Shown here: positions 1-64,000 of the stretch, piece after piece
How positions within the stretch are numbered: position 1 is the stretch's first letter
Layout of the letters: each line of letters begins with the position of its first letter
Source of the DNA: Escherichia phage vB-Eco-KMB40
Length of the DNA: 64,000 bases
Sequence record: OR539220.1
Direction: 5' to 3' (one strand)
The notes under the pieces: model-generated
What the model saw: the letters and a program-made list of their open reading frames with translations, nothing else
What the model was told of the DNA's origin: nothing
The model's database searches: none
Program-made: the position numbers and the translations under genes

Positions 1-1128
1 CGAAATGATGCTATTGTTCAAAGCGTTGTTCTTTCAACTAAGCGTGGTGAAAAAGATATTTACGATAGTAACATCTATATCGATGACTTTTTCGCAAAAG
101 GTGGTTCAGAATATATTTTTGCAACTGCACAAAACTGGCCAGAAGGCTTCTCTGGAATTTTAACTCTGTCTGGTGGATTATCATCAAATGCTGAAGTAAC
201 AGCAGGAGATTTGATGGAAGCTTGGGACTTCTTTGCTGACCGTGAATCTGTTGACGTTCAACTGTTTATTGCGGGTTCTTGTGCTGGTGAATCTTTAGAA
301 ACAGCATCTACTGTCCAAAAACACGTCGTTTCAATTGGTGATGCTCGCCAGGATTGCTTAGTATTGTGCTCACCACCGCGTGAAACTGTAGTTGGAATTC
401 CTGTAACCCGTGCTGTTGATAACTTAGTCAATTGGAGAACTGCAGCAGGTTCATACACTGATAATAACTTTAATATCAGTTCAACCTACGCAGCAATCGA
501 TGGCAACTACAAATATCAGTATGACAAATATAATGATGTGAATCGTTGGGTTCCATTAGCAGCTGATATTGCTGGTTTATGCGCGAGAACCGATAACGTT
601 TCTCAGACTTGGATGTCTCCAGCTGGTTATAATCGTGGCCAGATTCTTAACGTTATTAAACTTGCTATTGAAACTCGCCAGGCTCAGCGCGACCGTTTAT
701 ACCAAGAAGCTATCAACCCGGTAACTGGTACAGGTGGTGATGGTTACGTATTGTATGGTGATAAAACAGCTACTTCTGTTCCTTCTCCATTTGATCGTAT
801 TAACGTTCGTCGTCTGTTTAATATGTTGAAAACGAATATCGGACGTAGTTCAAAATATCGTTTGTTCGAATTAAACAATGCGTTTACTCGTTCTTCATTC
901 CGTACAGAAACTGCTCAGTACTTGCAAGGAATTAAAGCTCTTGGCGGAATTTATGAATATCGTGTAGTTTGCGATACAACAAATAACACTCCGTCAGTAA
1001 TTGATAGAAATGAGTTTGTTGCAACATTCTACATCCAACCGGCGCGCAGTATAAATTATATCCAGCTTAACTTCGTTGCGACTGCTACTGGTGCAGATTT
1101 CGATGAGTTAACTGGTCTTGCTGGTTAA
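1..1128 (+). CDS. 18: Tail sheath protein gp18, C-terminal part (5' end lies upstream of the window)
   Basis: Open frame from base 1 to stop at 1128; C-terminus ...NFVATATGADFDELTGLAG and position upstream of gene 19 match T4 gp18. Confidence 0.85.
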   Translation, partial: RNDAIVQSVVLSTKRGEKDIYDSNIYIDDFFAKGGSEYIFATAQNWPEGFSGILTLSGGLSSNAEVTAGDLMEAWDFFADRESVDVQLFIAGSCAGESLETASTVQKHVVSIGDARQDCLVLCSPPRETVVGIPVTRAVDNLVNWRTAAGSYTDNNFNISSTYAAIDGNYKYQYDKYNDVNRWVPLAADIAGLCARTDNVSQTWMSPAGYNRGQILNVIKLAIETRQAQRDRLYQEAINPVTGTGGDGYVLYGDKTATSVPSPFDRINVRRLFNMLKTNIGRSSKYRLFELNNAFTRSSFRTETAQYLQGIKALGGIYEYRVVCDTTNNTPSVIDRNEFVATFYIQPARSINYIQLNFVATATGADFDELTGLAG

Positions 1129-1163
1129 TACGGTGCATTCTAAAGGCCTGTTTCGGCAGGCCA

Positions 1164-1171
1164 TATAAATA
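1164..1171 (+). promoter_or_regulatory. Candidate T4-type late promoter (TATAAATA) upstream of gene 19
   Basis: Exact TATAAATA 74 nt before the ATG. Confidence 0.45.
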
Positions 1172-1222
1172 CACTATATCCTTAATTCTTTAATTCTATA
1201 TGCCCTAGGTTAAACATAGGGA

Positions 1223-1230
1223 TATAAATA
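1223..1230 (+). promoter_or_regulatory. Second TATAAATA motif upstream of gene 19
   Basis: Exact TATAAATA 15 nt before the ATG; leader would be very short. Confidence 0.3.
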
Positions 1231-1244
1231 CTACAGAGGCTAAT

Positions 1245-1736
1245 ATGTTTGTAGATGATGTAACACGAGCGTTTGAATCTGGTGATTTTGCTCGACCTAA
1301 CTTATTCCAAGTAGAAATTTCTTATCTTGGACAAAATTTTACGTTCCAATGTAAAGCCACTGCTTTACCAGCTGGTATTGTAGAAAAAATTCCAGTCGGA
1401 TTTATGAACCGTAAAATTAACGTAGCAGGTGATCGTACATTTGATGACTGGACTGTTACAGTAATGAACGATGAAGCTCATGATGCTCGCCAGAAGTTTG
1501 TTGATTGGCAAAGCATTGCTGCTGGTCAAGGAAACGAAATTACTGGTGGAAAACCTGCAGAGTATAAAAAGAGCGCTATTGTTCGTCAATATGCTCGTGA
1601 TGCTAAAACAGTAACAAAAGAAATTGAAATTAAAGGTCTGTGGCCTACTAACGTGGGTGAACTTCAATTAGATTGGGATTCAAACAATGAAATCCAAACC
1701 TTTGAAGTAACTCTTGCTCTCGATTATTGGGAATAA
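1245..1736 (+). CDS. 19: Tail tube protein gp19
   Basis: 163 aa ORF; sequence and length match remembered T4 gp19; late promoter motif upstream. Confidence 0.9.
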   Translation: MFVDDVTRAFESGDFARPNLFQVEISYLGQNFTFQCKATALPAGIVEKIPVGFMNRKINVAGDRTFDDWTVTVMNDEAHDARQKFVDWQSIAAGQGNEITGGKPAEYKKSAIVRQYARDAKTVTKEIEIKGLWPTNVGELQLDWDSNNEIQTFEVTLALDYWE

Positions 1737-1768
1737 AATGAATGGGGAGAAATCCCCATCCTGCTTAA

Positions 1769-3393
<1,625 letters not shown>

Positions 3394-3394
<1 letters not shown>

Positions 3395-3633
3395 TGGAAG
3401 GTTTAATTGAAGCTATTAAATCAAACGACCTCGTAGCCGCTCGTAAATTATTTGCTGAAGCCATGGCTGCAAGAACGACTGATTTAATCAAAGAAGAAAA
3501 AATCACTATCGCTCGTAATTTCTTAATCGAAGGTGAAGAACCTGAAGACGAGGATGAAGATGATGACGAAGATAGCGATGATAAAGACGACAAAAAAGAC
3601 AAAGACTCTGACGAAGACGAGGATGATGAATAA
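3394..3633 (+). CDS. 67: Prohead core protein gp67 (acidic C-terminal tail)
   Basis: 79 aa ORF between genes 20 and 68; start overlaps gene 20 stop; strongly acidic D/E tail. Confidence 0.8.
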
Positions 3634-4058
3634 TGATTCTAATCCCTGAAACTCATGAATTAGTTCTCGAGAATGTCGAAGCACTTATTCCTGAAGCACA
3701 GGGTCGCTTTGACGAGTTGTCTTCTGCTTTAAATAAAGACGATATAAATAAAATTATCGAGAATATGCTTGATGATGAAACTGATTTAGCGGTTGCATTA
3801 GCTTCTATTAATGAAAATATGCCGTTAAATGAATTCATCGTTAAACATGTTTCTGCCCGTGGTGAAATTACTCGCACTAAAGATCGCAAAACCCGCGAAC
3901 GTAATGCATTTCAAACTACCGGGTTGTCTAAAGCAAAACGTAGACAAATTGCTCGTAAAGCTACCAAAACGAAGATTGCCAATCCAGCAGGTCAATCTCG
4001 TGCTCAGCGTAAGCGTAAAAAAGCTCTTAAACGCCGTAAAGCATTAGGATTAAGCTAA
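3633..4058 (+). CDS. 68: Prohead core protein gp68
   Basis: 141 aa ORF, start overlaps gp67 stop (ATGA); basic C-terminus; position as in T4. Confidence 0.8.
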
Positions 4059-4696
4059 TGAATGAACCCCAATTGCTAATTGAAACTTGGGGTCAACCTG
4101 GCGAAATTATTGATGGCGTGCCAATGCTTGAATCCCATGATGGGAAAGACTTAGGTTTAAAACCTGGTTTATACATCGAAGGAATATTCATGCAAGCAGA
4201 AGTCGTCAATAGAAATAAACGTCTTTATCCAAAACGCATATTAGAAAAAGCGGTAAAAGACTATATTAATGAGCAAGTTTTAACTAAACAAGCTCTCGGA
4301 GAATTAAATCATCCTCCACGCGCTAATGTTGACCCGATGCAAGCCGCTATCATTATAGAAGATATGTGGTGGAAAGGAAATGACGTATACGGACGAGCTC
4401 GTGTTATTGAAGGTGACCATGGTCCTGGAGATAAATTAGCAGCTAATATTCGTGCCGGATGGATTCCAGGAGTTTCTTCTCGTGGATTAGGTTCATTGAC
4501 TGACACAAATAAAGGTTATCGTATCGTAAACGAAGGATTCAAATTAACTGTAGGTGTTGATGCAGTATGGGGTCCAAGTGCTCCAGATGCATGGGTAACT
4601 CCTAAGGAAATTACCGAATCACAGACGGCGGAAGCCGATACAAGTGCCGATGACGCCTATATGGCTCTCGCAGAGGCCATGAAAAAAGCGTTATAA
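4058..4696 (+). CDS. 21: Prohead core scaffold protein and protease gp21
   Basis: 212 aa; N-terminus [17 protein letters not shown] matches T4 gp21. Confidence 0.9.
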   Translation: MNEPQLLIETWGQPGEIIDGVPMLESHDGKDLGLKPGLYIEGIFMQAEVVNRNKRLYPKRILEKAVKDYINEQVLTKQALGELNHPPRANVDPMQAAIIIEDMWWKGNDVYGRARVIEGDHGPGDKLAANIRAGWIPGVSSRGLGSLTDTNKGYRIVNEGFKLTVGVDAVWGPSAPDAWVTPKEITESQTAEADTSADDAYMALAEAMKKAL

Positions 4697-4699
4697 ATA
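4692..4699 (+). promoter_or_regulatory. Candidate late promoter for gene 22
   Basis: Exact TATAAATA 28 nt upstream of ATG 4727. Confidence 0.5.
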
Positions 4700-4726
4700 T
4701 TATTATCTAAACAACAGGACTACAAA

Positions 4727-5536
4727 ATGCTTAAAGAACAACTGATTGCCGAAGCGCAGAAAATTGATGCTTCCGTTGCTCTTGATAGTATTTTCGAATC
4801 AGTTAATATTTCTCCGGAAGCAAAAGAAACTTTCGGCACTGTATTCGAAGCTACCGTCAAGCAGCACGCCGTTAAATTAGCTGAATCTCATATCGCTAAA
4901 ATTGCTGAAAAAGCAGAAGAAGAAGTAGAAAAAAATAAAGAAGAAGCAGAAGAAAAAGCTGAGAAGAAAATCGCTGAGCAAGCTTCTAAATTCCTTGACC
5001 ATCTTGCAAAAGAATGGCTCACTGAAAATAAATTAGCAGTAGATAAAGGCATCAAAGCCGAACTGTTTGAATCCATGCTTGGTGGATTGAAAGAGCTCTT
5101 CGTTGAACACAACGTTGTTGTTCCAGAAGAATCAGTTGATGTTGTAGCTGAAATGGAAGAAGAACTGCAAGAACACAAAGAAGAATCAGCTCGTCTGTTC
5201 GAAGAACTCAATAAGCGTGACGCATATATCAATTATGTGCAGCGTGAAGTGGCATTGAGCGAAAGTACTAAAGATCTGACTGAGTCTCAAAAAGAAAAAG
5301 TCTCTGCTCTGGTCGAAGGTATTGATTATTCAGATGCATTCTCAAGCAAATTGAGTGCCATCGTAGAAATGGTGAAGAAATCTAATAAAGATGAAAGCAC
5401 TATTACTGAGAGTATAAATACTCCTGATACTGAAGCAGCCGGACTGAATTTCGTCACTGAAGCTGTAGAAGATAAATCTGCGCAAGGTGCAGAAGATATT
5501 GTAAGTGTATATGCGAAAGTCGCATCTCGTTTCTAA
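4727..5536 (+). CDS. 22: Prohead scaffold protein gp22
   Basis: 269 aa, glutamate-rich coiled-coil; matches T4 gp22; late promoter upstream. Confidence 0.9.
   Translation: MLKEQLIAEAQKIDASVALDSIFESVNISPEAKETFGTVFEATVKQHAVKLAESHIAKIAEKAEEEVEKNKEEAEEKAEKKIAEQASKFLDHLAKEWLTENKLAVDKGIKAELFESMLGGLKELFVEHNVVVPEESVDVVAEMEEELQEHKEESARLFEELNKRDAYINYVQREVALSESTKDLTESQKEKVSALVEGIDYSDAFSSKLSAIVEMVKKSNKDESTITESINTPDTEAAGLNFVTEAVEDKSAQGAEDIVSVYAKVASRF
5413..5420 (+). promoter_or_regulatory. Candidate late promoter for gene 23, inside 3' end of gene 22
   Basis: Exact TATAAATA about 135 nt upstream of the gene 23 ATG. Confidence 0.4.
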
Positions 5537-5554
5537 TTTTAAAGGTTAACACAA

Positions 5555-7120
5555 ATGACTATCAAAACTAAAGCTGAACTTTTGAACAAATGGAAGCCAT
5601 TACTGGAAGGTGAAGGTTTACCGGAAATTGCTAATAGCAAACAAGCGATTATCGCTAAAATCTTTGAAAACCAGGAAAAAGATTTCCAGACAGCTCCGGA
5701 ATATAAAGACGAAAAAATTGCTCAGGCATTCGGTTCTTTCTTAACAGAAGCTGAAATCGGTGGTGACCACGGTTACAATGCTACCAACATCGCTGCAGGT
5801 CAGACTTCTGGCGCAGTAACTCAGATTGGCCCAGCTGTTATGGGTATGGTACGTCGTGCTATTCCTAACCTGATTGCTTTCGATATTTGCGGTGTTCAGC
5901 CGATGAACAGCCCGACTGGTCAGGTATTCGCACTTCGTGCGGTATATGGTAAAGACCCAATCGCTTCCGGCGCTAAAGAAGCATTCCACCCAATGTATGG
6001 TCCAGATGCAATGTTCTCTGGTCAAGGTGCTGCTAAGAAATTCGCTGCTTTGAAAGCAAGTGATACTCTTGAAGTCGGAACTATTTACACCCACTTCTTC
6101 CAGGACACTGGTACTGTGTATCTGCAAGCTACATCAGCTAAACAAATTGATTCAGGTGCATCTGACGCAGACAAATTAGATGCTGAAATCAAGAAACAAA
6201 TGGAAGCAGGTGTACTGGTAGAAATCGCTGAAGGCATGGCTACTTCTATCGCTGAACTTCAGGAAGGTTTTAACGGTTCTACCGATAACCCATGGAATGA
6301 AATGGGCTTCCGTATCGATAAACAAGTTATCGAAGCTAAATCTCGCCAGCTGAAAGCTGCTTACTCTATTGAATTAGCACAAGACCTCCGCGCTGTTCAT
6401 GGTATGGATGCTGATGCTGAACTGTCTGGTATTCTGGCTACAGAAATTATGCTGGAAATCAACCGTGAAGTTGTTGACTGGATTAACTACTCCGCTCAGG
6501 TTGGTAAATCTGGTATGACCCTGACTCCGGGTTCTAAAGCTGGTGTATTTGACTTCCAGGACCCAATCGATATTCGTGGTGCTCGCTGGGCGGGTGAATC
6601 CTTTAAAGCTCTGTTGTTCCAGATTGATAAAGAAGCAGTTGAAATCGCTCGTCAAACAGGTCGTGGTGAAGGTAACTTCATTATCGCTTCCCGTAACGTA
6701 GTTAACGTTCTGGCTTCAGTTGATACCGGCATTTCTTATGCTGCACAAGGTCTGGCTACCGGCTTTAACACTGATACTACCAAGTCAGTATTTGCTGGTG
6801 TTCTGGGTGGTAAATACCGTGTATATATCGACCAGTATGCTAAACAGGATTATTTCACTGTAGGTTATAAAGGTCCGAACGAAATGGATGCTGGTATTTA
6901 CTACGCTCCATATGTAGCTCTGACTCCACTGCGTGGTTCTGATCCGAAGAACTTCCAACCGGTAATGGGGTTCAAAACTCGTTACGGTATCGGTATCAAC
7001 CCATTTGCAGAATCCGCTGCTCAGGCTCCGGCTTCTCGCATTCAGAGTGGTATGCCTTCTATCCTGAACAGCCTTGGTAAGAACGCTTACTTCCGCCGTG
7101 TATATGTTAAAGGTATCTAA
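5555..7120 (+). CDS. 23: Major capsid protein gp23
   Basis: 521 aa; N-terminus MTIKTKAELLNKWKPLLEGEG matches T4 gp23; terminator hairpin downstream. Confidence 0.95.
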   Translation: MTIKTKAELLNKWKPLLEGEGLPEIANSKQAIIAKIFENQEKDFQTAPEYKDEKIAQAFGSFLTEAEIGGDHGYNATNIAAGQTSGAVTQIGPAVMGMVRRAIPNLIAFDICGVQPMNSPTGQVFALRAVYGKDPIASGAKEAFHPMYGPDAMFSGQGAAKKFAALKASDTLEVGTIYTHFFQDTGTVYLQATSAKQIDSGASDADKLDAEIKKQMEAGVLVEIAEGMATSIAELQEGFNGSTDNPWNEMGFRIDKQVIEAKSRQLKAAYSIELAQDLRAVHGMDADAELSGILATEIMLEINREVVDWINYSAQVGKSGMTLTPGSKAGVFDFQDPIDIRGARWAGESFKALLFQIDKEAVEIARQTGRGEGNFIIASRNVVNVLASVDTGISYAAQGLATGFNTDTTKSVFAGVLGGKYRVYIDQYAKQDYFTVGYKGPNEMDAGIYYAPYVALTPLRGSDPKNFQPVMGFKTRYGIGINPFAESAAQAPASRIQSGMPSILNSLGKNAYFRRVYVKGI

Positions 7121-7135
7121 TCTTTGACGATTTAA

Positions 7136-7151
7136 GGGACCTTCGGGTCCC
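7136..7151 (+). terminator. Intrinsic terminator hairpin after gene 23 (UUCG tetraloop)
   Basis: GGGACC-TTCG-GGTCCC followed by T-rich tract. Confidence 0.6.
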
Positions 7152-7168
7152 TTTAGCTGTTTTTATGG

Positions 7169-7176
7169 TATAAATA
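7169..7176 (+). promoter_or_regulatory. Candidate late promoter for gene 24
   Basis: Exact TATAAATA 28 nt upstream of ATG 7204, just after the gene 23 terminator. Confidence 0.5.
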
Positions 7177-7203
7177 AATCATATAAACTGAAAGGAAAGC
7201 GCA

Positions 7204-8487
7204 ATGGCTAAAATCAACGAACTTCTGCGCGAATCAACCACAACGAATAGCAACTCAATCGGTCGCCCAAATCTCGTTGCTTTGACTCGCGCTACCACTA
7301 AATTAATATATTCTGACATTGTAGCAACGCAAAGAACTAATCAACCTGTTGCTGCTTTTTATGGTATCAAATACCTTAACCCAGACAACGAATTTACATT
7401 TAAAACTGGTGCTACTTATGCTGGCGAAGCTGGATATGTAGACCGAGAAAAAATCACAGAATTAACAGAAGAGTCTAAATTAACTCTCAATAAAGGCGAT
7501 TTATTCAAATATAATAATATCATTTATAAAGTATTAGAAGATACTCCATTTGCTGATATTGAAGAAAGCGACTTAGAGTTAGCTCTTCAGATTGCAATTG
7601 TTCTTTTAAAGGTTCGTCTATTTTCTGACGCAGCGTCAACAAGCAAATTTGAAAGCTCTGATAGTGAAATTGCGGATGCTAGATTCCAGATTAATAAATG
7701 GCAAACCGCGGTTAAATCTCGTAAACTTAAAACTGGCATCACAGTTGAATTAGCGCAAGATTTAGAAGCAAATGGATTCGATGCTCCTAATTTCTTAGAA
7801 GATTTGCTTGCAACCGAAATGGCAGATGAAATCAATAAAGATATTCTGCAGTCTTTGATTACAGTATCAAAACGTTATAAAGTTACAGGAATTACTGATA
7901 CTGGATTCATTGATTTGAGTTATGCATCTGCACCTGAAGCTGGTCGTTCATTATACCGAATGGTATGTGAAATGGTTTCACATATCCAAAAAGAATCAAC
8001 TTATACAGCAACGTTCTGTGTTGCTTCAGCTCGTGCCGCTGCGATTCTTGCTGCATCAGGTTGGTTAAAACATAAACCAGAAGATGATAAATATCTTTCA
8101 CAGAATGCCTACGGGTTCTTAGCTAATGGTTTACCGCTTTATTGCGATACTAACAGCCCATTAGATTATGTAATCGTTGGCGTAGTAGAAAATATCGGTG
8201 AAAAAGAAATTGTTGGATCAATTTTCTATGCTCCGTATACAGAAGGTCTCGACTTAGATGACCCTGAACATGTAGGTGCATTTAAAGTTGTGGTTGATCC
8301 AGAAAGCTTACAACCGTCTATCGGTTTATTAGTTAGATATGCTTTATCTGCAAATCCTTACACCGTAGCAAAAGATGAAAAAGAAGCAAGAGTAATTGAT
8401 GGTGGAGACATGGATAAAATGGCGGGTCGTTCAGATTTGTCCGTTTTATTAGGTGTTAAGCTACCAAAAATTATCATTGATGAATAA
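7204..8487 (+). CDS. 24: Capsid vertex protein gp24
   Basis: 427 aa; N-terminus MAKINELLRESTTTNS matches T4 gp24. Confidence 0.9.
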   Translation: MAKINELLRESTTTNSNSIGRPNLVALTRATTKLIYSDIVATQRTNQPVAAFYGIKYLNPDNEFTFKTGATYAGEAGYVDREKITELTEESKLTLNKGDLFKYNNIIYKVLEDTPFADIEESDLELALQIAIVLLKVRLFSDAASTSKFESSDSEIADARFQINKWQTAVKSRKLKTGITVELAQDLEANGFDAPNFLEDLLATEMADEINKDILQSLITVSKRYKVTGITDTGFIDLSYASAPEAGRSLYRMVCEMVSHIQKESTYTATFCVASARAAAILAASGWLKHKPEDDKYLSQNAYGFLANGLPLYCDTNSPLDYVIVGVVENIGEKEIVGSIFYAPYTEGLDLDDPEHVGAFKVVVDPESLQPSIGLLVRYALSANPYTVAKDEKEARVIDGGDMDKMAGRSDLSVLLGVKLPKIIIDE

Positions 8488-8493
8488 AACAAA

Positions 8494-8509
8494 GGGACCG
8501 AAAGGTCCC
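8494..8509. terminator. Bidirectional terminator hairpin between gene 24 and rnlB
   Basis: GGGACC-GAAA-GGTCCC flanked by A-run and T-run between convergent genes. Confidence 0.65.
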
Positions 8510-8516
8510 TTTTTAT

Positions 8517-9521
8517 TTAGCTCACCAACTCAATCCAAGCCGGACGAAGTACATCTTGTACCATTTTAACTAATTCCTTTTTAACCAAAGAAGGATTATC
8601 CGCTTGAGTTAGAGTAATACCTTCACGAGAAGTTTCTTCCAAAATATCTTGAACAGTTAGTCCCATCACCTTTCCAAAATCTTTTGGACCAATTTCGCCA
8701 ATTTTAGAAATAACGTTATTTACTCGGTTCAGTGTAACGTAACAAGCTAAAATCCCCACCAATTTGTTATCAGCTTCTGACAATTCAACTTTAGCTTTAA
8801 TAGGCTTATCAGACTTTTTCTTTTCACTAAATTTAGAATTCTTGCATTTGATGGCTACACGATTGCGATTAGGCAGCCAAGAAGGATAACAAGGTTTCAA
8901 TACATATCCTTCAGCAGTAAATACTTCGCCTTTTGCTTCAGCTTTCCAAACACATTTGTTAGCGTCAATTAAACCTGCATTATCTACGGTAAAATTATAA
9001 GACGGAACAACAGAATCTAAATCATTTGGCAATTTAATAAGCTCTTCAAATTTACCGCGACCTAAAAGTGGAGCCATTTTAAATTTAAATGTATTACAGA
9101 ATGATTCCATCATATAATCATCGACATAAGTCACATCACCACTTTCTGTAGTGACAATAATGTCAAATACATAAAAATCTTTATCACCATAATCAACATT
9201 CTTCTGAATGCCAGGACCAGCGAATTCGCCAAATACCTGATAAGTCACAACAGCTGAAGTTTCCATAATATCTTGTACTGCTTTAATGGAATCAGCGTAA
9301 TTCTTTAGAATAATTTCATACCCAAAGAAATCTTCAGCAGGAAGAATCGGTCCAGTACGTTTAGCGCAAGTTACTTTATCACGCTCAATAATCAATGAGA
9401 AATTTGTGCCGTGAATCTTTTCACGAGCTACCCATTCGCCGCCAGTCAATCCTAAGCTATAAAGTTTTTCAATAAATTTAGAGTTGTAATGATTTTCAAG
9501 ACTGCTATACTTTTTAAACAT
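8517..9521 (-). CDS. rnlB: RNA ligase 2 (Rnl2)
   Basis: 334 aa; nucleotidyltransferase motif [10 protein letters not shown] (KxHG); position after gene 24 as in T4. Confidence 0.85.
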
Positions 9522-9530
9522 AATTAATCC

Positions 9531-9809
9531 TCAAAATGTAATTTCTAACCAATCACCATCACGCTGATCACTATTGACTTTAAAGCTGAATCCTTCTTTT
9601 CTCAGCCAATCACCAATTTCTTCAGTAATCAATTTATCACGAGCAGTACAATAATAGCTAAAATATGTTTTACCTTGTTCAGCTGCTTTATTAGCAAGTT
9701 CCGAAAAATCTTTAATAAAACACTCTAGTTTAAACTGTTTACTTTTTAATGCTTTTTCGCGTAATTGATTAGCAAAAGATTCATTTTCATAAAGATCATA
9801 CTGTTCCAT
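9531..9809 (-). CDS. Hypothetical protein (T4 24.2 position)
   Basis: 92 aa ORF in operon with rnlB; synteny only. Confidence 0.55.
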   Translation of the reverse strand: MEQYDLYENESFANQLREKALKSKQFKLECFIKDFSELANKAAEQGKTYFSYYCTARDKLITEEIGDWLRKEGFSFKVNSDQRDGDWLEITF

Positions 9810-10011
9810 TTTTCACCTTTTTATTAATATGTCTTTTTCTATAGACAACTTTTTCTCGAGTTTCAAATTTATTCTTAGCAGTCATAGCTCGAGCCCATAA
9901 TACAGCCGCTTCTTTTGCCTGTAAGTTCAATTCACGAGCAATTTCAATGAATGACTTTCCAGACTCATGAAGAGTAAACACCACAACCTCAGTTCTCATA
10001 ATCAATCTCAT
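9796..10011 (-). CDS. Hypothetical small protein (T4 24.3 position)
   Basis: 71 aa ORF overlapping the downstream gene start; synteny only. Confidence 0.5.
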   Translation of the reverse strand: MRLIMRTEVVVFTLHESGKSFIEIARELNLQAKEAAVLWARAMTAKNKFETREKVVYRKRHINKKVKNGTV

Positions 10012-10080
10012 GTTATTGAGTTGGTGCCATTATATACATCGTTTTCTGATTGTGTTTTGTGTGCTTTCAAAATGAAGAAA

Positions 10081-10094
10081 GGGGCCGAAGCCCC
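10081..10094 (-). terminator. Hairpin downstream of hoc
   Basis: GGGGC-CGAA-GCCCC with T-rich tract on minus strand. Confidence 0.5.
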
Positions 10095-10100
10095 TTTCGA

Positions 10101-11231
10101 TTATGGATAGGTATAGATGATACCAGTTTCTAAAGCTGTTTTGTGAATGATGTATCCATTACGCGATTCTTGGACATCAACTTCTGGATAATCTTTCATC
10201 ATCTTCTGAAGCGTATAACGATGCAAGTAGTACTTACTATCTGGGTCGTCAGTTTTCCAATCTTTACCTTCTTCAGTCATTTTTTGGATTTCATCCATAA
10301 CCCACCAACCGCACCAGATATAAGCTGAAGTACGGTGCGGAAGAGGATGAACATAAGGCAATTCACCTTCTGGTTCTGGAGCAACTTTATCAGTCACTTG
10401 AACTTGACCTGTTGTTTTAACTGTTTTGCTATCATAATCAGTTGCTGTAACGACAGCAGTAACTTCAATAGTTTGACTTCCAACAGATGAGGTATCGACA
10501 GTATATACGTTAGTTGACCCTTCTACAGGAGAAGAATCTTTCTTCCACGAGTAAGTAATTTGTGCTTCTTCTGGAGCATCCGTAACATTAGCCGTAAATG
10601 TAGCCGAAGCATCTTGCTGAACATTAATAGAAGGAGGAGTCAATGTAACCTGTGGATTCATTGTCTTCTTATTAACCGTTAATGATACTTCATTAGAAGT
10701 AACTTCCTTTTCATTGTAATTTTCTGCTGTTACTTGGGCTACGCATTTAATTCTTTTTACTCCACTTGTAGTTGGAGTATAGCTAAATGTAGAGTTAGTT
10801 TCTCCACCAACTTGTGAATCATCTACATACCACTGATACGTAGCAGATGCTCCATCAGGTTGAGAAGCTAAGGCAGCAGTAAATTGAACTGGGGTTCCAA
10901 TTACTCCAGCTGGAGGACTATTGGGAGTTACGGCTAAGGTAGTCGTCTGAGTTTTGTTTTTGACTGTGATAGTTGTAGTAGCTTCTGCTGTTTCAACTTC
11001 AGATTCTGGAACTGTATTTGTTGCAACAACTTTAATAGTCTTTTGACCAGCAGGACCTTTTAATACATAATCAAAAGTTGCTTCAGACCCATCTTGTGGA
11101 GCATTATCTACACTCCAAGCATAAGTAATAGTTCCACCTCCAGTTTCACCACTGGGTGCAGCAGTAAACTGCTTGGTTTCATCAATAACTCCTGACGGTG
11201 TTTTAGGAGTTATATCAACTGTAAAAGCCAT
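10101..11231 (-). CDS. hoc: Hoc, highly immunogenic outer capsid protein (Ig-like repeats)
   Basis: 376 aa as in T4 Hoc; repeated T/S/V-rich Ig-like segments; position between 24.x and inh. Confidence 0.85.
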   Translation of the reverse strand: MAFTVDITPKTPSGVIDETKQFTAAPSGETGGGTITYAWSVDNAPQDGSEATFDYVLKGPAGQKTIKVVATNTVPESEVETAEATTTITVKNKTQTTTLAVTPNSPPAGVIGTPVQFTAALASQPDGASATYQWYVDDSQVGGETNSTFSYTPTTSGVKRIKCVAQVTAENYNEKEVTSNEVSLTVNKKTMNPQVTLTPPSINVQQDASATFTANVTDAPEEAQITYSWKKDSSPVEGSTNVYTVDTSSVGSQTIEVTAVVTATDYDSKTVKTTGQVQVTDKVAPEPEGELPYVHPLPHRTSAYIWCGWWVMDEIQKMTEEGKDWKTDDPDSKYYLHRYTLQKMMKDYPEVDVQESRNGYIIHKTALETGIIYTYP

Positions 11232-11240
11232 AAGTTATCC

Positions 11241-11921
11241 TTATTTTAATGTTACGAAAGAAGAATTGCGTGTTTCACGAATTAAAACTGATCCGTCGCG
11301 GTTAATGTAATAAATTAAGCTAAATAAAGTTTGGTGTGCTGACGCATGTTCAAAACTAGTTGGGTGAGATTTCCAATCCGGAGTTTCAGCAATCCATTGA
11401 TAAATCCACCAAGGAACAGTACAGAATCCTGGATTTTTTCCAATCAGCTGAAGATTCGGACTAAAGTTTTCCGGAAGAGTAAATACAGACGGCTTTTCAG
11501 ATTCAACAATCTCAGCTACAGCCTGTTCGAATTTTTCTTCAACAAAAGGAGTATCTTCAATCAAAACTGAGGTATTTTCAGGAATTTTATCCGTTTCTAC
11601 TACTTCAATTTTAATGTCAGATTTAACCGGAGAATCAATCAGAAGTGCTGCTTCTGGATTGACTTCTTCATCGTCATATTTTAATCCCTCTGCGGCATCA
11701 GCAGCATCAATTAGGTCTTTAATAGATAACCCATCAGTCTCTGGCATAGGTTCACTAGCGAGCTTCTGGAGGGCTTCTTCAATATCAACAACGATATTAT
11801 CAAAAGATTTATTCTTTTTGACCTTTATACCAAACTGTTCAGCATATTCAGCTAATTTAGCTTTAGCTTCTTTGTTATCATCAAGAGCCTTCAGCTCTGC
11901 AATATAATCTTTATCTATCAT
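11241..11921 (-). CDS. inh: Inh-like protein (inhibitor of prohead protease)
   Basis: 226 aa acidic ORF upstream of hoc on same strand; assignment by synteny and length. Confidence 0.6.
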   Translation of the reverse strand: MIDKDYIAELKALDDNKEAKAKLAEYAEQFGIKVKKNKSFDNIVVDIEEALQKLASEPMPETDGLSIKDLIDAADAAEGLKYDDEEVNPEAALLIDSPVKSDIKIEVVETDKIPENTSVLIEDTPFVEEKFEQAVAEIVESEKPSVFTLPENFSPNLQLIGKNPGFCTVPWWIYQWIAETPDWKSHPTSFEHASAHQTLFSLIYYINRDGSVLIRETRNSSFVTLK

Positions 11922-11970
11922 AATATTTCCTCAGTATAAATATAGATATATTTATTACTCGGAAAATAGT

Positions 11971-12588
11971 ATGTACCACTTTGTATATGAAACAACAAAT
12001 CTAATAAACGGTAAAAAGTATATAGGAAAACACTCTACTGATGACTTGAATGATGGTTACCTTGGTTCCGGTAAGGCAATTCAGCAGGCTATAAAGAAAT
12101 ATGGTGAAAACAATTTCTCTAGAACAATACTAAAAGAGTTTAAAACTTCCGAAGAAGCGTACATGTATGAAGAAGAAATTATAACTCCTGAAATAATAAA
12201 AAGCAAAAATTATTATAATATGAAACCTGGTGGAATTGGTGGAATTGTTATGACTACAGAGGTTATAGCAAAGATGAAAGAATCTTCCGCTAAGAGATTT
12301 GAAAACTCACCGGGCACGGTATTAGGTACAACTTGTTACACTAATGGAACTAAAAATATTTTTATTAAACCTGGAGAACTTGTTCCAGAAGGATTTGTAA
12401 AAGGGATGGTTCATCCTAATAGAAAGTCCAGAAAAGGATGTAAAGTCAAACCGACTACCACAGGAACTTTTTGGGTCAATAATGGCGCAATAAATAAATT
12501 AATACAACCAGACGGTATTATTCCCGACGGATTTATTAAAGGTCGTCTCATGAAAAGAGATTCTAAAGGCAAATTTAGTAAGGCATAA
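11971..12588 (+). CDS. segD: GIY-YIG homing endonuclease-like protein SegD
   Basis: 205 aa; N-terminal HFVYETTNLINGKKYIGKH resembles GIY-(x10)-YIG module; position between inh and uvsW as T4 segD. Confidence 0.65.
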   Translation: MYHFVYETTNLINGKKYIGKHSTDDLNDGYLGSGKAIQQAIKKYGENNFSRTILKEFKTSEEAYMYEEEIITPEIIKSKNYYNMKPGGIGGIVMTTEVIAKMKESSAKRFENSPGTVLGTTCYTNGTKNIFIKPGELVPEGFVKGMVHPNRKSRKGCKVKPTTTGTFWVNNGAINKLIQPDGIIPDGFIKGRLMKRDSKGKFSKA

Positions 12589-12590
12589 TT

Positions 12591-14099
12591 ATGGATATTA
12601 AAGTACATTTTCACGACTTCAGTCATGTACGCATCGATTGTGAAGAGAGCACGTTCCACGAATTAAGAGATTTCTTTTCGTTTGAGGCAGATGGATATAG
12701 GTTTAATCCTCGCTTCAGATATGGCAACTGGGATGGACGAATCCGTCTTTTAGATTATAATCGCCTTCTTCCATTCGGCTTAGTCGGGCAAATTAAAAAG
12801 TTCTGTGATAACTTTGGCTATAAAGCCTGGATTGACCCACAAATTAACGAAAAAGAAGAATTATCAAGAAAAGATTTTGATGAATGGCTTTCTAAATTAG
12901 AAATCTATTCGGGAAATAAAAGAATTGAACCACACTGGTATCAAAAAGATGCAGTGTTCGAAGGATTAGTTAATCGTCGTAGAATTCTTAATCTTCCAAC
13001 ATCTGCAGGTAAATCTTTAATTCAGGCTCTGCTTGCGCGATATTATTTGGAAAATTATGAAGGTAAAATTCTTATCATTGTTCCAACAACTGCTCTGACA
13101 ACTCAGATGGCTGATGACTTTGTTGATTATCGTTTATTCAGTCACGCAATGATAAAGAAAATTGGTGGCGGAGCATCAAAAGATGATAAATATAAAAATG
13201 ATGCACCAGTCGTTGTTGGTACATGGCAAACTGTAGTAAAACAACCAAAAGAATGGTTCTCACAGTTTGGAATGATGATGAATGATGAATGCCATTTAGC
13301 AACAGGAAAAAGTATTTCATCTATTATATCAGGTTTAAATAACTGCATGTTCAAATTTGGTCTATCTGGTTCATTACGTGACGGCAAAGCCAATATCATG
13401 CAGTATGTTGGAATGTTTGGCGAAATATTTAAGCCAGTAACGACTTCTAAATTAATGGAAGATGGGCAAGTAACTGAGCTAAAAATTAATAGTATTTTTC
13501 TTCGTTATCCTGATGAGTTCACTACTAAATTAAAGGGAAAAACTTACCAAGAAGAAATAAAAATTATTACTGGGCTCAGTAAAAGAAATAAATGGATCGC
13601 TAAATTAGCTATTAAGCTTGCGCAAAAAGATGAAAACGCTTTTGTCATGTTTAAACATGTATCGCACGGTAAAGCTATTTTCGATTTAATTAAAAATGAA
13701 TACGATAAAGTTTATTACGTATCAGGGGAAGTTGATACCGAAACACGAAATATAATGAAAACCTTAGCTGAAAATGGTAAAGGAATAATTATAGTAGCTA
13801 GTTATGGTGTATTTTCTACTGGTATTTCAGTTAAAAATCTGCATCACGTTGTTTTAGCACACGGTGTTAAATCAAAAATCATTGTATTACAAACAATCGG
13901 TCGTGTATTACGTAAGCATGGTTCTAAGACAATAGCAACAGTCTGGGACCTCATAGATGACTGTGGTGTCAAGCCAAAATCTGCTAATACTAAAAAGAAA
14001 TATGTTCACTTGAACTATCTTTTAAAACATGGCATTGATCGTATTCAGCGCTACGCAGATGAAAAATTTAATTACGTAATGAAAACAGTTAATTTATAA
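12591..14099 (+). CDS. uvsW: UvsW DNA/RNA helicase
   Basis: 502 aa; Walker A PTSAGKS and DECH box; matches T4 UvsW length. Confidence 0.9.
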   Translation: MDIKVHFHDFSHVRIDCEESTFHELRDFFSFEADGYRFNPRFRYGNWDGRIRLLDYNRLLPFGLVGQIKKFCDNFGYKAWIDPQINEKEELSRKDFDEWLSKLEIYSGNKRIEPHWYQKDAVFEGLVNRRRILNLPTSAGKSLIQALLARYYLENYEGKILIIVPTTALTTQMADDFVDYRLFSHAMIKKIGGGASKDDKYKNDAPVVVGTWQTVVKQPKEWFSQFGMMMNDECHLATGKSISSIISGLNNCMFKFGLSGSLRDGKANIMQYVGMFGEIFKPVTTSKLMEDGQVTELKINSIFLRYPDEFTTKLKGKTYQEEIKIITGLSKRNKWIAKLAIKLAQKDENAFVMFKHVSHGKAIFDLIKNEYDKVYYVSGEVDTETRNIMKTLAENGKGIIIVASYGVFSTGISVKNLHHVVLAHGVKSKIIVLQTIGRVLRKHGSKTIATVWDLIDDCGVKPKSANTKKKYVHLNYLLKHGIDRIQRYADEKFNYVMKTVNL

Positions 14100-14111
14100 G
14101 GGCTTCGGCCC
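14100..14111 (+). terminator. UUCG-loop hairpin between uvsW and uvsW.1
   Basis: GGGC-TTCG-GCCC; short stem, may be an RNA stability element rather than a terminator. Confidence 0.35.
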
Positions 14112-14124
14112 TTTGGAGAAAAAG

Positions 14125-14358
14125 ATGTTACTAGAATTTAAACAATTTCTTTATGAAGCTTCTATTGATGAATTTATGGGTAAAATTGCCTCTTGTCAAA
14201 CATTAGAAGGTTTAGAAGAACTTGAAGCTTATTATAAGAAAAGAGTTAAAGAAACTGAATTAAAAGATACTGATGACATCTCTGTGAGAGATGCTTTGGC
14301 AGGAAAAAGAGCTGAATTAGAAGATTCAGACGATGATGAAGTAGAAGAAAGCTTTTAA
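14125..14358 (+). CDS. UvsW.1-like small acidic protein
   Basis: ATG 14125 with GGAG RBS (ORF track starts at in-frame TTG 14113); follows uvsW and a UUCG hairpin. Confidence 0.6.
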   Translation: MLLEFKQFLYEASIDEFMGKIASCQTLEGLEELEAYYKKRVKETELKDTDDISVRDALAGKRAELEDSDDDEVEESF

Positions 14359-14414
14359 ATTAAAAAAGGCCCAACCAAAAAAGGAAGGGCCAAAACTATA
14401 GACTAAAGGTCACA

Positions 14415-14582
14415 CTATAGCAAAAGTTGTGTTTCATTTAATTGTTCTTCCGAACTTTCTGAAACTGGTAGTTCTTTAATGTAATTATAACAAGGCCCAG
14501 GATGTACAGGACCTTTGTCTGTTTCAACAACCAATGCAGAATCGATTGGAGTTTTACAGACAACACAAATCTTATCTGACAT
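14415..14582 (-). CDS. Small Cys-rich protein (uvsY.-2 position), possible zinc ribbon
   Basis: ATG at 14582 preceded by AAGGAG RBS (ORF track starts further up at 14645); CVVC...PGPC cysteine pairs. Confidence 0.45.
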   Translation of the reverse strand: MSDKICVVCKTPIDSALVVETDKGPVHPGPCYNYIKELPVSESSEEQLNETQLLL

Positions 14583-14705
14583 GATTGTCTCCTTTTGAAT
14601 ATAGTAATATTTATAAACCCATTTTAATCCGCATTTCTTGTACACGGATTAAGCAAGCTTCCATCTCTGCTAATAGTCGAAATACTTCTTTATAATCTGT
14701 CATAT

Positions 14706-14933
14706 TTACCCCATATCTCTCATATGCATATCAATGCCCATATCTTTAGAATAAAAATATTCATCAAGATATCCGGCAAATTTTTCTTTAATATAAAGGA
14801 CATCTTCACCACATGGGTGGTCGGCCAGGATACGAATATCCTGACGCTTAAGATTATGCTTTTTCATTAAGAATTGAATTTCCGTTTCAAATTCTTCTTC
14901 ATAATTAAAAGCATCATCAATGCTATATCTCAT
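14706..14933 (-). CDS. Hypothetical protein (uvsY.-1 position)
   Basis: 75 aa ORF, start overlaps uvsY stop (ATGA). Confidence 0.5.
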   Translation of the reverse strand: MRYSIDDAFNYEEEFETEIQFLMKKHNLKRQDIRILADHPCGEDVLYIKEKFAGYLDEYFYSKDMGIDMHMRDMG

Positions 14934-15346
14934 TATTTTCCAGCCTCAAATGCTCGCATGTCTTGAATATGCTTAATAGCAAATCCACGTGATTTAATAG
15001 CATCAAGAGCTCCGCTACAGAAATCTAATAAAATCCCCCAATACTGCAACGAGGTATCAACCTTTAAAACATCCTTATCAGCTGATAGAACTGTTTTCAT
15101 TTCTGATTTCTCGTAACGATCCATACTAAATTCATCACCATCTCCTCGTCCCGAGTAGTAATCTAATTTAGCTTTAAGAGCAACTTTTTTCTGTGCTTCA
15201 ATTCTAAGCATTTCCTTTTTAATACTTGAATGCTTATTAAGCCATTTACTATATAACATCACATTATTAGCTGCTTCATACTGTAATTTAGTCGAATCTA
15301 TAAACACATCTTTCTTCAATTCTTCTTGAAGATCTTCTAATCTCAT
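14933..15346 (-). CDS. uvsY: UvsY recombination mediator
   Basis: 137 aa as in T4 UvsY; N-terminus MRLEDLQEELKKDVFID. Confidence 0.85.
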   Translation of the reverse strand: MRLEDLQEELKKDVFIDSTKLQYEAANNVMLYSKWLNKHSSIKKEMLRIEAQKKVALKAKLDYYSGRGDGDEFSMDRYEKSEMKTVLSADKDVLKVDTSLQYWGILLDFCSGALDAIKSRGFAIKHIQDMRAFEAGK

Positions 15347-15386
15347 ATTGTTCTCTATTCAATTGTTATTGGATGGACTTAGATTC

Positions 15387-15415
15387 ATTATACCACGTTT
15401 TAACGTGAAGCATTA
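15387..15415 (-). promoter_or_regulatory. Candidate MotA-dependent middle promoter upstream of uvsY (possible ori(uvsY)/oriF region)
   Basis: Minus strand reads TAATGCTTCA (MotA-box-like) - 13 nt - TATAAT, about 40 nt upstream of the uvsY ATG. Confidence 0.45.
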
Positions 15416-15811
15416 TACCCTATTACTGGAAGCCAGTTGCAGTTTTATCTGCTCAATATCATCAGGATTATCGATGACCGAAAAGCGTATTTCTACTATC
15501 AGAGTATAATCATCATAAACCGGTATTACATTAACTGCTAATTTATCAATACGTGGCTCATAGTTTCTTACTGCGCTTTCGATATTACGCTCAACCGTGT
15601 CAGCAGTAAGAGGAGTCATATTCTCAAAAAGTTGGTCAGATAAATCACATCCAAATTCAGGGTCAAACGGTCTTGAACCTTTTCTTGTTGTAATAATTCC
15701 TAAAAGACTATTTTTAATTGACCTTAATCCAAGTGATCTTGAAACGTCTTTGTTCCAATCCATTTTCATCTCTGGGTCAATATCAGAATAAAGCTTATTA
15801 ATATTTGCCAT
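15413..15811 (-). CDS. 25: Baseplate wedge protein gp25
   Basis: 132 aa; matches T4 gp25 length and position. Confidence 0.85.
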   Translation of the reverse strand: MANINKLYSDIDPEMKMDWNKDVSRSLGLRSIKNSLLGIITTRKGSRPFDPEFGCDLSDQLFENMTPLTADTVERNIESAVRNYEPRIDKLAVNVIPVYDDYTLIVEIRFSVIDNPDDIEQIKLQLASSNRV

Positions 15812-16437
15812 TACAATAGCTCAAAGAATTCTTTGAGTCCTCTTATTACATGAGCGTGAGTTTTTCCACACTCTGGACATTTAATTGGAACAGCCAAATA
15901 AACAGTAGGCTTTAAAAGAATATCTTTTATAGCTACAATATCTGACTCTGTGATGATAGAATATAAATCTTCCAACTCTTTTTCATTCAAGTCTTCAACT
16001 GGAATGCTTTCCCCGTTAGCGTGAATCGTTTCTATACATGATACTATCATGTGGGCTATATTTTTATCATCAAAAATTTTAGGGTAATGGAATTTAATTT
16101 TAATGTCACCCAGTGTATACCAGAGGTCTTCTGGTGCATCTATTTGTGTATGTAATAGATTTATATGGGTTGGTATTTCAGCTCCACAGGTGCACTTCCA
16201 GGAGTTTTCGTGATTAACTTCTCCAAGAGAATGCGCCCATAAATGAATTAGTAATAGTTCTGATTCTTGGCGGTTTAAATCTTTTGCATTTGTACAGTCT
16301 TTGATTAGCTTTTTAACAATTACTTCTACGGAACCATTATTTTTGGCAGTAATAAGTTCTAGATATTCTTTAAGCGTGAATGCGCGACAATTGATTATTT
16401 TAGAACCAACTCTCACATCAAATTTGTATTCATACAT
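15811..16437 (-). CDS. 26: Baseplate hub protein gp26
   Basis: 208 aa; divergent to gene 51 with back-to-back late promoter motifs. Confidence 0.8.
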
Positions 16438-16458
16438 ATTTAGCTCCTTTATTTATCA

Positions 16459-16466
16459 TATTTATA
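16459..16466 (-). promoter_or_regulatory. Candidate late promoter for gene 26 (divergent, overlapping the gene 51 motif)
   Basis: Reverse complement of 16459-16466 is TATAAATA, oriented toward gene 26. Confidence 0.4.
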
Positions 16467-16470
16467 AATA
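16463..16470 (+). promoter_or_regulatory. Candidate late promoter for gene 51
   Basis: TATAAATA on plus strand 18 nt upstream of ATG 16488. Confidence 0.45.
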
Positions 16471-16487
16471 GAATAAAAGGAGCATCT

Positions 16488-17240
16488 ATGGCAAACATTA
16501 TTCGTTGTAAATTACCAGATGGTGTTCATCGTTTTAAACCATTTACGGTAGAAGATTATCGAGATTTTTTGTTAGTTCGAAACGATATAGAACATCGGTC
16601 ACCACAAGAACAAAAAGAAGTAATTGCTGATTTAATTGCTGATTATTTTGGAGACTATCCAAAGACTTGGCAACCATTTATATTTTTGCAGGTATTTGTA
16701 GGTTCAATAGGTAAAACTAAAGTACCAGTCACATTTGTATGTCCAAAATGTAAAAAAGAAAAGACAGTTCCATTTGAAATATATCAAAAAGAATTAAAGG
16801 AACCTATTTTTGATGTAGCTAATGTTAAAATTAAATTAAATTTTCCTTCTGAGTTTTATGAAAATAAAGCAAAGATGATTACTGAAAATATTCATTCTGT
16901 TCAAGTAGATGAAATGTGGTATGATTGGAAGGAAATTAGTGAATCGAGTCAAATAGAACTTGTTGACGCCATCGAGATAGAAACATTAGAAAAAATTCTC
17001 GATGCAATGAATCCTATTAATTTAACATTGCACATGTCGTGTTGTGATAAGTACATTAAAAAATACACTGATATAGTAGATGTGTTTAAGCTATTAGTTA
17101 ATCCAGATGAGATATTTACTTTTTATCAAATTAATCACACGCTTGTAAAAAGTAATTATAGCTTAAATTCAATAATGAAAATGATTCCTGCCGAGCGCGG
17201 ATTCGTATTAAAACTGATTGAGAAGGATAAACATCAATGA
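16488..17240 (+). CDS. 51: Baseplate hub assembly protein gp51
   Basis: 250 aa; position and length as T4 gp51. Confidence 0.8.
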
Positions 17241-18409
17241 GTATGTTACAACGTCCTGGATATCCAAATCTCAGCGTTAAATTATTTGAGAGTTATGACG
17301 CTTGGAGTAATAATAGATTTGTTGAATTAGCTGCTACTATTACCACATTAACTATGCGTGACTCTCTTTATGGTCGAAATGAAGGAATGCTACAATTTTA
17401 TGATTCTAAAAACATTCATACAAAAATGGATGGAAATGAAATAATTCAGATTTCTGTAGCTAATGCAAACGATATTAATAATGTTAAAACACGAATTTAT
17501 GGATGCAAGCATTTTTCCGTGTCAGTAGATTCAAAAGGCGATAACATCATTGCTATTGAATTGGGAACTATTCATTCTATAGAAAATCTTAAATTTGGTA
17601 GACCATTTTTCCCTGATGCCGGTGAATCTATAAAGGAAATGCTTGGCGTAATTTATCAAGATCGTACATTATTAACTCCAGCGATAAATGCTATTAATGC
17701 TTATGTTCCTGATATTCCATGGACTAGCACATTTGAAAACTATTTGTCATATGTAAGAGAAGTTGCTCTAGCGGTAGGAAGCGATAAGTTCGTATTTGTA
17801 TGGCAAGACATCATGGGAGTTAACATGATGGACTATGATATGATGATAAATCAAGAACCATATCCAATGATTGTCGGTGAGCCAACTTTAATAGGTCAAT
17901 TCGTCCAAGAATTGAAATATCCATTAGCATATGATTTTGTTTGGTTGACTAAATCAAATCCGCATAAACGTGATCCAATGAAAAATGCTACTATCTATGC
18001 TCATTCATTTTTAGATTCTTCATTACCAATGATTACTACAGGAAAGGGTGAAAACTCTATTGTAGTGTCAAGGTCAGGTGCTTATTCTGAAATGACTTAT
18101 AGAAATGGATATGAAGAAGCTATTCGTCTTCAGACTATGGCGCAGTATGATGGTTATGCTAAATGTTCTACTGTCGGTAATTTTAACTTGACTCCTGGCG
18201 TTAAAATTATTTTTAATGATAGTAAAAACCAATTTAAAACAGAATTTTACGTTGATGAAGTTATTCACGAATTATCAAATAATAATTCCGTAACTCATCT
18301 TTATATGTTCACTAATGCAACGAAACTGGAAACAATCGACCCAGTTAAGGTTAAAAATGAATTTAAAACTGATACTACCACTGAAGAAAGTAGTTCTTCC
18401 GATAAGTAA
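17237..18409 (+). CDS. 27: Baseplate hub protein gp27
   Basis: 390 aa; start overlaps gene 51 stop; T4 gp27 is about 391 aa. Confidence 0.85.
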
Positions 18410-18890
18410 TAAAGAAGTTTCTATTCCTAAGATGGGTCTTAAACATTATAACATTTTAAAAGATGTTAAAGGTCCTGATGAAAATTTAAAGCTTCTTATT
18501 GATTCTATTTGTCCAAATTTATCACCGGCAGAAGTTGATTTCGTTTCTATTCATTTGCTAGAATTTAATGGAAAGATTAAATCTCGTAAAGAAATAGATG
18601 GTTATACTTATGATATTAATGACGTTTATGTATGCCAAAGATTGGAATTTCAATACCAAGGAAATACATTTTATTTTAGACCTCCTGGAAAATTTGAACA
18701 ATTTTTAACTGTAAGCGATATGTTATCCAAATGCTTGCTTAAGGTCAATGATGAAGTTAAAGAAATTAATTTTCTTGAGATGCCAGCATTTGTTTTAAAA
18801 TGGGCAAATGATATTTCTACAACTTTAGCAATTCCTGGCCCTAATGGTCCAATAACCGGAATTGGCAATATTATTGGATTATTTGAATGA
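18357..18890 (+). CDS. 28: Baseplate hub distal protein gp28
   Basis: 177 aa from ATG 18357 (AAGG RBS), overlapping gene 27 3' end; ORF track starts earlier at 18315. Confidence 0.7.
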
Positions 18891-20659
18891 AAAAGCCACA
18901 AGAAATGCAAACGATGCGTAGAAAAGTTATTTCAGATAATAAACCAACACAGGAAGCGGCTAAATCCGCTTCTAACACTTTATCTGGACTTAATGACATA
19001 TCTACGAAATTGGATGATGCTCAAGCTGCCTCTGAATTAATAGCTCAAACTGTCGAAGAAAAATCGAATGAAATAGTTGGAGCAATTGATAACGTTGAAA
19101 GCGCAGTAAGTGATACTACTGCCGGTTCTGAGTTAATTGCTGAAACTGTTGAAATTGGCAACAATATTAATAAAGAAATCGGTGAATCGCTCGGAAGCAA
19201 ATTAGATAAATTAACAAGTTTACTGGAACAAAAAATTCAGACAGCTGGAATTCAGCAAACTGGAACGAGTTTAGCAGTAGTCGAAAATGCTATTCCTGTT
19301 AAAGTCGTCGAGGATGATACAGCTGAATCTGTGGGTCCTTTATTACCGGCTCCCGAAGCAGTTAATAATGATCCTGATGCTGATTTTTTCCCTACTCCTC
19401 AGCCAATTGAACCAAAACAAGAGTCTCCAGAAGAGAAGCAAAAAAGAGATGCATTTAACTTAAAAATATCTAATGCATTAGATAAATTAACAAAGACAGT
19501 TGATTTCGGATTTAAGAAATCTATTTCAATTACTGATAAAATATCTAGCATGCTATTTAAGTATACCGTCAGTGCTGCTATTGAAGCTGCTAAAATGGTT
19601 GCATTGATAATGGCTGTTGTTATTGGAATAGACCTGCTGATGGTTCATTTTAAATACTGGTCAGATAAATTTTCAAAAGCCTGGGATTTATTTGGTACTG
19701 ATTTTACTAAATTCTCTAGCGAAACCGGAACATGGGGTCCTTTATTACAGAGCATCTTTGATTCTATTGATAAAATTAAACAACTTTGGGAAGCTGGAGA
19801 TTGGGGCGGATTAACAGCAGCTATTGTTGAAGGGCTTGGAAGTGTTCTTTATAATTTAGGAGAGCTTATTCAATTAGGTATGGCTAAATTATCTGCTGCA
19901 ATTCTTCGAGTCATTCCTGGCATGAAGGATACTGCTGATGAAGTAGAAGGAAGAGCATTAGAAAATTTCCAAAATTCTACTGGAGCATCTCTTAATAAAG
20001 AAGACCAAGAAAAAGTAGCAAATTATCAAGATAAACGAATGAATGACGATCTTGGCCCAATAGCAAAAGGATTAGACAAAATTGCTAATTGGAAAACTCG
20101 TGCATCTAACTGGATTCGTGGTGTAGATAATAAAGAAGCATTGACTACTGACGAAGAACGTGCAGCAGAAGAAGAAAAATTAAAACAACTTTCACCGGAA
20201 GAAAGAAAAAATGCTTTAATGAAAGCTAATGAAGCTCGTGCTGCGATGATTCGTTTTGAAAAATACGCTGATTCAGCTGATATGAGCAAAGACTCGACAG
20301 TTAAATCAATTGAAGCTGCTCATGAAGACATTAAAAAACGAATGAATGATCCGGATTTAAATAATTCACCAGCGGTTAAAAAAGAACTTGCTTCTAGATT
20401 TGCTAAAATTGATGCCACTTATCAAGAGCTCAAGAAAAATCAACCTGAAGCAAAACCTGAAACTTCTGCTAAATCACCAGAAGCAAAACAGGTCCAGGTG
20501 ATTGAAAAGAACAAAGCACAACAAGCTCCTGTTCAACAAGCATCTCCTTCAATCAATAATACTAATAATGTTATTAAGAAAAATACTGTCGTTCATAACA
20601 TGACACCTGTCACAAGCACAACTGCTCCTGGTGTATTTGGCGCGACGGGAGTTAATTAA
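18887..20659 (+). CDS. 29: Baseplate hub / tail length determinator gp29
   Basis: 590 aa as in T4 gp29; start overlaps gene 28 stop. Confidence 0.85.
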   Translation: MKKPQEMQTMRRKVISDNKPTQEAAKSASNTLSGLNDISTKLDDAQAASELIAQTVEEKSNEIVGAIDNVESAVSDTTAGSELIAETVEIGNNINKEIGESLGSKLDKLTSLLEQKIQTAGIQQTGTSLAVVENAIPVKVVEDDTAESVGPLLPAPEAVNNDPDADFFPTPQPIEPKQESPEEKQKRDAFNLKISNALDKLTKTVDFGFKKSISITDKISSMLFKYTVSAAIEAAKMVALIMAVVIGIDLLMVHFKYWSDKFSKAWDLFGTDFTKFSSETGTWGPLLQSIFDSIDKIKQLWEAGDWGGLTAAIVEGLGSVLYNLGELIQLGMAKLSAAILRVIPGMKDTADEVEGRALENFQNSTGASLNKEDQEKVANYQDKRMNDDLGPIAKGLDKIANWKTRASNWIRGVDNKEALTTDEERAAEEEKLKQLSPEERKNALMKANEARAAMIRFEKYADSADMSKDSTVKSIEAAHEDIKKRMNDPDLNNSPAVKKELASRFAKIDATYQELKKNQPEAKPETSAKSPEAKQVQVIEKNKAQQAPVQQASPSINNTNNVIKKNTVVHNMTPVTSTTAPGVFGATGVN

Positions 20660-20667
20660 GGAATAAT

Positions 20668-21762
20668 ATGGCAATTGTTAAAGAAATAACTGCTGATTTA
20701 ATTAAAAAGTCCGGTGAAACAATTTCAGCCGGACAGAGTACTAAATCAGAAGTAGGAACTAAAACATACACAGCCCAGTTTCCAACTGGGCGTGCTAGTG
20801 GTAATGACACTACAGGGGACTTCCAGGTAACAGATCTATATAAGAATGGATTATTATTTACTGCATACAATATGTCATCTAGGGATTCTGGAAGTCTTAG
20901 AACGATGAGATCTAACTACTCTTCTTCATCTTCGAGTATTTTACGTACAGCCAGAAACACTATCAGTAATACAGTATCAAAACTATCAAATGGACTAATA
21001 TCAGATAATAATTCAGGAACAATAAGTAAAGTTCCTGTTGCAAATATTCTTTTACCTAGATCTAAATCTGACGTCGATACGTCATCACATAGATTTAATG
21101 ATGTTCAAGATAGTCTTATTACAAAAGGCGGAGGTACTGCTACTGGTGTGCTAAGCAATATGGCTTCAACCGCAGTATTTGGAGCGTTGGAAAGTATAAC
21201 ACAAGGTATAATGGCTGATAATAATGAACAGATCTATACAACAGCTAGAAGCATGTACGGCGGTGCTGAAAATAGAACTAAAGTGTTCACCTGGGATTTA
21301 ACTCCGCGCTCAACAGAAGATTTAATGGCTATTATTAATATCTATCAGTATTTTAACTATTTTTCTTACGGTGAAACTGGTAAATCTCAATATGCTGCTG
21401 AAATAAAAGGATATTTAGATGAGTGGTATCGTTCTACATTTATTGAACCATTAACGCCAGAAGACGCGATTAAAAACAAGACGTTATTTGAAAAAATGAC
21501 ATCGAGTTTAACGAACGTTCTTGTAGTTTCAAACCCGACAATTTGGATGGTGAAAAACTTTGGTGCAACTTCTAAATTTGATGGAAAGACTGAAGTATTC
21601 GGTCCATGCCAAATACAGAGTATTAGATTTGATAAAACACCAAATGGTAACTTTAATGGATTAGCTATTGCTCCTAACCTTCCAAGTTCTTTTACACTCG
21701 AGATTACTATGAGAGAGATTATTACGTTAAACCGTGCTTCTTTATATACGGGGACTTTCTAA
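20668..21762 (+). CDS. 48: Baseplate tail-tube cap gp48
   Basis: 364 aa; matches T4 gp48. Confidence 0.85.
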   Translation: MAIVKEITADLIKKSGETISAGQSTKSEVGTKTYTAQFPTGRASGNDTTGDFQVTDLYKNGLLFTAYNMSSRDSGSLRTMRSNYSSSSSSILRTARNTISNTVSKLSNGLISDNNSGTISKVPVANILLPRSKSDVDTSSHRFNDVQDSLITKGGGTATGVLSNMASTAVFGALESITQGIMADNNEQIYTTARSMYGGAENRTKVFTWDLTPRSTEDLMAIINIYQYFNYFSYGETGKSQYAAEIKGYLDEWYRSTFIEPLTPEDAIKNKTLFEKMTSSLTNVLVVSNPTIWMVKNFGATSKFDGKTEVFGPCQIQSIRFDKTPNGNFNGLAIAPNLPSSFTLEITMREIITLNRASLYTGTF

Positions 21763-22727
21763 TGTATTCTTTAGAGGAATTTAATAATCAAGCAATAAAC
21801 GCAGACTTCCAACGTAATAATATGTTCAGCTGTGTTTTTGCTACAACTCCATCAACTAAAAGCTCATCGTTAATAAGCTCAATTAGTAACTTTGCTTATA
21901 ATAACTTGGGTCTAAATTCAGATTGGTTGGGATTAACTCAAGGTGATATTAATCAGGGAATTACCACGCTAATTACCGCTGGCACACAAAAACTGATAAG
22001 AAAATCAGGGGTTAGTAAATATCTTATTGGTGCCATGAGTCAACGTACAGTTCAAAGTTTATTAGGCTCATTTACAGTTGGTACATATTTAATTGACTTC
22101 TTTAACATGGCATATAACTCATCTGGATTGATGATATATTCTGTAAAAATGCCAGAAAATAGATTATCCTATGAAACTGACTGGAACTATAATTCTCCTA
22201 ATATTCGTATAACTGGAAGAGAATTAGACCCTTTGGTTATTTCATTTAGAATGGATTCAGAAGCTTGTAACTATCGTGCAATGCAAGACTGGGTTAACGC
22301 TGTTCAAGACCCAGTAACTGGATTGCGTGCTTTACCGCAAGATGTCGAGGCAGATATTCAGGTCAATCTTCATTCTCGCAATGGATTACCACATACTGCG
22401 GTGATGTTCACTGGCTGTATTCCAATATCTGTGAGTGCTCCTGAGTTATCATATGATGGAGATAACCAAATAACTACATTTGATGTTACTTTCGCTTATA
22501 GAGTCATGCAGGCTGGAGCAGTTGATAGACAAGCTGCCCTTGAATGGCTTGAATCTGCTACTATAAATGGTATTCAAAGCGTTCTCGGAAATAGTGGAGG
22601 TGTTACTGGACTATCTAATTCGCTTTCACGACTTAGTAGATTAGGGGGAACTGCAGGAAGCATTTCAAATATTAATACTATGACAGGAATTGTCAACTCG
22701 CAAAGTAAAATATTAGGAGCAATATAA
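21762..22727 (+). CDS. 54: Baseplate tail-tube initiator gp54
   Basis: 321 aa; matches T4 gp54; followed by bidirectional terminator hairpin. Confidence 0.85.
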   Translation: MYSLEEFNNQAINADFQRNNMFSCVFATTPSTKSSSLISSISNFAYNNLGLNSDWLGLTQGDINQGITTLITAGTQKLIRKSGVSKYLIGAMSQRTVQSLLGSFTVGTYLIDFFNMAYNSSGLMIYSVKMPENRLSYETDWNYNSPNIRITGRELDPLVISFRMDSEACNYRAMQDWVNAVQDPVTGLRALPQDVEADIQVNLHSRNGLPHTAVMFTGCIPISVSAPELSYDGDNQITTFDVTFAYRVMQAGAVDRQAALEWLESATINGIQSVLGNSGGVTGLSNSLSRLSRLGGTAGSISNINTMTGIVNSQSKILGAI

Positions 22728-22731
22728 CAAT

Positions 22732-22749
22732 GGGGACCGAAAGGTCCCC
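22732..22749. terminator. Bidirectional terminator hairpin between gene 54 and the alt block
   Basis: GGGGACC-GAAA-GGTCCCC followed by TTTTTATTT between convergent transcription units. Confidence 0.65.
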
Positions 22750-22755
22750 ATGTTT

Positions 22756-23046
22756 TTATTTACGGAATGAAATAAAAGCAGCAACTGAAGCAACAGAGGT
22801 TTCTTCAATATAAACCTCAATTTTTACCGGAGCTTCTGACTCAAATTTACCTGTTACTACACCCTGAAAAATACTTTCAGTCTGTTCTGGCTTTGAAAAA
22901 TTTTCAGAAGGAAAAATTCCGAACTTTTTATCTGTTCCAAAAATTTTGATAAATTCATCGTAAACTGCTTCATTGAAAGCGTTATCAGCGGGAATAACGC
23001 CTTCAACGACGAGTTCTTGACCTAAAAAGCGCAAAGAAGATTTCAT
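22756..23046 (-). CDS. Hypothetical protein (alt.-3 position)
   Basis: 96 aa ORF downstream of the Alt paralogs. Confidence 0.5.
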   Translation of the reverse strand: MKSSLRFLGQELVVEGVIPADNAFNEAVYDEFIKIFGTDKKFGIFPSENFSKPEQTESIFQGVVTGKFESEAPVKIEVYIEETSVASVAAFISFRK

Positions 23047-23106
23047 TTTGTGTTCCTCATGTTATGTCAGTAAGACTACTATAACACAACATGAGGGACT
23101 TGTAAA

Positions 23107-25164
23107 CTACATTTTGAACTTTTTAGACATTCCGTTGATGTTAACCAAAGAAGCTAAGATTTGAGAAACTTCGTTTTCCTCTTCTTTTGATTCTTCTACA
23201 AGGAATTGATTAAATCCAGCCATTGGACGAACTTCGCCAGTTTCCATTAGATGGTCGCCATCATATACTGATTCTTCTAATTGTTCAGAAGGAGGAACGA
23301 TTGTACCTTCGATTAGATACTTGTTATAAGCAGTTTCTTTCATAAAGTAAGTACTTACTTTATTAATCTTCAGTAAAATTCCACGTGGTAGAATAACTTC
23401 AGCTTCTGATGGAAATCCTGACAAATGACCTGGAACGATAACTTTAACTCGTTCAGCTCCTTTAATTACCATACCCACGCTAGTTTCAGCATCTTCATTA
23501 GCATATGTAGAATGACTACCCATATGCATCAAATCTTCTGCATCAACGGAACCTTCTCCTTCACCAGAAAATACTGCTCCGGAATTATCTAAGGCCATAT
23601 AATTTTTACCATACTCACCAAAGATATTTGGTTTAAGTGATGTCGATACGAAGTTCTTGAAATAGAACATTTTATTTTCAATGTTATGACGCAAAGTTTT
23701 AAAAGTAACTTCTTGTCCACGGTAAAGTGTAGTTCCTGGAGGAAGAACTGAACCTTTAGCGAATGCAGAATCCAGCGTCTCAATATGTTTAATAGCTCGT
23801 TCCATATATTCTTCACGTGTAGAATCAGGTTTACCTAAAAGGAATGAGTTCATTTCAACATACGAATCTGCGCAATAATCTTCAATTACATCAGACTCAG
23901 CCTGAGTCAATCCTTTTGGAGTTACTTCAGTGCTTGCATATTCATATGCCTGAGCAGCAGATTCATCAATTAATTTATAAATTCCATTCATTACAAATTG
24001 AATAATAGCTGTCTTTTCATCTGGTGTAGCTTTAGAACCTTTAACTAAATCATTGATAATTTTCTTAATAACATCAAAACTATTAGAAATATTAATATCA
24101 GCAAGATCACTTAAAATTTTATCAGTTTTATAATCAAAGAATTCTTTATTCTTTAAATATTCTTGAGAACCTTGATATGTTATATCGCTCTGCAGCTTGA
24201 TAGATGGATCGCGTAAACGTGCATGGGCCAATGCAATATGATTTCGGAAGCTTTCGAGTTCATAATCACTAGATTTAAAACGAGAAGCACTTCTCATACC
24301 ACCGATAGCTCCTTTGCTAAAGTTTGAACCAACCTGAATAACGCCAGAGTTCATTGGTCCTTCTGCTTTATATACCGGAACTTTAGATTCAAACTCTTGA
24401 TATTTCTTAGCAGCGAAGCTATCACCCTGAAGTGAAGCATCAACAGTAGAATATTGAGCTTGCGCTGCTAATCGACGACTAATTTTAGTTTTCTGAATAA
24501 CAGCTTGATCCGTGCGCTTATCATTTTCTAAAGCAATAGAAGCAGCAACAGCAACAGCTTTAGGAACAGCATTACCTGTTTTAACGTCTACATAAACATC
24601 ACCAACCTTTGATTCAACTTTTGTGAATAACTCGGTTGAAATAGGAGGTACACCTGGAATGTCTTCTAAATTGGCATTTTTACGGTAAACCATAATATAT
24701 GCGTACTTTTTATCATAATCCCAGATTTCCTTTAAAAGAACATATCGACCTGCTCCTTTAGTACGTACTAAACGGTCAGCAATAACTTGCATTTGCCGAG
24801 CAGCGCCATTTGTTTTACTTTTTAGTACGCGGAATAAGCATGCATCAATTTTATACTGTTTCATTGTTTGAAGAGCAGTATCAAAAACAGCATTAATGAC
24901 GCCAATTGGATTTCCACCCAAGTTTTTAAGCTTAACTAATGATAGTTTCTCATTAACACCTATCATTACGATATGCATCATTTTGTCGCCTGGCTTAACG
25001 TTTTTATTCGTATCACCGCCAGAGGTGTATGTACAAAATCTAAATCCAGGAAGCACGCTTTCTTCACCTGCTTGAATAGCAAAAATTTGAGGTATTTTAT
25101 GCTTAGGATTTAAGTTAACAACCGGCGCCGAAGCGCCGTCAAATAATTCTGTAATAAGTTCCAT
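23107..25164 (-). CDS. Alt-family ADP-ribosyltransferase paralog (685 aa)
   Basis: N-terminus MELITELFD shared with upstream paralog; C-terminal R-S-ExE ART motifs: TLYRGQ, FVSTSL, SEAEVILPRG. Confidence 0.8.
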   Translation of the reverse strand: MELITELFDGASAPVVNLNPKHKIPQIFAIQAGEESVLPGFRFCTYTSGGDTNKNVKPGDKMMHIVMIGVNEKLSLVKLKNLGGNPIGVINAVFDTALQTMKQYKIDACLFRVLKSKTNGAARQMQVIADRLVRTKGAGRYVLLKEIWDYDKKYAYIMVYRKNANLEDIPGVPPISTELFTKVESKVGDVYVDVKTGNAVPKAVAVAASIALENDKRTDQAVIQKTKISRRLAAQAQYSTVDASLQGDSFAAKKYQEFESKVPVYKAEGPMNSGVIQVGSNFSKGAIGGMRSASRFKSSDYELESFRNHIALAHARLRDPSIKLQSDITYQGSQEYLKNKEFFDYKTDKILSDLADINISNSFDVIKKIINDLVKGSKATPDEKTAIIQFVMNGIYKLIDESAAQAYEYASTEVTPKGLTQAESDVIEDYCADSYVEMNSFLLGKPDSTREEYMERAIKHIETLDSAFAKGSVLPPGTTLYRGQEVTFKTLRHNIENKMFYFKNFVSTSLKPNIFGEYGKNYMALDNSGAVFSGEGEGSVDAEDLMHMGSHSTYANEDAETSVGMVIKGAERVKVIVPGHLSGFPSEAEVILPRGILLKINKVSTYFMKETAYNKYLIEGTIVPPSEQLEESVYDGDHLMETGEVRPMAGFNQFLVEESKEEENEVSQILASLVNINGMSKKFKM

Positions 25165-25167
25165 GAT

Positions 25168-27261
25168 TTATCCTTGAACGAACTTGTAAGGCATGTTTGT
25201 AATATCTATGCAAGACGCAATAATTCCAAGAGATGATTCTACTTTCTGTTTAATATTTGATGAAACAAATGATGCAAAGTCAACTCTGTCTTCTATTTCA
25301 ATATCACCTGTCATTGCAACCAATTCACCAGTTTCCATTAAATGGTCTCCATCATAGATTACCGATTCGGTGAGCTCTTCCGTGGTCATAACTTCAGCTT
25401 GAATGAGTTTTGTATTATTAGATGTTGTTCCGTCATTATTAGAAGCATCGGTTATTTTATTAACTTTGACCATCAATCCACGCGGTAGAATAACTTCAGC
25501 TTCTGTTGCTATTCCGAGACTTCCTGGATATACAACATTAACTTTATGAGCTCCATCAATTGCCCATCCTATTTGAACTTTAACATATTCAGGATTTTCT
25601 TTATACGCTCTTATTTCGTTTGGATTAATAGTTATTCCTTCTTCATTTTTATCAACTGTTAATTCATTGCGAGCTTCTGGTTCTAAAAGACCAATACCAG
25701 CATGTGTGATTCCAAAACGTCCAAAAATGATAGGAGTTAAAGAAGTAGATACAAAATTTCTGAAGTAGAACACTTTATTTTTAACTAACGCTTCATATAT
25801 AGGAGCAGTCATACTTTGAGCACGATAAACTGTAATGCCTTCTGGTATACGGTCACCATTTTCAAAAGCTGAATCTAAATTATTTATAGCAGATTCAATT
25901 TCTTTTTCACTCATTATATCATATCGTTCTGGATTGTAACGACCTAAAAGAAGATTATTGATGTCTGTATATCCTGAACCACAATACTCTCTAATGCCGC
26001 GCTTTTGTGATGGAGTATATTTAGAACCATCACGGGCAATAGTAATATCAATCATTGGACCTGCACAAATTCCGGAAAAGCTATAAATCATTCGTTTGAG
26101 GAATTTAGTTTTTGCTGCATTCCAGGCATTTTTAGTTATTTCTCCCCAGACTTCATCTGGCTGCCCTTTACGAGTTTTATTATGTTTATCAAGCCAATTA
26201 TCTTTATATTCTTCAAATAATTGATTAACAGCTGCTGCGTATTTCTCTAAACATTTTATTGAAGTAGTTGGTTCATTTTTAATCGCATTAAGAATTACAT
26301 CTTTAATTTTTTCTGAAACTTCATCAACCTCACTTTTTGAAAAGAATTTATAGTCATAGTGAAGTTCATTCGCAGTTCCTTCAGCAATAATTTTTGCTGC
26401 CTTTGTTTTAGAAGCTAATGAATTAATTCCAATTTTCATTTCTTCTGCTTCGGGAATTAAAGGTGCAGTAGCTGGTTTATTAAAATTAGCTGCTGTAGAT
26501 TCATACTTCTGGAATAATTCACTTTCAAATCTAGAAGATTCCAATGACTGACTTTGTGCAATTGCTCTACGGGAAATTTTAACTTTAACGATTACAGCTT
26601 GATCAGAACGTTTATCATTTTCTTGTGCAATTGATGCTGCAATTGCCTCATTTTTAGTTACTTGAGCTCCAGTATCTTTATTGATATAAACATCACCGAC
26701 CTTCGATTCAACTTTAGTAAAAAGCTCGGTACTAATTTCCGGAACTCCTGGAATGTCTTCTAGTGATACATTTTTGCGATGTATAAGAATATATGCGTAC
26801 TTTTTATCATAATCCCAGAGTTCCTTAAGAAGGACGTATCTGCCACCTGAACGACTACGGATAAGTCTATCAGCAATAACTTGAATTTGTCGAGCTTGAC
26901 CAGCGGTTTTAGACTTAAGAATACGAAGCATGCAGGCATCAATTTTATACTGACGCATTGTTTGCATTGCAACAGTAAAAACTGAATTGATATAATTAAT
27001 TGGGCTTGGACCAAGACCTTTTAATTTGGCAATTGAACCTTTAGCAGTTAATGTAAAAGGAACAATATGCATCATTTTATCGCCCATCTTTAAATCGCGA
27101 TTAGTATCACCTCCAGATGTATAGGTACATAAACGAAAGCCTGGTTGTTCAATTGCATCATCAACATGAACTGAAAAAATTTGTGGTATTTTCTTCTTTG
27201 GATTTAAGTTTGTAATCGGAAGAGTAGTATCTTCGTCAAATAATTCTGTAATAAGTTCCAT
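25168..27261 (-). CDS. alt: Alt ADP-ribosyltransferase (697 aa)
   Basis: N-terminus MELITELFDEDTTLPITNL as remembered for T4 Alt; ART motifs TVYRAQ, FVSTSL, TEAEVILPRG. Confidence 0.8.
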   Translation of the reverse strand: MELITELFDEDTTLPITNLNPKKKIPQIFSVHVDDAIEQPGFRLCTYTSGGDTNRDLKMGDKMMHIVPFTLTAKGSIAKLKGLGPSPINYINSVFTVAMQTMRQYKIDACMLRILKSKTAGQARQIQVIADRLIRSRSGGRYVLLKELWDYDKKYAYILIHRKNVSLEDIPGVPEISTELFTKVESKVGDVYINKDTGAQVTKNEAIAASIAQENDKRSDQAVIVKVKISRRAIAQSQSLESSRFESELFQKYESTAANFNKPATAPLIPEAEEMKIGINSLASKTKAAKIIAEGTANELHYDYKFFSKSEVDEVSEKIKDVILNAIKNEPTTSIKCLEKYAAAVNQLFEEYKDNWLDKHNKTRKGQPDEVWGEITKNAWNAAKTKFLKRMIYSFSGICAGPMIDITIARDGSKYTPSQKRGIREYCGSGYTDINNLLLGRYNPERYDIMSEKEIESAINNLDSAFENGDRIPEGITVYRAQSMTAPIYEALVKNKVFYFRNFVSTSLTPIIFGRFGITHAGIGLLEPEARNELTVDKNEEGITINPNEIRAYKENPEYVKVQIGWAIDGAHKVNVVYPGSLGIATEAEVILPRGLMVKVNKITDASNNDGTTSNNTKLIQAEVMTTEELTESVIYDGDHLMETGELVAMTGDIEIEDRVDFASFVSSNIKQKVESSLGIIASCIDITNMPYKFVQG

Positions 27262-27297
27262 GTTATCCTCTCTAGTGTTTATTCTATTTATAAAATT

Positions 27298-27315
27298 AAA
27301 GGCCCGAAGGCCTTT
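27298..27315 (-). terminator. Hairpin between the ligase operon and alt
   Basis: AAAGGCC-CGAA-GGCCTTT. Confidence 0.45.
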
Positions 27316-27317
27316 AA

Positions 27318-27503
27318 TTAATAGAGAGCTAAAAGAGTACGATATACTTCAAACTTTGGACCTTTTTCATAGGCATCAAATGTTTCTGTGAATTTATTAT
27401 AAGCATATGCATCTATAAATTCAATCATGATTTGTGATACAGAAGTAGAAACATCTCCACCTTCTTTTTGAGCCACGACAATTGTTTCTAAGTAAGCTTT
27501 CAT
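27318..27503 (-). CDS. Hypothetical 61-aa protein
   Basis: Start overlaps ligase stop (ATGA-type coupling); followed by hairpin 27298-27315. Confidence 0.4.
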   Translation of the reverse strand: MKAYLETIVVAQKEGGDVSTSVSQIMIEFIDAYAYNKFTETFDAYEKGPKFEVYRTLLALY

Positions 27504-28963
27504 AAACCAGTTACCTCATGAAAATCACCAAATACATCTTCGAATGTATTAGCTTTAGTTTTATCTTCGCGTAAACGAATCGCAATTGGAAGAAATAGCT
27601 TAACGTAATCAGTACGTCCATCTAATTTTACCCAGCCGTTGCATTCGCACTCTAGAATTTTTCCAATATAATAATTTTGGTTTTCCATAATGCGAGTACG
27701 ATCAAGTTCATGCGATTTTATACCGGCTTTATCTTTTAAGCCTGAACCAGCATTTACTTTAATTTTTCCACACTCTGATTCAAGAATGAAACCACCTGCT
27801 TTAGTAGGGTCTTTACGGTGAGGATAAATTCCTACAATTTTTAAATCAACATCAATTACTTCTTTAAATTTATAAAGATTTTTTGAACGAGCATTTTCCC
27901 ATAATCCATCGATATTTTTAAGAATAATACCTTCAAGACCTTGGTCAATATACTTTTTATAAATTACCTTAGCTTCATCTAGGTTATTTACTACTTGGTT
28001 TTCAATTAAAATTACTTTATCATAGCCTGATGTCATTTGTTCTAGTTTAGAAAAACGTACATCATATTTTAAACGAAATGCTGGAAGACCATATATTTCT
28101 ACTAATGGAACATAGTCCCAGACCTGAAACTTCATGCATTGTGCTTCTTTTTCAGAAATGGTTCCCTTTAAAGATTTATTAGCGATTCCATTAGAAGTAG
28201 TACGTGATTCAGCTACTTCGGCGAATTCTTTAGCTTTACTAATTTCAGGATAAGCATCAAAAAGAAAATCTAGGCCTTCTGGTTCCTTTTTAACTTGCTC
28301 ATGGTATACCAATTCGCCATCAATTAACACACCTTCTGGATGAATCTGGCGAGCTTCTGCAGTCATTTTGATTAACTCTTCCTTGAGAAGATCTAATCCT
28401 AGATATTCATTACCAGCTCGTGATAAAAGACGAACATCATCTAATTCATCACCTCTGACTTCAGCAAAACAGCGAGCTCCATCAGCTTTTAGCTGTGCAA
28501 AGGCTGGAAATTTGATATTCTTATTAATGCCTTTTTCGTCATAAGAACTTGCTAGCATTTGAGGTTGTTCAGGAATTAAACCTGGCCAAACTTTGTTTGC
28601 AATAGATACTGATGCACCGCATTCAAGGTCTCGCATCATCACCCGACGCAAAACTTCAACATCATCTTTTTTACCGTCAGTAATATATCCAGTTAATTCC
28701 TCAATTGCCGCATTTCCAGTCAATTTCCGAGTAGCTAACGTGAATTCAATGAAGTCAAGCATATCGGTAAGAGTCAACATTCCAAAACTCTGGGTAGTAA
28801 TACCCGGTTTAGGCCATTTCTTGATATAATACTGTAACCCACGAGAATAAGTCAGACGATATACTCGTTTAAGCAATTCATTATCTTTATTCTTTTCAAG
28901 AATTGCTTGCTTCTGCTTAGTTGAACCAATAGATGCTATTTCGTTCAGAATTTTAAGAATCAT
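27500..28963 (-). CDS. 30: ATP-dependent DNA ligase gp30
   Basis: 487 aa as T4 ligase; adenylation motif KADGAR; N-terminus MILKILNEIASIGSTKQK. Confidence 0.9.
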   Translation of the reverse strand: MILKILNEIASIGSTKQKQAILEKNKDNELLKRVYRLTYSRGLQYYIKKWPKPGITTQSFGMLTLTDMLDFIEFTLATRKLTGNAAIEELTGYITDGKKDDVEVLRRVMMRDLECGASVSIANKVWPGLIPEQPQMLASSYDEKGINKNIKFPAFAQLKADGARCFAEVRGDELDDVRLLSRAGNEYLGLDLLKEELIKMTAEARQIHPEGVLIDGELVYHEQVKKEPEGLDFLFDAYPEISKAKEFAEVAESRTTSNGIANKSLKGTISEKEAQCMKFQVWDYVPLVEIYGLPAFRLKYDVRFSKLEQMTSGYDKVILIENQVVNNLDEAKVIYKKYIDQGLEGIILKNIDGLWENARSKNLYKFKEVIDVDLKIVGIYPHRKDPTKAGGFILESECGKIKVNAGSGLKDKAGIKSHELDRTRIMENQNYYIGKILECECNGWVKLDGRTDYVKLFLPIAIRLREDKTKANTFEDVFGDFHEVTGL

Positions 28964-29229
28964 TGTTCATCCTTTAGAGTTTGGTTTACAGCTCTATTAT
29001 AAATCAATTCATCATTAAGCTCAGTCAAAGACCTGTGATACGTGGTTCTAACTTTATTTCCTTGCATCCAGTGCTTGACATAAATGAAACCTTGCTCTAC
29101 ACATTTTTTAAAAATTCGTTCGTCTTTTTGAGCTCGGAATTCTGGATTGCATCTAAAAAATTGATTTACGTGACCGTAATCACGTGTAGTATTACCTTCA
29201 TTTTCATAAATAGTGTGAACGACAAACAT
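28960..29229 (-). CDS. Hypothetical protein (30.1 position)
   Basis: 89 aa ORF translationally coupled to ligase. Confidence 0.5.
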   Translation of the reverse strand: MFVVHTIYENEGNTTRDYGHVNQFFRCNPEFRAQKDERIFKKCVEQGFIYVKHWMQGNKVRTTYHRSLTELNDELIYNRAVNQTLKDEQ

Positions 29230-30065
29230 TAGAATGCTCCTTGGAAAATATTATCACCACTAGTAGGTCTATTATACAAATACTCTATGCCACCGGGTTT
29301 AATATAGTTCCATGTCTGAAACGGATGCGTCTGATATGGATGATATAGATTATAAGGATTAAATCCAGGAGTTCTCCAGGTAGTGTTCCAAGGAAAAGAA
29401 TCGTTTTTAATCATCTTTTCAATTACATCTTTTATAGCTTTTTCACTATCAAAACTTTCTTTATTTTCATTCGATGGAAAAAGCTTATTCTCTACATCAT
29501 TCCATGTATAAACTCGCTGTGCAGTTTTTGGAATATTGTCACGCTCTCCTCGAGCCATCCAATAAACAGGAACATTTAATATTTCACTCGCATGATCGCA
29601 GTGGTGAGCGAGATCGTCAATATAACAAATTACGTTATATTTCTCTTTTGCCTTTTTGAACAACTCTTCTTTTGAAGAATCATGACCACACATCAATACT
29701 TCTGAGAAGGCATCAGGAAAAAGAGCATTCAAATTAAATTGACGATTCAGCAGAGCGTCAATAGAATCACCCAGTGCTGTAACAGCTACAAAATTATAAT
29801 CTTCTTTTAATTTGTTAATTACACACAGGGCATCTTTATATGGAGACAAATAGCGAATAAAATCTGAACGATTATACTTTTCGATTAATTTAACACCAAG
29901 TTCTTCATCGCAATTAAAGAGCTTACCAGGAGAAATAAATTTTTCGTCCTGAATCATTTTTAAAATATGTTCCAACGGAAGATTATATTTTTGGGCAAAA
30001 TAAGGAAGGCCTGATTGCCAGCTTAAACATACACCATCAATATCAGTCAAAATAGTAGGCTTCAT
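29229..30065 (-). CDS. HAD-superfamily hydrolase-like protein (30.2 position)
   Basis: 278 aa; N-terminal ILTDIDGV matches HAD motif I (DxDG). Confidence 0.6.
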   Translation of the reverse strand: MKPTILTDIDGVCLSWQSGLPYFAQKYNLPLEHILKMIQDEKFISPGKLFNCDEELGVKLIEKYNRSDFIRYLSPYKDALCVINKLKEDYNFVAVTALGDSIDALLNRQFNLNALFPDAFSEVLMCGHDSSKEELFKKAKEKYNVICYIDDLAHHCDHASEILNVPVYWMARGERDNIPKTAQRVYTWNDVENKLFPSNENKESFDSEKAIKDVIEKMIKNDSFPWNTTWRTPGFNPYNLYHPYQTHPFQTWNYIKPGGIEYLYNRPTSGDNIFQGAF

Positions 30066-30526
30066 AGAGAGTCTCTTAATAGGTTTAACACATCAATAAA
30101 TTCAACTTCGGTTAGTATTGTATCATCTTTTGTTAGACCACTAGCCATGCTATGCTTCAAAATTTTTCCTTTTGAGGCTTGTAAGGCATCACGAAACCCC
30201 TTGTTTTGGATCGCTGCTTCAAAATATGCATTTGTATACAATTCTTTCCACGCTGGGGAGTATCTTGAAAATGGAACTCCGAGCCAGAAGAGGGTCCCAC
30301 GGTCCGCAGCTCTTGCATAAGACCTTCCAGCTTGTTGGGCGGCAAGCCCGGATAACCCAAATATACGTCTTTGCTGCTCAACATTTTTCACCTTGCATCC
30401 TTGGAGGAATCCTTCAAGACCTCCGAATTGAATACCATCCATGACGAAAGGCCATTGGGCGAAATTACTTAATGCGCATGATGGCCATCTAAAATTGCTT
30501 CTAATCTCTAACTCAGACATTTTCAA
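30062..30526 (-). CDS. NADAR/YbiA-like domain protein (30.3 position)
   Basis: 154 aa; LSNFAQWPFVMDGIQF resembles the NADAR (DUF1768) LSNFAAWP...DG core of E. coli YbiA. Confidence 0.6.
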   Translation of the reverse strand: MKMSELEIRSNFRWPSCALSNFAQWPFVMDGIQFGGLEGFLQGCKVKNVEQQRRIFGLSGLAAQQAGRSYARAADRGTLFWLGVPFSRYSPAWKELYTNAYFEAAIQNKGFRDALQASKGKILKHSMASGLTKDDTILTEVEFIDVLNLLRDSL

Positions 30527-30719
30527 TACTTATAATTTCAACATCAGCCCAATGACCATAGCAAGGAAGACGAAATTCAACTGGCCAGTTAGGGTCCTTT
30601 TCTAATATAATAGACTTAACTTGTGGTTCTTCATGTTCATCAGTATATGGATTTTTATCTGTTACTTTATATGTGACCTTAATGTATTGAATTCCAAAAA
30701 TCTTATTAATTATATTCAT
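30513..30719 (-). CDS. Hypothetical protein
   Basis: 68 aa ORF in overlapping early-gene string. Confidence 0.45.
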   Translation of the reverse strand: MNIINKIFGIQYIKVTYKVTDKNPYTDEHEEPQVKSIILEKDPNWPVEFRLPCYGHWADVEIISIENV

Positions 30720-30913
30720 ACTAATTCCTTTAATCCGTAAATAGGAGACAATTCATCACCCATACGAAGGTCTTCATTTCCATCTACCCAGGAAACAATA
30801 TAAGCCTCTTTTATTTGAACACCACTCCATTTAAATGGAGGTAGAACCTTAGAAATTAATCCAGGTATACCAACTCCCTTTAATTCAACAGTTTGACCTA
30901 AAAAGAATTTCAT
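30716..30913 (-). CDS. Hypothetical protein
   Basis: 65 aa ORF, overlapping starts/stops with neighbours. Confidence 0.45.
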   Translation of the reverse strand: MKFFLGQTVELKGVGIPGLISKVLPPFKWSGVQIKEAYIVSWVDGNEDLRMGDELSPIYGLKELV

Positions 30914-31200
30914 TAGAACCTCATCTGAAAACCATGCGATTTAACATTACCGCCGCCAATATCAGAAATATTAATTTCACGCGCAATCGAAGGATCGATG
31001 TCAATTTCACGATTAAGTTTAGCGATAGCTAAAGTATCACGCCCATTTACAGTACGGAACTCTAAAGGACAAACCACATCAACGTAATTTTTAATCGATT
31101 CACTGGTAGGTTGCAAATGAGCAGGAAGGTCTTTGGGCGCCTTTGAGAAAACCACTTCACAGAAATTTTTACGGGTATCAAAATAAGTAGTCATAAACAT
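30913..31200 (-). CDS. Hypothetical protein
   Basis: 95 aa ORF. Confidence 0.45.
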   Translation of the reverse strand: MFMTTYFDTRKNFCEVVFSKAPKDLPAHLQPTSESIKNYVDVVCPLEFRTVNGRDTLAIAKLNREIDIDPSIAREINISDIGGGNVKSHGFQMRF

Positions 31201-31241
31201 AGTATTTTCCTCAGTAAGGGGCCGAAGCCCCTCATTTTATT

Positions 31242-31619
31242 TTAAATATCAAATTCATTAAGAACTACATCAAAGATTGCTTCAAGATGCTCAGGTTTAG
31301 CTCTGTTACTCAGAATATGACGAATCCAAGTTTTAACCAAAAGCTTGCGATTATCACCATTCCAGCAAGGATGAGTCCCTAAATCGCGTTGACGAAAATC
31401 ATCATCCAGAGCGATTTTAAAGTTGGAACCTTCCATTGTGATTGAAACCGTGATGCCATTTTCAAATCGCATATAAACGTAATTAGGAGTCATATACTGT
31501 TCAATTTCGCATACTGATCCATTTTGATGTTTCCAAAGGCAAATAGTATCAATAGAACCTGCAATACCATTAGAAACATATTTACGTTCAAAGTTGATGT
31601 AGTTCATTTTATTCTCCAA
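31242..31619 (-). CDS. Hypothetical protein
   Basis: 125 aa ORF; candidate early promoter just upstream. Confidence 0.5.
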   Translation of the reverse strand: MENKMNYINFERKYVSNGIAGSIDTICLWKHQNGSVCEIEQYMTPNYVYMRFENGITVSITMEGSNFKIALDDDFRQRDLGTHPCWNGDNRKLLVKTWIRHILSNRAKPEHLEAIFDVVLNEFDI

Positions 31620-31643
31620 GATGTTTAATTGCGGTACAGGTAT

Positions 31644-31672
31644 ATAATATCATATCCTGTACCAAAGTAAAC
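31644..31672 (-). promoter_or_regulatory. Candidate early (sigma70-type) promoter
   Basis: Minus strand reads GTTTAC - 17 nt - TGaTATTAT (extended -10) upstream of ORF 31242-31619. Confidence 0.45.
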
Positions 31673-31674
31673 AA

Positions 31675-32007
31675 TTATTTTACTACTTTCCAGTGTTGCA
31701 TGTCAAGTTTACCGACTTTTTTCATCTTCTCAATTAAGCGTTCGGCACGTTGGCGAGCTGTAACATAATGCCATTCGCCTAATTCATTTTGTTCAATTTT
31801 TCCAACGATTACTGTATTCAATTCATAAATCCAACCAGTAAAGAAATTATGAACTTGAATTGTAAAGGTGAAATCTGTTCCCATACCTTCTGTTGTTTCT
31901 ACTTCAATAATATCACCTTCAACTGCCATTAAGAACCACATAGTTTCATCATATTTACCATTGAAGCATTTAGTTTTAACTGCAGCGTTCAGATTAATCG
32001 TTTTCAT
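31675..32007 (-). CDS. Hypothetical protein
   Basis: 110 aa ORF. Confidence 0.5.
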   Translation of the reverse strand: MKTINLNAAVKTKCFNGKYDETMWFLMAVEGDIIEVETTEGMGTDFTFTIQVHNFFTGWIYELNTVIVGKIEQNELGEWHYVTARQRAERLIEKMKKVGKLDMQHWKVVK

Positions 32008-32117
32008 TTTATTCTCCTTTGTTTGTGTAAAATAATACTATCACAAAGGAACCATACTGTAAACAACTTTGTGCAATCTTTGGAAAATAAAAAAGGACTC
32101 CCGAAGGAGTCCTCAAC

Positions 32118-32336
32118 TTATGCTTTCTGCTTACCAAAACGAGAAGCATCATCTCGAAGAACCGCACGTGCTCGGCGCATGATCTTCTCAACAGTTTGAT
32201 TGATACGAGAGTTCGACCCACGCTTGTAGCCAGCGCGTTTAGAATCACCAACTTTCTTTTCAACTGCTTTCTTTGCTTTAACTTGTTTTGCCATTATAAA
32301 TTCTCTTTTAAATGAAAATGCAGGACTTATTGGCAT
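32118..32336 (-). CDS. Hypothetical small basic protein
   Basis: 72 aa K/R-rich ORF; alternative ATG at 32294. Confidence 0.4.
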   Translation of the reverse strand: MPISPAFSFKREFIMAKQVKAKKAVEKKVGDSKRAGYKRGSNSRINQTVEKIMRRARAVLRDDASRFGKQKA

Positions 32337-32539
32337 TGCCTGCGCAAGCCCTCAAGGGGAACATAGGTTTTTGGGTATTTAACGACCAGGATAACCATAA
32401 ACCCGTCATCATTCACATTCAAGAGGTACACCATAAAACTGCCGGGGTCTTAAAACTATAATGATTCGCAAATCATTAATCAGACAGTTCGATGGCTCCT
32501 CGATTTTAGCTCACACTAAGGCAGTGAATCTCCAATAAA

Positions 32540-32788
32540 TTACTTCAATGTTACCACAAAGTGACGAACTGCTTTTCGCGCAGCAGAAGCCAGAGGCTTA
32601 GCATACTTAAGTTCATCTTTTTCCTGAAGCTCAGCAGCTAATGCAGTTTGAGCAGGATTCAAATGTTTGAAATAACGCAGGATTTCAAGAGCTTCGGCTT
32701 CAACATCAATAGATGCGCCATAGTTTTCGTGACCATTATTCCATGCGTTTCGTTGCAGTTCAAGAGCGTGTTGCAATTGTTTAATCAT
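32540..32788 (-). CDS. rIII: rIII lysis inhibition accessory protein
   Basis: 82 aa as T4 rIII; located immediately before gene 31 as in T4. Confidence 0.7.
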   Translation of the reverse strand: MIKQLQHALELQRNAWNNGHENYGASIDVEAEALEILRYFKHLNPAQTALAAELQEKDELKYAKPLASAARKAVRHFVVTLK

Positions 32789-32935
32789 TTAAAAATTCTC
32801 GTTAGAGATTAAAACTCGGTAGTCACGTTCTTCTGAATTTCATCTTCTTTCGACAGATCTCTCAGTTGTAGACTACCACGTAGAATTGTTCGGTTAACTT
32901 ATTATTCCGACACCCAATTCATATTATTATTTATA

Positions 32936-33271
32936 TCACTTATAAAGACACGGAATAGCTTTATAGTGACAAGTAACGAATTTTTGTTTAATTTCTTTTG
33001 ACTGCTTAAGACCCAGAGCTACAAAAGGATGCGGAACATTTCGAATTTGACCAACTGGAAGAGAAGTCAAATCACCGACTTCGCAGAAACCTTCAGGAAC
33101 ATCAGGACCAACAGAGTGAACTACACACAGTTCAGGAACTTCACCTTGGACACGTTTACCAATAATAAGTCCTGATTCTGTAACTTCTTCATCACCGGCT
33201 TGCGCAGGTTCAGAAACTAAAATAACATATTCACCGACAGCACGAATTGGTAGCTGTTGTACTTCAGACAT
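32936..33271 (-). CDS. 31: Co-chaperonin gp31 (GroES analogue)
   Basis: 111 aa as T4 gp31; N-terminus [18 protein letters not shown]. Confidence 0.8.
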
Positions 33272-33327
33272 CGTTTTTCCTTTTTGTTAACAGATGAATT
33301 AATAATAACAAATAATTCTTAAAGCAT

Positions 33328-33636
33328 TTATTTACCAATAAATTGGAGTAAATGCTCAACTTTCATACCATTAACAGAAATCAATTTGTCAATAGAAAAA
33401 CCTCGCCATGCACCGAGTTCAACATCAAATATCGGAATCATATCAGTAGATTCTTTCCGAGTAGATTCAGTCAATTTACCGGTTTGCATAGTTGGCATAA
33501 AGTCAGCATCACGAGTGCCTTTCATAGTACGAATAGTACCATCAGACTTTTCAAAAACCACGTTTGAAATACCCATGGACAATTTAGTTTTCAAAATTTC
33601 ACGAATTGCTACTTTCTGTTCAGTTGTCAATTTCAT
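33328..33636 (-). CDS. Hypothetical protein (31.1 position)
   Basis: 102 aa ORF. Confidence 0.5.
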   Translation of the reverse strand: MKLTTEQKVAIREILKTKLSMGISNVVFEKSDGTIRTMKGTRDADFMPTMQTGKLTESTRKESTDMIPIFDVELGAWRGFSIDKLISVNGMKVEHLLQFIGK

Positions 33637-33873
33637 TTATTTACCTATTACAGTTTTAATATGGGTTGTTCCACGTTCTTTAAGAGTGGAAAGCAATTTT
33701 TGGCATTTTTCTAAATCAGATTTCCAACTATACGGTCTATCAATACAAACCCATTCTGACTTATAATACTGCTTCCATTTAGAGAAAAAATATTTCTTAT
33801 ACTCTACAGCAAACGAGATGTTCTCGTTAGAATAAGAACTAATTGCTGTGAGCTTTACCAAACGAAATTTCAT
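33637..33873 (-). CDS. Hypothetical protein (31.2 position)
   Basis: 78 aa ORF. Confidence 0.45.
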   Translation of the reverse strand: MKFRLVKLTAISSYSNENISFAVEYKKYFFSKWKQYYKSEWVCIDRPYSWKSDLEKCQKLLSTLKERGTTHIKTVIGK

Positions 33874-34454
33874 TATTCACCACAGAATTCGTTGATATTT
33901 TCCCAGTTTAACTTATTCAAGTTTTTCTTAGGAACATTAAACACTTCAATACCTGCATTTCGCAGAATATCATCCCAGCCAGGTTTATTTTTATCGTATG
34001 TTTCGCAATAAACCAGCTTTTTAATACCAGATTGAGCTATCGCTTTTGCACAATCTGGACAAGGAGAAAGTGTTACATACATAGTAGCACCTTCAATTGA
34101 AGAACCATTTCGTGCAGCAAACAAAATTGCATTTAGTTCAGCATGAATTTCATTTTTAGACGACCATTCAGAGTGAGCGCTACGGTGTTCTTTCGCCAAG
34201 ACAAAGCGATCAGTTGAACCAAATGATACGCATTCAGGCTTATGGCCTTGGATAATAGTATGTTTAGGTTTATTCAGCAACCAACCTTGCTCAGCGGCAT
34301 AATCACAACAGTTCACACCACCAGCAGGTGAACCATTATATCCGGTAGAAATAATACGTCCATTCTTTTCAATTACTGCTCCTACCTTCCAGGAGCAACA
34401 TTTGGATTCTTGTGATACTAAATATGCAATTTGAAGTACTGTACTCGCTTTCAT
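33873..34454 (-). CDS. cd: dCMP deaminase
   Basis: 193 aa; zinc-binding HAELNAIL and PCPDCAKAI deaminase motifs. Confidence 0.85.
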   Translation of the reverse strand: MKASTVLQIAYLVSQESKCCSWKVGAVIEKNGRIISTGYNGSPAGGVNCCDYAAEQGWLLNKPKHTIIQGHKPECVSFGSTDRFVLAKEHRSAHSEWSSKNEIHAELNAILFAARNGSSIEGATMYVTLSPCPDCAKAIAQSGIKKLVYCETYDKNKPGWDDILRNAGIEVFNVPKKNLNKLNWENINEFCGE

Positions 34455-34789
34455 TTCATAATCACCAGATAAGCAGATTTAGCAGTTTCAACACGATAAA
34501 TTTCGTGACGAAGTTTAGTTATACTTTTAATAACAGAACTAATTATATTCTGCCCATCTTTAAAGCGGTTTTTCTTATCAATAAAAACTGCGCCAACCAT
34601 CTTTTTGTGAAGCTCAACTGGATACTTCGTCACAATAATAGCATCATACACAGAAGGATGAATACTATTCACCAGAGTGTCATTCATTAAAGTTATTCTA
34701 ATGAACTGAGCTGTTTCAGAATCAAGTGCTCTATGATCGCCAGTATCATTTTCAAGACAATTATCAATTATATCAGTTAAATTCATCAT
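34451..34789 (-). CDS. Hypothetical protein (cd.1 position)
   Basis: 112 aa ORF overlapping cd start. Confidence 0.5.
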   Translation of the reverse strand: MMNLTDIIDNCLENDTGDHRALDSETAQFIRITLMNDTLVNSIHPSVYDAIIVTKYPVELHKKMVGAVFIDKKNRFKDGQNIISSVIKSITKLRHEIYRVETAKSAYLVIMK

Positions 34790-35121
34790 AGTACGCCATA
34801 CACCCTTTGTGCTTCAACTAATCCATCAAAATCTAATTTAAGATGCGATATTTGATCGCCATCACCTGGATTCACAATTACTAATACTGAACGAGGAGTT
34901 TCGGTAATAACACGAACCGATGTTTCAGGAAATCGTTCAGAAACCTTATTTACCAATTCCTGCGCAAATAGCTTAACTTTTTCTTGGAATTCTTTAACAG
35001 TAATCGGTTTTTCACTTAGCAGCATTTTGTTTTCCTCATTTGTTTGGTAGAGCCATAATATCACAACTCTACCGTAAAGTAAACTATTAAATTGCTTTGA
35101 ATTCTGATGTCTGTGATTCAA
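34786..35121 (-). CDS. Hypothetical protein (cd.2 position)
   Basis: 111 aa ORF. Confidence 0.5.
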   Translation of the reverse strand: MNHRHQNSKQFNSLLYGRVVILWLYQTNEENKMLLSEKPITVKEFQEKVKLFAQELVNKVSERFPETSVRVITETPRSVLVIVNPGDGDQISHLKLDFDGLVEAQRVYGVL

Positions 35122-35392
35122 AACGAATATCGCCTTTGATGACTAGCTCAGCATCAAGACCGAATACGACAATGATATGCGCGGAACCTGGATACAACGT
35201 AATGGCAATAGAATCCACCTGGTCTGGAAGCAAAGTATTCAATACATGAGTCACTTGAGCATGGATTCGAAGTTCAGCTGCGTTATCAAGCTTTTCAAAC
35301 ATATTATTAGCGATAATTTGACTAAACACTACTTCTACGATTTTAGAATAAGTCGGAAACATATTTACCTCACATAATTTTCTTCGAGCCAA
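35087..35392 (-). CDS. Hypothetical protein (cd.3 position)
   Basis: 101 aa ORF; true start may be an internal ATG. Confidence 0.45.
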   Translation of the reverse strand: MARRKLCEVNMFPTYSKIVEVVFSQIIANNMFEKLDNAAELRIHAQVTHVLNTLLPDQVDSIAITLYPGSAHIIVVFGLDAELVIKGDIRFESQTSEFKAI

Positions 35393-35557
35393 TCAATAAC
35401 ATCCAACGCATTATCAAAAGTTGAACCATCTACTTTGTCTTCTGTTTCATAATCAAGAACATCTAGGCCTACTCTTCCGTCAACAATAGGCCATAGACAA
35501 AATAGATATTTCTTTTCTTTTTCAATTTTATCACAAAGACGATAAATCTTTTCTAGG

Positions 35558-35565
<8 letters not shown>
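35365..35565 (-). CDS. Hypothetical protein (cd.4 position)
   Basis: 66 aa ORF. Confidence 0.45.
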
Positions 35566-36977
<1,412 letters not shown>

Positions 36978-37211
36978 TTATTTTTTCTCAACCAATGATT
37001 GAATATAATCATGCAGGTCTTTAGATGCTTTGCCCCATTTATTTTGATATTCATTTTTAAGATTAGCCCGAGATTGAGCTAATAAAACATCATTAGTTGG
37101 AGGTAAAGATTCTAATCGTTGAATCTGTCGTCCATAAATCATTGCAGCCATCTCGGATTCATAAATCAATCCTTTGAGATGTTCAAATTGATGCCATGAA
37201 ATCATTTGCAT
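36978..37211 (-). CDS. Hypothetical protein
   Basis: 77 aa ORF. Confidence 0.45.
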   Translation of the reverse strand: MQMISWHQFEHLKGLIYESEMAAMIYGRQIQRLESLPPTNDVLLAQSRANLKNEYQNKWGKASKDLHDYIQSLVEKK

Positions 37212-37501
37212 TTATCCTCTTTTAACTCTCGACGATAATAACATATCATAGTTTTCTGGTCATGTACATATCGTTTTACGTCATTAAGCCAAATACGAAA
37301 TTCCTGAGAATCTTCAAATGGCATACCTACCCAAGCTTTACCATCAATAACTTTAACTTGCCAAGATAGTTTAGCTTCGTCATATGACTTTATTTGTACA
37401 GGCCAATTAGGATGAACTGTTTCTTTCTTTACTTCTAGAGGCTTTGTCGAACAACCAACTAGAAGACCAATAGATAATATTACTGCTGATAGTTTAATCA
37501 T
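37202..37501 (-). CDS. Putative o-spanin (outer-membrane lipoprotein)
   Basis: 99 aa; signal peptide with lipobox MIKLSAVILSIGLLVGCS; overlaps upstream i-spanin-like ORF by 4 nt. Confidence 0.6.
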   Translation of the reverse strand: MIKLSAVILSIGLLVGCSTKPLEVKKETVHPNWPVQIKSYDEAKLSWQVKVIDGKAWVGMPFEDSQEFRIWLNDVKRYVHDQKTMICYYRRELKEDKCK

Positions 37502-37851
37502 TTAGAAAGGTCCTGGATGTCTTCTGCGAACTTGTTGAAGGAGTTGTTGATTTGTTTTTCAACCAATCCTGGCTTATGAGCCACCACATCCGCCTTCTTT
37601 GCATCTTTGCGCAGTTTTTCATTTTCACGCTCAATAGCAGCAATTGCCTCACGATTTTTATTATTCATCGCATCAATATAATTATACTGAATTCGCAAAT
37701 TATTTAATGCTAAAGCGTTTTCATTGGCTGTTTTTGTAATTTCAGTAACTGATGTTTCTAATCTTTCTACCTTATTTTTTAAAATAATAGATGTTCCGCC
37801 TAATGCTATTACAATTAATAGCAAACCTGCTGTCGTATTACTTAATTGCAT
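37498..37851 (-). CDS. Putative i-spanin (N-terminal TM helix plus coiled coil)
   Basis: 117 aa; hydrophobic LLLIVIALGGTSIIL followed by charged coiled-coil region; paired with lipoprotein ORF. Confidence 0.55.
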   Translation of the reverse strand: MQLSNTTAGLLLIVIALGGTSIILKNKVERLETSVTEITKTANENALALNNLRIQYNYIDAMNNKNREAIAAIERENEKLRKDAKKADVVAHKPGLVEKQINNSFNKFAEDIQDLSK

Positions 37852-38348
37852 AAAGTTTTAATAACCTCTATAATATCGTCTTGAGAAAGACCGTTAATTA
37901 AAATATGATGTTCAGCCGGAGATTTAGAAATTTTAAAGCATGCCTCAACATCTTCTGCCATATCCGATGCGCTACGATTTGGATTACTAATTCCAAGGCG
38001 GTGTTTTCCCGTCAAAGGATTAACAATAATGTAGCATTTACAGCTATTGATATGAACATTAGGCTGAGTCTGATTAATGAACACTTCACAATCATACTTA
38101 GCGAGTTGATTTTCTAAAAAGACTTTCATTTCCTCAACCGCATCAGGAAGCATATCACGGGCTTGCTCAAGACGACGATTTCGATATTCTTTAATGGTCG
38201 TTTTCCGCTTGACTTGCTTTGCTAAATCTTTCTTAAGATCGGTGATATATCCAACTCGACGATTTCCTTTGAATACAGAAATCCCATCTGTAGTATCACC
38301 GTATGCTTCAACGACCATTTCAGTAGTAATAAGTTGTAAATCCATCAT
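37842..38348 (-). CDS. alc: Alc, host transcription elongation inhibitor
   Basis: about 167 aa; N-terminus M(M)DLQLITTEMVVEAYGD as remembered for T4 Alc. Confidence 0.75.
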   Translation of the reverse strand: MMDLQLITTEMVVEAYGDTTDGISVFKGNRRVGYITDLKKDLAKQVKRKTTIKEYRNRRLEQARDMLPDAVEEMKVFLENQLAKYDCEVFINQTQPNVHINSCKCYIIVNPLTGKHRLGISNPNRSASDMAEDVEACFKISKSPAEHHILINGLSQDDIIEVIKTLCN

Positions 38349-38409
38349 AAAGTCCTCATGTTATGTCAGTAAGATTATTATAACACAACACGAGGGACTT
38401 GTAAACAGC

Positions 38410-39997
<1,588 letters not shown>

Positions 39998-40024
39998 AAT
40001 AAAATGGGCCTTGCGGCCCACTCC

Positions 40025-41194
40025 TTAAAAGTATTTTTTAAAACTCATCATAACTTTATCATCAACATCATTATCAATCTGTGCAACAAGGTAAGATGAC
40101 AGTTCTACTTCTTGTGGCGCGGATTGAACATTATCAGAATTAAGATATTCACGAATCCAAGGATATGGATGTTTAACCGGAGCATCGGTAATTGGGCATG
40201 GAAGACCACACTGTTTCATACGAGATACAGTTAAGTAATCAATAAAGCTCCACATGCTATTTGTATTTAATCCAGGAACATCGCCATCTTTAAATAAATG
40301 AACTGCCCAATCTTTTTCTTGGCGGTTAACTTCCATGAAAATATCAACTGCTTCTTGTTCACACTCTTTAGCAATTTTAACCCATTCATCGCCGTCTGTT
40401 CCAAGCTGAAGTTGACGAATAATATATTGGGTGCCCTTGAGGTGGAGCTGTTCATCACGAGCAATGAACTTCATAATCTTGGCATTACCTTCCATGATTT
40501 CCATATTCTTGTGGAAGTTAAAGGTACATGCAAAAGATACATAAAAACGAATAGCTTCCAATGCATTGATTACATGGAGGCAAAGATAAAGAGATTTCAT
40601 CAGCTCTCGTTTGGCGTATTCAACGACTTTACCAAGTTCATCTTTGCGCCAACCTTCAGACAAAATTCCTTCGTATTCTTCTTTAGCGTTTTCCCATTCA
40701 CGGGTTTTAATCAGAACATCATCATAATAGCGACCGATAGATTCAGCACGTTTCATAATAGCTTCATCTAATACAATCTCATCAAATACCTTCGATGGAT
40801 CAGTATAAAGATTTCGCATGATATGAGTATATGAACGACTGTGAATAGTTTCACTAAAAGTCCATGTAGCAACCCATGTATCAAGACTTGGGTCTGAAAT
40901 TAATGACATAAGTACAGCAGACGGCGCACGACCCTGAATGCTATCCAAAAGTGATTGATACTTCAAGTTGTTAGTAAAAATATTCTGCTGATACTGAGGA
41001 AGCTTATTAAACTGTGCAGCATCCATCATTAAGTTTACTTCTTCGGGACGCCAGAAAAATGATAAGGACTTCTCTGTAAGTTCTTCAAATACTCGATGCC
41101 GTTGAATATCATAACGCGCAATACCAAGACCTGAACCAAAAAACATAGGTTCTTTTAAAACATCAACTGGATTTGTATTAAAAACTGTGCTCAT
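40025..41194 (-). CDS. nrdB: Ribonucleotide reductase small subunit (uninterrupted)
   Basis: 389 aa contiguous ORF; no intron-sized interruption. Confidence 0.9.
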   Translation of the reverse strand: MSTVFNTNPVDVLKEPMFFGSGLGIARYDIQRHRVFEELTEKSLSFFWRPEEVNLMMDAAQFNKLPQYQQNIFTNNLKYQSLLDSIQGRAPSAVLMSLISDPSLDTWVATWTFSETIHSRSYTHIMRNLYTDPSKVFDEIVLDEAIMKRAESIGRYYDDVLIKTREWENAKEEYEGILSEGWRKDELGKVVEYAKRELMKSLYLCLHVINALEAIRFYVSFACTFNFHKNMEIMEGNAKIMKFIARDEQLHLKGTQYIIRQLQLGTDGDEWVKIAKECEQEAVDIFMEVNRQEKDWAVHLFKDGDVPGLNTNSMWSFIDYLTVSRMKQCGLPCPITDAPVKHPYPWIREYLNSDNVQSAPQEVELSSYLVAQIDNDVDDKVMMSFKKYF

Positions 41195-41245
41195 AAATTT
41201 TCCACTTAGTTAATAGATAGTGACTCGTCCATGAGTCAAATTATA

Positions 41246-43510
41246 TCATAATTTACAGGATGAACAATCTTCAGCTTTTGGAGTTTCTATTTCATAATCA
41301 TCAGTACCAGAACCATCACGGGTATTATGATAATAGAAATTTTTTCCGCCAAAATACCAGAAATACAAAAGGTCATCAATCATTATTGACATTGGAACCT
41401 TTCCTTTTGGAAAAATCTGCGGGTCATAGTATGTATTTGCTGAAGCTGATTGACATACCCATTTCAGCATAATAGCTACCTGCGTAAGATAAGGTTTATT
41501 ACCTTTCTTAGCTAATTTCCACGTATAATCATATAGGTCTATGTTATGCTCAATATTGGGCACGACTTGATTAAAGGAGCCCTCTTTTGATTCTTTAACA
41601 GAGACTGGTCCACGTGGAGGCTCGATACCGTTTGTACTGTTAGAAACTTGGGAAGATGACTCACATGGCATAAGTGCTGATAATGTGCTATTACGGATGC
41701 CAAAGAGCTTAAGGTCTTCCCGCAGCGCCGACCAGTCACAAACGTATTTTGGAGCTGCGATTTGGTCAATCTTTTTATTGTACCAGTCGATAGGTAATTC
41801 GCCTCGAGACCAACGAGTGTCTGAATAATATTCGCAAGGTCCTTTTTCTTTGGCGAGCTTAATGGATGCTTTAATGAGTCCATACTGTAATCTCTCAAAT
41901 AGTTCATGTGTTAAATCGTTAGCATCTTCATAAGAAGCAAAGTTACTTGCCAGCCAAGCTGCATAGTTGGTAACACCTACACCGAGGTTACGACGCTTTT
42001 TAGCTTTTTCTGCTTCAGGAACTGGATATCCTTGGTAATCCAAAAGATTATCAAGAGCACGAACTTGAACTTCTGCCAATTCATTAATTTTATCTTGGTC
42101 TTGCCAATCGAAGTTATCCAACACAAATGCAGATAACGTGCACAAGCCAATTTCAGCATCAGGACTATTCACATCATTTGTTGGAATAGCAATTTCACAA
42201 CACAAGTTACTCTGACGAATAGGTGCCTTTTCACGAATAAACGGAGTATAGTTATTCGTATTATCAATGAACTGTACATAAATCCTTGCTGTTCCTGAAC
42301 GTTCAGTCATGAGCAATTCAAATAGTTCACGGGCTTTAATACGCTTTTTACGAATATTAGGGTCCTTTTCTGCTGCTTCGTATAATTCACGGAAACGGTC
42401 TTGGTCTTTAAAATAAGAATAATAAAGCTCTCCACCCATTTCATGCGGACTGAACAAAGTAATGTAATCGTTCTTTCCGAATCGTTCCATCATCAAATCA
42501 TTCAGTTGAACACCATAATCCATATGACGAATGCGGTTTTCTTCTACGCCTTTGTTATTTTTCAAAACGAGAAGATTTTCAACTTCCAAATGCCAAATAG
42601 GATAATAAGCAGTAGCAGCGCCGCCACGAATTCCACCCTGTGAGCATGATTTAACAGCAGTCTGAAAATGTTTCCAAAAAGGAATAACCCCAGTATGGCG
42701 TACTTCACCCATGCCAATCTTAGAACCTTCGGCACGAATCATACCAACGTTAATACCAATTCCAGCGCGTTTAGAGATATATTCAACAATTGAAGCAGAA
42801 GCCTTATTGATAGACTTCAGCGAATCACCTGCCTCAATAACAACACATGAACTAAACTGTCGAGTCGGAGTACGGCAACCAGCCATAATAGGAGTTGGCA
42901 ATGAAATCTGTCGAGTAGATACTGCTTCATAAAAACGGATAACATGTTTTAATCTATCAACAGGTTCATCTTGATGTAATGCCATTCCAATAGTCATAAA
43001 TGCAAACTGTGGAGTTTCATAAATTTGACCAGTGGTTTTATCTTTAACTAAATATTTTTCTTTTAATTGCATCGCCCCGGAATAAGTAAATTCCATATCC
43101 CGCTCGTGCTTAATTTTTGATTCTAAAAATGTAATTTCTTCTGCTGAATATTTTGACAATAATTCAGGGTCATATTTACCTTCATTTACACAGTAAGAAA
43201 TATGGTCAATAAATGAACGTGGTTCATACTGCCCATAAACATGCTTACGAAGAGCAAACATTAAACAGCGTGCAGCTACATATTGATAATCGGGCTCTTC
43301 AACCGAAATAGAATTCGCAGCGGCCTTAATGACAATAGTCTGAATATCATCAGTTGTCATTCCATCACGGAGATAAGATTTAATATTTTCATATAATTCA
43401 TAAGGATCTACTGATGTTCCCTCAGCTGCCCAAGATAAAACTTTAATAATTTTTTGTGGGTCAAAGCTCTGAGAAACACCACTACTTTTGATAACATTAA
43501 TTAATTGCAT
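41246..43510 (-). CDS. nrdA: Ribonucleotide reductase large subunit
   Basis: 754 aa as T4 NrdA. Confidence 0.9.
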   Translation of the reverse strand: MQLINVIKSSGVSQSFDPQKIIKVLSWAAEGTSVDPYELYENIKSYLRDGMTTDDIQTIVIKAAANSISVEEPDYQYVAARCLMFALRKHVYGQYEPRSFIDHISYCVNEGKYDPELLSKYSAEEITFLESKIKHERDMEFTYSGAMQLKEKYLVKDKTTGQIYETPQFAFMTIGMALHQDEPVDRLKHVIRFYEAVSTRQISLPTPIMAGCRTPTRQFSSCVVIEAGDSLKSINKASASIVEYISKRAGIGINVGMIRAEGSKIGMGEVRHTGVIPFWKHFQTAVKSCSQGGIRGGAATAYYPIWHLEVENLLVLKNNKGVEENRIRHMDYGVQLNDLMMERFGKNDYITLFSPHEMGGELYYSYFKDQDRFRELYEAAEKDPNIRKKRIKARELFELLMTERSGTARIYVQFIDNTNNYTPFIREKAPIRQSNLCCEIAIPTNDVNSPDAEIGLCTLSAFVLDNFDWQDQDKINELAEVQVRALDNLLDYQGYPVPEAEKAKKRRNLGVGVTNYAAWLASNFASYEDANDLTHELFERLQYGLIKASIKLAKEKGPCEYYSDTRWSRGELPIDWYNKKIDQIAAPKYVCDWSALREDLKLFGIRNSTLSALMPCESSSQVSNSTNGIEPPRGPVSVKESKEGSFNQVVPNIEHNIDLYDYTWKLAKKGNKPYLTQVAIMLKWVCQSASANTYYDPQIFPKGKVPMSIMIDDLLYFWYFGGKNFYYHNTRDGSGTDDYEIETPKAEDCSSCKL

Positions 43511-43827
43511 AAGTCCTCAACTTGAAAATCGTCTTTAAACAATCGGTTAACTATATGAGCTATTATATCACCATGACACGGCTTTGGTTTACATGTGCAT
43601 CCTAGCCTCATTCCACGTAAAGGCTCTAAATGTGCTTTAGTTATTTCTCCGGATTTAATTCGACGTATAAAATCTTTTTTAAATAATTCAATGGCAGCCT
43701 CCCGGCTGCCAGCATCTTTACCGACGTAATTTCCCCAAAATGTACCGCGGTGAATATTAACATCAAAGTCGGATTTATATTTATTCACTACCCGGCATAG
43801 ACGGCCCGCGCGGTGATAATTCAGCAT
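43501..43827 (-). CDS. Hypothetical Cys-rich protein with CxC...C-HGD motif (nrdA.1 position)
   Basis: 108 aa; [14 protein letters not shown] motif. Confidence 0.5.
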
Positions 43828-44056
43828 ATTGTTTTTCCGTCAAAACAGTAATATCGTAGTAACAGTCAGAAGAAGTTTTAACTGTGGAAATTTTATTATC
43901 AAAATACTCACGGGTCATTTTATGAGTATAATATTTTTTACCATAAATGATAATAGGCTGATTTGGTCCTGGAACTTCTAACTCACTTGGGTTAGGAAGT
44001 GTAAAAAGAACGGCACCAGAAGTATCTTTAAATCGTAAAATCATATATCCTCTCAA
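43781..44056 (-). CDS. Hypothetical protein (nrdA.2 position)
   Basis: 91 aa ORF; overlaps downstream ORF, true start may be internal. Confidence 0.4.
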
Positions 44057-44067
44057 TTAAATTAAAA

Positions 44068-44928
44068 TTATACCGCCATCTTTCCTTTAATTGGCGGGTG
44101 AGATACATAGTTGTTAAGAACGAAATCTTTAGGTCTAAGTTTAAGAACATATTTTAATTGTTCTTTAGTAGAAAGATATCGGAATTTATAAGGTAGACCA
44201 CTTATTACCAGCTCACAAAGCTCTTTAGGTTCACGCCTCAATATTTCTTTACACTGTTCTACGTGATTCATATAGATATGAGTATTACCACCAGAAAATA
44301 TCAAATCTCCTGGAATAAGATTACACATCTTAGCTACAATATGAACTAACGTAGCATATGATGCAATATTAAATGGAAGACCGAGAAAAACATCTACCGA
44401 ACGTTGATACCACTGCAAATCCAAATAGCCATTACGCACATTAAACTGATAGAACATATGACAAGGCGGTAATGCCATATATTTAAGTTCAGCTGGATTC
44501 CATGCTGAAACAATTTGACGCCTATCATTTGGCAGTTTTTTAATACGATCAACAACTTCTATAATTTGGTCTACACCACCAAAATCACGCCACTGTTTTC
44601 CATAAATTGGACCAAGTTCACCGCTATGGTATCCTAAATCTTTTGCTTGATTTTCGTAATTTTCATCCCAGACTGTTTTGCCTTGAATTAATGAATCATG
44701 CTGAATTAATCGTAAATCATTGACATTTGTGCTTCCTGATAAAAACCAAAGCAGCTCAGCAATGCAAGCTTTCCAAGCGAGCTTTTTAGTTGTTACTGCA
44801 GGAAAACCTTTGGTTAAATCCCAACGCAATTTAGTACCGAACAAAGCAATTGTTCCTGTGCCTGTTCGGTCATCGGTTTCATAACCATTTTCAAAAATGT
44901 CTTTAATTAAATCTTGGTATTGTTTCAT
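44068..44928 (-). CDS. td: Thymidylate synthase (uninterrupted)
   Basis: 286 aa contiguous ORF; active-site PPCH motif; no intron. Confidence 0.9.
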   Translation of the reverse strand: MKQYQDLIKDIFENGYETDDRTGTGTIALFGTKLRWDLTKGFPAVTTKKLAWKACIAELLWFLSGSTNVNDLRLIQHDSLIQGKTVWDENYENQAKDLGYHSGELGPIYGKQWRDFGGVDQIIEVVDRIKKLPNDRRQIVSAWNPAELKYMALPPCHMFYQFNVRNGYLDLQWYQRSVDVFLGLPFNIASYATLVHIVAKMCNLIPGDLIFSGGNTHIYMNHVEQCKEILRREPKELCELVISGLPYKFRYLSTKEQLKYVLKLRPKDFVLNNYVSHPPIKGKMAV

Positions 44929-44972
44929 TTAGTACCTTATATAAATTATAATACATTTTATGAAGCTAATAA

Positions 44973-45332
44973 TTAATATGGTTTAGCATCAAATTTTCTT
45001 TCGATTTCAGGAGTGAAATATAATTCTTTACCGCGTTTAGAAAAGCGACCAATAATATGATAATTATTCTCATCAAACGTAATATTGCCAATATCCATGG
45101 CTTTCAACCAAATATCGATATTTCTATCCAGTTTTATATCAAAATTCCAATACGGAGAACTATTACCGAAAATACTGCAAGCGGATTCAGTGAAACAACT
45201 ACTATAAATCTTGTCTTTAGGAACTACTAATTGATAGACGCCTTTAATAAACTGAGGACCCTGCCATTTTGGTTGTTTTGCGTCTTTTTCTAATAGAATA
45301 GGGTAATAATTAAAGTTCATATTTTCCGCCAC
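44973..45332 (-). CDS. Hypothetical protein located between frd and td
   Basis: 119 aa ORF (GTG at 45332; ATG at 45320 gives 115 aa) filling the frd-td interval. Confidence 0.5.
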   Translation of the reverse strand: MAENMNFNYYPILLEKDAKQPKWQGPQFIKGVYQLVVPKDKIYSSCFTESACSIFGNSSPYWNFDIKLDRNIDIWLKAMDIGNITFDENNYHIIGRFSKRGKELYFTPEIERKFDAKPY

Positions 45333-45340
45333 GCGTTATT

Positions 45341-46298
<958 letters not shown>

Positions 46299-46351
46299 TT
46301 TTTAAAGCATTGCATAATAGAATTCATCATTCATAAACTCAAATACAAAAA

Positions 46352-46711
46352 TTATATTATCTCCCATCGAAAAGGGTCAGGAGCATATCCGATAGAGTTA
46401 ATCATTTTAACTAAAGTTACCATTCCTTTGTTAACTGCTTGTGCGATTTCATCAAAAACTTCATCGCTATCATCATAAAGGTCATTAAAAAGTTCTAACA
46501 CGTTCTTCTGAACTTTTAATTTATGACCAACAATCTCGCCTACAGTAAATTCGTTTCCGCCGATTCCAGTGTAAAACGTAATTACACCAGTTAACAGACT
46601 TTCGCGAGAATCTAGGTCATGTGATAAATTAATATAAGCCATCCCGGGTGCAGTTTTAAGTTGGCAACGAATTCTTACTTGGGTAATTCCGGTTACATGA
46701 ATGTCGGACAT
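46352..46711 (-). CDS. Hypothetical protein (frd.x)
   Basis: 119 aa ORF. Confidence 0.5.
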   Translation of the reverse strand: MSDIHVTGITQVRIRCQLKTAPGMAYINLSHDLDSRESLLTGVITFYTGIGGNEFTVGEIVGHKLKVQKNVLELFNDLYDDSDEVFDEIAQAVNKGMVTLVKMINSIGYAPDPFRWEII

Positions 46712-46721
46712 ATTATTTTCC

Positions 46722-46964
46722 TCAAATAGACTTTTTCACAATTTTCCAATCAGCTTTAAACTGATCAACGTCAGAATGGTAAATCCAGAATCCTGCGCTT
46801 TCTCCGTCTTCATAAAGAGGACATCCATCGCATTCATCTTCCCATCCCATATCACGTAAAAGATGTTCAGCTTTTTCAATGAGTTCAGAATCTTTACCGA
46901 TGATATTAAAATACCATTTACCTCTAACTTCTGAATCTTTGATGCTCTGGCGTTGTAATCTCAT
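46722..46964 (-). CDS. Hypothetical protein (frd.x)
   Basis: 80 aa from ATG 46964 preceded by GAGGAG RBS; ORF track extends to 47054. Confidence 0.4.
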   Translation of the reverse strand: MRLQRQSIKDSEVRGKWYFNIIGKDSELIEKAEHLLRDMGWEDECDGCPLYEDGESAGFWIYHSDVDQFKADWKIVKKSI

Positions 46965-47022
46965 TTTATTCTCCTCAAGTTGATAGGGTAATAGTATCAC
47001 ACTACTACCCTGTTGTAAACAA

Positions 47023-47325
47023 TTATTTTTGAATTTTATCGAGCCACTTACCAAGCTTAATCATTTCTTTAATAGCCTTTTCCATACTTCTGAACTTAAC
47101 CAATAGAGGATAGGTATCGACACCCATAACTAAACTGGTTACAAGACTGTGTTCACCCACAAGCCATAACGAATACGTTTGAATATCGAGTCCGTAATTT
47201 CTGTCTTTATGGACCCGTACACCCATCACTTCAAATTTCTCACTAGCTTTTTCTACCGCATCCAGGAAATCATCTTTAGTCATATTAGGCCTTAAAAGTT
47301 TTTTGCAAAAGTTCAATGATTTCAT
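47023..47325 (-). CDS. Hypothetical protein (frd.x)
   Basis: 100 aa ORF; start uncertain. Confidence 0.4.
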   Translation of the reverse strand: MKSLNFCKKLLRPNMTKDDFLDAVEKASEKFEVMGVRVHKDRNYGLDIQTYSLWLVGEHSLVTSLVMGVDTYPLLVKFRSMEKAIKEMIKLGKWLDKIQK

Positions 47326-47716
47326 CTACATTGTTTTCATCAACAATGCAGTGAATTTTTGTTACGCCAGAAACCTTGTCTTTAACTTCATCCTCTTCAG
47401 AAGTCGGTTCTTTATATTCGCGGAAACAATGAAATTCGTCTTCACAAACGTTAAAGTAAAAATGCTTTCCATTTGCGCATTCAATGTGTTTTATTACTCT
47501 AAATCCATCAACAAAGAAAGCTTCTTTAACTTCAAACCATCCGCCGTTTTCTTGAATAATTTTAACTATTGATGAATTAGAACGTGGGCGATAATTAATA
47601 AATGTATCAATAAGTCTTGGAACAAGCTCATACTTTTTGCCGATATACATTACGGTTTCCTCATTTTGATAGGGGCTTGATAGGGGCTTGATAGCCCCTT
47701 GATAATTATTGTTCAA
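47285..47716 (-). CDS. Hypothetical protein (frd.x)
   Basis: 143 aa ORF; the 11-bp repeat hairpin lies in its first 22 codons, so the real start may be ATG 47650 (GAGGAA RBS). Confidence 0.45.
47666..47704. repeat. Tandem 11-bp repeat (3.5 copies) forming a GC-stem hairpin
   Basis: TTGATAGGGGC TTGATAGGGGC TTGATAGCCCC TTGATA; GGGGC/GCCCC stem with TTGATA loop. Confidence 0.7.
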
Positions 47717-47936
47717 TCAGTCCCATGTAAAATTCTGCGTCTTCAGAATCCATGCCATCACAATATTCATTAGCCATAAAGCGGGTGAGGTCTTCAAGAG
47801 GACCTTCAATGACAATAGAAAAATTGCAATAATTGGGATCATCGTGAATACTTGTGATACTAAGTTCAGGATAACGATTACGAATAATTTCTTCAATATA
47901 TTCAAAATCAACGATGTCAATATCAACTTTAGCCAT
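47706..47936 (-). CDS. Hypothetical acidic protein (frd.x)
   Basis: 76 aa from ATG 47936 with AAAGAGGAAA RBS; ORF track extends to 47999. Confidence 0.4.
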
Positions 47937-48039
47937 ATTATTTTCCTCTTTAATTATCAGCAGTATTGCCGATAGTTGTATAGTACCATGGAAGGACAAG
48001 GATGTAAACAGTTTTGTGAAAAATTTTTAAAATAAAAAA

Positions 48040-48058
48040 GGGGACCCTAGAGGTCCCC
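48040..48058 (-). terminator. Terminator hairpin downstream of gene 32
   Basis: GGGGACC-CTAGA-GGTCCCC followed by T-run on minus strand. Confidence 0.6.
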
Positions 48059-48080
48059 AATTAATTAGTAATATAATCTA

Positions 48081-48986
48081 TTAAAGGTCATTCAAAAGGT
48101 CATCCAGGTCCGTGTCATCAGCACTAGATGAACTGCCAGAGCTTGAGCTCATAAAATCATCTTCAGTTTTTGTATTGAAGTCATCAACATTGAATGCATC
48201 CAAATCATCAGCAACTTTATCAGCTTTCTTAGCAGCAGTTGCAGCGGCACCGCCCATCACAGCAGTTCCCATAACTTGACCGAATTTAGTGCTCAGTTCT
48301 TCAAATGATTTGAATTTATCTTTAGAAGTCATTTCAGAAAGGTCAACCATTTGTTCGAACAGTTCTTTCTGGAAAGATTCATCATCAATGTTTGGAATCG
48401 CAGATTGATTCAGGAATTTAGATTCATCGTAGTTACTAAATCCAGAAACCTGTTTAACTTTCAGTACAAAGTTAGCACCTTCCCACGGACAAGTTACATC
48501 AACCGGAGTTTCACCCATTTCAACATCAACTGCAATCATTGCATTGATTTTATCCCAGATTTTCTTACCGAAACGGTATTTAAATACTTTACCTTCATTT
48601 TCTGGAGCAGCTGGGTCTTTTACAACAAGAATATTAGCCCAGTAAGAAGTTTTACGTTTAACAAGACCGTACTCTTTATTGTCAGTGTTGTACAGATCAT
48701 TTTTACTGATGTATTGACATACTGGGCAAGAATCGTAATCACCGTGGGTAGATGAACATGTTTCAATATACCATTTACCATTTTTCTTGAAACCGTGATT
48801 TACAAGAATTGCGAATGGTGCTTGTTCATCATTTTTAGACGGAAGAAAACGAATTACTGCTTGACCGTTACCCGCATTATCGAGTTTCAGTTTCCACTCG
48901 CCTTTATCTTCAGAAGAAAAACCTTTATTGCCATTCAGTTTAGCCATTTGTGCAGCAAGTTCAGCAGTAGATTTACGTTTAAACAT
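48081..48986 (-). CDS. 32: Single-stranded DNA-binding protein gp32
   Basis: 301 aa; N-terminus [17 protein letters not shown] and acidic C-terminal tail as T4 gp32; operator-like leader upstream. Confidence 0.95.
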
Positions 48987-49050
48987 TTTATTTCCTTTTT
49001 AATTTAATTTAATTAACAGTTGGTGCTATGACACTTTACCTCATAGCTGG
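48987..49050 (-). promoter_or_regulatory. Gene 32 translational operator (pseudoknot plus AU-rich UUAAA repeats)
   Basis: Leader reads ...GCTATGAGGTAAAGTGTCATAGCACCAACTGTTAATTAAATTAAATTAAAAAGGAAATAAAATG, matching the remembered T4 gene 32 autoregulatory leader. Confidence 0.65.
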
Positions 49051-49673
49051 CATAATTCGCAATACTCTGGGTCTTCGAGAGGTATCCAACCTGAGTTGAA
49101 ATACTTTACCATCGATTTAGCAGTTGTATCAGTTATATTTATATTACCTTTAACTCTTCGCCATCCAGGAGTTTTACCGTACAGATTAGAGGATAATAAT
49201 AACACATAATTCTCGTAAGCAATATGAGATAATTTCCAAGACTCTATATTAGCTCGTGATGTTTTCCAAGGTCTAAAATCGTCACGGTTCATATAATTAG
49301 CCAATCTCATATGCTCTCTAACTTCCGGGTCTTTAGCTGGATGAGTTTCACCACTCACACCAAATCCACCACCAGCATATACCAGATTAAAATAGTCTGG
49401 ATTATCTCTGGCATTTACTTCAAGTTGGTATTTTCGTTCTGCTTCAATAACATCCAAGTCATCATCAATTTGAATTATTTTAACGCTCGGTTTTTGAAGC
49501 ATTACCGCATTCAAAAATCTTTTTTGTTTACATGAGCTCCAGTATTCCTTTCCGGAAGAGTCATATATTATTCCGTTCTCAAATGAGCAATTTAATTTAC
49601 TACCGATATAGTAGTATGGCGGAGTCTTATTTTTGACACGGTCTTCAAATGTAAACCAATATACTATATTCAT
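49041..49673 (-). CDS. Putative GIY-YIG homing endonuclease (SegG-like, gene 32.1 position)
   Basis: 210 aa; N-terminal IVYWFTFEDRVKNKTPPYYYIGSK resembles a GIY-YIG module; lies between 59 and 32. Confidence 0.5.
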   Translation of the reverse strand: MNIVYWFTFEDRVKNKTPPYYYIGSKLNCSFENGIIYDSSGKEYWSSCKQKRFLNAVMLQKPSVKIIQIDDDLDVIEAERKYQLEVNARDNPDYFNLVYAGGGFGVSGETHPAKDPEVREHMRLANYMNRDDFRPWKTSRANIESWKLSHIAYENYVLLLSSNLYGKTPGWRRVKGNINITDTTAKSMVKYFNSGWIPLEDPEYCELCQL

Positions 49674-49674
49674 A

Positions 49675-50328
49675 TCAATACTTGCAAGATTTCACAGTTT
49701 CAATGAAAACATTTTTAGCTTTCTGTGAATCAATATTTAAAATTTTTCTATAAGCCTTTAACTTTATAGAATAATTATTCCAGACTAAATTATCAGTCTG
49801 TTCATCGTGTTTATCAATTATATTTAAAAACGAATCAAGCAAGATAAACGTCTCAAACGAAATTATGTTCGATTGCAGAAGTTTAAAAATATAACTTGAC
49901 TGAACCTTTGGATTATATTCAAAGATTTCTTTAAAAGCAGAAACTTCAACTTTTTTACTAAAATAGTAAATATTGCGAATATCTTCTTCAAACTTAAACT
50001 TAATTTGCTTTAAGCGTCCGATATATTCACGATAAAACACAAGTGCATCAGCGTCAGAGATGTCGCCAATCCAAGCATCTTGGTTAGCAACCAAATTACT
50101 TATAAAGATTAAAGCGAGTTCCTTTAATTTATATTTTTCTGATAACTTCTGGAAAAAATACTTATCCCTTCGCTTTTGATAAGCGGCATCAGACACCCGC
50201 ATGCACCAATTATACTTAATAACATCATACTTTCCATTCATATGTTGTTTTATCATTAAGTATAATTTATAAACTGATTTACCATCAATGTATCTTTCAC
50301 CACCAGCAGGCATGCGGAGTTTAATCAT
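49675..50328 (-). CDS. 59: Helicase loader gp59
   Basis: 217 aa as T4 gp59. Confidence 0.85.
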   Translation of the reverse strand: MIKLRMPAGGERYIDGKSVYKLYLMIKQHMNGKYDVIKYNWCMRVSDAAYQKRRDKYFFQKLSEKYKLKELALIFISNLVANQDAWIGDISDADALVFYREYIGRLKQIKFKFEEDIRNIYYFSKKVEVSAFKEIFEYNPKVQSSYIFKLLQSNIISFETFILLDSFLNIIDKHDEQTDNLVWNNYSIKLKAYRKILNIDSQKAKNVFIETVKSCKY

Positions 50329-50663
50329 AGCAGAAAATCTAATGTATTAGTTTTTTCACAACGAACAACAGAAGGACGTAAAAGATTTTCGTCAATAGCT
50401 TCTGACTGGATTTTTTCAATTATCCCCGAAGGAATAAATTTAGCAAATTGAGTTTCAGGAATAGAGTTTTCTTCCAAGAATGCTGTCGTAGCTTCAAGAT
50501 AACTCATTCCAAACTCTTCTACCATTTTTTCAATGATAAATCCATTTTCTTGTCGATCAAGAAGCTTTGCGATTTCATCTTTTTCCTTTTTAAGGGAAAG
50601 TTCTTTTTCTGAAAGCCCGGCCTCATCGACCGGACGAATATCATTTAGAGAAAACTGTGTCAT
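50325..50663 (-). CDS. 33: Late transcription accessory protein gp33
   Basis: 112 aa from ATG 50663 (MTQFSLNDIRPVDE as T4 gp33); ORF track begins 3 codons earlier. Confidence 0.8.
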   Translation of the reverse strand: MTQFSLNDIRPVDEAGLSEKELSLKKEKDEIAKLLDRQENGFIIEKMVEEFGMSYLEATTAFLEENSIPETQFAKFIPSGIIEKIQSEAIDENLLRPSVVRCEKTNTLDFLL

Positions 50664-50910
50664 AAAGTTCAACTACCTCTTCAGTTTCAGCTTCAAACAC
50701 ATCACGGTTATCTTTATGATATAGAGCCAAAAGACGATTAAACATCTTGCCATCAACACCAAGTTCATCTTTGGCACGAATTCGAATATCTTTAATCAAT
50801 TCATTATAACCGGAAATTTTCAGTTTATGATCAGATGCTTCTTTAATAAATTTAGCCAAGTCTTCGCCGTGGATAGCTTCATCAAATTCAACCATTTCTT
50901 TTTTAGCCAT
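50641..50910 (-). CDS. dsbA: DsbA double-stranded DNA-binding protein
   Basis: 89 aa; matches T4 DsbA length and position. Confidence 0.8.
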   Translation of the reverse strand: MAKKEMVEFDEAIHGEDLAKFIKEASDHKLKISGYNELIKDIRIRAKDELGVDGKMFNRLLALYHKDNRDVFEAETEEVVELYDTVFSK

Positions 50911-50918
50911 TATTCACC

Positions 50919-51836
50919 TCAAAATTCATTAATGCTATTAGTTAATTTAGAAAGACCAGCTTTTACAAAATATGAATAAATTTTGCCACGCGGTGGTAAT
51001 TTATATGAATTATAGTAATTCACAATGTTTGAAGCAATATTATCAGGAATATAATCAAAATCAATTAGAACTAAATTTTCTTTATACCGATTATATTCAG
51101 ATTCTGTGAGAAGCACCTTAGCTTGCTCACGGTCATTAGCAATAGCTTCAACGATTGAAGTTTTCATTGAAGGAGTTCGTTCACCTTCAACTTTGGTAAA
51201 CCAAAAGTCAGATCGTACTTTAACTGAAGCAACGTTATCCTTTTTATCGCCTTTAAGGATTTTAGTCATACAGTCAATTTCAGCAGAACCGCTTTTAATT
51301 TTAACCCATTTCTTATGCATCGGTGACCATTGCTTAACATTTGGATATTTGTGAAGTTGAGTAAAGTCACCATCAGATGAAATGATTAAAATCTTATGTC
51401 CTTCTAAAGAGAACTTTTTAACAAGAACAGCAATGTGGTCATCCGCTTCATACTTATCAATATCCATAACAATGTATGGCATATAAGCTTTCAATTCATC
51501 TATAACTTTATGGCTGGATTCAAAATAACCTTCCCAGTCCCAAGTCGATTCTTCTCGTGCTTTTCCACGGTTTTTCTTATAATAATAAGCGAAATCACGA
51601 CGCCAGTATCCAGATTTCGCGTTATCAATACACAGTACAATTTTAGTGTATCCAAGAGTTTTTGCTTTTTTGACATTAAACTTAATTGAGTTCAATATCA
51701 AATGACGAACCATTGATAAATTAATTTTTTCTTTATCTGGGAAGTTTACTAAAGCAGTTGAAAGCGCAATTTGACTAAAGTCAATAAAGCAAATTCCTTC
51801 TTTGTAATCTTCATCCAGCATCATTTCTAAATCCAT
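50919..51836 (-). CDS. rnh: RNase H (5'-3' exonuclease / flap endonuclease)
   Basis: 305 aa from ATG 51836 (MDLEMMLDEDYKEGIC); ORF track begins 5 codons earlier. Confidence 0.85.
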   Translation of the reverse strand: MDLEMMLDEDYKEGICFIDFSQIALSTALVNFPDKEKINLSMVRHLILNSIKFNVKKAKTLGYTKIVLCIDNAKSGYWRRDFAYYYKKNRGKAREESTWDWEGYFESSHKVIDELKAYMPYIVMDIDKYEADDHIAVLVKKFSLEGHKILIISSDGDFTQLHKYPNVKQWSPMHKKWVKIKSGSAEIDCMTKILKGDKKDNVASVKVRSDFWFTKVEGERTPSMKTSIVEAIANDREQAKVLLTESEYNRYKENLVLIDFDYIPDNIASNIVNYYNSYKLPPRGKIYSYFVKAGLSKLTNSINEF

Positions 51837-51865
51837 ATGAACCTCGTTCAATTAGTGAGATTTCT

Positions 51866-51895
51866 ATTATATACCATCCAAATCTTAAAGTAAAC
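51866..51895 (-). promoter_or_regulatory. Candidate early promoter for rnh, divergent from the gene 34 late promoter
   Basis: Minus strand reads GTTTAC - 18 nt - TATAAT upstream of the rnh start. Confidence 0.4.
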
Positions 51896-51898
51896 AAG

Positions 51899-51906
51899 TA
51901 TAAATA
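51899..51906 (+). promoter_or_regulatory. Candidate late promoter for gene 34
   Basis: Exact TATAAATA 35 nt upstream of ATG 51941. Confidence 0.5.
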
Positions 51907-51940
51907 CTTATTATTGAAAACACAATAGGAGCCCGGGAGA

Positions 51941-54900
51941 ATGGCCGAGATTAAAAGAAAGTTCAGAGCAGAAGACGGTCTGGACGCAGGTGGCGATAAA
52001 ATAATCAACGTAGCTTTAGCTGATCGTACCGTAGGAACTGACGGTGTTAACGTTGATTACTTAATTCAAGAAAACACAGTTCAACAATATGATCCAACTC
52101 GTGGATATTTAAAAGATTTTGTAATCATTTATGATAACCGCTTTTGGGCTGCTATAAATGATATTCCAAAACCAGCAGGAGCTTTTAATAGCGTACGATG
52201 GAGAGCGTTACGTACTGATGCAAACTGGACAACTGTTTCGTCAGGACCTTATCAATTAAAATCAGGCGAATCGATTTCAGTTAACACTGCAGCGGGTAAT
52301 GACATTACATTTACTTTGCCATCTTCTCCGATTGATGGTGATACTATCGTTCTCCAAGATATTGGAGGAAAACCTGGAGTTAACCAGGTTTTAATTACAG
52401 CTCCGGTACAAAGCATTGTAAACTTTAGAGGTCAACAAGTACGCTCAGTACTAATGACTCATCCAAAATCACAGATAGTTTTAATTTTTAGTAATCGTCT
52501 GTGGCAAATGTATGTTGCTGATTATAGCAGAGAAGCGGCAGTTGTAACGCCAGCGAGTCTTTATCAAGCGCAATCAAACGATTTTATCGTGCGTAGATTT
52601 ACTTCTGCTTCAGCAATTAATATTAAACTTCCTAGATTTGCTAATCATGGGGATATTATTAATTTTGTTGATTTAGATAAATTAAATCCGTTATATCATA
52701 CTATCGTTACTACATACGATGAAACGACTTCAGTACAAGAAGTTGGAACTCATTCCATTGAAGGCCGTACATCTATTGATGGTTTCTTAATGTTTGATGA
52801 TAATGAGAAATTGTGGAGATTATTTGACGGGGATAGTAAAGCACGTTTACGCATTATAACAACTAATTCAAACATCCGTCCAAATGAAGAAGTCATGGTA
52901 TTTGGCGCGAATAATGGAACAACTCAAACAATTGAACTTCAGCTTCCGACTGATATTTCTGTTGGTGATACTGTCAAAATTTCCATGAATTACATGAGAA
53001 AAGGACAAACAGTTAAAATCAAAGCTGCCGGTGAAGATAAAATTGCTTCTTCAGTTCAATTGTTGCAATTTCCAAAACGTTCAGAATACCCACCTGAAAC
53101 TAAATGGGTGACTGTTCAAGAATTAGTTTTTAATGGCGAAACCAATTATGTTCCAGTTTTACAGCTTGCTTATATCGAAGATTCCGATGGAAAATATTGG
53201 GTTGTACAGCAAAACGTTCCAACTGTAGAAAGAGTAGACTCTTTAAATAATTCTACTAGAGCAAGATTAGGTGTAATTGCATTAGCTACACAGGCTCAAG
53301 CTAATGCAGATTTAGAAAATTCTCCACAAAAAGAATTGGCAATTACTCCAGAAACGTTAGCTAATCGTACTGCTACAGAAACTCGTAGAGGTATTGCAAG
53401 AATAGCAACAACTGCGCAAGTAAACCAGGATACCACATTCTCTTTTGCAGATGACCTTATCATTACTCCTAAAAAGCTGAATGAAAGAACTGCTACAGAA
53501 ACTCGCAGAGGTGTCGCAGAAATTGCTACGCAGCAGGAAACTAATACAGGTACTGATGATACTACAATCATCACTCCTAAAAAGCTTCAAGCTCGACAAG
53601 GTTCTGAATCATTATCTGGTATTGTAACCTTTGTATCTACCGCAGGAGCTACTCCAGCTTCTAGTCGTGAATTAAATGGTACAAATGTTTACAATAAAAA
53701 CACTAATAATTTAGTTGTTTCGCCTAAAGCTTTAGATCAATATAAAGCTACTCCAACGCAACAAGGTGCAGTAATTTTAGCAGTTGAAAGTGAAGTAATT
53801 GCTGGACAGAGTCAAGAAGGATGGGCAAATGCGGTTGTAACGCCAGAAACGTTACATAAAAAGACATCAACTGATGGAAGAATTGGTTTAATTGAAATTG
53901 CTACGCAAAGTGAAGTTAATACAGGAACTGATTATACTCGCGCAGTCACTCCTAAAACTTTAAATGACCGTAGAGCAACTGAAAGTTTAAGTGGTATAGC
54001 TGAAATTGCTACGCAAGTTGAATTCGACGCAGGCGTCGACGATACTCGTATCTCTACACCATTAAAAATTAAAACTAGATTTAATAGTACTGATCGTACT
54101 TCTGTTGTTGCTCTATCTGGATTAGTTGAATCAGGAACTCTCTGGGACCATTATACCCTTAATATTCTTGAAGCAAATGAGACACAACGTGGTACACTTC
54201 GTGTGGCTACACAAGTTGAAGCTGCTGCCGGAAAATTAGATAATGTTTTAATAACTCCTAAAAAGCTTTTAGGTACTAAATCTACCGAATCGCAAGAAGG
54301 TGTTATTAAAGTTGCAACTCAGTCTGAAACTGTGGCTGGAACGTCAGCGAACACTGCTGTATCTCCAAAAAATTTAAAATGGATTGTGCAGAGTGAACCT
54401 ACCTGGGCAGCTACTACTGCAGTAAGAGGTTTTGTTAAAACTTCATCTGGTTCAATTACATTTGTCGGTAATGATACAGTCGGTTCTACCCAAGATTTAG
54501 AACTGTATGAGAAAAATAGCTATGCAGTATCACCATACGAATTAAACCGTGTATTAGCAAATTATTTACCGTTAAAAGCAAAAGCTGCTGATAGTAATTT
54601 ATTGGATGGTCTAGATTCATCTCAGTTCATTCGTAGGGACATTGCGCAGACGGTTAATGGTTCACTAACCTTAACCCAACAAACGAATCTGAGTGCCCCT
54701 CTTGTATCATCTAGTACTGCTACGTTTGGTGGTTCAGTTTCGGCAAATAGTGTACTAACTATTTCTAATACTGGAACAGAAACTCATCTGATTTTTGAGA
54801 AAGGACCTCAAACTGGAACTAACCAAGCACAGACGGTGACTATTAGAGTGTGGGGTAATCAATTTAGTGGTGAATCAGATGCAACGCGTTCTACTGTATT

Positions 54901-55810
54901 TGAAGTTAGTGATGAAACATCTTATCACTTTTATTCTCAACGCGATAAAGATGGTAATATAGCATTTAGCATTAATGGTACTGTAATGCCAATAAATGTG
55001 AATGCTTTAGGTTCTTTGAACGCGAACGGCGCTGCAACATTCGGCAGTTCAGTTACTGCTAATGGCGAATTTATCAGTAAATCGTCGAATGCTTTTAGAG
55101 CAATAAACGGTGATTATGGATTCTTTATTCGTAATGATGCTGCTAACACCTATTTTATGCTTACTGCATCAGGTGATCAGACTGGTGGATTTAATGGATT
55201 ACGTCCTTTAGCTATTAATAATGCATCTGGCCAAGTAACGATTGGCGAAAGCTTAATCATTGCCAAAGGTGCTACTATAAATTCAGGTGGTTTGACTGTT
55301 AACTCGAGAATTCGTTCTCAGGGTACTAAAACATCTGATTTATACACCCGCGCGCCAACATCTGATACAGTAGGATTCTGGTCAATCGATATTAACGATT
55401 CAGCCACTTATAACCAGTTCCCTGGTTATTTTAAAATGGTTGAAAAAACTAATGAAGTGACTGGACTTCCATACTTAGAACGTGGCGAAGAAGTTAAATC
55501 TCCTGGTACACTGACTCAGTTTGGTAACACACTTGATTCGCTTTACCAAGATTGGATTACTTATCCAACAACACCAGAAGCACGTACCACTCGTTGGACA
55601 CGCACATGGCAGAAAACCAAAAACTCTTGGTCAAGTTTTGTTCAGGTATTTGATGGGGGTAACCCTCCTCAGCCATCTGATATTGGTGCTTTACCATCTG
55701 ATAATGCTATAATGGGGAATCTTACTATTCGTGATTTCTTACGAATTGGTAATGTTCGCATTGTTCCTGACCCAGTGAATAAAACGGTTAAATTTGAATG
55801 GGTTGAATAA
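51941..55810 (+). CDS. 34: Long tail fibre proximal subunit gp34
   Basis: 1289 aa as T4 gp34; internal ~40-aa fibre repeats; late promoter upstream. Confidence 0.9.
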   Translation: MAEIKRKFRAEDGLDAGGDKIINVALADRTVGTDGVNVDYLIQENTVQQYDPTRGYLKDFVIIYDNRFWAAINDIPKPAGAFNSVRWRALRTDANWTTVSSGPYQLKSGESISVNTAAGNDITFTLPSSPIDGDTIVLQDIGGKPGVNQVLITAPVQSIVNFRGQQVRSVLMTHPKSQIVLIFSNRLWQMYVADYSREAAVVTPASLYQAQSNDFIVRRFTSASAINIKLPRFANHGDIINFVDLDKLNPLYHTIVTTYDETTSVQEVGTHSIEGRTSIDGFLMFDDNEKLWRLFDGDSKARLRIITTNSNIRPNEEVMVFGANNGTTQTIELQLPTDISVGDTVKISMNYMRKGQTVKIKAAGEDKIASSVQLLQFPKRSEYPPETKWVTVQELVFNGETNYVPVLQLAYIEDSDGKYWVVQQNVPTVERVDSLNNSTRARLGVIALATQAQANADLENSPQKELAITPETLANRTATETRRGIARIATTAQVNQDTTFSFADDLIITPKKLNERTATETRRGVAEIATQQETNTGTDDTTIITPKKLQARQGSESLSGIVTFVSTAGATPASSRELNGTNVYNKNTNNLVVSPKALDQYKATPTQQGAVILAVESEVIAGQSQEGWANAVVTPETLHKKTSTDGRIGLIEIATQSEVNTGTDYTRAVTPKTLNDRRATESLSGIAEIATQVEFDAGVDDTRISTPLKIKTRFNSTDRTSVVALSGLVESGTLWDHYTLNILEANETQRGTLRVATQVEAAAGKLDNVLITPKKLLGTKSTESQEGVIKVATQSETVAGTSANTAVSPKNLKWIVQSEPTWAATTAVRGFVKTSSGSITFVGNDTVGSTQDLELYEKNSYAVSPYELNRVLANYLPLKAKAADSNLLDGLDSSQFIRRDIAQTVNGSLTLTQQTNLSAPLVSSSTATFGGSVSANSVLTISNTGTETHLIFEKGPQTGTNQAQTVTIRVWGNQFSGESDATRSTVFEVSDETSYHFYSQRDKDGNIAFSINGTVMPINVNALGSLNANGAATFGSSVTANGEFISKSSNAFRAINGDYGFFIRNDAANTYFMLTASGDQTGGFNGLRPLAINNASGQVTIGESLIIAKGATINSGGLTVNSRIRSQGTKTSDLYTRAPTSDTVGFWSIDINDSATYNQFPGYFKMVEKTNEVTGLPYLERGEEVKSPGTLTQFGNTLDSLYQDWITYPTTPEARTTRWTRTWQKTKNSWSSFVQVFDGGNPPQPSDIGALPSDNAIMGNLTIRDFLRIGNVRIVPDPVNKTVKFEWVE

Positions 55811-55818
55811 GAGGTATT

Positions 55819-56934
55819 ATGGAAAAATTTATGGCAGAGTTTGGACAAGGATACGTCCAAACGCCATTTTTATCGGAAAGCAATTCAGTAAGATACAAAA
55901 TAAGTATAGCGGGTTCTTGCCCGCTTTCTACCGCAGGACCATATGTTAAATTTCAGGATAATCCTGTAGGAAATCAAACATTTAGCACAGGTCTTCATTT
56001 AAGAGTTTTTGATCCTTCTACAGGAGCATTAGTTGATAGTAAGTCATATGCTTTTTCTACTTCAAATGATACTACATCAACTGCTTTTGTTAGTTTCATG
56101 AATTCTTTGACGAATAATAGAATTGTTGCTATATTAACTAGCGGAAAGGTTAATTTTCCTCCTGAAGTAGTATCTTGGTTAAGAACAGCAGGAACGTCTG
56201 CTTTTCCATCTGACTCTGTACTGTCAAGATTTGATGTATCATATGCTGCTTTTTACACTTCTTCTAAAAGAGCTATCGCATTAGAGCATGTTAAACTGAG
56301 TAACAGAAAAAGCACAGATGATTATCAAACTATTTTAGATGTTGTATTTGACAGTTTAGAAGACGTTGGAGCTACCGGGTTTCCAAGAAGAACATATGAA
56401 AGCGTTGAGCAGTTTATGTCAGAGGTTGGTGGAACTAATAACGAAATTGCGCGTCTACCAACTTCAGCTGCTATAAGTAAATTATCTGATTATAATTTAA
56501 TTCCAGGCGATGTTCTTTATCTTAAAGCACAACTATATGCTGATGCCGATTTACTTGCTCTTGGAACTACGAATATATCCATTAGATTTTATAATGAATC
56601 GGATGGATATATTTCTTCAACATATGCTGAGTTTACTGGTCAAGCTGGGTCATGGGAATTAAAGGAAGACTATGTAGTTGTTCCTGAAAATGCGGTAGGA
56701 TTTACGATATATGCACAAAGAACTGCCCAAGCAGGTCAAGGAGGCATGAGAAATTTAAGCTTTTCTGAAGTATCAAGAAATGGCGGCATTTCAAAACCTG
56801 CTGAATTTGGCGTCAACGGTATTCGCGTTAATTATGTCTGTGAATCCGCTTCGCCTCCAGATATAATGGTACTTCCTACACAAGCATCGTCTAAAACTGG
56901 TAAAGTGTTTGGACAAGAATTTAGAGAAGTTTAA
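55819..56934 (+). CDS. 35: Long tail fibre hinge protein gp35
   Basis: 371 aa; position and length as T4 gp35. Confidence 0.85.
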   Translation: MEKFMAEFGQGYVQTPFLSESNSVRYKISIAGSCPLSTAGPYVKFQDNPVGNQTFSTGLHLRVFDPSTGALVDSKSYAFSTSNDTTSTAFVSFMNSLTNNRIVAILTSGKVNFPPEVVSWLRTAGTSAFPSDSVLSRFDVSYAAFYTSSKRAIALEHVKLSNRKSTDDYQTILDVVFDSLEDVGATGFPRRTYESVEQFMSEVGGTNNEIARLPTSAAISKLSDYNLIPGDVLYLKAQLYADADLLALGTTNISIRFYNESDGYISSTYAEFTGQAGSWELKEDYVVVPENAVGFTIYAQRTAQAGQGGMRNLSFSEVSRNGGISKPAEFGVNGIRVNYVCESASPPDIMVLPTQASSKTGKVFGQEFREV

Positions 56935-56940
56935 ATTGAG

Positions 56941-56961
56941 GGAGCCTTCGGGTTCCCTTTT
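56941..56961 (+). terminator. Terminator hairpin after gene 35 (UUCG tetraloop)
   Basis: GGAGCC-TTCG-GGTTCC followed by TTTTT. Confidence 0.55.
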
Positions 56962-56965
56962 TCTT

Positions 56966-56973
56966 TATAAATA
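56966..56973 (+). promoter_or_regulatory. Candidate late promoter for genes 36-37-38
   Basis: Exact TATAAATA 24 nt upstream of ATG 56997, directly after the gene 35 terminator. Confidence 0.5.
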
Positions 56974-56996
56974 CTATTAAAATAAAGGGGCATACA

Positions 56997-57653
56997 ATGG
57001 CTGATTTAAAAGTAGGTTCAACAACCGGAGGCTCTGTCATTTGGCATCAAGGAAATTTTCCATTGAATCCAGCTGGTGACGATGTACTCTATAAATCATT
57101 TAAAATATATTCAGAATATAATAAACCACAAGCTGCTGATAACGATTTCGTTTCTAAAGCTAATGGTGGTACTTATTTAAATAAAGTAATTTTTAATAAA
57201 GGAATGACTGTTCCTGGCGCAGGGTCAGGTGATAATGGTATTTTTGCTGGTCCTGGTGATAGTGCCACGTATGATACTACAAATATGGATATTGTTTCGT
57301 GGTATGGTATTGGTTTTAAATCATCACAAGGAACAGCAGGTAGAACTGTAGTAATTAACACGCGAAATGGAGATATTAGCTCAAAGGGTGTAATTGAAGC
57401 ATCACAAATCCGTGTAACTTCGTTATCACCGGTAAATAATTATGACCTTACGCGGAAAGATTATGTTGATGGAGCAATAAATATTGTTACAGCAAACGCA
57501 AACTCTAGGGTATTACGCTCTGGAGACACTATGACAGGAAATTTAACTGCGCCAAACCTTTTTTCACAGAATCCTGCGTCTCAACCCTCGCATGTTCCAC
57601 GATTTGATCAAATTGTTATTAAGGATTCTGTTCAAGATTTCGGCTATTATTAA
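56997..57653 (+). CDS. 36: Long tail fibre distal connector gp36
   Basis: 218 aa; late promoter and terminator hairpin upstream. Confidence 0.85.
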   Translation: MADLKVGSTTGGSVIWHQGNFPLNPAGDDVLYKSFKIYSEYNKPQAADNDFVSKANGGTYLNKVIFNKGMTVPGAGSGDNGIFAGPGDSATYDTTNMDIVSWYGIGFKSSQGTAGRTVVINTRNGDISSKGVIEASQIRVTSLSPVNNYDLTRKDYVDGAINIVTANANSRVLRSGDTMTGNLTAPNLFSQNPASQPSHVPRFDQIVIKDSVQDFGYY

Positions 57654-57661
57654 GAGGACTT

Positions 57662-60600
57662 ATGGCTACTTTAAAACAAATACAATTTAAAAGAAGCAAA
57701 ACTGCAGGAGCACGTCCTGCCGCTTCAGTATTAGCCGAAGGCGAATTGGCTATAAACTTAAAAGACCGTGTACTTTTTACTAAAGATGACCAAGGAAATA
57801 TTATTGATCTGGGTTTTGCTAAAGGCGGTAGTATTGACGGGAATGTTATTCATACAGGCAATTATAACCAAACTGGCGATTATACTTTAGATGGCACCTT
57901 CACTCAGACTGGTAATTTTAATTTAACTGGTATTGCTCGAGTAACTCGCGATATTATTGCCGCTGGGCAGATTATGACTGAAGGCGGAGAACTTATTACA
58001 AAAAGTTCAGGTACAGCGCATGTTCGTTTTTTCGATGGCAATAGTCGCGAACGTGGAATCATTTATTCCCCGGCTAATGATGGTTTAACTACACAAGTAC
58101 TTAATATCAGGGTTCAAGACTACGCCGCTGGTAGCGAAAGCACTTATGCATTTTCAGGCAGTGGCCTATTTACTTCACCTGAAGTATCAGCATGGAAATC
58201 TATTTCGTCTCCACAAATTCTGACCGACAAAGTTATTACAAACGGGAAGAAGGCAGGAGATTATGATATCTATTCATTAGCAAATAACACCCCATTATCT
58301 GAAAGCACTACTGCTATTAATCATCTTCGTGTCATGCGTAATGCCGTAGGTGCAGGTATTTTTCATGAGGTTAAAGACAATGATGGGATAACTTGGTATA
58401 CAGGTGATGGACTTGACGCTTATCTTTGGTCGTTTACATGGTCCGGTGGATTGAAAGCGGGTCATTCTATTTCTATAGGCACCCCAGGCGGCCCTAAAGG
58501 ATATTCTGAATTAGGAACGTCCTCAATTGCTTTAGGAGATAATGATACTGGGTTTAAATGGCATCAAGACGGATATTATTTTAGCGTTAATAATGGAACG
58601 AAAACATTTTTATTTAGTCCTAGCGAAACAACTAGCCTAAGAAAATTTGTAGCTGGATATTCTACCAACGGAACCGATTTAACTACTCCTCCAACTGAAA
58701 ACTATGCTCTTGCTACTGTAGTGACATACCACGATAATAACGCGTTTGGAGATGGTCAGACTCTTTTAGGATATTATCAAGGCGGTAATTATCATCACTA
58801 TTTCCGTGGTAAGGGTACTACAAACATTAATACTCATGGCGGTTTGTTAGTTACTCCTGGTAATATTGACGTTATTGGTGGTTCTGTTAATATCGATGGT
58901 ATAAATAATGCTTCTACACTGTTGTTTAGAGGTAACACAACTGGTAGTAGTTCAGTTGATAATATGACAATTTCTGTTTGGGGTAATACGTTTACTAATC
59001 CTAGTGTAGGTAATCGTAAAAATGTCATGGAAATTTCTGATCCAACTAGTTGGATGAGCTATATTCAAAGACTTACAACAGGTGAAGTAGAAATGAACGT
59101 TAACGGTTCATTTGAATCATCTGGTGTTACTGCTGGAAATAGGGGAGTTCACACAACAGGCGAAATTTCATCTGGAGCAGTGAATGCTCTTCGCATTTGG
59201 AATGCAGATTATGGAGCTATTTTTAGACGTTCAGAAGGAAGTCTTCATATTATTCCAACTGCTTATGGTGAAGGTAAAAATGGTGATATCGGTCCACTTC
59301 GCCCGTTTAGTATGGCTTTAGATACTGGTAAAGTTACTATTCCAGATTTACAATCAAGTTACAATACGTTCGCAGCAAACGGCTATATTAAATTTACTGG
59401 TCATGGCGCAGGCGCTGGTGGTTATGATATTCAATATGTTCAAGCGGCTCCTATTTTCCAGGAAATCGATGATGATGCTGTAAGCAAATATTATCCTATT
59501 GTTAAACAGAAGTTTTTAAACGGTAAAGCCGTTTGGTCTTTAGGTACTGAAATTAATTCGGGTACATTCGTTATTCATCATCTGAAAGAAGATGGATCAC
59601 AAGGCCATACGTCTCGTTTTAATCAAGACGGTACTGTTAACTTCCCTGATAACGTTCAGGTCGGCGGCGGTGAAGCTACTATTGCTCGTAATGGTAATAT
59701 TTTCTCGGATATTTGGAAATCGTTTACTTCTGCAGGAGACACTACAAATATTCGCGATGCTATTGCGACTCGTGTTTCGAAAGAAGGCGACACGATGACA
59801 GGTCGCTTAACTCTTAATGCAAACTCTGATGCCATCGTTATTAATAGCACGGCAACCGAATCTGGCTATTTGAAAGGACAAAAAGCAGGCGTTGATAACT
59901 GGTATGTAGGTAATGGTGGTGCTGATAATGCCATATCGTTTTATAGTTTCCAAAATAGATCAGGCATATATGTTAATAATGGTGGTGATATTGCTTTAAA
60001 CCCGGAAGGGTCTGCCACTTTTAATTTTAATAGGGACCGAATTTATATAAATGGGTCAGTCTGGACCGCACACCAGGCTGGTGACTGGGGTAACCAATGG
60101 CGTCAAGAAGCTCCTATATTTGTGGATTTTGGTAGTGTCGGTAATGATAGTTATTATCCTATTATTAAAGGAAAATCTGTTATTACGAATGAAGGATACA
60201 TATCTGGTGTTGATTTCGGTATGCGACGCATTCCTAATAACTGGGCTCAGGCTATTATCCGTGTTGGTAACCAGGAAAATGCTAGCGATCCGCAAGCTAT
60301 CTTCGAATTCCACTATAATGGAAACATGTACGTTCCTGACATGGTTAAAGCTGGAGTAAGAATATCAGCTGGTGGAGGTGACCCTGTATGGACAGGCGCA
60401 TGTGTTGTTATTGGTGATAATGACACCGGATTAGTTCATGGTGGTGACGGCCGAATCAATATGGTTGCCAATGGTATACATATTGCAAACTGGGGAGCAG
60501 GCTATCAATCTCATCCTGGGCTTTGGGATTCAACCGGTGCTTTTTGGACAGAAGTTGGAAGAGCTATCGTTTCTCATGGGCATCTCGTTCAGGCAAATGA

Positions 60601-60973
60601 TAGTTATTCAACGTTTGTCCGTGATGTTTATGTCCGTTCTGATATTCGTGTTAAAAAAGACCTCGTTAAATTTGAAAATGCTTCTCAGAAGCTTTCTAAA
60701 ATTAACGGTTACACTTATATGCAGAAACGTGGAACGGACGAAGAAGGCAATCAGAAATGGGAACCTAACGCCGGTTTGATAGCCCAAGAAGTTCAAGCTA
60801 TTTTACCAGAATTAGTTGAAGGTGACCCTGATGGCGAAGCTTTACTTCGTTTGAACTATAACGGTGTAATTGGTTTAAATACAGCTGCAATAAATGAACA
60901 TACTACAGAAATTGCGGAACTTAAATCAGAAATTGAAGAACTTAAAGCATTAGTTAAATCATTGTTAAAATAA
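57662..60973 (+). CDS. 37: Long tail fibre distal subunit gp37 with C-terminal intramolecular-chaperone-like domain
   Basis: 1103 aa; last 111 aa begin SDIRVKKDL...[16 protein letters not shown] and end in a coiled coil, resembling S74-type chaperone/autocleavage domains. Confidence 0.85.
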
Positions 60974-60978
60974 TAAGA

Positions 60979-60992
60979 GGGGCTTCTGCCCC
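60979..60992 (+). other. Hairpin between genes 37 and 38 (no T-run)
   Basis: GGGGC-TTCT-GCCCC immediately before the gene 38 RBS. Confidence 0.4.
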
Positions 60993-61004
60993 TTGGAGGT
61001 TTAT

Positions 61005-61781
61005 ATGGCAGTAACAGGACCGTGGGTAGGATCGTCTGCAGTAGTTAATACAGGACAAAATTGGATGGGTGGCGCGGCCCAACGATTAAGAATGGGCATT
61101 CCGTTCTGGATGAGTAATATGATAGGCCGATCTGTTGAAATAATTCACACGCTTGGAGCAGACCATAACTTCAATGGTCAATGGTTCCGAGATAGATGTT
61201 TTGAGGCAGGTAGTGCACCTATAGTGTTTAATATCACTGGAGATTTAGTATCATATTCTAAAGATGTTCCTTTATTCTTCATGTACGGGGATACACCAAA
61301 TGAATATGTTCAGTTGAATATACATGGCGTAACGATGTATGGTCGTGGCGGGAACGGCGGTAGCAATAGTCCTGGCTCAGCTGGGGGTCATTGTATTCAA
61401 AATGATATTGGTGGGAGACTAAGAATTAATAATGGCGGAGCTATTGCAGGTGGCGGTGGCGGCGGCGGTGGCGGTTATTATTCTCCTTTTTCACAAATGA
61501 GATTAACCTTTGGCGGTGGCGGTGGGCGTCCGTTTGGTGCACCTGGCGGATCTATTGATATGCAATCAGGCGCAACTGCTGGTACTATTTCTGCGCCTGG
61601 AGCAGGGTCTGTGAACGGTATCTATAATGGCGGGAATGGTGGTGAAGTTGGCTCCGCAGGAGGTAGATGTAATATTCGTGGTCAAGGATATGAATACGAT
61701 GGCGGAGCTGCTGGTTATGCCGTCATAGGGTCTACGCCGACATGGCAAAACGTTGGAGCAATATATGGTCCAAGAGTATAA
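61005..61781 (+). CDS. 38: Tail fibre adhesin gp38 (T2-type, glycine-rich motifs)
   Basis: ATG 61005 with GGAGG RBS (ORF track starts at TTG 60993); N-terminus [21 protein letters not shown] and poly-Gly blocks as remembered for T2 gp38. Confidence 0.85.
61449..61475 (+). repeat. GGY trinucleotide tract encoding nine consecutive glycines in gp38
   Basis: GGT GGC GGT GGC GGC GGC GGT GGC GGT in frame. Confidence 0.8.
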
Positions 61782-61811
61782 TTTGAATAAATATCCTTAA
61801 AAGGAGGGTCT

Positions 61812-62468
61812 ATGGCAGCACCTAGAATATCATTTTCGCCCTCTGATATTCTGTTGGGTGTTCTAGATCGCTTGTTCAAAGATAACGCTACCGGGAAAGT
61901 TCTTGCTTCCCGGGTAGCTGTCGTAATTCTTTTATTTATGATGGCGATTGTTTGGTATAGGGGAGATAGTTTCTTTGAGTACTATAAGCAATCAAAGTAT
62001 GAAACATACAGTGAAATTATTGAAAAGGAAAGAAATGCACGCTTTGAATCTGTCGCCCTGGAACAACTCCAGATAGTTCATATATCATCTGAGGCAGACT
62101 TTAGTGCGGTGTATTCTTTCCGCCCTAAAAACTTAAACTATTTTGTTGATATTATAGCATATGAAGGAAAATTACCTTCAACAATAAGTGAAAAATCACT
62201 TGGAGGATATCCTGTTGATAAAACTATGGATGAATATACAGTTCATTTAAATGGACGTCATTATTATTCCAACTCAAAATTTGCTTTTTTACCAACTAAA
62301 AAGCCTACTCCCGAGATAAACTACATGTACAGTTGTCCATATTTTAATTTGGATAATATCTATGCTGGAACGATAACCATGTACTGGTATAGAAATGATC
62401 ATATAAGTAATGACCGCCTTGAATCAATATGTGCTCAGGCGGCCAGAATATTAGGAAGGGCTAAATAA
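61812..62468 (+). CDS. t: Holin T
   Basis: 218 aa as T4 holin; single N-terminal TM segment VAVVILLFMMAIVWY. Confidence 0.9.
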   Translation: MAAPRISFSPSDILLGVLDRLFKDNATGKVLASRVAVVILLFMMAIVWYRGDSFFEYYKQSKYETYSEIIEKERNARFESVALEQLQIVHISSEADFSAVYSFRPKNLNYFVDIIAYEGKLPSTISEKSLGGYPVDKTMDEYTVHLNGRHYYSNSKFAFLPTKKPTPEINYMYSCPYFNLDNIYAGTITMYWYRNDHISNDRLESICAQAARILGRAK

Positions 62469-62741
62469 TTATTTGTTTGTATACATCTCTAGATATCGAT
62501 ATACACCCTCAAAACCCTCGTTGAATTCGTCGATGAGGGTTTTCTTATCTTCTTGAGTTAATTCAGAAACAATTTTACGGAATGAATTCTGATTTAATTT
62601 TCTACCTTCATGCGTTACTCCAATCTCATTTAGAAATGCAATAAAATTAGCACGATTCTCAACAATATCTTCTCTGGAAAATTTAATCAAAATAGACGCA
62701 ACAGTAATAATTTCACGAACTGTATCAATGTTTTTATTCAT
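62469..62741 (-). CDS. asiA: Anti-sigma70 protein AsiA
   Basis: 90 aa; sequence MNKNIDTVREIITVASILIKFSRED matches remembered T4 AsiA. Confidence 0.9.
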   Translation of the reverse strand: MNKNIDTVREIITVASILIKFSREDIVENRANFIAFLNEIGVTHEGRKLNQNSFRKIVSELTQEDKKTLIDEFNEGFEGVYRYLEMYTNK

Positions 62742-62753
62742 TAACTATACCAC

Positions 62754-62906
62754 TCAATTAGTTGACTTTGTTATAATATCATCAGACGCTTGATTTGTAA
62801 ACTGGTCTGTGTTATTTTCTTCAAAAATTTTTTCTACGAATTCCTTGAACGACTCGCGTTCCTGAGCTGCATTATGCTCGATTACCTTTTCAAGATTATG
62901 ACTCAT
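62754..62906 (-). CDS. Possible small acidic protein (50 aa)
   Basis: ORF below track cutoff; its ATG overlaps the upstream gene's TGA stop (ATGA), a typical T4 coupling. Confidence 0.3.
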   Translation of the reverse strand: MSHNLEKVIEHNAAQERESFKEFVEKIFEENNTDQFTNQASDDIITKSTN

Positions 62907-63181
62907 TCGAAATAATCTTCAATTTCATAATCATGGACATAAATCATTATAGTTTTTAATACATCATCAATACTTTTTCCTGGAGCTGGAATTACATAAA
63001 AATATCCTGCTTTTGAGAGGTCTTTATAAGTTCCAATCAAGAAATCATTATTCTCAAGATGCAGTTCTTCAACTAATTCATTAACAATTGAATGGTATAG
63101 GTTTGGTAGAAACTTATATAGCTTTTCTAGAATATCAATTTTGATTGTGTATTGAACCACAGACTGAGAATCAATAATCAT
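62903..63181 (-). CDS. arn: Arn-like anti-restriction protein
   Basis: 92 aa acidic protein next to asiA; assignment from length, position and acidity. Confidence 0.55.
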   Translation of the reverse strand: MIIDSQSVVQYTIKIDILEKLYKFLPNLYHSIVNELVEELHLENNDFLIGTYKDLSKAGYFYVIPAPGKSIDDVLKTIMIYVHDYEIEDYFE

Positions 63182-63467
63182 AGACCTTCCCCTTATGTTT
63201 CTGTTTGCGATTAGATTCTTTAAACGCTTTCTTCTTATCCTTATGAACAGAAGCTTTATTAAAATTATGTTTTGCGACTAAATTGTTCATAGTGCTGAAT
63301 TACCTCTCTCAAACATTTGCATGTGAATGAAAACTTTTTAGCTACACCACATTCAAATATATGTTCTCTTAAATCGCGTGTATCGGTATATCCCATCTCA
63401 ACAATAAAATGCCGTATTAGATTTTTATCTTTATCATTGAGAGAATTAAAAATAATCAGATTTTGAA

Positions 63468-63764
63468 TTAATTTCCCTGGCCAAATTGAATCACCTTCAG
63501 TTGACGTTTTAGTTCTTTTATCATCTCTTCGTTCATTGCAATATAAAGATCGCGTAGAGCAGGTTTTAGCATTCCATTTACTGGAGAACTAAATGGGCAT
63601 ACATAATCTTTTCCTACGAGCTTTTTAGTGAATTCCATATCACAGAACTGAAATGCCGGTTCATTGGCATAAATTCCCCAATTAGTTGACATCATTTTAT
63701 TGGCATATTCTAGTGCCTGGATTTGATTCATAATTCCATCAATTTGAAACTTTTTAATATTCAT
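63468..63764 (-). CDS. Hypothetical protein
   Basis: 98 aa ORF. Confidence 0.45.
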   Translation of the reverse strand: MNIKKFQIDGIMNQIQALEYANKMMSTNWGIYANEPAFQFCDMEFTKKLVGKDYVCPFSSPVNGMLKPALRDLYIAMNEEMIKELKRQLKVIQFGQGN

Positions 63765-63958
63765 TAGTAAAGGTCCTCAGAGTAAAGTTCTTTTTCACTA
63801 CCGCCGCGTTCAATACGTACTTGTCCAGCGTAAGTTGCAATAATCATTGCTTCTTCACGTGTCCAATAATTACTATATTGGTCAATAAACCCTTGGTCAT
63901 CATCACAAACTTGCTGAGTAACTAATTGAGGTTTAACTACATCTAAAACTTCTGCCAT
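63764..63958 (-). CDS. Hypothetical acidic protein
   Basis: 64 aa ORF; start overlaps next gene stop. Confidence 0.4.
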
Positions 63959-64000
63959 ATCTTTAGAATAATGACGAGCACCTGGAATAATAAGAGTTCG

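Follow-up and report, generated by a model that had tools for sequence, protein, structure and literature searches.

In Escherichia phage vB-Eco-KMB40, a T2/RB14/RB51-like Tequatrovirus and T2-like relative of T4 (record OR539220.1; the window analysed comprises 64,000 nucleotides), two full-length ORFs, designated altA and alt2, are arranged in tandem on the minus strand (Table 1). Their position between alt.1/gene 30 and alt.-3/gene 54, together with a T4-type late promoter, is that of the Alt-family locus. The stop codon of altA is separated from the ATG of alt2 by only 3 nt (TAA ATC ATG). The late promoter box TATAAATA, which is kept in T4, T2, and ECML-134, is likely the promoter of an altA-alt2 late transcript; no late promoter was found directly upstream of alt2, and for this reason the two genes are taken to be co-transcribed. 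The GC-rich hairpin preceding the box, equally kept in these three phages, looks like a terminator of upstream early transcription; it is absent from the listing of the consensus terminator scan.

Table 1. Features of the alt locus of vB-Eco-KMB40 (positions are those of the window).
Feature	Position	Strand	Description
Bidirectional terminator	22730-22751		After alt.-3
alt.-3	22756..23046	minus	96 aa, DUF5498; adjoins alt2 downstream
alt.-3 early-type promoter	23078-23106		GTTTACA-17-TATAGT
alt2	23107..25164	minus	685 aa ORF; intact counterpart of the T4 alt.-1/alt.-2 remnant
alt2 residues 632-685	23110..23271	minus	Predicted C-terminal propeptide after LEE-631; holds the conserved YDGDHLMETGE block
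CTAAAAAGT, downstream copy	23118..23126	minus	Right boundary of the deletion in T4
alt2 residues 416-625	23290..23919	minus	ADP-ribosyltransferase (ART) catalytic domain (Pfam stretch 416-620)
alt2 residues 239-415	23920..24450	minus	All-helical hypervariable middle (AF2 secondary structure, identity matrices)
alt2 residues 1-238	24451..25164	minus	N-terminal 'Tevenvirinae_ADPRT' (PF26846) module
CTAAAAAGT, upstream copy	24817..24825	minus	9-bp direct repeat; left boundary of the deletion in T4
altA	25168..27261	minus	697 aa ORF; positional ortholog of T4 alt
alt2 Shine-Dalgarno AAGGA	25171..25175	minus	Within the final codons of altA
altA N-domain	26548-27261		
altA parts			Propeptide 1-6 (ITE-6), N-domain to ~238, helical middle, ART domain, LTE-632, C-terminal tail
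Late promoter box TATAAATA	27285..27292	minus	T4-type; 24 nt 5' of the altA ATG
GC-rich hairpin	27298..27315	minus	AAAGGCC-TTCG-GGCCTTT, then AATTTT; read from the sequence, between late promoter and alt.1
alt.1	27318..27503	minus	61 aa, Pfam Phage_blade; adjoins altA upstream
Gene 30 (DNA ligase)	27500-28963		Beyond alt.1, upstream; synteny with T4

The two ORFs had been described in a sequence-only reading as adjacent genes with a common N-terminus, a divergent centre and complete R-S-ExE signatures, and each of these points is borne out. The coordinates are exact, and the products are full-length paralogs with 41% identity over their full length (BLASTP, E 1e-160), far beyond chance; the overall identity ranges from 41 to 44%. 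The first 29 nt of both genes are 100% identical, giving the common start MELITELFD, and the similarity that had been put at about 230 residues extends over residues 1-238 (68% identity). Identity falls to 15-18% in residues 239-415 and amounts to 34-37% in the ART region (416-625) and 42% in the C-terminal tail. The catalytic motifs are TVYR480AQ, FVS505TS (S505-T-S507), and TE587AE589VILPRG in altA and TLYR482GQ, FVS507TS (S507-T-S509), and SE587AE589VILPRG in alt2; in a family alignment of 26 sequences, no variation is seen at the R, S, and E-x-E positions.

Both proteins match the Pfam profile PF03496 (ADPrib_exo_Tox) with 129.1 bits (altA) and 71.7 bits (alt2) at a cut-off of 23.4 bits, and phrog_802 is matched end to end with 909 and 855 bits, respectively. 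Among precomputed hits, PF26846 is recorded for homologs with 98% identity as well as for genes of related loci; the local Pfam scan, the copy of which perhaps does not include this model, returned no match of it to either protein. In the AF2 models both termini are disordered; that of alt2 has a pLDDT of 74, with values below 50 for residues 629-685, and matches Vis, C3, Certhrax, CDTa, and VIP2 (Foldseek probability 1.0, E 4e-7 to 1e-4, TM to target of about 0.6). A profile alignment to solved ARTs spans the Y-R and Q/E-x-E motifs, so that alt2 has the predicted catalytic fold and the motifs in common with C3 exoenzyme, Vis, Certhrax, and the enzymatic components of the VIP2, iota, and CDTa type. 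Judged from profile, motif order, and modelled fold, altA and alt2 belong to the R-S-E clade of ARTs, and from their profile matches (phrog_802; PF26846 with PF03496) they are assignable to the T4 Alt family. ModA and ModB of T4 are likewise R-S-E-clade phage ARTs serving host takeover; these are early proteins of about 200 aa that are not known to possess an N-terminal packaging module or propeptides or to be packaged. The build common to altA and alt2 consists of four parts, namely, a 6-residue propeptide with the gp21 prohead-protease site ITE as its end, a Tevenvirinae-specific N-domain of about 230 residues, the helical, hypervariable middle with a C3/VIP2-type ART, and a C-tail of about 55-65 residues after L-x-E. 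The N-terminal module of alt2 is presumed to direct the protein to the prohead core, and its middle (239-415) is a candidate determinant of target recognition.

Characteristics expected of a T4 Alt family member include presence in the virion (about 40 copies), injection together with the DNA, and ADP-ribosylation of RNA polymerase alpha as well as other host proteins. T4 Alt (NP_049811; NAD+--arginine ADP-ribosyltransferase, 682 aa) agrees with altA and alt2 in locus, late promoter, four-part build, ITE-6, L-x-E, and the R / S-T-S / E-x-E residues. It is cleaved at ITE-6 and LTE-619 (PMC5694885), and mutation of its E-x-E glutamate abolishes activity (PMC11404850). Motifs of the gp21 type are found at the aligned positions of both proteins, with ITE-6 in either, LTE-632 in altA, and LEE-631 in alt2; since L-x-E motifs are common, cleavage at LEE-631 is proposed on the basis of its alignment to the mapped T4 site. 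Compared with T4 Alt, altA is 100% identical in the N-domain, 32% in the middle, 65-66% in the ART, and 95-96% in the C-tail, and synonymous divergence from T4 alt, which amounts to 0.1 in the flanking parts, reaches 1.2-1.4 in the central part. By this comparison, the middle and ART regions of altA are identifiable as an allele other than that of T4.

The alt.-1/alt.-2 interval of T4 (NP_049810 and NP_049809), which the sequence-only reading had considered as a possible second intact copy, turned out upon alignment to be frameshifted and deleted. Its alt.-1 translation starts with MELITELFDGASAPVV, which is the alt2 N-terminus, and the DNA aligns base for base with alt2 over ~360 nt at the start of the gene and ~12 nt at its end. 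A 1-bp deletion at codon ~54 causes the frameshift, and a clean deletion of ~1.7 kb is bounded in alt2 by the two CTAAAAAGT copies, a single one of which is held by the T4 junction. The same junction occurs in 91 of 498 phage records. The corresponding families phrog_23015 and phrog_15247 score 138 and 131 bits with alt2 versus 78 and 70 bits with altA. From this alignment, alt.-1/alt.-2 is recognizable as a decayed full-length alt2 paralog, that is, orthologous DNA at the same locus. In the note of the T4 GenBank record, by contrast, the interval is described as duplicating 'the first part of gene alt'.

The same pair, with 97% nucleotide identity, is shared by some 400 phage records, T2, RB14, RB51, and RB68 among them. 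The interval from alt.-3 to alt.1 is 97% identical at the nucleotide level to RB68, RB51, wV7, RB14, and others, and 347 records cover at least 80% of it; many of these are annotated with two Alt-like ARTs, frequently as "Alt-like RNA polymerase ADP-ribosyltransferase (x2)". At the protein level, alt2 is found at 95% identity or above in about 396 records. T2 has both genes, the second (BBC14817, 'hypothetical protein') being 98.5% identical to alt2 at the amino acid level; in RB14 and RB51 the second gene is labelled 'alt.-2', and in the Dhakavirus IME08 the gene order is alt.1-alta-altb-alt.-3-54. The second alt of T2, 'alt.-2' of RB14/RB51, and IME08 'altb' / JS10 Alt are the same gene as alt2 under differing names. 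IME08 altB is 43% identical to alt2 in the middle, 57% in the ART, and 64% in the C-tail, with identical synteny; identity matrices for the middle as well as the ART region place alt2 with IME08 altB and altA with IME08 altA. The Dhakavirus N-domain is genus-specific and 44-46% identical to Tequatrovirus N-domains. The two-gene alt locus is the majority and probably the ancestral form. It is normal in most T-even phages and already annotated there, and the duplication of alt has been noted by Nolan et al. 2006 (PMC1524935) and in the T4 GenBank record. The novelty that had been raised for the pair is not upheld; most relatives carry both paralogs, and the arrangement is therefore conserved, with T4 as the exception among T-even phages because most of its second copy has been deleted.

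The alt locus is recombinogenic, with middle and ART regions swapped as cassettes. Single-gene chimeras, in which the altA N-domain is fused to the alt2 body, are found in the isolates ECML-134, SCS4, and PST, which shows that the N-modules are interchangeable. Reshuffling of the locus would proceed by unequal recombination between the two repeated N-domains. Elsewhere, alt2 is inactivated by an 8-bp duplication at codon 257 (16 contigs, L010) or by a 1-bp deletion at codon 153 (L013). From its repeated natural loss it follows that alt2 is dispensable in some hosts; it is an accessory gene, well conserved where present and repeatedly lost.

Taken as a whole, the locus probably represents an ancestral tandem pair of mono-ADP-ribosyltransferase genes subject to recombination, with altA as the T4 alt ortholog and alt2 as the intact form of alt.-1/alt.-2, the products of which would be expressed late, packaged, injected, and directed to distinct targets. 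Transcription of altA and alt2 would start late in infection from the TATAAATA box upstream of altA. Both proteins would be taken into the prohead core via the common N-terminal module, would be cut by gp21 at the N- and C-terminal ends, and would enter the host with the phage DNA. There, each enzyme would ADP-ribosylate arginines of a particular set of host proteins, the choice of targets depending on the middle and ART regions, in which the two diverge. Conserved gp21 motifs, the late promoter, and naturally occurring chimeras with exchanged N-domains lend weight to the view that Alt2 would be packaged, processed, and injected; that its targets would differ from those of Alt is suggested by the sequence divergence.

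An arrangement in which Alt2 is a redundant dosage copy that modifies the same targets (e.g., Arg265 of RNA polymerase alpha) and provides more enzyme per head is rather unlikely. The catalytic motifs, the arginine-type E-x-E, the processing motifs at both ends, and the transcription unit are indeed common to both genes, and either body has been lost in nature, alt2 in T4 and the altA body in ECML-134 and PST. However, the identity in the middle and ART regions is as low as given above, the altA and alt2 lineages are distinct across genera (IME08 altA / altB), and both genes are under purifying selection; by reason of these three features, subfunctionalised paralogs fit better than dosage copies. 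For alt2, the selection is strong, with a dN/dS of 0.03 at a dS of 0.20 versus T2 and of 0.13 versus a 75%-identical homolog. These values, the invariance of every catalytic residue, the abundance of closely similar records, and the retention of the paralog in another genus make it extremely improbable that alt2 is an emerging pseudogene devoid of a selected function, as might be thought from its at least three independent inactivations (T4 deletion plus frameshift, L010, and L013).

It is also quite improbable that Alt2 stays unpackaged and acts late in the producing cell, or is a structural core component with ART activity being secondary. The literature search found no direct evidence of Alt2 being in virions, cleaved, injected, or active, no virion proteomics mentioning the second paralog, and no functional study of alt2; furthermore, Alt has been described as an important T4 core protein in an earlier report cited in PMC11404850. 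Against this stand the conservation of the N-terminal nine residues, ITE-6, the N-domain, and L-x-E / YDGDHLMETGE with the packaged T4 Alt, and the persistence in isolates of the altA N-module on an alt2 body. Very little probability is likewise given to an acceptor other than protein arginine, such as nucleic acid, or to the attachment of NAD-capped RNA; for the latter, a precedent is ModB, an R-S-E-clade phage ART which RNAylates proteins according to work cited in PMC9503650, but both the E-x-E motif and the most similar folds (those of C3, Vis, and toxins of the iota and CDTa type) are those of protein-modifying enzymes.

Beyond the tandem pair of packaged enzymes with distinct targets, a wider reading is put forward tentatively, in which the locus would be a set of recombination-driven effector cassettes. 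A genus-specific packaging module, made up of the N-domain and the terminal propeptides and staying uniform across the tandem copies, would be combined with middle/ART 'warheads' exchanged among paralogs, alleles, and genera; alt2 would be a second injected ART with targets distinct from those of T4 Alt, possibly with a role in counter-defence, overlooked since T4 has deleted it. Within this scheme, the modular recombination is what is directly observed. A conserved delivery module with a fast-evolving, exchangeable effector is likewise known from polymorphic toxins and MuF-fused head-packaged effectors (Aravind group, PMC5512222, PMC9503650). In contrast to the MuF-fused effectors, altA and alt2 contain no MuF domain; they stand outside those families, and the exchange at this locus takes place among tandem paralogs and T-even genera.

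The two-gene arrangement as such is an ordinary genomic feature, and the deposited T-even genomes in which it is annotated number in the hundreds. Knowledge of injected phage ADP-ribosyltransferases is derived nearly exclusively from T4, which has no second enzyme; that enzyme is retained by about four-fifths of the sequenced Tequatrovirus records, T2 among them. The remaining value of the finding is practical and concerns whether a second injected ART alters host takeover or the sensitivity to defence systems. In addition, the chimeras and cassette swaps delimit the delivery module of Alt versus its payload, which is relevant to the engineering of T4-type heads for protein delivery.

Both minus-strand ORFs were found exactly where the sequence-only reading had placed them, and their paralogy is borne out by BLASTP, in which altA, the positional ortholog of T4 alt, and alt2, the second Alt paralog, share 41% identity over their full length (E 1e-160). 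The stop codon of altA is separated from the start of alt2 by 3 nt (TAA ATC ATG), with the Shine-Dalgarno sequence AAGGA of alt2 lying within the final altA codons. At the DNA level, the genes form a tandem direct repeat with a spacing of 2094-2097 nt; the opening 29 nt are common to both (100% identity), and the N-domain coding DNA is ~72% identical. Similarity is uneven along the length, amounting to 68% identity for residues 1-238, 15-18% for residues 239-415, 34-37% for the ADP-ribosyltransferase (ART) domain, and 42% for the tail; this agrees with the shared N-terminus, the ~230 similar residues and the divergent middle that had been described. Both products match Pfam PF03496 ADPrib_exo_Tox (altA, 129.1 bits; alt2, 71.7 bits; cut-off 23.4). 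The catalytic signatures are complete, with every motif quoted earlier recovered (R480, S505-T-S, and E587-A-E589 in altA; R482, S507-T-S, and E587-A-E589 in alt2) and the motif columns invariant in an alignment of 26 family members. The earlier functional reading, that is, two catalytically competent enzymes that may both be packaged and injected and differ in target, is reasonable.

T4 carries a single alt gene (682 aa), followed by the small ORFs alt.-1 and alt.-2 at the alt2 position, described in the GenBank note as stemming from an old duplication of the beginning of alt. Whether this interval represents a second intact copy had been left uncertain; the DNA alignment, which matches T4 to the alt2 of the window nearly base for base and unambiguously, shows that it does not. 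The T4 copy has lost 1 bp from a run of A at codon ~54 and lacks ~1.7 kb exactly between two copies of CTAAAAAGT, one of which is kept. Upon translation, the interval reads MELITELFDGASAPVVTLNPKHKIPQIFAIQAGEESVLPGFRFCTYTSGGDTNK and then runs into stop codons, corresponding to the N-terminus of alt2 and not to that of alt. On alt2, the PHROG families of alt.-1 and alt.-2 reach 138 and 131 bits, versus 78 and 70 bits on altA. On the combined strength of N-terminus, DNA alignment and PHROG scores, alt.-1/alt.-2 is the remnant of a second paralog that was once full-length.

By tblastn, alt2 is present at ≥95% amino acid identity in 396 phage records. Classic T2 is among its carriers (98.5% amino acid identity), where the gene is annotated merely as "hypothetical protein". 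A 141-nt probe spanning the T4 deletion junction matched 498 records, in 91 of which (T4 strains, G8, ACG-C40, HMD-9, and others) the match extended over its whole length, while most of the remainder matched only one half of it. The gene order in Dhakavirus IME08 is alt.1-alta-altb-alt.-3-54. Thus, the pair is the majority state; it is probably also the ancestral one, with T4 being the derived exception. The novelty that had been considered possible is therefore not upheld; the two-gene feature is already known and widespread, and alt duplications in T4, RB49, and 44RR were noted by Nolan et al. 2006 (PMC1524935). This identity and evolutionary account of altA and alt2 is regarded as close to certain.

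The gene order 54 / alt.-3 / alt2 / altA / alt.1 / 30 is the same in T4. Over the alt interval, nucleotide identity to RB68, RB51, wV7, RB14, AR1-type, and numerous further Tequatrovirus genomes is 97%, the two genes being 98-99.7% identical to deposited ones. A 4.9-kb alt query matched 544 records, with ≥80% coverage in 347, and many of these are annotated as "Alt-like RNA polymerase ADP-ribosyltransferase (x2)" or as "alt" plus "alt.-2". The tail-fibre adhesin gp38 fits a T2-like rather than a T4-like phage, and its region accounts for a local G+C rise to 43%; it is followed by holin T at 61812-62468. In T4, mutations that extend Alt.-3 at its C-terminus allow escape from the CmdTAC defence system (PMC11618068). 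A 278-aa ORF at 29229-30065 (minus strand), at the position of T4 30.2, had no Pfam match at E ≤ 0.001, the longest plus-strand ORF examined for hidden features measured 59 aa, and an Rfam search of 22500-27700 returned zero matches. A sigma-70 promoter scan, used solely for the early-type promoter upstream of alt.-3, showed no enrichment (27 found versus 24.7 expected in shuffles).

Coordinates of features in the window and in compared loci
Feature	Sequence	Position	Strand	Description
altA	window	25168..27261	minus	ORF, 697 aa
alt2	window	23107..25164	minus	ORF, 685 aa
CTAAAAAGT copies	window	24817-24825 and 23118-23126		flank the T4 deletion
alt.-3	window	22756-23046	minus	DUF5498, 96 aa, intact
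early-type promoter of alt.-3	window	23078-23106		GTTTACA-17-TATAGT, in alt2/alt.-3 spacer
bidirectional terminator	window	22730-22751		near alt.-3
alt.1	window	27318-27503	minus	61 aa, recent Pfam family PF24647 "Phage_blade"
gp38	window	60993-61781	plus	T2-type tail-fibre adhesin, 262 aa, Pfam GP38 plus Gp38_N
single chimeric alt	L005	6001-8055		
single chimeric alt	ECML-134 (L008)	2501-4561		
single chimeric alt	PST (L009)	2501-4561		
frameshifted alt2	L010	2683-4748		split in two ORFs
frameshifted alt2	L013	3031-5087		split in two ORFs

For alt2 of the window compared with that of T2, dS is 0.20 and dN 0.006 (dN/dS 0.03); comparison with a metagenomic homolog of 75% identity gives a dN/dS of 0.13. 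Its AF2 model (mean pLDDT 74) comprises an alpha/beta N-domain (~12-226), an all-helical region (~240-470), an ART core (~470-625), and a disordered tail (629-685). In Foldseek, the catalytic part matched Vis, C3, Certhrax, CDTa, and VIP2 with probability 1.0. As a single sequence, alt2 had zero matches among PDB chains; known ARTs were reached by the Alt family profile only, in which the Y-R and E-x-E segments align with those of solved ARTs, and neither the PDB-chain sequence search nor the profile search found a solved Alt structure. The T4 Alt "E577A" mutant is catalytically dead (PMC11404850); since translation of NC_000866 places the motif at E574-M-E576, the published number is apparently offset by one, while LTE-619 of Ali et al. 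2017 is consistent with NC_000866.

In T4, Alt is a prohead-core protein of ~40 copies that is ejected into the host (PMC9026906), and the prohead protease gp21 cleaves it after ITE-6 and LTE-619, with loss of 63 C-terminal residues (PMC5694885). The opening nine residues of alt2, ITE-6 included, are identical to those of T4 Alt. At the aligned C-terminal position alt2 has LEE-631, followed by a conserved YDGDHLMETGE block, and altA has the candidate site LTE-632; both termini are of low confidence or disordered in the predicted models. From these features, packaging and gp21 processing of alt2 are inferred. In the literature searched, which comprised few subscription journals, so that absence is weak evidence, nothing specific was found on function or virion proteomics of a second Alt paralog.

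A T4-type late promoter box, TATAAATA, is located 24 nt upstream of the altA ATG, immediately preceded by a GC-rich hairpin after alt.1, and is kept in T4, T2, and ECML-134. There is no such box directly upstream of alt2; co-transcription with altA from the late promoter upstream of altA is therefore the simplest reading. The closest exact copy lies inside altA at 25881-25888 (minus strand), some 720 nt before alt2 begins. This copy may either serve alt2 as an internal late promoter or have arisen by chance; TATAAATA occurs 19 times in the window versus 9.4 expected.

Among proteins with 89-95% identity to alt2, several are clean chimeras: their sequence is that of altA as far as a breakpoint near residue 45, 100, 180, or 215 and that of alt2 beyond it, each with one A-to-2 switch at the DNA level. 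A chimera is the sole alt gene between alt.1 and alt.-3 in locus L005, ECML-134, SCS4, and PST; therefore, the altA body was deleted several times, by unequal crossing-over between the N-domain repeats. Repetition of such events would explain why the breakpoint is not the same in ECML-134, PST, L005, and the metagenomic proteins P0003, P0004, and P0007. An origin as assembly artefacts is ruled out because ECML-134, SCS4, and PST, which are cultured and completely sequenced, have the same architecture. In other lineages alt2 itself has been disrupted, in 16 contigs by the tandem duplication of 8 bp (AGTTTGAA) at codon 257 and, independently, by loss of 1 bp at codon 153; in the split gene, the downstream ORF would specify the ART portion but not the packaging module.

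Compared with T4 alt, altA of the window is 100% identical in the N-domain and 95-96% in the C-tail (dS ~0.1 in these flanks), versus 32% in the middle and 65-66% in the ART domain (dS 1.2-1.4), a mosaic that appears to be allelic cassette replacement. The window-type allele occurs in 316 records and a 60-80% identical one, as in T4, in 211; SHFML-26 and similar phages combine the latter (70.8% to altA of the window) with an undeleted alt2. With IME08 altA, identity is 95% in the ART domain (nt 86-98%) versus 46% in the N-domain, pointing to cassette transfer from one genus to another. Cassettes thus seem to have been exchanged both inside a genus and across genera to give the altA mosaic. N-domains group by genus, the two paralogs sharing 68% in Tequatrovirus and 67% in IME08, versus 42-47% for cross-genus pairs irrespective of paralog. 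In the middle, ART, and tail regions, A-type paralogs stand apart from 2/B-type ones, alt2 grouping with IME08 altB; A-type alleles differ widely among themselves. Either concerted evolution by gene conversion, or independent duplication in each genus with later cassette capture, would account for the genus-wise N-domains.

Summarizing, the Alt2 protein would be packaged and injected and would act on targets distinct from those of Alt, a mechanism considered somewhat more probable than its negation. Because T4 lost alt2, packaging, injection, and targets of the second paralog have gone unasked in the field.

Follow-up and report, generated by a model that had tools for sequence, protein, structure and literature searches.

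In phage T4, gp30.3 is AdfN, the anti-DarT factor NADAR (Johannesman et al., Nat Commun 2025, PMC11825919; Toxins 2024, PMC11125620). The T4 protein is a guanine-specific DNA ADP-ribosylglycohydrolase in vitro and in vivo, and is both necessary and sufficient against DarTG1 (PMC11825919, PMC11125620). In the mechanism shown by experiment for the T4 protein, the host toxin DarT1 ADP-ribosylates guanine in phage DNA and so blocks replication; AdfN then hydrolyses the guanine–ADP-ribose bond, releasing ADP-ribose and allowing replication to resume. In the absence of infection, T4 AdfN fails to neutralise DarT1 (PMC11825919). Its full activity reportedly needs a further T-even phage factor, such that it works fully only during T-even infection. 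The adfN allele of RB69 is truncated and inactive, and is DarTG1-sensitive (PMC11825919).

AdfN has relatives in cellular systems. The NADAR antitoxins associated with DarG1/DarT1, exemplified by that of Geobacter lovleyi (8bat), share its fold and catalyse the same guanine de-ADP-ribosylation reaction, whereas AdfN is an orphan without an adjacent darT and without an N-terminal extension. Escherichia coli YbiA (2b3w), the founding member of NADAR/COG3236, is assigned to a different subfamily, and the types are distinguished by a residue that is His in phage AdfN, Asp in DarG1-type and Glu in YbiA-type proteins (Toxins 2024, PMC11125620).

We analysed a 64,000-nucleotide stretch of DNA (the window), in which an earlier note, made from the sequence without database searches, had proposed that a NADAR-like and a HAD-like gene form a candidate counter-defence pair. 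Our overall reading, to which we assign a probability of about 85%, is that the first gene, 30.3, is adfN, that the second, 30.2, encodes a separate HAD phosphatase, and that the two are neighbours by inherited synteny and not members of an obligate pair.

Gene order around adfN

The region is 97–99.9% identical to many Tequatrovirus genomes, which by sequence identifies the source of the window as a T4-like (Tequatrovirus) phage. The gene order around 30.3 and 30.2 matches that of T4, with a conserved minus-strand string that runs 30.7, 30.6, 30.5, 30.4, 30.3, 30.2, 30.1, 30 (ligase) and alt. Both open reading frames under study are present on the minus strand, at 30062–30526 and 29229–30065. 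From 30.4 through ligase gene 30, successive starts and stops overlap, as had been noticed earlier: by 8 nt between 30.4 and 30.3 (ATGTCTGA), as ATGA between 30.3 and 30.2, as TAATG between 30.2 and 30.1, and by 4 nt between 30.1 and 30. A scan for promoters and terminators gave 24 sites against 23.3 expected, overall not above chance.

The placement of the two genes relative to ligase needs correcting. The earlier note had them immediately downstream of it; since all these genes are read from the minus strand, transcription passes through 30.3 and 30.2 before it reaches the ATP-dependent DNA ligase gene (gene 30; 27500–28963, minus strand; PF01068, phrog_114). Moreover, gene 30.1 (28960–29229, minus strand; DUF3045, PF11243, E 2.9e-64) stands between 30.2 and ligase, so 30.2 is not immediately adjacent to it. 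The two ADP-ribosyltransferase genes described with the pair are indeed there, in tandem and both Alt-like: alt itself, encoding an Alt-like RNA polymerase ADP-ribosyltransferase (25168–27261, minus strand; PF03496, E 1.8e-37; phrog_802), and a second paralogue of 685 aa (23107–25164, minus strand; PF03496, E 6.8e-20). These Alt-type enzymes, four and five genes downstream, are the nearest ADP-ribosyltransferases to 30.3 and are not DarT. Indeed, no DarT gene lies beside 30.3, as one would in a DarTG1 operon; its neighbours are 30.4 and the HAD gene 30.2, and the adfN of the window is an orphan NADAR.

Identity of gene 30.3

The frame at 30062–30526 includes LSNFAQWPFVMDG. The true initiation codon is the ATG at 30520, two codons after the TTG at 30526 from which the mechanically called frame begins, giving a gene at 30062–30520 (minus strand) and a protein of 152 aa, the length of T4 gp30.3. 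The two proteins are identical at 148 of 152 positions (97%). The substitutions, window to T4, are A72Q, I120V, M124I and V138A, none of them at a reported catalytic position. The dedicated family PF08010 (Phage_30_3) matches over its entire length (E 2.5e-68, model positions 1–138 of 138).

The reported catalytic residues and the clade-specific His are retained. E36 and K43 (E38 and K45 when numbered from the TTG), for which a catalytic role is reported (PMC11825919), are invariant in nine family members down to 39% identity, and their region aligns to the SEHYFQAQK segment of YbiA. H123 in the motif LKHS (H125 from the TTG) is likewise invariant and is the phage-clade state defined in PMC11125620. 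The C-terminal helix is complete, the frame running through ...FIDVLNLLRDSL, where RB69 stops after TILT. The window protein thus resembles T4 AdfN in length, genomic position, E36/K43, the clade-specific last-strand His and an intact C-terminal helix, and differs from it by four substitutions, across which we infer that activity is kept. From this orthology and the conserved catalytic residues, gp30.3 of the window would strip guanine in DNA of its ADP-ribose and so act as AdfN in this phage.

Membership of the NADAR superfamily is evident at the level of profile and fold. The top PDB match of the 30.3 family profile is YbiA, aligned across the SNFAxWP...E...K motif common to both proteins. 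The AF2 model of gp30.3 (pLDDT 82, pTM 0.81) adopts the fold of YbiA-type proteins, in which small sheets border a helical core, and its only Foldseek matches in the PDB at probability ≥0.99 are 2b3w (YbiA), 8bat (G. lovleyi NADAR) and 8bau (Phytophthora nicotianae NADAR). YbiA superposes best (TM 0.65, E 1.8e-4), at an identity of about 19%. Sequence searches do not reach this far. The Pfam NADAR model (DUF1768) gave no match to gp30.3 at E≤1, PF08010 matching instead; NCBIfam gave no NADAR match; and direct searches of gp30.3 and gp30.2 against PDB sequences returned noise only. A word-indexed homologue search for 30.3 recovered 22 close relatives only, and hence no bridge to cellular NADARs. 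The link between gp30.3 and the NADARs is therefore one of superfamily level, made through profile and fold only.

The NADAR/YbiA-type assignment, originally made from the letters of the sequence, is borne out by PF08010, by significant fold matches that are exclusively NADARs and by the published activity of the T4 orthologue. The prediction of a NADAR acting against DarT by DNA de-ADP-ribosylation is correct as well, and was already known: published work assigns this function to the T4 protein, which is 97% identical, and the experiments that had been suggested, a challenge with DarTG-type defence and a de-ADP-ribosylation assay, are part of that work, with positive results. Because it repeats the AdfN findings of 2024–2025, the prediction adds no new biology.

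Gene 30.2 and its HAD phosphatase domain

Gene 30.2 (29229–30065, minus strand) encodes a protein of 278 aa with the N terminus MKPTILTDIDGV, identical to T4 gp30.2 at 270 of 278 positions and matching phrog_420 at E 1e-92. A HAD phosphatase domain (aa 1–195; 29481–30065, minus strand) is followed by a disordered tail. The HAD motifs are D8-x-D10 (I), T96 (II), K132 (III) and D150-D151 (IV). Across 30 homologues, D8, D10, T96, K132, D150 and D151 do not vary; among 63 distant relatives D8 and D10 are likewise fixed, while conservation is at least 90% at K132 and D151. An Asp at position +2 of the DxD marks a HAD protein as a phosphotransferase.

The predicted structure agrees with the motifs. 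Residues 1–195, with pLDDT mostly >90, form a Rossmann-like HAD core, which a helical C1-type cap interrupts after motif I (aa ~12–75, helices within 16–72). At E≤1e-3, Foldseek gave 59 matches in the PDB, the best 50 of the 59 being HAD-superfamily structures or enzymes engineered on a HAD scaffold. Among the matches listed, the most compact superpositions are with 5'(3')-deoxyribonucleotidases (2jao, 2i7d, 3bwv and 1q92; TMt 0.62–0.69, r.m.s.d. 4.6–5.9 Å), and viral proteins of neighbouring fold carry the annotation 5'-nucleotidase. The family profile also has a deoxyribonucleotidase, cdN (2jao), as its top PDB match, though only at E 0.67, in an alignment that places W16 opposite the Phe after motif I.

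Family models connect to gp30.2 through its relatives. Neither Pfam nor NCBIfam gave a HAD or NT5C match to the protein itself, whereas Pfam NT5C (PF06941) matches 19 of the 63 distant relatives (best E 4.2e-10), PF00702 matches 10 and PF13419 matches 9. In the profile check proposed in the earlier note, the Pfam NADAR and HAD models found neither protein at E≤1; the two folds are supported instead by PF08010, profile searches, predicted structures and bridging relatives. The assignment to the HAD superfamily stands, on four invariant motifs and a HAD fold nearest to deoxyribonucleotidases.

The mammalian cytosolic and mitochondrial 5'(3')-deoxyribonucleotidases cdN and mdN (NT5C; 2jao, 2i7d and 1q92), which superpose at TMt 0.62–0.66, have in common with gp30.2 the HAD core with helical cap, a DxDGV motif I and an aromatic residue eight positions past the first Asp of that motif. 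They differ in that identity is 12–17%, gp30.2 having no NT5C match and an extra disordered tail of 80 residues. The HAD domain of T4 PseT, like gp30.2, is a phage HAD phosphatase encoded in a DNA-metabolism gene region, with weak PHROG similarity; PseT acts on polynucleotide 3' ends, is uncapped and is fused to a kinase, whereas gp30.2 possesses a cap and lacks a kinase domain. We envisage gp30.2 as an enzyme separate from AdfN, a HAD phosphomonoesterase that depends on Mg and has a helical cap. To judge only by its fold and by weak ties to known families, it would most likely dephosphorylate a (deoxy)nucleoside monophosphate or some comparable small phospho-metabolite. Searches of the literature on gp30.2 or on a T4 deoxyribonucleotidase found nothing specific.

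The tail (aa 222–278, about 57 residues; 29232–29402, minus strand; pLDDT <50) is Pro- and Trp-rich and variable between clades, and about one-third of homologues lack it. Its sole conserved block is the peptide GIEYLYNRPT (aa 259–268; 29262–29291, minus strand), which resembles the gp45-clamp-binding SLDFLF/Y at the C termini of T4 gp43 and gp55. The RB69 tail is without the GIEYLY motif, and tails in other clades end in unrelated, clade-specific terminal peptides. Such peptides suggest, by sequence, a tethering partner, to which the tail might speculatively hold the enzyme. The specific idea that the motif binds the gp45 clamp is unsupported, given RB69 and the unrelated motifs elsewhere, and we rate it of low probability.

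The tail also bears on whether gp30.2 might act on DNA. It could be a phosphatase of DNA ends or nicks that prepares substrates for the ligase two genes downstream, with GIEYLY recruiting it to the gp45 clamp. In keeping with this, 30.2-like genes are found near ligase even where 30.3 is missing (contig L008, below), the homologue of Pseudomonas phage Paride adjoins clamp loader and polymerase genes, I-E-Y-L-Y is conservative at five of five positions to the clamp-binding L-D-F-L-F/Y of gp43 and gp55, and a weak PHROG match is to polynucleotide kinase/phosphatase. The cap argues otherwise, as in the model it closes over the active site. C1 helical caps are typical of small-molecule HAD enzymes, and PNKP-type DNA-end phosphatases have no such cap. 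Moreover, T4 already has the 3'-phosphatase PseT; the motif is missing from RB69, and tails of other clades end in unrelated peptides or have a motif whose last position is not aromatic; and the likeness was noticed post hoc. We consider a DNA-end role distinctly unlikely and prefer a small phosphorylated substrate.

Genes 30.2, 30.3 and 30.4 examined for a role in counter-defence

A published genome-wide transposon screen of T4 on a DarTG1 host (HIDEN-SEQ) separates the two genes. Insertions in 30.3 are lost on DarTG1 (log2FC −7.25), whereas those in 30.2 are neutral (71 sites, log2FC −0.12, adjusted p 1.0). The only significant genes are 30.3 and 30.4. By these data 30.2 is dispensable for DarTG1 counter-defence. 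It is also non-essential in T4, with 72 of 72 sites hit. Neutrality was seen under one laboratory condition, so that 30.2 may still make a redundant or condition-specific contribution.

The genes also come apart outside the T-even core, where we sampled pairing in 11 loci, some of them only 2–4 kb long: those of Brevundimonas phage Kabachok, Ralstonia phage RSP15, Pseudomonas phage Paride and eight metagenomic contigs. In all 11, 30.2-like and 30.3-like genes do not occur together. The gp30.3 homologues of the Brevundimonas and Ralstonia phages have no 30.2-like gene within 5 kb, and nine loci of the 30.2 family have no gp30.3-like gene in the DNA examined; among these nine is a T4-like contig (L008) in which 30.2 is still near ligase. 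Within the Straboviridae, about 1,500 phage records contain each gene, and the two are spread over the genera in nearly the same way, so that a looser functional link between them may exist. The screen and the separated loci do not support the proposed counter-defence pair: in our reading, the adjacency of 30.2 and 30.3 reflects inherited gene order and not an obligatory partnership.

The pair reading would make gp30.2 a partner of AdfN in countering ADP-ribosylating defence, for example as the T-even factor of T4 AdfN or as an enzyme that processes the product of de-ADP-ribosylation. Adjacency with an ATGA start/stop overlap and co-occurrence in the Straboviridae records are compatible with this, as is the reported need of T4 AdfN for a T-even factor, RB69, which fully supports AdfN, also carrying 30.2. 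Yet the transposon data largely refute it, 30.2 being neutral on DarTG1 where only 30.3 and 30.4 are significant. In addition, the NADAR product, ADP-ribose, offers no phosphomonoester to a HAD phosphatase, nudE is neutral in the same DarTG1 sheet (log2FC 0.11), and each locus sampled beyond the T-even core has a relative of one gene without the other. We regard joint action as very improbable, and gp30.2 as the factor that potentiates AdfN was rejected on the DarTG1 table.

The non-essentiality of 30.2 is what would be expected of an accessory or anti-defence gene, and gp30.2 could counter another system by destroying a phosphorylated nucleotide that serves as signal or trigger, for example dNMPs from host DNA breakdown. 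Defences triggered by such dNMPs have been described (PMC12871103), and the gp30.2 family is large, nearly phage-only and fast-evolving, with >1,000 sequence clusters, mostly in phage-like contexts. However, the main text of the HIDEN-SEQ study, which names its reported anti-defence hits, nowhere mentions 30.2, and a housekeeping role in balancing nucleotide pools accounts for the same facts. A role against a different defence therefore seems to us improbable, and we retain the reading of gp30.2 as a phosphatase separate from AdfN.

The other significant gene, 30.4 (30513–30719, minus strand; phrog_2042), codes for a protein of 68 aa that is restricted to the T-even core; none of the small genes flanking distant gp30.3 homologues resembles it. 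Its stop codon overlaps the start codon of adfN (ATGTCTGA), which has no Shine–Dalgarno sequence. Neither source paper comments on the significant 30.4 result, the likeliest explanation of which is a polar effect. A combined alternative is that gp30.4 is the T-even helper of AdfN and gp30.2 an independent nucleotidase that a C-terminal peptide, specific to its clade, tethers to a partner, perhaps the sliding clamp; we think this rather unlikely as a whole, if less so than the other alternatives above.

For the T4-like phages, our preferred reading makes gp30.2 a conserved T4 enzyme in its own right, representing more than 1,000 sequence clusters. With regard to the T-even co-factor of AdfN, 30.4 is the only other significant gene of the screen, and if gp30.4 were that factor, the true pair at this locus would be 30.4–30.3.

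The gene string around 30.2 and 30.3

The window is that of a T4-like phage. Over the 1.9 kb that surround genes 30.3 and 30.2 it is 97–99.9% identical to hundreds of Tequatrovirus genomes, and gene order is identical to T4 (alt, alt.1, 30 (ligase), 30.1, 30.2, 30.3, 30.4 ... rIII, 31, cd), with the alt-to-cd string wholly on the minus strand. The two ORFs that the earlier note had proposed as a counter-defence pair are confirmed as T4 genes 30.3 (148/152 residues identical) and 30.2 (270/278). They had been placed immediately downstream of DNA ligase; given the minus-strand orientation, both are transcriptionally upstream of it, and 30.1 sits between 30.2 and the ligase gene. The overlapping string with ligase is real, start and stop codons overlapping at four junctions: ATGTCTGA at 30.4/30.3, ATGA at 30.3/30.2, TAATG at 30.2/30.1 and ATGA at 30.1/30. 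The two ADP-ribosyltransferase genes expected further downstream of this string are also present. These Alt-like genes (25168–27261, 697 aa, and 23107–25164, 685 aa; minus strand, PF03496) are in tandem and both full-length, whereas reference T4 has a single alt and short remnants (alt.-1, alt.-2) of a duplicated first part of alt.

Among the sigma-70-like sites of the region, the best (31677–31706, minus strand; TTGACA-18-TAAAAT, 11/12) is located immediately before 30.7, where it could plausibly serve the 30.7-to-30 string as an early promoter; in the promoter scan taken whole, sites were no more frequent than chance.

The NADAR-type product of gene 30.3

An ORF is present at 30062–30526 (minus strand) as described earlier, but it opens with TTG; the ATG at 30520 yields a 152-aa product of T4 length, and we therefore assign gene 30.3 to 30062–30520. 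The protein matches Pfam Phage_30_3 (PF08010, E 2.5e-68) over the full model and has no direct match to the Pfam NADAR model. With a profile built from nine family members, the top PDB match was Escherichia coli YbiA (E 0.048), the alignment spanning SNFAxWP...E...K. The AlphaFold2 model (pLDDT 82, pTM 0.81) matched exactly three solved structures at a probability of at least 0.99, all NADARs (E. coli YbiA, 2b3w, TM 0.65; Geobacter lovleyi, 8bat; Phytophthora, 8bau), the remainder being noise. E36 and K43, reported as catalytic in T4, are invariant in the family, as is the His diagnostic of the phage clade. The proposed NADAR core is thus upheld by fold, by residues and by the published activity of the T4 protein.

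T4 30.3 was renamed adfN by Johannesman et al. (Nat Commun 2025, PMC11825919), who found that DarTG1 resistance requires it and that it suffices for this resistance, DarTG1 being a bacterial defence whose toxin ADP-ribosylates guanine in phage DNA. In that work T4 AdfN stripped ADP-ribose from DNA in vitro, was weakened by E36A and K43A and did not counter thymidine-specific DarTG2. In vitro, phage gp30.3 has been shown to act specifically on guanine (Toxins 2024, PMC11125620), and the role of adfN was confirmed by transposon sequencing (HIDEN-SEQ; 2025 preprint). T4 AdfN is also reported to require an additional T-even factor. Both the anti-DarTG role suggested for this ORF and the corresponding de-ADP-ribosylation assay are therefore already published for T4.

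In DarTG1-sensitive RB69 the C-terminal helix of gp30.3 is lost by frameshift, whereas the window ORF retains it. An alternative frame inside 30.3 (30157–30384, minus strand) holds a 75-aa ORF annotated 30.3' in T4. It is open in the window and in T4 and broken in RB69 (longest open stretch 40 aa); 30.3' is not conserved and may be no real gene.

Gene 30.2 and a predicted HAD phosphatase

Gene 30.2 (29229–30065, minus strand) encodes a 278-aa protein without a match in Pfam, including its HAD models, or in NCBIfam. The earlier HAD call nevertheless stands on complete motifs and a modelled HAD fold. D8-x-D10, T96, K132 and D150-D151 are invariant in 30 homologues, to 39% identity, and D8 and D10 are still invariant among 63 more distant relatives. 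In the AlphaFold2 model, residues 1–195 are confident (mostly pLDDT above 90), residues 222–278 are disordered and helices 16–72 are inserted behind motif I as a C1-type cap. In HAD enzymes, Asp at the +2 position denotes phosphotransferase chemistry and a C1 cap indicates a small-molecule substrate.

Foldseek gave 59 matches in the PDB at E≤1e-3, the best 50 being HAD-superfamily structures or enzymes engineered on a HAD scaffold; among the matches listed, the most compact superpositions were with cdN and mdN, both 5'(3')-deoxyribonucleotidases, and with a relative from bacteria (TMt 0.62–0.69). The top PDB match of the family profile was cdN (2jao), at a weak E value, with W16 opposite the Phe after motif I. 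An exhaustive profile search recovered 1,052 representatives of sequence clusters, with lengths mostly near 200 aa. Pfam matches among 63 sampled relatives were to NT5C (19/63), PF00702 (10/63) and HAD_2 (9/63), and most viral proteins of similar fold either are unannotated or carry a 5'-nucleotidase label. From motifs and model we conclude that gp30.2 is a putative capped HAD phosphomonoesterase of an NT5C-like branch, most likely a (deoxy)nucleotide phosphatase; it is not filed as an NT5C member because the NT5C model itself is unmatched. A literature search found gp30.2 in no paper.

The tail of gp30.2 (29232–29402, minus strand) is a disordered, Pro/Trp-rich linker followed by a clade-specific terminal peptide: GIEYLxxQPTA, DLRAYY or SLRATF, DYVLLNKVxANDS, or TALLGMAxLPIITG among homologues P0023–P0097. 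About a third of homologues lack the tail. Such variable peptides suggest that gp30.2 is tethered to a co-evolving partner. The GIEYLY of T4-type tails is similar to SLDFLF/Y, the clamp-binding sequence at the C termini of gp43 and gp55; RB69 gp30.2 lacks GIEYLY, so that its candidacy as a clamp-binding peptide remains a weak idea.

Transposon and comparative evidence on the proposed pair

The proposed pair was assessed in the HIDEN-SEQ supplement (sheet Data S6), where transposon libraries of T4 are compared between control hosts and hosts with DarTG1. Log2 fold change was −7.25 for 30.3 (28 sites, adj. p 0), whereas insertions in 30.2 (71 sites, −0.12, adj. p 1.0) were neutral; 30.1 gave −0.01 (21 sites, adj. 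p 1.0). Only two genes were significant across the whole T4 genome. Gene 30.2 is non-essential in the reference T4 library (72/72 sites hit). Each of the two genes is found in roughly 1,500 phage records, and their distributions over genera agree, a match that reflects shared Straboviridae ancestry. In the 11 loci sampled outside the T-even core, some of them only 2–4 kb long, they occur apart: no 30.2-like gene is present within 5 kb of the gp30.3 homologue in either Brevundimonas phage Kabachok or Ralstonia phage RSP15, and the 30.2 relatives of Pseudomonas phage Paride and of eight metagenomic contigs are without a gp30.3-like gene in the available DNA. Moreover ADP-ribose, the NADAR product, has no phosphomonoester for a HAD enzyme. 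Transposon, comparative and chemical evidence thus leaves the pair unsupported, Data S6 being decisive and the comparative data concordant.

One T4-like ENA metagenome contig (L008, 6.8 kb) reads dCMP deaminase ... 30.2-like ... 191-aa ORF ... ligase and lacks any gp30.3-like gene, so that the 30.2–ligase linkage holds there without 30.3.

The sole significant gene besides adfN is 30.4 (30513–30719, minus strand; log2FC −1.79, adj. p 0.014, Data S6), a 68-aa ORF directly upstream of adfN that goes unmentioned in either paper. Its depletion is more likely a polar effect on adfN. The adfN ATG overlaps the 30.4 stop, and the 20 nt upstream of adfN carry no Shine-Dalgarno sequence, the sole such case in the string; translational coupling of the two genes would give exactly such partial, polar depletion. 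Gene 30.5 also tends downward (−3.0, non-significant). That gp30.4 is instead the T-even co-factor of AdfN would fit the reported need for such a factor and the restriction of 30.4 to the T-even core (720 records vs 1,510 for 30.3), but the overlap and missing Shine-Dalgarno sequence favour polarity and make this role improbable.

The earlier interpretation is therefore supported in part, right on NADAR and on HAD, with their pairing unsupported. The core biology is already known, and the NADAR inference repeats a published result.

Follow-up and report, generated by a model that had tools for sequence, protein, structure and literature searches.

The C-terminal Peptidase_S74 domain of gp37 and the adjacent gp38 adhesin of Escherichia phage vB-Eco-KMB40 suggest a self-cleaved, gp38-capped tail-fibre tip

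Long tail-fibre gene cluster of KMB40

The window analyzed here is a stretch of 64,000 nucleotides from Escherichia phage vB-Eco-KMB40 (sequence record OR539220.1), and the T-even long-tail-fibre cluster is located at its end. The cluster contains gene 34 (51941..55810), gene 35 (55819..56934), gene 36 (56997..57653), gene 37 (57662..60973, + strand), gene 38 (61005..61781, + strand) and gene t, which encodes a holin (61812..62468, + strand; PF11031 Phage_holin_T, 2.6e-117). Gene t is the canonical end of the 34-35-36-37-38-t cluster, and the order of the genes is the same in T2, T6 and T4; after gene t, asiA- and arn-like genes follow on the opposite strand.

Gene 37 encodes the precursor of the long tail fibre distal subunit, which is 1103 residues in length, followed by a stop codon. 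The family phrog_1699 ('long tail fiber protein distal subunit') covers gp37 from end to end with an E-value of 0. Two further open reading frames, 60438..60779 (+ strand) and 60608..60796 (− strand), overlap its 3′ part; both were set aside and treated as mechanical, out-of-frame readings inside a strongly supported coding region. At the nucleotide level, the gp37 region is 95.3% identical to that of the Escherichia phages FL23 and FL44 (Tequatrovirus). In 127 phage records, the gene 37-gene 38 stretch is covered to 80% or more, and the surrounding 25 kb are ∼95% identical to many Tequatrovirus genomes. ARAGORN identified no tRNA genes in the whole 64-kb window. No Rfam family reached the gathering threshold in the window either, so no group I introns were recognised in the nrd/td region that it covers.

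Gene 37 ends with a double stop, TAATAA (60971-60976), and is separated from gene 38 by a gap of 31 nt. One stem-loop, GAGGGGC-UUCU-GCCCCUU (60977..60994, + strand), sits in this gap, between the stop of gene 37 and the ribosome-binding site of gene 38 (GGAGG, 60995-60999), which precedes the ATG codon at 61005. The folding energy is −14.3 kcal/mol for the 46-nt context, with a z-score of only −1.55. FL23 (UUCG loop), T2 (GAGGGC-UUCG-GCCCUC) and T6 (AAGGGGC-UUU-GCCCCUU) have hairpins there as well, and the sequences of their stems differ; the comparison indicates that the structure of the intergenic hairpin, rather than its sequence, is conserved. The hairpin may serve mRNA stability or translational coupling, in the manner of the mRNA-stabilising tetraloop hairpins of T4. 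A function as intrinsic terminator of gene 37 found no support: the + strand contains no T-run, the ribosome-binding site of gene 38 comes directly after it, and the terminator scan flags the − strand only.

C-terminal domain of gp37 and its predicted cleavage site

The preliminary description had assigned an intramolecular-chaperone-like domain to the last 111 residues of gp37. Residue 993 starts at nucleotide 60638 and residue 1103 ends at nucleotide 60970, followed by TAA at 60971-60973; the assigned interval (60638..60970, + strand) is thus exact to the base, and the peptide strings that were quoted for it are correct. The domain, Ser993-Lys1103, forms the extreme C-terminus of gp37 (the last 111 of 1103 residues), right after a segment that is homologous to the trimeric β-helix of S16 (6f45).

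In an HMM search, the 111-residue fragment matched the Pfam family PF13884 (Peptidase_S74, 'chaperone of endosialidase') with an E-value of 2.3e-14 and a score of 53.8 bits (gathering cut-off 22). Residues 1-60 of the fragment are aligned with profile positions 1-57/58, and profile position 1 corresponds to Ser993. Approximately 30 PHROG tail-fibre families also match the terminal stretch of gp37, always via their own C-termini. The database search yielded 25 homologues, all of which are pre-annotated with PF13884; most are short or partial ORFs, enough for constructing a profile, but too little for a family survey. Among solved structures, this homologue profile matched S16 gp37 (6f45_A, 5.4e-34), the ICA domain of MyRF (7dc3, 3.2e-8) and the tail fibre 8jov (5.6e-6). 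The match to the chaperone domain of the GA-1 neck appendage (3gud) is non-significant, with an E-value of 0.24; the 3gud chain begins with SDERHK, which is the released N-terminus.

The fold of residues 973-1103 was predicted by AlphaFold2 (131-residue query, mean pLDDT 83.8); the model is a monomer, while the functional unit is a trimer. It contains one small β-subdomain, followed by one single long helix, residues 1066-1102 (60857..60967, + strand; model positions 94-130), with a pLDDT of ∼95. Foldseek search against the PDB returned only two meaningful matches, the MyRF ICA domain 7dc3 (E 1e-6, TM 0.68) and 3gw6, the 'Intramolecular Chaperone' of endosialidase (endoNF), which was matched with a probability of 0.93-0.99 and a moderate E-value of ∼0.04. 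The rmsd of the 3gw6 match is high, because the arrangement of the helix differs. The C-terminal helix is amphipathic and has a heptad pattern; as read from the sequence, the hydrophobic residues Ile1077, Ile1084, Leu1087, Ile1091, Leu1094, Val1098 and Leu1101 follow a 3-4-3-4 spacing. Presumably, three such helices form the coiled coil of the trimeric chaperone domain. Both the resemblance to the S74/endosialidase chaperones and the heptad-like ending in the preliminary description are thus borne out, the former by the Pfam match and the predicted fold, the latter by the hydrophobic repeat within the predicted helix.

The Ser-Asp-x-Arg-x-Lys motif, which the preliminary description names as the point before which such chaperone domains are cleaved, is present in gp37, and it starts at the first residue of the domain (DVYVR992^S993DIRVKK, where ^ denotes the predicted autocleavage site R992^S993, 60635..60640, + strand). 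Ser993 (60638-60640) is the putative nucleophile and Lys998 (60653-60655) is the putative general base. The S993-D-I-R-V-K998 stretch fits the Ser/Lys+5 arrangement of the family, in which Ser comes first in the domain. RSDxRxK is common to all the aligned homologues with a complete N-terminus, and Lys998 is nearly invariant. Among the named relatives, SDxRxK is shared by gp37, S16, T2, T6, 8jov and GA-1, whereas MyRF (7dc3) has ADLRAK at the aligned position.

In S16 gp37, the last 113 residues are removed by autocleavage at DLNVS^SDRRIKK, which exposes the dock for gp38; the corresponding site in T4-like Yersinia (fPS) phages is DVYIR^SDGRLKI (PMC7917993). The gp37 proteins of T2 and T6 are also cleaved and then capped by gp38 (PMC3157838). 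The KMB40 sequence DVYVR992^S993DIRVKK aligns with both the S16 and the fPS sites, and on this alignment we infer that gp37 of KMB40 follows the same order, cleavage first and capping afterwards. Residues 881-992 (60302..60637, + strand) would then stay on the mature fibre as its distal β-helical tip. The tip is homologous to the crystallised distal fragment of S16 gp37 (6f45_A, E 3.9e-44), and the GDNDTGL...GGDG motif is common to both. By analogy with the docking role described for the gp37 tip (PMC7917993), its end, DVYVR992, is predicted to be the docking surface of gp38. We consider it highly probable (roughly 0.9) that gp37 is self-cleaved at R992-S993, that the chaperone domains are released, and that the tip is capped by gp38.

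Two other readings of the same domain were weighed. Cleavage of the KMB40 protein is deduced from homology, and some PF13884 proteins in the databases (P0021, P0024 and P0025) are without an N-terminal SDxRxK; the S74-like domain might therefore be a degenerate remnant, which remains uncleaved on the mature fibre, while gp38 binds elsewhere or only assists in the assembly. However, gp37 has retained the two catalytic residues and the motif in full, its domain shares 57% identity with the autocleaving domain of S16 and 97% with its PP01 counterpart, and the five residues preceding the site (DVYVR) correspond to DVYIR, the conserved docking strand, all of which makes a remnant of this type very improbable. 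In the second reading, gp37 is cut by a separate protease of the phage or the host, and the C-terminal domain functions as a folding scaffold only. The computed data are equally compatible with autocatalysis and with cleavage in trans; for T2, the 1986 study of Drexler et al. reportedly established the processing and identified no protease, which counts in favour of a separate enzyme. Against it, autoproteolysis via the Ser/Lys+5 dyad is a defining property of the S74 family, and the work of Schwarzer (2007), Schulz (2010) and Garcia-Doval (2015) is said to have shown it experimentally in endoNF, T5 pb1 and MyRF. The dyad is conserved in gp37, and the S16 domain was autocleaved in recombinant expression (PMC7917993). 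Cleavage by a separate protease is thus highly unlikely in our opinion, and self-cleavage at R992-S993 is the reading followed below.

gp38 adhesin and proposed capping of the fibre tip

Gene 38 is located immediately downstream of gene 37 and upstream of gene t, as in T2 and T6. It encodes the tail-fibre tip adhesin, 258 residues plus a stop codon, which belongs to the Pfam families GP38 (PF05268, E 1.5e-71, 241.2 bits) and Gp38_N (PF21721, E 1.4e-21, 76.6 bits; both cut-offs are 25), and to phrog_2056 ('host specificity', 1.1e-110). In the PDB, gp38 of PP01 (9v85, 7.9e-81) and gp38 of S16 (6f45_D, 2.1e-52) were matched; gp38 of the deposited phage 121/2022-2B is 99.6% identical. KMB40 gp38 is composed of one N-terminal attachment domain (residues 1-45), one β-helix and one polyglycine (GRM/HVS) receptor-binding domain. 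In the C-terminal half, the glycine-rich runs are conserved compared to T6, T2, S16 and PP01, and the variable loops are located between them. The three tryptophans Trp7, Trp20 and Trp35 are invariant across the gp38 proteins of KMB40, T6 and T2, and they align with those of S16; three Trp residues of the N-terminal helical bundle serve as the plugs between the adhesin and the tip of gp37 (PMC6851490).

The TTG codon at 60993, four codons upstream of the ATG at 61005, is where the program-made ORF list begins gp38; it was rejected as the start. The product of the ATG, which has GGAGG in front of it, begins with MAVTGPW and is in register with residue 1 of S16 gp38 and with position 1 of Gp38_N. 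The GenBank record of T6 also has a longer gp38, its annotated start being 13711, compared to the ATG at 13723 in the T6 sequence used for comparison; mis-annotation of the gene 38 start codon is a minor but recurrent matter.

No similarity was observed between KMB40 gp38 and T4 gp38 (183 residues; BLASTP E 1.9), and T4 gp38 is without any Pfam match. Different from KMB40 gp37, which carries PF13884, T4 gp37 contains Collar and Phage_fiber domains and is without PF13884. The T4-type organisation, in which gp38 is the chaperone and gp37, with a receptor-binding needle of its own and no S74 domain, is the adhesin, is ruled out by these two comparisons, and the PF05268 and PF21721 matches agree with the earlier description of the product of this gene as a glycine-rich adhesin. 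The same data bear on the suspicion that the C-terminus of gp37 resembles the S74 family by chance, or through a low-complexity coiled coil, and that gp38 is of the T4 chaperone type. The coiled-coil-like tail of gp37 and one weak PDB match (E 0.53), to a peptide designed as a coiled coil, are all that speaks for it; however, the Pfam match falls within the first 60 residues, a non-helical part, and its score is more than twice the gathering threshold, the fold search is concordant, and gp38 belongs to the adhesin families (1e-71). Chance resemblance is thereby refuted, and we give it virtually no weight.

The cleave-then-cap reading can be extended into a series of steps, in which cleavage, domain release, capping and the identity of the receptor are carried over from the S16, T2 and T6 homologues. 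gp37 would be synthesised as a 1103-residue precursor with a 111-residue C-terminal intramolecular chaperone. Three chaperone domains would associate, their C-terminal helices forming the coiled coil; the chaperone trimer would bring the three chains into register and nucleate folding of the preceding triple β-helical tip. Once the trimer is folded, Ser993, activated by Lys998 in a Ser-Lys dyad, would cut the R992-S993 bond in each of the chains. The chaperone domains, ∼12.5 kDa in size, would then dissociate, and one flat tip ending in ...DVYVR992 would be exposed. One single gp38 molecule could dock on the exposed tip via Trp7, Trp20 and Trp35 of its N-terminal helical bundle, and its polyglycine-sandwich domain would display the hypervariable loops, which would bind the outer-membrane receptor, probably Tsx.

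Tsx is our best guess, and it is held loosely. The loops of gp38 share 94% identity with their T6 counterparts (residues 121-258, with 8 differing positions), which makes Tsx the probable receptor; the T6-like adhesins that have been tested (RB3, RB5, RB6, RB7, RB14 and RB27) all use Tsx (Trojet et al.). A few substitutions in the HVS are enough to add OmpA as a receptor or to switch to it (Trojet et al.), and this Tsx/OmpA effect was confirmed by gp38 swaps in a 2026 preprint. The call of Tsx is soft because so few substitutions can switch a T6-like adhesin to OmpA, and KMB40 gp38 differs from that of T6 at eight positions. For annotation, the mature gp37 would be residues 1-992, accompanied by one released C-terminal chaperone domain. 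For the prediction or engineering of host range, gp38, not gp37, is the receptor-binding protein.

Comparison with relatives and possible mosaic origin

The gp37-gp38 tip of S16 (PDB 6F45; Dunne et al. 2018) is organised like that of KMB40. Both contain one β-helical GDNDTG tip and one chaperone domain of ∼111-113 residues with SDxRxKK, and S16 gp38 also possesses the three Trp prongs and the polyglycine sandwich. The residues preceding the cleavage site are different, DLNVS in S16 and DVYVR in KMB40. In addition to the 57% identity of the chaperone domain (993-1103), S16 is 48.5% identical to KMB40 in the aligned part of the pre-cleavage tip (881-992), 64% in the attachment domain of gp38 (1-45), 46% in its β-helix (46-120) and 54% in its receptor-binding part (121-258). 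The last value reflects hypervariable loops that differ between the two adhesins, so a different receptor is expected. The chaperone domain of PP01 (PDB 9V85) is 97.3% identical to that of KMB40, and the β-helix region of its gp38 is nearly identical, whereas the hypervariable loops differ; PP01 gp38 binds OmpC of O157 (PMC12892980).

Compared to S16, gp38 of T6 is much closer in the receptor-binding part. It is of the T6 type, which binds Tsx and includes RB14, RB9 and PST, and it is 86% identical to KMB40 gp38 overall (60% in residues 1-45 and 88% in residues 46-120); the RB14 and RB9 proteins are ∼91% identical. Like KMB40 gp37, T6 gp37 ends in PF13884 (residues 882-940); the C-terminal regions of the two proteins are only ∼29-34% identical, with 34% for both the chaperone domain and the pre-cleavage tip. 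Different from KMB40, T6 gp37 is 994 residues in length and is without the S16-like tip of ∼110 residues, and the first 45 residues of its gp38 differ by a 2-residue indel.

T2 defines the class with cleaved gp37 and a gp38 cap (Drexler, Riede & Henning 1986; Riede et al. 1987; PMC3157838). PF13884 is located at residues 1243-1300 of T2 gp37, where the sequence reads NVYIR-SDIRLK. The identity to KMB40 is 34% in the chaperone domain, 34% in the pre-cleavage tip and 51% in gp38 (49%, 52% and 54% in residues 1-45, 46-120 and 121-258, respectively). The receptors of T2 are FadL and OmpF. The preliminary description had called the host-range module of KMB40 T2-like. As the name of a generic class, the adhesin type, this can be retained; module by module it does not hold, the tip and the chaperone being of the S16/PP01 type and the specificity of gp38 being of the T6 type. 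A specifically T2-like module was rejected, on the basis of the identity of 34% in the chaperone domain and 54% in the receptor-binding part of gp38.

Beyond the T-even phages, the domain family of KMB40 (MEROPS S74/PF13884) includes endoNF (K1F), the T5 L-shaped tail fibre pb1, the GA-1 neck appendage and the ICA domain of the eukaryotic protein MyRF. Like KMB40 gp37, these proteins possess the Ser/Lys+5 motif at the start of the domain, and one β-rich subdomain followed by one C-terminal helix. They differ in the upstream part, which is a sialidase, a T5 fibre tip or a transcription factor, and they have no separate adhesin that caps the cleaved end. The family is represented in 1156 phage records, the T5-like L-shaped fibres among them, and the chaperone variant of KMB40 is present at ≥95% identity in at least 171 phage records. 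The fibre tip of KMB40 is of the ordinary T2/T6/S16 type, as in hundreds of sequenced phages, and the cleave-then-cap mechanism, the Pfam family and the crystal structure have all been published; the value of our analysis is one of annotation, and nothing new is added to the biology of T-even tail fibres.

The module-wise identities are accompanied by two local observations. In gp37, residues ∼847-992 (60200..60640) consist of one T6-type segment, VDFGMRRIP..., and one extra S16/PP01-like tip of ∼110 residues (GDNDTGL...), which follows it and lies before the cleavage site; in T6 gp37, the VDFGMRRIP... segment directly precedes the chaperone domain. The extra tip at this joint accounts for the difference in length between KMB40 gp37 (1103 residues) and T6 gp37 (994 residues). 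Judged from the alignment, KMB40 gp37 looks like a T6-type shaft that was extended by a tip of the S16/PP01 type. In gp38, residues 1-45 (61005..61139) are the least T6-like part of the protein, 60% identical compared to 88-94% for the rest, and they have a 2-residue deletion that is shared with S16 (GPW instead of GVPGW). The pattern is consistent with an N-terminus of gp38 that co-varies with the type of gp37 tip, and also with recombination at about residue 45.

The host-range module may thus be a three-way mosaic, in which a T6-like shaft is combined with a tip and chaperone of the S16/PP01 type, and with a gp38 whose attachment domain tracks S16/PP01 and whose specificity is of the T6 type. 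The chaperone and the tip would move jointly with residues 1 to ∼45 of gp38, as an exchangeable 'lock-and-key' cassette, with the recombination joint inside gp38. We give this proposal an even chance; if true, it would illustrate how adhesins and fibres are paired anew in T-even phages. Exchange of gp38 as a module has been on record since 2011, and the combination observed in KMB40 is already present in many sequenced phages.
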